11,685 nucleotides of DNA from assembly GCA_038889075.1 (NCBI GenBank), contig JAWAHS010000006.1, positions 68,540 to 80,224 on the forward strand, read 5' to 3'. The notes below the pieces were generated by a model, which had not been told where the DNA came from, searched no databases, and saw only the letters and a list, made by a program, of their open reading frames with translations. Positions 1 through 11,685 of the stretch are shown one piece after another (positions within the stretch are counted from its first letter, which is position 1; each line of letters opens with the position of its first letter). The position numbers and the translations under genes are program-made. The stretch comes from Ignisphaera sp. GTDB lineage: Archaea > Thermoproteota > Thermoprotei_A > Sulfolobales > Ignisphaeraceae.

Positions 1-10
1 TACGCCAGCC

Positions 11-223
11 TCAAGGACCTTCAAATCCACAGTTTGGACACTTATATATAACTGATGATGATCTACATCTATAGCATCTCCAAATCACCACAGCACCACA
101 GCTTGGACATTTAAAGCTTACAGCTTTTTCTGTTGGTGGTACAAGTCTCTTACAGCTGGAGCATATTCTTAGCTGAGCAGCTTCGTGGACTGGTATCTGT
201 AGCTGAATGGACAGTTCAACCAC
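11..223 (-). CDS. Small double zinc-ribbon protein (DUF1610 / HVO_2753-like; predicted RNA-binding, translation-associated)
   Basis: 70 aa with four CxxC pairs (CSSC, CPSC, CYRC, CPNC) and the family-typical FxCPxCG...IWRC..CR.....YKCPxCGFEGP C-terminus. GTG start. A TTTTAAGT TATA-like box lies on the minus strand at ~252-259. Confidence 0.9.
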   Translation of the reverse strand: MVELSIQLQIPVHEAAQLRICSSCKRLVPPTEKAVSFKCPSCGAVVIWRCYRCRSSSVIYKCPNCGFEGP

Positions 224-251
224 CTTCTACCTTAAGTAGAATCTTGTTTAG

Positions 252-276
252 ACTTAAAAGCGTATTAACTTATAAA
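252..276. promoter_or_regulatory. Divergent archaeal promoter pair (Zn-ribbon gene / pth2)
   Basis: TTATAAA at 270-276 lies ~26 nt upstream of the pth2 ATG, a leaderless spacing. ACTTAAAA at 252-259 reads TTTTAAGT on the minus strand, ~30 nt upstream of the GTG at 223. Confidence 0.55.
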
Positions 277-301
277 TGTAGGTGCACGGCTATACATCCC
301 T

Positions 302-682
302 ATGGTGGAGGCATTGTTCTCTGATGATGTAAAGCAGGTTATAGTTGTACGGACGGATATCAAGATGGGTAAGGGTAAGCTAGCAGTACAGGTAGCACAT
401 GCTGCTGTAGAGGCTGTGTTTAAATGTATGGAAAGCGATAGGTGTAGGGAATGGCTTGAGGTGTGGCGTAGAAGTGGTCAGAAGAAGATAGTCGTTAAGG
501 TAGATTCGCTATCGAAACTTATAGAATTGAAGAAGAGGGCTGAGGAGCACTCAATACCATATGCACTAATCATGGATGCGGGACTAACACAACTCCCCCC
601 AGGAACCGTGACAAGTCTGGGACTAGGACCTGCACCAGCTACACTATTAGACAGTATAACAGGGTTGCTACCCCTTTTATAG
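302..682 (+). CDS. pth2: Peptidyl-tRNA hydrolase, archaeal/eukaryotic type (Pth2)
   Basis: Signature motifs KQVIVVRTDIKMGKGKLAVQVAHAA, GQKKIVVKV, DAGLTQLPPGTVTSLGLGPAP and ITGLLPLL. Confidence 0.97.
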   Translation: MVEALFSDDVKQVIVVRTDIKMGKGKLAVQVAHAAVEAVFKCMESDRCREWLEVWRRSGQKKIVVKVDSLSKLIELKKRAEEHSIPYALIMDAGLTQLPPGTVTSLGLGPAPATLLDSITGLLPLL

Positions 683-744
683 CCTCTTCTATATATGATA
701 GTATCTCTTAGCCCTAGGGTACTACTGATATGAAATACATCTTT

Positions 745-760
745 AAGGTTTATAAACCTT
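745..760. promoter_or_regulatory. Perfect 16-bp palindrome AAGGTTTATAAACCTT containing a TTTATAAA TATA box; probable aspS promoter
   Basis: The sequence is its own reverse complement. The TATA core at 749-756 predicts a plus-strand start near 780, and there is no comparably good TATA box closer to the aspS ATG. Confidence 0.6.
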
Positions 761-780
761 CACCAAATTCTACAGCTATC

Positions 781-879
781 TATAGGATCCGCTAATCATC
801 AGCGTCCAGCTAATGTAAGAGGGAGAATAGGTCTACATAATATTCGCATCCTGTACATTCAATATGGGTGTGACGCTAT
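781..879 (+). promoter_or_regulatory. Candidate structured 5' leader of aspS with alternative SD-sequestering pairing
   Basis: Pairings read by eye: 781-788/848-855; 790-793/801-804, extendable by 785-787/805-807; 813-820/832-838; and 844-851/866-873, which covers the SD GGGTGTGA. Confidence 0.35.
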
Positions 880-2187
880 ATGGAGACAAAGTTTAAGAGT
901 ATTAGGTGCAGGGATGTAACACCCCTACTAAGTGGTAAAACGATAGTAATATCTGGATGGGTTCACCAGATAAGGGATCTAGGGGGCAAGAAGTTTATAG
1001 TACTTAGGGATGGAAGTGGCGTTGTTCAGGTGACCATTTCAAAGAGTGAAGCTTCTAGAGATGTGCTAGATGCTGTTGAAGATATCACACCTGAATCGGT
1101 AGTGCAGATTAGAGGTGTTGTTAAGGATGATCCTAGAGCACCTAGAGGTGCTGAGATAGTACCAATAGAGTTTAAGATACTCAACTTAGCCAAAAAGCCT
1201 CTACCCCTTGATGTGAGTGGAAAGGTTGGTGCTGATATAGATACCAGGCTAAGGGAGAGGATTTTAGATCTTAGAAGAGCTGAAATGATGAGTATAGTAA
1301 GGATAGGCGATAAAGCGTTGAAGGTTATTAGAGAGGTTCTCAGATCTGAGGGCTTTGTAGAGATCTTTACACCAAAGATTATAGCTACCGCTACTGAGGG
1401 TGGGGCAAATCTATTTCCAGTTATATACTTTGGTAGGGAAGCTTTCCTGGCACAAAGTCCACAGCTATATAAGGAGTTGCTTGCAGCATCATTTGAGAGA
1501 GTATTTGAGATAGCCCCTGCTTGGAGAGCTGAGGAGAGCGATACACCATACCATCTAGCAGAGTTTGTAAGCGTAGATATAGAGGCGGCGTTTATGGACT
1601 ATGAGGATGTTATGAAGATTCTTGAAAAGGTCGTCTATGAGGTTGTTAAAACCATTAGAGAGGAGAATTCCGATGATCTTACAACACTAAATTACGATTT
1701 GCCGGAGGTATCGCTTCCTCTACCTAGGATAAGATATGTAGATGCTATTAGGATACTACGTGAGAGGGGTATGGATGTAAAATTTGGTGATGATATTGGT
1801 ACACCTGAACAGAGAGTTTTAGCCTCAGTTCTAGATGCACAGCTATACTTTATAACAGAGTTTCCAACAAGGATAAGAGCATTCTATACAAAACCAAAAG
1901 ATGATGATAGTGAAGTGAGTGAGAGCTTTGATCTTGTATGGAAGTTTCTCGAACTTGCATCAGGTAGCTCAAGGATATATAAAAAGGAGCAGCTGGTTGA
2001 AGCCTTGAAGAGTAGAGGGATGAATGTAGAGAGCTTCCAGTTCTTTATAAAGTGGTTTGACTATGGAATGCCTCCACATGCTGGCTGGGGACTAGGCTTT
2101 GCAAGGCTGTTAATGATGCTAACAAATAGGGGTAGTGTAAAGGAAGTAACGCTATTTCCGAGAGATAAAAAGAGGTTAACGCCATAG
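880..2187 (+). CDS. aspS: Aspartyl-tRNA synthetase, archaeal type, probably non-discriminating (Asp-tRNA(Asp/Asn) ligase)
   Basis: N-terminal OB-fold ([19 protein letters not shown]), [10 protein letters not shown], motif 2 ([15 protein letters not shown]) and motif 3 ([16 protein letters not shown]). SD GGGTGTGA at 866-873. Confidence 0.97.
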
Positions 2188-2196
2188 AGGCAAATG

Positions 2197-3456
2197 CTAT
2201 GTGTATAGTATAGGATCGGTGTTCAGAATTTCTCTAAGGACTATGGTTGCATAGCTGCCACTTTCAAGTGTAAATGTTATTTTGATTGAGCTGTCCGATA
2301 CGCTATAACTGAGATCTTCAATAACTAGGTAGCTCCTTCTATAATCACCATGTATGCAAAGGTTTAGCTCTTCTATACAGAAGTCGCTGAGTTTGATATC
2401 TTCGGTATCCAGAATCTCATCTAGTATCCTCTTTACGATATCTCTACTAACTGTAGTTGACGATCCTGGGATGGGTAGGTACGGTAGATCTCTCTTAATA
2501 ATCTCTATACCATTATCTAAGCCGTACTTCTCGATGATCTCTATCCAGATCCTTGATAGAATTGTATTGAATAGGTAGGACTGGTAGGCATTTACATATA
2601 GCTGTAGCATTTTCTTTGGGATAGCCTTAAGAGTTCGTAGATCATCAATATTTTTAGAGCATATACGGCTCTCTATAGAGCTGGATGGATATGCTGCACT
2701 GCTTCTATTTTCATACCAGTGAAGTCTATCTATAATAGCTTCTCTAGATTCCATTGGAAAGGGGTATCCGCATACAGCTTCTATGAATCCTTCCCAATCT
2801 CTGCAGATCAGCTTCTTGCCAACAATGTGTGTGGTAGGTCTTCTGGATCCAAATCTCTGGTAACCAAAGAAGTTAAGTATTGTATAGCCATACTTCTTCA
2901 TAGTCTCAATCTTTTCCTTAACTAGGTTCATAGAGTTCTGCGATAGTAGGTTAAGCCTTATCTTAAAGCTGTTCTCAATGTCTATAACACTAATTCTGTT
3001 GCATAGCCATAGATATGCATCTACAGTTCTGCTTCCTTTCCTAAAATGGAGGTTGCTATCTACGGTTCTACAGTTTCTAACTAGAACTAGCTGGTATGCT
3101 ACCGAATTAGCATCCTTCAATCCAAGTACAGCACAATGTCTACAGCCAAGCACCTTCTTAATGGTATTGCAGAGCTCTATGCTACTCAAACCTATCTTCT
3201 TTACAATGTAGGTAGCATCCCTATAGCACCCATCTTCAGTATTGCTACCGCCTACAGTCTCTAAATATCCATACAGTTCCTCCGTATTCAAGCCGTTAAC
3301 GATCTCCGATACGATGAAGTCTGATGGTCTGTTGAGTACGAAGTCTAAGCTATCCCTATTGGCAGGGTAGGTATAGACATACATGCCTATGGCGATGTCT
3401 AGAAGTGAGTGTGATAGAAAGTCGAGGGATCTGCTAAGCCTACCTATCCCCTCCAC
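2197..3456 (-). CDS. truD: tRNA pseudouridine(13) synthase TruD/Pus7 family
   Basis: Motifs PSDFIVSE, GLKDANSVAYQ (catalytic Asp of GxKD), NFFGYQRFG, AYQSYLFN, GDYRR and FTLESGSYATIVLREI. GTG start with a minus-strand CTTAAAAG TATA-like box at 3483-3490. Confidence 0.93.
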   Translation of the reverse strand: MEGIGRLSRSLDFLSHSLLDIAIGMYVYTYPANRDSLDFVLNRPSDFIVSEIVNGLNTEELYGYLETVGGSNTEDGCYRDATYIVKKIGLSSIELCNTIKKVLGCRHCAVLGLKDANSVAYQLVLVRNCRTVDSNLHFRKGSRTVDAYLWLCNRISVIDIENSFKIRLNLLSQNSMNLVKEKIETMKKYGYTILNFFGYQRFGSRRPTTHIVGKKLICRDWEGFIEAVCGYPFPMESREAIIDRLHWYENRSSAAYPSSSIESRICSKNIDDLRTLKAIPKKMLQLYVNAYQSYLFNTILSRIWIEIIEKYGLDNGIEIIKRDLPYLPIPGSSTTVSRDIVKRILDEILDTEDIKLSDFCIEELNLCIHGDYRRSYLVIEDLSYSVSDSSIKITFTLESGSYATIVLREILNTDPILYT

Positions 3457-3562
3457 AGTCGGTCTACACCGCAGGTTGTATACTTTTAAGCTAGTTTAAT
3501 ACTAAAGCGCAGTTATAAGCTAGGTGTAGTAATATACAAGGAGAGAGTATAGGGTAAATTTA

Positions 3563-5113
3563 ATGAAGCTAGCATTCGAAGATGTGTATATACCAGGTAC
3601 GTCAGTAATCATAGAGCGCACGCTTTCAAAGCTTATTGAGAAAGGGGTTGTTAGAGGTCGTATTCTAATCCCTAGGGAATTCATATACTTCTTCGAATCT
3701 ATGGCACGCAATGGCAGTGCTGTAGGTCTGCTTGGACTAGAGGAGCTTTCAGCTATTAGAGGTGCTATTAGTGAGGAGATGGGGATATCTATAGAGGTTA
3801 TCGATAGCGGTTACAGACTGCCTCTACAGCTCGATCAAAAATTTCTGGACAGTCTTGTAGTTGATATTGCAAAGAGGACTGGTGCAAAGGTTTTAACACA
3901 TGATAAGATTCAGTACATCACCTGCAAAACTCTTAATGTAGATGCAATGCTTATCGAGTATAGCGATAGAGGTCTTCTATGGTTTGAAAAGTACTTTGAT
4001 TCTGAAACACTCAGTCTCCATATAAAGGAAGGAGCACCCATTATGGCTAAGAAAGGTAAACCTGGTGAGTGGAGGCTTGCTATTATAGATGAGAATCCTG
4101 TGAAGCGTAATGATGTAGAGCTACTGATTGAGGAGATTGTTAGAAGAGCGAGATCTGGTGATGGGTTTATAGAGACTGAGAAGCAGGGTTTAATGCTTAT
4201 ACAACTAGGCGATTATAGAATTGTAGTTGTTTCACCACCCATAAACACGGTCTACGAACTGACGATAACAAGACCTATAGTTAGGCTGAGGCTGGAGGAC
4301 TACAACCTACCTGAAAAACTTATTAGGAGATTGGATGAGAAGGCTGAGGGTATACTGATTGCTGGAGCACCGGGTATGGGTAAGACAACATTTGCCCAAG
4401 CTCTTGCAGAGTACTACAGTAGGAAGGGGAAGATAGTTAAGACTATCGAGTCTCCGAGAGATATGAGGCTTCCAAATGTTGTATCACAGTATTCAAAGTA
4501 CTATGCAACATCTAGAGATCTACATGATATTCTATTGCTTAGTAGACCTGACTATACGGTATTCGATGAAATGAGGGATGACGAGGACTTTATGATATAT
4601 GTTGATCTGAGGCTTGCCGGTATAGGTATGATTGGTGTTGTGCATGCAACATCGTCTATAGATGCTGTTCAACGGTTTATTAGAAGGGTTGACATAGGTA
4701 TGATACCGAGCATCATAGATACTGTTGTATTCATTGATAAAGGGAGGGTTGCGAAGGTCTATGAGCTTCTCCTAACAGTAAAACTACCAACTGGTTTAAG
4801 GGAAGCGGATTTGGCTAGACCTGTAGTTGAGGTTAGGGATTTTCTAACCGGTGAGCTTGAGTATGAAATCTATGTATTTGGTGAGCAGACCGTTGTTGTC
4901 CCTGTTAAGAGGATTCGGAGGGAGCTAGTTACAGATAGGGTTACATCTATTGTTAAAAAGGTTCTTCCAGAGGCTAGTGTAAGCATTGACAATGGAACCA
5001 TAGTTATAGATATGCCGAAGAGGATCTACAGTCAGAATACAATGAAGCTTATACGTAAGCTAAAGAAGAAGCTGGATAGAATGGGGTACGATGTTGAGAT
5101 TAGACTAGTTTAG
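3563..5113 (+). CDS. PINA: PIN-domain + P-loop ATPase + C-terminal KH-like domain (PINc/VapC-family ATPase, Holliday-junction branch migration)
   Basis: N-terminal PIN-like fold (YIPGTSVII ... LTHDKIQ), FDSETLSLHIKEG, Walker A GAPGMGKTT, KTIESPRD, LLSRPDYTVFDEMRD, GVVHATSSIDAVQRFI and LREADLARPVVEVRDF. The gene is adjacent to hjc. Confidence 0.92.
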   Translation: MKLAFEDVYIPGTSVIIERTLSKLIEKGVVRGRILIPREFIYFFESMARNGSAVGLLGLEELSAIRGAISEEMGISIEVIDSGYRLPLQLDQKFLDSLVVDIAKRTGAKVLTHDKIQYITCKTLNVDAMLIEYSDRGLLWFEKYFDSETLSLHIKEGAPIMAKKGKPGEWRLAIIDENPVKRNDVELLIEEIVRRARSGDGFIETEKQGLMLIQLGDYRIVVVSPPINTVYELTITRPIVRLRLEDYNLPEKLIRRLDEKAEGILIAGAPGMGKTTFAQALAEYYSRKGKIVKTIESPRDMRLPNVVSQYSKYYATSRDLHDILLLSRPDYTVFDEMRDDEDFMIYVDLRLAGIGMIGVVHATSSIDAVQRFIRRVDIGMIPSIIDTVVFIDKGRVAKVYELLLTVKLPTGLREADLARPVVEVRDFLTGELEYEIYVFGEQTVVVPVKRIRRELVTDRVTSIVKKVLPEASVSIDNGTIVIDMPKRIYSQNTMKLIRKLKKKLDRMGYDVEIRLV

Positions 5114-5126
5114 GTTGGAGAAGACG

Positions 5127-5597
5127 CTATCTTCTATCCATATACTCTTCAATGCTCCTCGAAATTTTCCTTGATAGATAGGTAAAGAGATCCTCAGATC
5201 GGTCTATGGCATCCCTAGATATCTTCACCCTACTTGAGGTATCCGAAGCGATATTCAACTCGTTGATTGGTATCGCCTTCCAGATCCTTAAACTAGCTAT
5301 TCTAATTGCTACTATTGCTTCACCAGAGGCTCTCCTAGCAAATTCTATGATCTTATTCAGCTGAGTTCTATCGATATAAATAGAGCTGGGTTTACTTCTC
5401 ACCTTAACCTCAAACACAAACACCTTTCCATCCTTTATAGCAATAACATCTGGATACACGCTTCTCCTAACCTTAGCACCACTAGCAGGTCCTCTCATTA
5501 CAGCAAAACCCATCTTCCACAGCTTTGTTACAAGCTCCCTCTCTGCTCGAAATCCTCTCGCCCTAGCTCTAGGTATATCGGCATCAGCTTGCTGCAT
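5127..5597 (-). CDS. hjc: Archaeal Holliday junction resolvase Hjc (start revised to ATG 5597, 156 aa)
   Basis: RGFRAERELV, GFAVMRGPASG, PDVIAIK and FEVK (PD-(D/E)xK catalytic residues). The 21 extra N-terminal residues in the ORF track are read through an AT-rich promoter. ATG 5597 has a GGTG SD at ~5608-5611 and a TTTTATATATAA box at 5621-5632. Confidence 0.93.
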   Translation of the reverse strand: MQQADADIPRARARGFRAERELVTKLWKMGFAVMRGPASGAKVRRSVYPDVIAIKDGKVFVFEVKVRSKPSSIYIDRTQLNKIIEFARRASGEAIVAIRIASLRIWKAIPINELNIASDTSSRVKISRDAIDRSEDLFTYLSRKISRSIEEYMDRR

Positions 5598-5888
5598 AGA
5601 GATGATGCACCAGCACAATCTTATATATAAAATATAGGTACTTCCCTTAAATAACTGCAATCAAAATACTGCAGCCTAAATACTCTAAAAAAGAGACTGG
5701 AGTACTGTGTTGCCGAAGCTGATGGATACATAGATGTTTGAAATTGTAGACTAAAGGTAGAGGAATCTACATGATAATAGTATAGGGTAATTGAGGTGCT
5801 AGCACAATGGTTAGCAATCTGCTATAAACCTGGGTAGTAAGATATTTATCTAGTCTAGGAGTTTAGATTAGGAAATAGGTGTGCATTT

Positions 5889-6878
5889 GTGGAGCTGAAG
5901 CTCTGTGAGGAATACAAACAGTCTACCTATACTATAAATAGTCTTGCAGAGGATCAGACGCTTACCGGGATGGGGGAAGGAGTCATATCGAGAATATCGC
6001 TACCGCCAATACCTGTGGTGCAAAGCTATCTAATAGTGATTTTAAGTAGAGATCCTACGTATACAAGTTTCACAAAATGGAAAATCTCACTAAATAATAT
6101 TATACTTACGAGGGAGTTTAAGCCGCACATAGATATGCAGATAGGTGAAAAGCTAGCGCAATCCCTATTTATATACGATGTGACTAAGACTATATCCCGA
6201 GATGTAAATCTTAAGATAGGGTATGAAGGGAAGAAGCCGATAAAATTAGATGCTGCAGTACTAATTTCAATTCATAGATATGAGGAATTCTACCTAGGCT
6301 TCAACTTCATAATGAAAATCCTTAATCTAAATTCATCAATAGAGCTACCGAAGGCTGAGCTATCCTTTAAACCTACAGAGAGGCGCCTAAATATGGGTAT
6401 AGTTGCTGAGAAGGCCTGTACCTTGGAGCTGGAGGTTATAGGCAATCTGGGTAGGAGTACAAAGCATGGATTGACGCAAGGGTTTAACATGGTTGAAGTA
6501 CCAATAGAAGGTGCACTGAATATAGATTCAATTAATACTAGATGCAACAGTAGCTCGGCTAGACATATATTCACGTGCCTCTTCTCACTGTATTCAAATT
6601 ATCCAACAATAGATGTGAAGAGTGTAGAGATGTTGGAGGATGGTGTATCTCTAACACTATACAATACAGGTACTACCAGTGCTGATGATATTGAGCTGGT
6701 GTTTCTCAGACACGGTGTACAGGTGTATAGATTTAGGATAGGGGGTGTAAAGCCAGGTGAAGAGAAGGTGGTGCTGCTACCGAAGAATATAGCTAGGATG
6801 AACAACGTTACTGCGAGGGTAATATGGTACAAGGCGCTGAGGATGTTTAGCAAGGATTTGAATATAAATATAGGATAG
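5889..6878 (+). CDS. Hypothetical protein, beta-rich, with a C-terminal CARDB-like Ig-fold segment and no evident signal peptide
   Basis: 329-aa ORF with host-like codon usage, GTG start and a GGTG SD at 5878-5881. The C-terminal LTLYNTGTTSADDIELVF...GVKPGEEKVV matches the N.G...A/PGE pattern of CARDB-type Ig domains. Confidence 0.75.
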   Translation: MELKLCEEYKQSTYTINSLAEDQTLTGMGEGVISRISLPPIPVVQSYLIVILSRDPTYTSFTKWKISLNNIILTREFKPHIDMQIGEKLAQSLFIYDVTKTISRDVNLKIGYEGKKPIKLDAAVLISIHRYEEFYLGFNFIMKILNLNSSIELPKAELSFKPTERRLNMGIVAEKACTLELEVIGNLGRSTKHGLTQGFNMVEVPIEGALNIDSINTRCNSSSARHIFTCLFSLYSNYPTIDVKSVEMLEDGVSLTLYNTGTTSADDIELVFLRHGVQVYRFRIGGVKPGEEKVVLLPKNIARMNNVTARVIWYKALRMFSKDLNINIG

Positions 6879-6890
6879 AATATGGTATCC

Positions 6891-7208
6891 CTATGCTCCT
6901 TGGGTACTAGCCTGGGATACATTTCTAGCAGGCTTCGTCTTCCGGGCCTTGATAACCTCATCTACTTGTGTAAGGAATTTTCTAAGGTTTTCAACATTTT
7001 CCTCATGTACACTTTTCCTCCTGGTATCTACTGGAATGTTCAGCTGCTTTGCAAGTGTGACATCTATTCCAACAGCCTTTATCTCACCTATACTAAATCC
7101 TCTACCTATGCGTACACCGGTATCCACACCCTTAAACTTTAGTATTCTAGGTCTCTTAACTATAGGCTTTGGAACCTCTATCTCAATGCAGCACTCTTCA
7201 CTTGTCAT
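6891..7208 (-). CDS. rpl13e: 50S ribosomal protein L13e (start probably ATG 7208 rather than 7226)
   Basis: PKPIVKRP, RIGRGFSIGEIKAVG and IPVDTRRKSVHEENVENL motifs. A GGGAG SD precedes ATG 7208. The TATA box at 7240-7251 places the transcript start downstream of ATG 7226. Confidence 0.93.
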   Translation of the reverse strand: MTSEECCIEIEVPKPIVKRPRILKFKGVDTGVRIGRGFSIGEIKAVGIDVTLAKQLNIPVDTRRKSVHEENVENLRKFLTQVDEVIKARKTKPARNVSQASTQGA

Positions 7209-7239
7209 TGAAGACTCCCAGAGCATACTGATGGGGGAG

Positions 7240-7251
7240 AGCTTATAAGCT
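7240..7251 (-). promoter_or_regulatory. TATA box of rpl13e, inside a 12-bp palindrome AGCTTATAAGCT
   Basis: The TTATAA core lies ~35 nt upstream of ATG 7208 and the palindrome overlaps the stop codon of the thiolase gene. Confidence 0.5.
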
Positions 7252-8257
7252 ATATAGTCGGATTCCTATAAACACTTTGTTGGGAAGGTGGTGCATCTAG
7301 AACTCCACTTCTCATTCTATTTATCAGTTCACAGAATTTGCATAGCTCTCTATTAGGTGATGTAGGCTCTCCACAGAGTCTGCAGTACGGCAATTCTATC
7401 GATTTAAAGACCCTATTCTCTATAGCATCCTCAAGTAGTGTGTCGATAAATTTTAGAAATTCCAGCTGTATTCCAGGTCTCCAGACTTCTAATGATATGA
7501 GCATCTCTCTAATCCTAACCCTCAACGTTGGTCTTTGCGAGATGTAGGGGCACTCCGTCTCCTGGAATCTGTACCCCATTATATATGCTAGCATCGTCGT
7601 CTCGTATTCGTATATACTTCTTAGAGGCTTTACTCTCTTAACTAGCTTGCTGCTATGTACATTGCTTAGTGGGTGGAGCTGTACTAATCTCATGAAGTCG
7701 CCCCTCAGTATATTTATTACATAGGTCTGGACCTCATCATCTAGATTGTGTCCTGTGGCAACTCTGTTCAGTCCTAACATTCTCGCATAGCTATTTAGAA
7801 CCCTTCTCCTCGCAATTCCACAGTATGTGCAGGCGCTAGCAATATAGTCGCTCTCTATTGATAGTTGGTACTTCATATAGTCGTCTACACTATAGTTCAG
7901 CTCCTTCTTTAGGCTGGTTCTGATGCACTCTACCCCCTTATCCCTGCATATACTCTCGATATACTCAAACACCTCATCTCTATTATAGTCATGGATACCC
8001 TCTTCAATCATAAGGCCAACGATCTTTGAAGGACTACAAACTTCGCTGATTATGTTTAGCAGTACAAAGCTGTCCTTCCCACCAGATAGCCCTATCAGAA
8101 CACCATCTCCAGGTAGAACCATTGAATATCTATTCACCTGATCCAAGACCCTAGCCCTTATATCCTCATGGAAGCAATCCCTACACAGCCTTAATCCACT
8201 GTGACGCTGGTAGACAGTAGCTCTCTTAGCACCACATATATCACACCTTACCTCCAT
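7250..8257 (-). CDS. tRNA 2-thiolation protein, TtuA/Ncs6(Ctu1)-like (TIGR00269 family)
   Basis: N-terminal Zn site (CDIC...CRDC), PP-loop SGGKDS, CTYCGIARR, ATGHNLDDE, KPLR, ECPY and C-terminal CRLCGEP...CKFC. Confidence 0.93.
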   Translation of the reverse strand: MEVRCDICGAKRATVYQRHSGLRLCRDCFHEDIRARVLDQVNRYSMVLPGDGVLIGLSGGKDSFVLLNIISEVCSPSKIVGLMIEEGIHDYNRDEVFEYIESICRDKGVECIRTSLKKELNYSVDDYMKYQLSIESDYIASACTYCGIARRRVLNSYARMLGLNRVATGHNLDDEVQTYVINILRGDFMRLVQLHPLSNVHSSKLVKRVKPLRSIYEYETTMLAYIMGYRFQETECPYISQRPTLRVRIREMLISLEVWRPGIQLEFLKFIDTLLEDAIENRVFKSIELPYCRLCGEPTSPNRELCKFCELINRMRSGVLDAPPSQQSVYRNPTI

Positions 8258-8284
8258 AAACCACCATCTACACTAATCTAGGAT

Positions 8285-8545
8285 CTAGCCATTCCTAGTT
8301 GCTATAACCTCATCAACACTGTGGACTACGGCTCCCATACCCTCTAGGGTATTCTTTACAGTATCGAAATCTATTTCAGAACCCTCAATAGTTATTGTTA
8401 GAGTGAGCGTCTCTACATCTATTTCATTGACCTTAATGTTTATCCTACTAACACCGTCTATTTCAAGGAGTCTGCGTGCAACATCTATTATTGTAGGACC
8501 TTTCAATGTTTTCAGGACATCCAGTACCAGTTTTGTTATACCCAT
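8285..8545 (-). CDS. DUF211 family protein
   Basis: Family-typical LVLDVLK...P, GVSRINIKVNEIDVET, ITIEGSEIDF and GAVVHSVDEV. Co-oriented and 27 nt upstream of the thiolase gene. Confidence 0.88.
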   Translation of the reverse strand: MGITKLVLDVLKTLKGPTIIDVARRLLEIDGVSRINIKVNEIDVETLTLTITIEGSEIDFDTVKNTLEGMGAVVHSVDEVIATRNG

Positions 8546-8717
8546 TTTTCTCCACAGCCCACTACTCTATATTAGTGGTTGCCTATATTAACTTATTAAT
8601 TGTTTTGATGCTGGGTATACTATGTGTTAATACGGTCTCCATATATGTTATTGCTCTATAGGCTGTGTACAGAGGTTTTATATGTATATTAGCTAGTGTG
8701 TACTGGTAGTGTGTGCT

Positions 8718-9392
8718 ATGGATGTCAATGTTGTAAGGATGGCTCTTCTCGAGTGCTACCATAGATATGGACAGAGATTCGTTGTAGTGATGAAAACAGC
8801 TATAGGTATTGCTAAGGAGAATAGGCTTAGGGGTGAGCAGCTTCCTGGGGATTTCGATTATAGGACTCTAGTGGATAGGCTCAACTCTATAGGGGTTCAG
8901 TACAACCCATCCCTTCTTCTCAGAGCTCTGGAGCGGGAGTACGGTGTTATAGAAACATCTTATAGGAGCAGCAATCAGCATTGGTATAGGTTTAGAGATC
9001 TCGAGTCTGTTGAACAGATTCTGAATTCTGTAGCTGGTATAGATGTTGCTGAGGAGGAGCCCGAGGTTGCTATGGTGAAGATACAGATTAAAGCTCTTCA
9101 AATCAGGTACTGGCTTGGTAAATTAAAAACCCTTAGTATAAAGACTAGGCTAAGCAGATCCGATATTGAGCTGTTTAGAAGATTTTCATTTTCCATACTT
9201 CCAAAACTTGTAAGGATTTTGAGGAAAGCTGAAGAGTATGAGGATCAACTCTATACTGAAATAGGTATAGTGAAAGAGATTGTATCGCTAGCCCAGATTG
9301 TTGCTGAGAGGGTTAATCAGGACAGTGCATACGTATCTAAACAGCTGGATGGTATAGATATTGCTGAGGACAGCTATCAACCCTCTATATAA
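8718..9392 (+). CDS. Hypothetical protein with a predicted N-terminal winged-helix domain and helical C-terminus (start ATG 8718 or GTG 8709)
   Basis: GDFDYRTLVDRL...YNPSLLLRALEREYGVIETSYRSSNQHWYRF reads as helix-turn-helix plus a beta-wing. TTTTATAT TATA box at 8676-8683. Confidence 0.75.
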   Translation: MDVNVVRMALLECYHRYGQRFVVVMKTAIGIAKENRLRGEQLPGDFDYRTLVDRLNSIGVQYNPSLLLRALEREYGVIETSYRSSNQHWYRFRDLESVEQILNSVAGIDVAEEEPEVAMVKIQIKALQIRYWLGKLKTLSIKTRLSRSDIELFRRFSFSILPKLVRILRKAEEYEDQLYTEIGIVKEIVSLAQIVAERVNQDSAYVSKQLDGIDIAEDSYQPSI

Positions 9393-9529
9393 TCGCTACA
9401 TATATTTAGACAGTACTCTTCAACATCTTCGCATATATCTTCGCATACTCTATCTTCGCACTTGCTGCAGTCCACTACGGTATCGCATATATCTTCGCAT
9501 ACAGTTTCTCCTTGGCTACCTACAGGCAT
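9377..9529 (-). CDS. Unannotated 50-aa acidic cysteine-rich miniprotein (CxxxC repeats)
   Basis: Manual translation: MPVGSQGETVCEDICDTVVDCSKCEDRVCEDICEDVEEYCLNICSDYIEG*. It has 8 Cys, 15 D/E and 2 K/R. A GGGGA SD lies at 9535-9539 and TTATATA/TTATAAA boxes at 9566-9581 on the minus strand. It fills an otherwise empty gap and is shorter than any ORF in the supplied track. Confidence 0.75.
   Translation of the reverse strand: MPVGSQGETVCEDICDTVVDCSKCEDRVCEDICEDVEEYCLNICSDYIEG
9425..9502. repeat. Intragenic direct repeats: 20-nt TCGCATATATCTTCGCATAC x2 and 9-nt ATCTTCGCA x4
   Basis: The 20-mer occurs at 9429-9448 and 9483-9502 (offset 54 nt = 18 codons). The 9-mer occurs at 9425, 9437, 9452 and 9491, with all offsets multiples of 3, and encodes C-E-D on the minus strand. 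Confidence 0.95.
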
Positions 9530-9586
9530 GTATTTCCCCAGTATAGAGTTTGGTTTGGCAACACCTATATAACCTTTATAACCTTA

Positions 9587-10612
9587 CTACACTACGCTAT
9601 CTATAGTTATAGGTTCTGTAACAAGTGTGTATATATCGTAGTCTCTCCACATGCCAAGCCTTCCATATGGAATTGTGTTGTATTCCTGTAGAATTTGCTG
9701 GAGTTCGTTGAATAGATTCCTATCTATTTGATTTATCAATGCGTATACAGTTTGGGATACGTTGTACTCTACAATTCTCGATGTATCTATCAATCTATGT
9801 TTTCTAGATTCCGAGAACAGCTTTTCTGTAGCTCCTGGCATAAGGGGGTGTGAGGAGCTGTAGCTTGTGGTGATATACGTTATACTGTAGCTGTCCACGG
9901 GTATCTTTATTGCTGTATGGAATCTCGATGCCTTTGTACCATGTGTATAGATCTGTACTGTATCTCCCACCACATCCTCTTTTGATATGGAGGATAGTGT
10001 GTGTATCGATATGTAGTCCAGGTTGAGCTTTCCAACAAGCTCTGCTACCCTACTAATATCCTTCTCCATGTATATGTATCTTGGGAGTAGGTCGAGGGGC
10101 CATGTATATACAAGTTTTCTAAACCTTATCAGAACACCATTTGATAGTGCCATGATACCTCTATCCAAATCTATCTTTCTAATACTTGAGGCTGTAATGG
10201 ATTTGCCTATTAGCGATACTCTAAGTAGCGACTCTATATACTGGAGTATGGTGTTGGTGTAGCAGAGTGTTTTCTGCTCTAGCCATTCTATAAACCAGTT
10301 TCTCTGTACCTGTACTGATCTATATCCAAGGATCTTCCTCTCTATAGGCCCCTCCTTAACTACGTATCTCTCAACACTATAGCATCTGATATCATCTGCA
10401 ATACCGCTTCCTCTAATTAATTCAACGAGTTTCTGTGGAATGAATAGTGGTGATTTTAGGTATCTGTAGACCCTGCCTACAATTCCCACATATCCTCCTC
10501 TACCATATGTAGAGTCTACAGCTAGATAGCTTCTACCAAGATCTCTAGCTACAGATGCTGCTCTGATGGCCGCTATACCAGAGCCTACGATAGCTACATC
10601 AACTTCGATCAC
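9587..10612 (-). CDS. FAD/NAD(P)-binding oxidoreductase-like protein (divergent; protoporphyrinogen oxidase / UDP-galactopyranose mutase-like architecture), substrate unknown
   Basis: Rossmann motif VAIVGSGIAA, an acidic residue ending beta-2 followed by GG (AVDSTYGRGG), central FRKLVYTWPLD and C-terminal PYGRLGMW. GTG start with a GAGGGA SD at 10621-10626. Confidence 0.75.
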   Translation of the reverse strand: MIEVDVAIVGSGIAAIRAASVARDLGRSYLAVDSTYGRGGYVGIVGRVYRYLKSPLFIPQKLVELIRGSGIADDIRCYSVERYVVKEGPIERKILGYRSVQVQRNWFIEWLEQKTLCYTNTILQYIESLLRVSLIGKSITASSIRKIDLDRGIMALSNGVLIRFRKLVYTWPLDLLPRYIYMEKDISRVAELVGKLNLDYISIHTLSSISKEDVVGDTVQIYTHGTKASRFHTAIKIPVDSYSITYITTSYSSSHPLMPGATEKLFSESRKHRLIDTSRIVEYNVSQTVYALINQIDRNLFNELQQILQEYNTIPYGRLGMWRDYDIYTLVTEPITIDSVV

Positions 10613-10660
10613 AGTTGGAATCCCTCTACATACACGTTCTTCACTACATGTATTCTACAC

Positions 10661-10668
10661 TTTATATC
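10661..10668. promoter_or_regulatory. TATA box possibly shared by the divergent oxidoreductase and pilin-like genes
   Basis: TTTATATC on the plus strand lies ~26 nt upstream of ATG 10693. It reads GATATAAA on the minus strand, ~50 nt upstream of GTG 10612. It is the only clear TATA-like run in the 80-bp gap. Confidence 0.45.
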
Positions 10669-10692
10669 CTCTCTACTGTATACGGGGCTTCA

Positions 10693-11073
10693 ATGTATAT
10701 GTGGAGAGGCGTTTCAAGCCTTGTTGCGGTAGCTGTAGTAGCCTCTATAGCATCGATACTCGGTGTTGCTGCCTATACGCTCCTCTGCACAGGCTATCAG
10801 ATAAACACCCAGCTATATAGAGGACTGCCAGCAATAGCTAGATGCTGGAACCTTACACAGGTATGGCTCTGTAGCATTAGAACCTTTGAGGGAATCCATG
10901 GCAACATCTCTATAGTTACAGCTGAGGGCCTGGCTCCATGTGGATATAGATACCTGGTAGCTGGTGAGCCATCTATATGCACTGTAAATAGTTCATCGAG
11001 ACCGGTTGCAGCTCTAATAGATGCTGGTGGCACTGTCTATTCCTATTCTATAGATGTTGGTGATATATGGTGA
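10693..11073 (+). CDS. Archaeal type IV pilin-like protein with class III signal peptide (start revised to ATG 10693, 126 aa)
   Basis: MYMWRG|VSSLVAVAVVASIASILGVAAYTLL has a short basic leader, an RG cleavage site and a ~25-aa hydrophobic helix. A small globular domain follows with Cys residues and N-x-S/T sequons (NLT, NIS, NSS). Confidence 0.7.
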   Translation: MYMWRGVSSLVAVAVVASIASILGVAAYTLLCTGYQINTQLYRGLPAIARCWNLTQVWLCSIRTFEGIHGNISIVTAEGLAPCGYRYLVAGEPSICTVNSSSRPVAALIDAGGTVYSYSIDVGDIW

Positions 11074-11685
11074 TATTCTCGAGAGGTCAAAGCGAATATA
11101 TAGCGGCTGTTATAGCGGTAGTCTCAATGGTTCTACTAGGCATGCTCTACATAAACGCTATCGAGGGTCTCCATAGGGAGGCCGACCTATCTATTAAGAA
11201 GATAGCTGCCTTGAGAGAAGAGCTGGAGATTGCATATGATAGGAATAGCCATACCCTCTCCATAGAGGGGAACGGCAGACCTCTATACATAGTCTATATA
11301 CTGGATGGAGAACTCCATATCGATAGAACCAACACCACGGATAGCCGCATAGACCTCGCCACCCTTCCAAAATACCGTGAGTTGGTAGAGGATAATAAAA
11401 CCATTGATAGAATATGCATCATCACATACTCCCAGAACATGTTCTGCACAAAAAACAGCAGACCGATGTCAATGGCAAACAACAGCGTAACGCTAACGGC
11501 ATCGATCTCGAAATGCACGGTCATGCTCTCTAGATATCTATCGGATTCAGATCTATTTACACTCCTAGAAAGCTACTACACCTACAACTGTTCAGCTACA
11601 TCCTACCCAATTTCGTCAATAGGTTTTACAGCTGTATTTAGCTTCAGCGGTAGCGATATAATCTACACCGTTACAGGTGCAGATG
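11067..11685 (+). CDS. Second class III signal-peptide (pilin-like/adhesin) protein, partial, open to the window end
   Basis: Manual translation MVIFSRG|QSEYIAAVIAVVSMVLLGMLYINAIEGLHREADLSIKKIAALREELEIAYD... has no stop in 206 codons. It overlaps the previous stop codon (ATGGTGA) and has a GGTGA SD at 11059-11063. Sequons NTT, NKT, NNS and NCS are present. It is absent from the ORF track, presumably because no stop codon falls inside the window. Confidence 0.75.
   Translation, partial: MVIFSRGQSEYIAAVIAVVSMVLLGMLYINAIEGLHREADLSIKKIAALREELEIAYDRNSHTLSIEGNGRPLYIVYILDGELHIDRTNTTDSRIDLATLPKYRELVEDNKTIDRICIITYSQNMFCTKNSRPMSMANNSVTLTASISKCTVMLSRYLSDSDLFTLLESYYTYNCSATSYPISSIGFTAVFSFSGSDIIYTVTGAD

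Follow-up and report, generated by a model that had tools for sequence, protein, structure and literature searches.

A conserved acidic mini-protein with eight cysteines in Ignisphaera: a predicted helical hairpin and candidate thiolate metal site

A small gene for an eight-cysteine protein

Conservation of the reading frame across genomes marks the minus-strand open reading frame at 9377..9529 of the window (the whole stretch of DNA analysed here, 11,685 nucleotides) as a real, conserved protein-coding gene of Ignisphaera archaea from hot springs, the product of which is a small, strongly acidic and cysteine-rich protein. The most likely function of this mini-protein, judged from its sequence, is the holding of metal ions or of disulfide cross-links, and our best, if tentative, reading is that of a helical hairpin with a thiolate-lined, metal-binding face.

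In the ORF list of the window, the frame starts with ATG and comprises 50 codons for amino acids, and its translation is MPVGSQGETVCEDICDTVVDCSKCEDRVCEDICEDVEEYCLNICSDYIEG. An earlier note on this DNA had described the same ORF with an identical peptide, and direct reading agrees with the cysteine spacing given there (C-x3-C-x5-C-x2-C-x4-C-x3-C-x6-C-x3-C), as does our calculation with its net charge of about -13 (D+E = 15 and K+R = 2, hence -13). Cysteine makes up 8 of the 50 residues, or 16%. By eye, the N-terminus lacks a hydrophobic stretch, consistent with the earlier statement that there is no signal peptide. The features of the gene are as follows.

9377..9529, minus strand: coding sequence, with its stop codon, of the acidic 50-aa mini-protein with 8 Cys (ORF list, translation and orthologues in loci L001, L002 and L003)
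9398..9499, minus strand: cysteine core, codons 11-44, with three C-x-x-[IVM]-C-x-x-hydrophobic units and one CxxC turn (8 invariant Cys in 13 of 13 sequences, unit table, helical moment above beta moment)
9500..9529, minus strand: N-terminal tail, codons 1-10, variable between relatives in both length and sequence (alignments with in-frame indels)
9429..9509, no strand assigned: span of a 27-nt internal direct repeat (repeat search, family D1, 89% identity)

The two copies of the repeat, at 9429-9455 and 9483-9509, encode two near-identical cysteine units. Cysteine richness alone does not lift the ORF beyond chance: of the 95 frames in the window that run for at least 40 aa from stop to stop, two reach 8 Cys in a 50-aa stretch, namely this ORF and a Zn-ribbon gene at 11..223, and two further frames, both overlapping larger ORFs, reach 7. 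It is conservation that raises it above chance. The Zn-ribbon gene matches PRK14890 at 2.4e-25. On the strand opposite the mini-protein gene, an antisense frame is open in the window as a 61-aa ORF (9361..9546). A tRNA search found nothing for the mini-protein, and an Rfam search of the whole window gave no match.

Conservation of the gene

The gene is present in all four genomes examined, which comprise that of the window, two Ignisphaera MAGs and one Desulfurococcales MAG, and the four loci (the window, L001, L002 and L003) were compared over 40 ungapped core codons. Across these codons the sense frame is the only one that is stop-free in all four loci. Its pN/pS is 0.07-0.30, compared with 0.84-6.4 in four other frames; the third-position-matched antisense frame has a pN/pS of 0.11-0.59 and carries stops in three of the four loci. 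Third-position differences are in excess (19 of 24 between the window and L001, binomial P 5e-6; P 4e-2 to 5e-6 over the six locus pairs), and codons of conserved cysteines flip between TGC and TGT with the cysteine retained. The earlier note had taken this for a real small protein and had proposed a search of relatives for conserved cysteine spacing with synonymous changes; that search was run, the spacing is conserved and the synonymous flips are present, so that, with the single open frame and the orthologues, the view of a real protein stands.

In L001, where the flanks are rearranged, DNA homology to the window is limited to 9372-9527, that is, to the coding sequence, and in L002 the homology breaks at window 9501-9607 and the start codon is shifted. 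Between the window and L003, protein identity is 52.5% for the mini-protein, on a par with orf227 (53%) and higher than for orf341 (31%), orf329 (36%) and DUF211 (46%).

These data bear directly on the reading that the ORF arose by chance, or is a non-coding element, in the gap between convergent genes, with a cysteine content that would be the by-product of a DNA repeat. The 27-nt repeat does underlie two of the cysteine units, 4 of the 95 window frames hold 7-8 Cys per 50 aa, and the antisense frame is open in the window. However, the sense frame alone is open, with low pN/pS, in four genomes, the indels in the tail are in-frame, 13 distinct sequences keep 8 of 8 cysteines, L001 is homologous within the coding sequence only, and nothing in the window matches Rfam. 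The frame, pN/pS and cysteine-conservation data already contradict this reading, to which we give next to no weight.

Family, annotation and range

All eight cysteines occur at identical spacing in 13 of 13 distinct family sequences, among which 16 columns are invariant, the eight cysteines included. The acidic residues D16, E25, D26, E30 and E34 keep a fixed D or E identity, the net charge of members ranges from -10 to -13 with only 2-4 basic residues, and histidine is present in some relatives. When the units are tabulated, cysteine is found at both unit positions in 39 of 39 cases, and isoleucine precedes the second cysteine in 34 of 39.

The suggestion that the protein is hidden and probably unannotated did not survive: a protein set drawn from NCBI includes the exact sequence, which was observed on 27 contigs. 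Within its sequence cluster, NCBI record MDW8085498.1, 'hypothetical protein [Ignisphaera sp.]', is 70% identical to it, and the ESM Atlas contains the exact sequences of the mini-protein (P0001) and of a relative, P0004, though it yields no usable neighbours for them. On the other hand, the remark that the family was not recognised holds, as no described family matches in Pfam, NCBIfam or PDB sequences. For P0001 neither Pfam nor NCBIfam offers a family and PDB sequences give no match; with all 13 members, Pfam at E up to 10 returns noise only, and an 8-member profile finds no PDB sequence at E up to 10. No metal-binding family in Pfam, NCBIfam or PDB sequences is significantly similar. PADLOC and PHROGs searches gave no match, tblastn against phage and plasmid collections did not find the mini-protein, none of 3991 candidates searched for longer or fused forms reached E up to 1, and our literature search found no paper on the family.

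The mini-protein founds a small family, known to date from Ignisphaera and a single related Desulfurococcales lineage, a range that is a lower bound because the genome-contig scan used two strict peptide patterns, neither of which a P0006-type sequence would match. Some apparent relatives were rejected. P0005 (210 aa, E 3e-4) is a low-complexity tandem repeat without the cysteine spacing; in L004 (Nanoarchaeota, tblastn E 6e-4) the match falls on an acidic stretch, rich in CxxxC, of a 1076-aa surface-like protein, and the family profile gives that ORF no score at E up to 100; P0011 (454 aa), listed in the same cluster, is unrelated by eye.

Upstream signals and neighbouring genes

9536..9539, minus strand: G-run GGGG, ribosome-binding-site-like, 6 nt upstream of the ATG (G-rich motif recurring in four loci)
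9565..9581, minus strand: pair of overlapping TATA-like boxes rich in A/T, lying 43 and 52 nt before the ATG (pattern scan; A/T box aligning in four loci)
9587..10612, minus strand: orf341, same-strand upstream neighbour, a basic protein with an N-terminal dinucleotide-binding-type G-S-G...D motif
8709..9392, plus strand: orf227, convergent neighbour (ORF list), its 3' end overlapping the 3' end of the mini-protein gene by 16 nt

A G-rich motif lies 4-6 nt before the start in all four loci, as GGGG, GGGGG, GGTGGG and GAGGTGGG, and presumably complements the 3' end of archaeal 16S rRNA. An A/T-rich box is found about 30 nt upstream of the G-run, again in 4 of 4 loci (comparison of the window, L001, L002 and L003). 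The retention of both elements supports the earlier proposal that the gene has its own SD and TATA signals, and the conserved coding frame, position and upstream motifs together point to a genuine, separately expressed gene. A scan of the window for sigma-70 promoters and intrinsic terminators is not informative for an archaeon.

The same-strand neighbour orf341 adjoins the mini-protein gene in the window, L002 and L003, though not in L001. It has a pI of 9.05, its motif and two invariant cysteines are kept in three orthologues, and its family matches are all sub-threshold (FAD-binding N-terminus, E 0.004-0.4; UDP-galactopyranose mutase, E 0.15-0.19). Its link to the mini-protein gene is uncertain. 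The tail-to-tail arrangement with orf227 recurs in L002 and L003 according to tblastn coordinates; orf227 has no Pfam, NCBIfam or PDB match, with only HscB appearing at E 0.52. In L001, the mini-protein gene lies between an ATPase gene and the pst operon, away from both usual neighbours. Metal-homeostasis, Fe-S-assembly and transporter genes are absent from the conserved neighbours in the window and L001-L003, and Pfam reveals no copper genes near the gene in the window. The gene neighbourhood offers no functional clue. The chromosomal setting is one of housekeeping genes.

Predicted fold

From the periodicity of the sequence we infer a fold, a hairpin and a dimer. Across the core the 100-degree hydrophobic moment is 0.4-0.68, as against a beta moment of 0.02-0.49, and 5 of the 13 family members have no Gly or Pro at all. 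The lag-4 periodicity of cysteine and hydrophobic residues is reached by 13 of 2000 shuffles; an 11-residue repeat register is unsupported, lag 11 being reached by 516 of 2000. Residue 22 is the centre of symmetry for the CX3C pairs Cys 11/15 and Cys 29/33, which are separated by 13 residues.

The protein would begin with a disordered, fast-evolving N-tail, followed by a 40-residue core made of a short helix (about residues 9-20), a CxxC turn with an S/D-x-x-E capping pattern and a long helix (about residues 23-49). On one face of the helix, each C-x-x-[IVM]-C-x-x-hydrophobic unit would present two thiols together with two aliphatic side chains. Units one and two are mirror-symmetric about the CxxC turn (Cys 11/33 and 15/29), and would therefore face each other in the hairpin. 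The third unit (Cys 40/44) is likewise symmetric to the second about residue 36-37, so that in an antiparallel dimer a second chain would cover it.

A metal-binding face and its rivals

In the metal-binding reading, the host is a strict anaerobe, and in its reduced cytoplasm the thiol-lined face would be a metal-thiolate site, with Zn, Cu(I), Fe or an Fe-S cluster as candidate metal. The mini-protein might then serve as a miniature helix-based metal carrier or buffer, or as an electron carrier, and the same four-thiol sites could switch to disulfides. There is precedent for such chemistry in the cited reports: in Csp3, Cu(I) is ligated by CXXXC pairs whose cysteines sit on a single helix (PMC5171941), twin-Cx3C sites in the reduced state bind Zn or Cu (PMC2064014), and small Cys-rich archaeal proteins studied so far are mostly described as assigned Zn or Fe-S binders (PMC13525628, PMC13607799). 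The genus Ignisphaera is strictly anaerobic (PMC3035270). The C21-C33 stretch also bears a weak, non-significant ferredoxin-type likeness: C21-x2-C24-x4-C29-x3-C33 aligns, in P0004, with a motif of 6x1o_B ('Oxidoreductase, Fe-S subunit') at E 0.4, and two of the 13 members hit Fer4_3 with a best, likewise non-significant, E of 2.8. Against the metal reading, the net charge of -10 to -13 with 2-4 basic residues disfavours the added negative charge of thiolate centres. Lys, Gly or Pro, common in metallothioneins and in Fe-S loops, are absent from the mini-protein, which also counts against metal, as do the negative searches for a significantly similar metal-binding family and for conserved neighbours with a role in metal homeostasis, Fe-S assembly or transport. 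Moreover, cytoplasmic disulfides are documented in hyperthermophilic crenarchaea (PMC1188242, PMC3177088), and the even count of eight cysteines thus fits disulfides equally well.

A bolder extension of the metal reading, which we hold to be fairly unlikely, is that of an undescribed class of archaeal cytoplasmic proteins in which a CX3C hairpin of about 40 residues comes together in pairs as a thiolate-lined bundle that would store, buffer or deliver thiophilic metal ions or an Fe-S cluster. The metal or disulfide state might here be set by the adjacent basic dinucleotide-binding protein orf341. If true, it would give Thermoproteota their first helix-based 'mini-Csp/metallothionein', or else a new mini-ferredoxin fold.

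The sequence is compatible with both the metal-binding and the redox/disulfide readings, and we regard a disulfide-stapled helical hairpin as a close rival of the former, possible though on the unlikely side. Two parallel disulfides would link its first two CX3C units in the manner of twin-CX3C proteins, further intra- or inter-chain disulfides would involve the CxxC turn and the third CX3C, and the cross-links would stabilise a 50-aa protein near 90 degrees C; the functional part could be the acidic surface, binding a basic partner, or the CxxC as a redox-active dithiol. The 13-residue separation and mirror symmetry of two CX3C motifs fit twin-Cx3C proteins, described as two antiparallel helices with two disulfides (PMC2064014), although one of the three units is left without an intrachain partner unless the protein oligomerises. 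The cysteine count is even in 13 of 13 members, and in surroundings as negative as these, neutral disulfides should be preferred to thiolates. Intracellular disulfides are reported as widespread in thermophilic archaea (PMC3177088, PMC1188242); however, the name Ignisphaera has 0 occurrences in the disulfide survey (PMC3177088), and the host genus is described as strictly anaerobic (PMC3035270). With its basic character, dinucleotide-binding motif and two invariant cysteines, orf341 could conceivably form a reductase-substrate pair with the mini-protein, but its putative flavoprotein nature is read from sub-threshold matches, the best profile hits being to UDP-galactopyranose mutase and not to a disulfide reductase, and the gene pair is split in L001. 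The same neighbour enters a special case of the metal reading, quite unlikely in our view, in which one or two Fe-S clusters would be bound by the eight cysteines and the acidic protein would exchange electrons, in either direction, with orf341, itself basic and putatively flavin-binding. Size, eight cysteines and acidity all resemble the small 2x[4Fe-4S] ferredoxins, the alignment to 6x1o_B and the Fer4_3 hits (E 2.8 or worse) lean the same way, and in 3 of 4 genomes orf341 lies next to the gene in the same orientation. The host is described as an anaerobic fermenter (PMC3035270). Yet no sequence match is significant, the CxxCxxCxxxCP motif is absent with no Pro or Gly after the cysteines, the predicted all-helical character is unlike ferredoxin folds, and the gene is separated from an orf341 of putative flavoprotein status in L001.

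The earlier note had also entertained an enzyme-modified peptide. A small Cys-rich peptide whose neighbours orf341 and orf227 lack an assigned function could be the precursor of a ribosomally made product, e.g. thioether or SCIFF-like, but no radical-SAM, YcaO, lanthionine-synthetase, protease or exporter family occurs nearby in the window or L001-L003. Conservation is lowest in the N-terminal part, where a leader would lie, and even the start codon has moved, the L001 gene sits between the ATPase gene and the pst operon away from its usual neighbours, and the chromosomal setting is one of housekeeping genes. Without a maturase-like neighbour, with a variable N-terminus and with the gene moved in one genome, this reading is disfavoured and we consider it very improbable.

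Comparison with known systems

By sequence geometry only, the mini-protein is like the twin-CX3C small Tims of the mitochondrial intermembrane space (Tim8/9/10/13), in which two facing CX3C motifs lie in a helix-loop-helix and four neighbouring thiols are described as forming two disulfides or, when reduced, a Zn or Cu site (PMC2064014). Small Tims assemble into hexameric chaperones. There is no sequence similarity between the two (Pfam at E up to 10 gives noise). Unlike the small Tims, the mini-protein has an archaeal host, is cytoplasmic, far more acidic and about half as long as the hairpin arms, has only putative disulfides, and carries four extra invariant cysteines in the CxxC turn and third CX3C.

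In Csp1 and Csp3, which are thiolate-lined four-helix bundles, CXXXC pairs lie on one helix face, with Cu(I) held inside the Csp3 bundle (PMC5171941). The mini-protein has three CX3C motifs, its helicity being suggested by the amphipathic moment and the scarcity of Gly and Pro. The Csp3 monomer is reported as a four-helix bundle with 18-19 cysteines that forms tetramers, and the class as having 13-19 core cysteines (PMC5171941); with 50 aa, 8 Cys and two helices at most, the mini-protein would need to oligomerise for a Csp-like bundle. No Csp family match was found in Pfam or, with the 8-member profile at E up to 10, in PDB sequences. We take the Pfam name of the Csp family to be DUF326.

Metallothioneins are defined by cysteines in CxC, CC or CxxC clusters and by few or no aromatic residues, and hold several metal ions in thiolate clusters. 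Those such as bacterial SmtA and MymT are small, cytoplasmic and of high cysteine fraction, all of which the mini-protein shares. It differs in having no CxC or CC, a single CxxC and the aromatic residues Tyr 39 and Tyr 47, in being predicted helical instead of metal-folded loops, and in its extreme acidity with almost no Lys; no metallothionein family in Pfam or NCBIfam matches it.

Small 2x[4Fe-4S] ferredoxins have about 50-55 aa and eight cysteines, are very acidic and are typical of anaerobes. The mini-protein is unlike them in lacking CxxCxxCxxxCP and any Pro or Gly near its cysteines, the matches at E 0.4 and 2.8 being non-significant. Zinc-ribbon and zinc-finger micro-proteins have two CxxC knuckles for one Zn site, whereas there is one CxxC here. 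RiPP precursors (e.g. SCIFF-type) have an adjacent maturase and usually a conserved leader, neither of which is seen in the window or L001-L003. Finally, EPP00014805 and EPP00002661, two small 'dark' domains of archaea in which eight cysteines are conserved, were proposed in 2026 to be unrecognised multi-metal-binding folds (PMC13607799); the likeness is one of main-text description only, and that text makes no mention of Ignisphaera.

Concluding remarks

Within archaeal proteomes, the layer of small Cys-rich proteins has received little study. The hyperthermophile Thermococcus gammatolerans is reported to encode no metallothionein orthologue (PMC3407056), and it is only now that eight-cysteine 'dark' domains are being flagged as possible new metal folds (PMC13607799). 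The import of the present family is bounded by its narrow known distribution and by a gene neighbourhood that gives no functional clue. It is nevertheless compact, clearly real and cheaply testable, its 50 residues being within reach of synthesis, and it presents eight invariant thiols on predicted helix faces. If the metal state is the true one, the family would provide a new minimal metal-binding scaffold from a hyperthermophile; if it is the disulfide state, it would be the first prokaryotic disulfide hairpin of the twin-CX3C type.

A conserved small gene

The small gene lies at 9377..9529 on the minus strand and encodes, from an ATG start, a mini-protein of 50 codons (P0001), MPVGSQGETVCEDICDTVVDCSKCEDRVCEDICEDVEEYCLNICSDYIEG, identical to the peptide written in the earlier note. 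Its eight cysteines, separated by spacers of x3, x5, x2, x4, x3, x6 and x3, and its net charge of -13 likewise match what had been described there; the charge comes from 15 acidic and 2 basic residues. Two near-identical Cys units are encoded by a 27-nt direct repeat (89% identity). Cys richness alone does not decide gene status: among the 95 stop-to-stop frames in the window with a length of 40 aa or more, two carry 8 Cys per 50 aa, this one and the Zn-ribbon gene at 11..223, and two more, both spurious in appearance, carry 7.

Among 5.8 billion proteins, a word-indexed search returned a single relative, P0002 (53 aa). When 1.84 billion cluster representatives were searched exhaustively with HMMER, P0002 came up again, together with P0004 (51 aa) and a 210-aa protein, which is of low complexity and was discarded as a relative. 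P0006 to P0009 came from a profile search, P0010 and P0012 to P0017 from cluster look-ups. The 90% cluster of P0001 and P0006 also lists the 454-aa P0011, FAD-linked-oxidase-like by eye, whose membership is most likely a clustering artefact. Further, a single scan of 185,579 species-representative genomes by peptide pattern yielded 35 matches, four of which passed tblastn: two Ignisphaera MAG loci (L001, L002), one Desulfurococcales MAG locus (L003) and one from Nanoarchaeota (L004). The last was rejected as an orthologue. Its 1076-aa protein (7340..10570, plus strand) has a signal-peptide-like N-terminus, a weak BclA_C match and an acidic stretch with repeated CxxxC motifs like the mini-protein units, a likeness that is probably compositional, since the family profile gives this protein no score.

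In the alignment of 13 distinct sequences, all eight cysteines are invariant and identically spaced, and the first 7-15 residues differ in sequence and, owing to in-frame indels, in length. Judged by such comparisons, the ORF is almost certainly a gene, and the earlier claim of a real small protein holds: over 40 ungapped core codons from four DNA sequences (the window, L001, L002 and L003), read in six frames, the annotated frame is the only one free of stops in every sequence, with a pN/pS of 0.07-0.30. Four of the five alternative frames give 0.84-6.4; the third-position-matched antisense frame gives 0.11-0.59, yet has stops in three of the four loci. Differences concentrate at third codon positions (between the window and L001, for instance, 19 of 24; P 5e-6), conserved cysteines are encoded now by TGC, now by TGT, and whole-CDS Nei-Gojobori values agree with the core-codon test. 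The tblastn relatives and the codon test thus concur that the Cys spacing is kept amid synonymous changes, a point the earlier note had left to be checked, and there is only the slightest chance that the ORF arose fortuitously.

Moreover, DNA homology between L001 and the window is restricted to 9372-9527, the CDS, with different flanks in L001, and that between L002 and the window drops out across 9501-9607, the variable tail and intergenic spacer. Between the window and L003, the mini-protein is 52.5% identical over its 40-residue core and the neighbouring orf227 53%, with lower values for orf341 (31%), orf329 (36%) and DUF211 (46%).

The SD and TATA signals claimed previously are borne out as motifs, with their roles only putative. 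A G-run stands 4-6 nt ahead of the start in all four loci (GGGG, GGGGG, GGTGGG and GAGGTGGG), and an A/T-rich box about 30 nt upstream of it; we take these to be a candidate archaeal ribosome-binding site and TATA box. The L002 start codon has shifted downstream, with a new G-run ahead of it, and the likely L003 start is a TTG, restoring the MK- N-terminus found in P0004 and P0008.

Genomic neighbourhood

The window comes from an Ignisphaera-like genome (Desulfurococcales) and is housekeeping in character, with genes for a Zn-ribbon protein, TruD, a PilT-type ATPase, Hjc, L13e, TtuA and DUF211, a 126-aa ORF (302..682) and an aspartyl-tRNA-synthetase-like ORF named by eye. The small gene, present once per locus, sits in the convergent gap between orf341 (341 aa, 9587..10612, same strand) and orf227 (227 aa, 8709..9392, opposite strand), overlapping the 3' end of the latter by 16 nt. 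The tail-to-tail overlap is roughly 13-17 nt in the window (9377..9392), L002 (about 5053..5068) and L003 (about 10116..10132), and points to convergent transcripts running through both 3' ends. In the window, L002 and the distant L003 alike, orf341 is followed by the small gene and then by convergent orf227, DUF211 and TtuA. In L001 (9453..15480) the small gene comes after that for the PilT-type ATPase, an inversion breakpoint separates it from orf341, now 9.5 kb away, and a pstSCAB-phoU cluster of about 5 kb (pstB, pstA, pstC, pstS and phoU-like, named by eye from translations) lies between it and orf227. There it retains its G-run and A/T box and so behaves as its own unit.

At its N-terminus the orf341 product carries a conserved G-S-G...D motif of the dinucleotide-binding type; two of its cysteines are invariant, its pI is 9.05, and its family and PDB matches are all sub-threshold. 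For orf227 no match was found in Pfam, NCBIfam or PDB. Phage and plasmid collections, PADLOC and PHROGs gave no defence or viral signal for the setting.

Other features of the window are:

11..223, minus: Zn-ribbon RNA-binding protein, second 8-Cys small ORF, 70 aa, GTG start
5889..6878, plus: orf329, 329 aa, 36-71% identity in L001, L002 and L003
10615..11684, plus: two ORFs, of 152 aa and of 206 aa running past the window end
10566..10820, plus: 84-aa ORF, 7 Cys within 50 aa, overlapping the starts of orf341 and orf152, probably a spurious frame

The Zn-ribbon ORF matches NCBIfam PRK14890 (2.4e-25) and the HVO_2753 family (2e-15) and is kept at 83-84% in L001 and L002. No Pfam, NCBIfam, PADLOC or PHROGs match was found for orf329 or for the 152-aa and 206-aa ORFs. 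The latter two, conserved only in L002 (56-58%) among L001-L003, begin by eye with a basic-Gly-small motif and a hydrophobic stretch, presumably resembling archaeal class III (type IV pilin-like) signal peptides. Within 5135..7257, the orf329-L13e block (5863-7257) occupies the same place as in L001, L002 and L003 but is inverted against all three; the Hjc block (5135-5579) runs as it does in L001 and the other way round from L002 and L003. The only inverted repeats nearby are short and imperfect, and the inversion is either a true micro-inversion or an artefact of assembly.

Proposed fold and function

The core repeats the unit C-x-x-[I/V/M]-C-x-x-[V/I/Y/H] three times; in the unit table, Cys fills each of its two positions in 39/39 cases and Ile precedes the second Cys in 34/39. 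A seven-residue linker containing CxxC joins units 1 and 2, and no spacer separates units 2 and 3. In a helix, positions i, i+3, i+4 and i+7 lie on one face. The mini-protein may form two helices meeting at the CxxC turn, as suggested by a hydrophobic moment that is higher for helix than for beta across the core, the lack of any Gly or Pro in 5 of 13 members, a lag-4 periodicity matched by only 13 of 2000 shuffles, an S/D-x-x-E pattern where the second segment begins and the direct succession of units 2 and 3. Cys 11/33 and Cys 15/29 are placed as mirror pairs about the turn. The pairs Cys 29/44 and Cys 33/40, symmetric about residues 36-37, suggest a hypothetical antiparallel dimer. At five acidic positions, adjacent to the Cys stripe or aligned with it, the residue does not vary even between D and E.

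Our best reading, held tentatively from sequence logic and precedent, is a helix-based metal-thiolate protein. Single-helix CXXXC pairs of Csp3 bind Cu(I) (PMC5171941), reduced twin-Cx3C sites bind Zn or Cu (PMC2064014), small Cys-rich archaeal proteins have generally been taken to bind Zn or Fe-S (PMC13525628, PMC13607799), and Ignisphaera is a genus of strict anaerobes (PMC3035270). However, the extreme negative charge, with no Lys/Arg balancing the thiolate centres, and the absence of Gly, Pro and His speak against it, as does the failure to find a metal-related gene among the neighbours. One form of it, an Fe-S carrier paired with orf341, draws on non-significant motif resemblances and is improbable.

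A disulfide-stapled hairpin of the twin-CX3C type is a close rival, possible if rather doubtful: the Cys count is even and hyperthermophilic crenarchaea use cytoplasmic disulfides (PMC1188242, PMC3177088), although Ignisphaera itself does not figure in PMC3177088. The metal-bound and disulfide states may interconvert. The enzyme-modified peptide precursor offered in the earlier note is very unlikely, in view of the variable N-terminal part, the lack of maturase-like genes among the neighbours in the window and L001-L003, and the gene's separation from both usual neighbours in L001.

A lineage-restricted family

The protein is neither hidden nor unannotated, contrary to what had been supposed: its exact sequence occurs in an NCBI-sourced set, on 27 contigs, and in the ESM Atlas, and P0006 is MDW8085498.1, labelled 'hypothetical protein'. 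The failure to recognise its family was well founded. It resembles small Tims, Csp, metallothioneins and ferredoxins but belongs to none, the sequence-family test being negative and at least one defining feature being absent in each case. A 2026 survey reports two archaeal domains, both unclassified, in each of which eight Cys are conserved (PMC13607799); these left aside, the mini-protein represents, on sequence evidence, a real and conserved family of small proteins, restricted to its lineage and without described relatives. Its Cys architecture is striking and fully conserved, and the family belongs among the Cys-rich mini-proteins.
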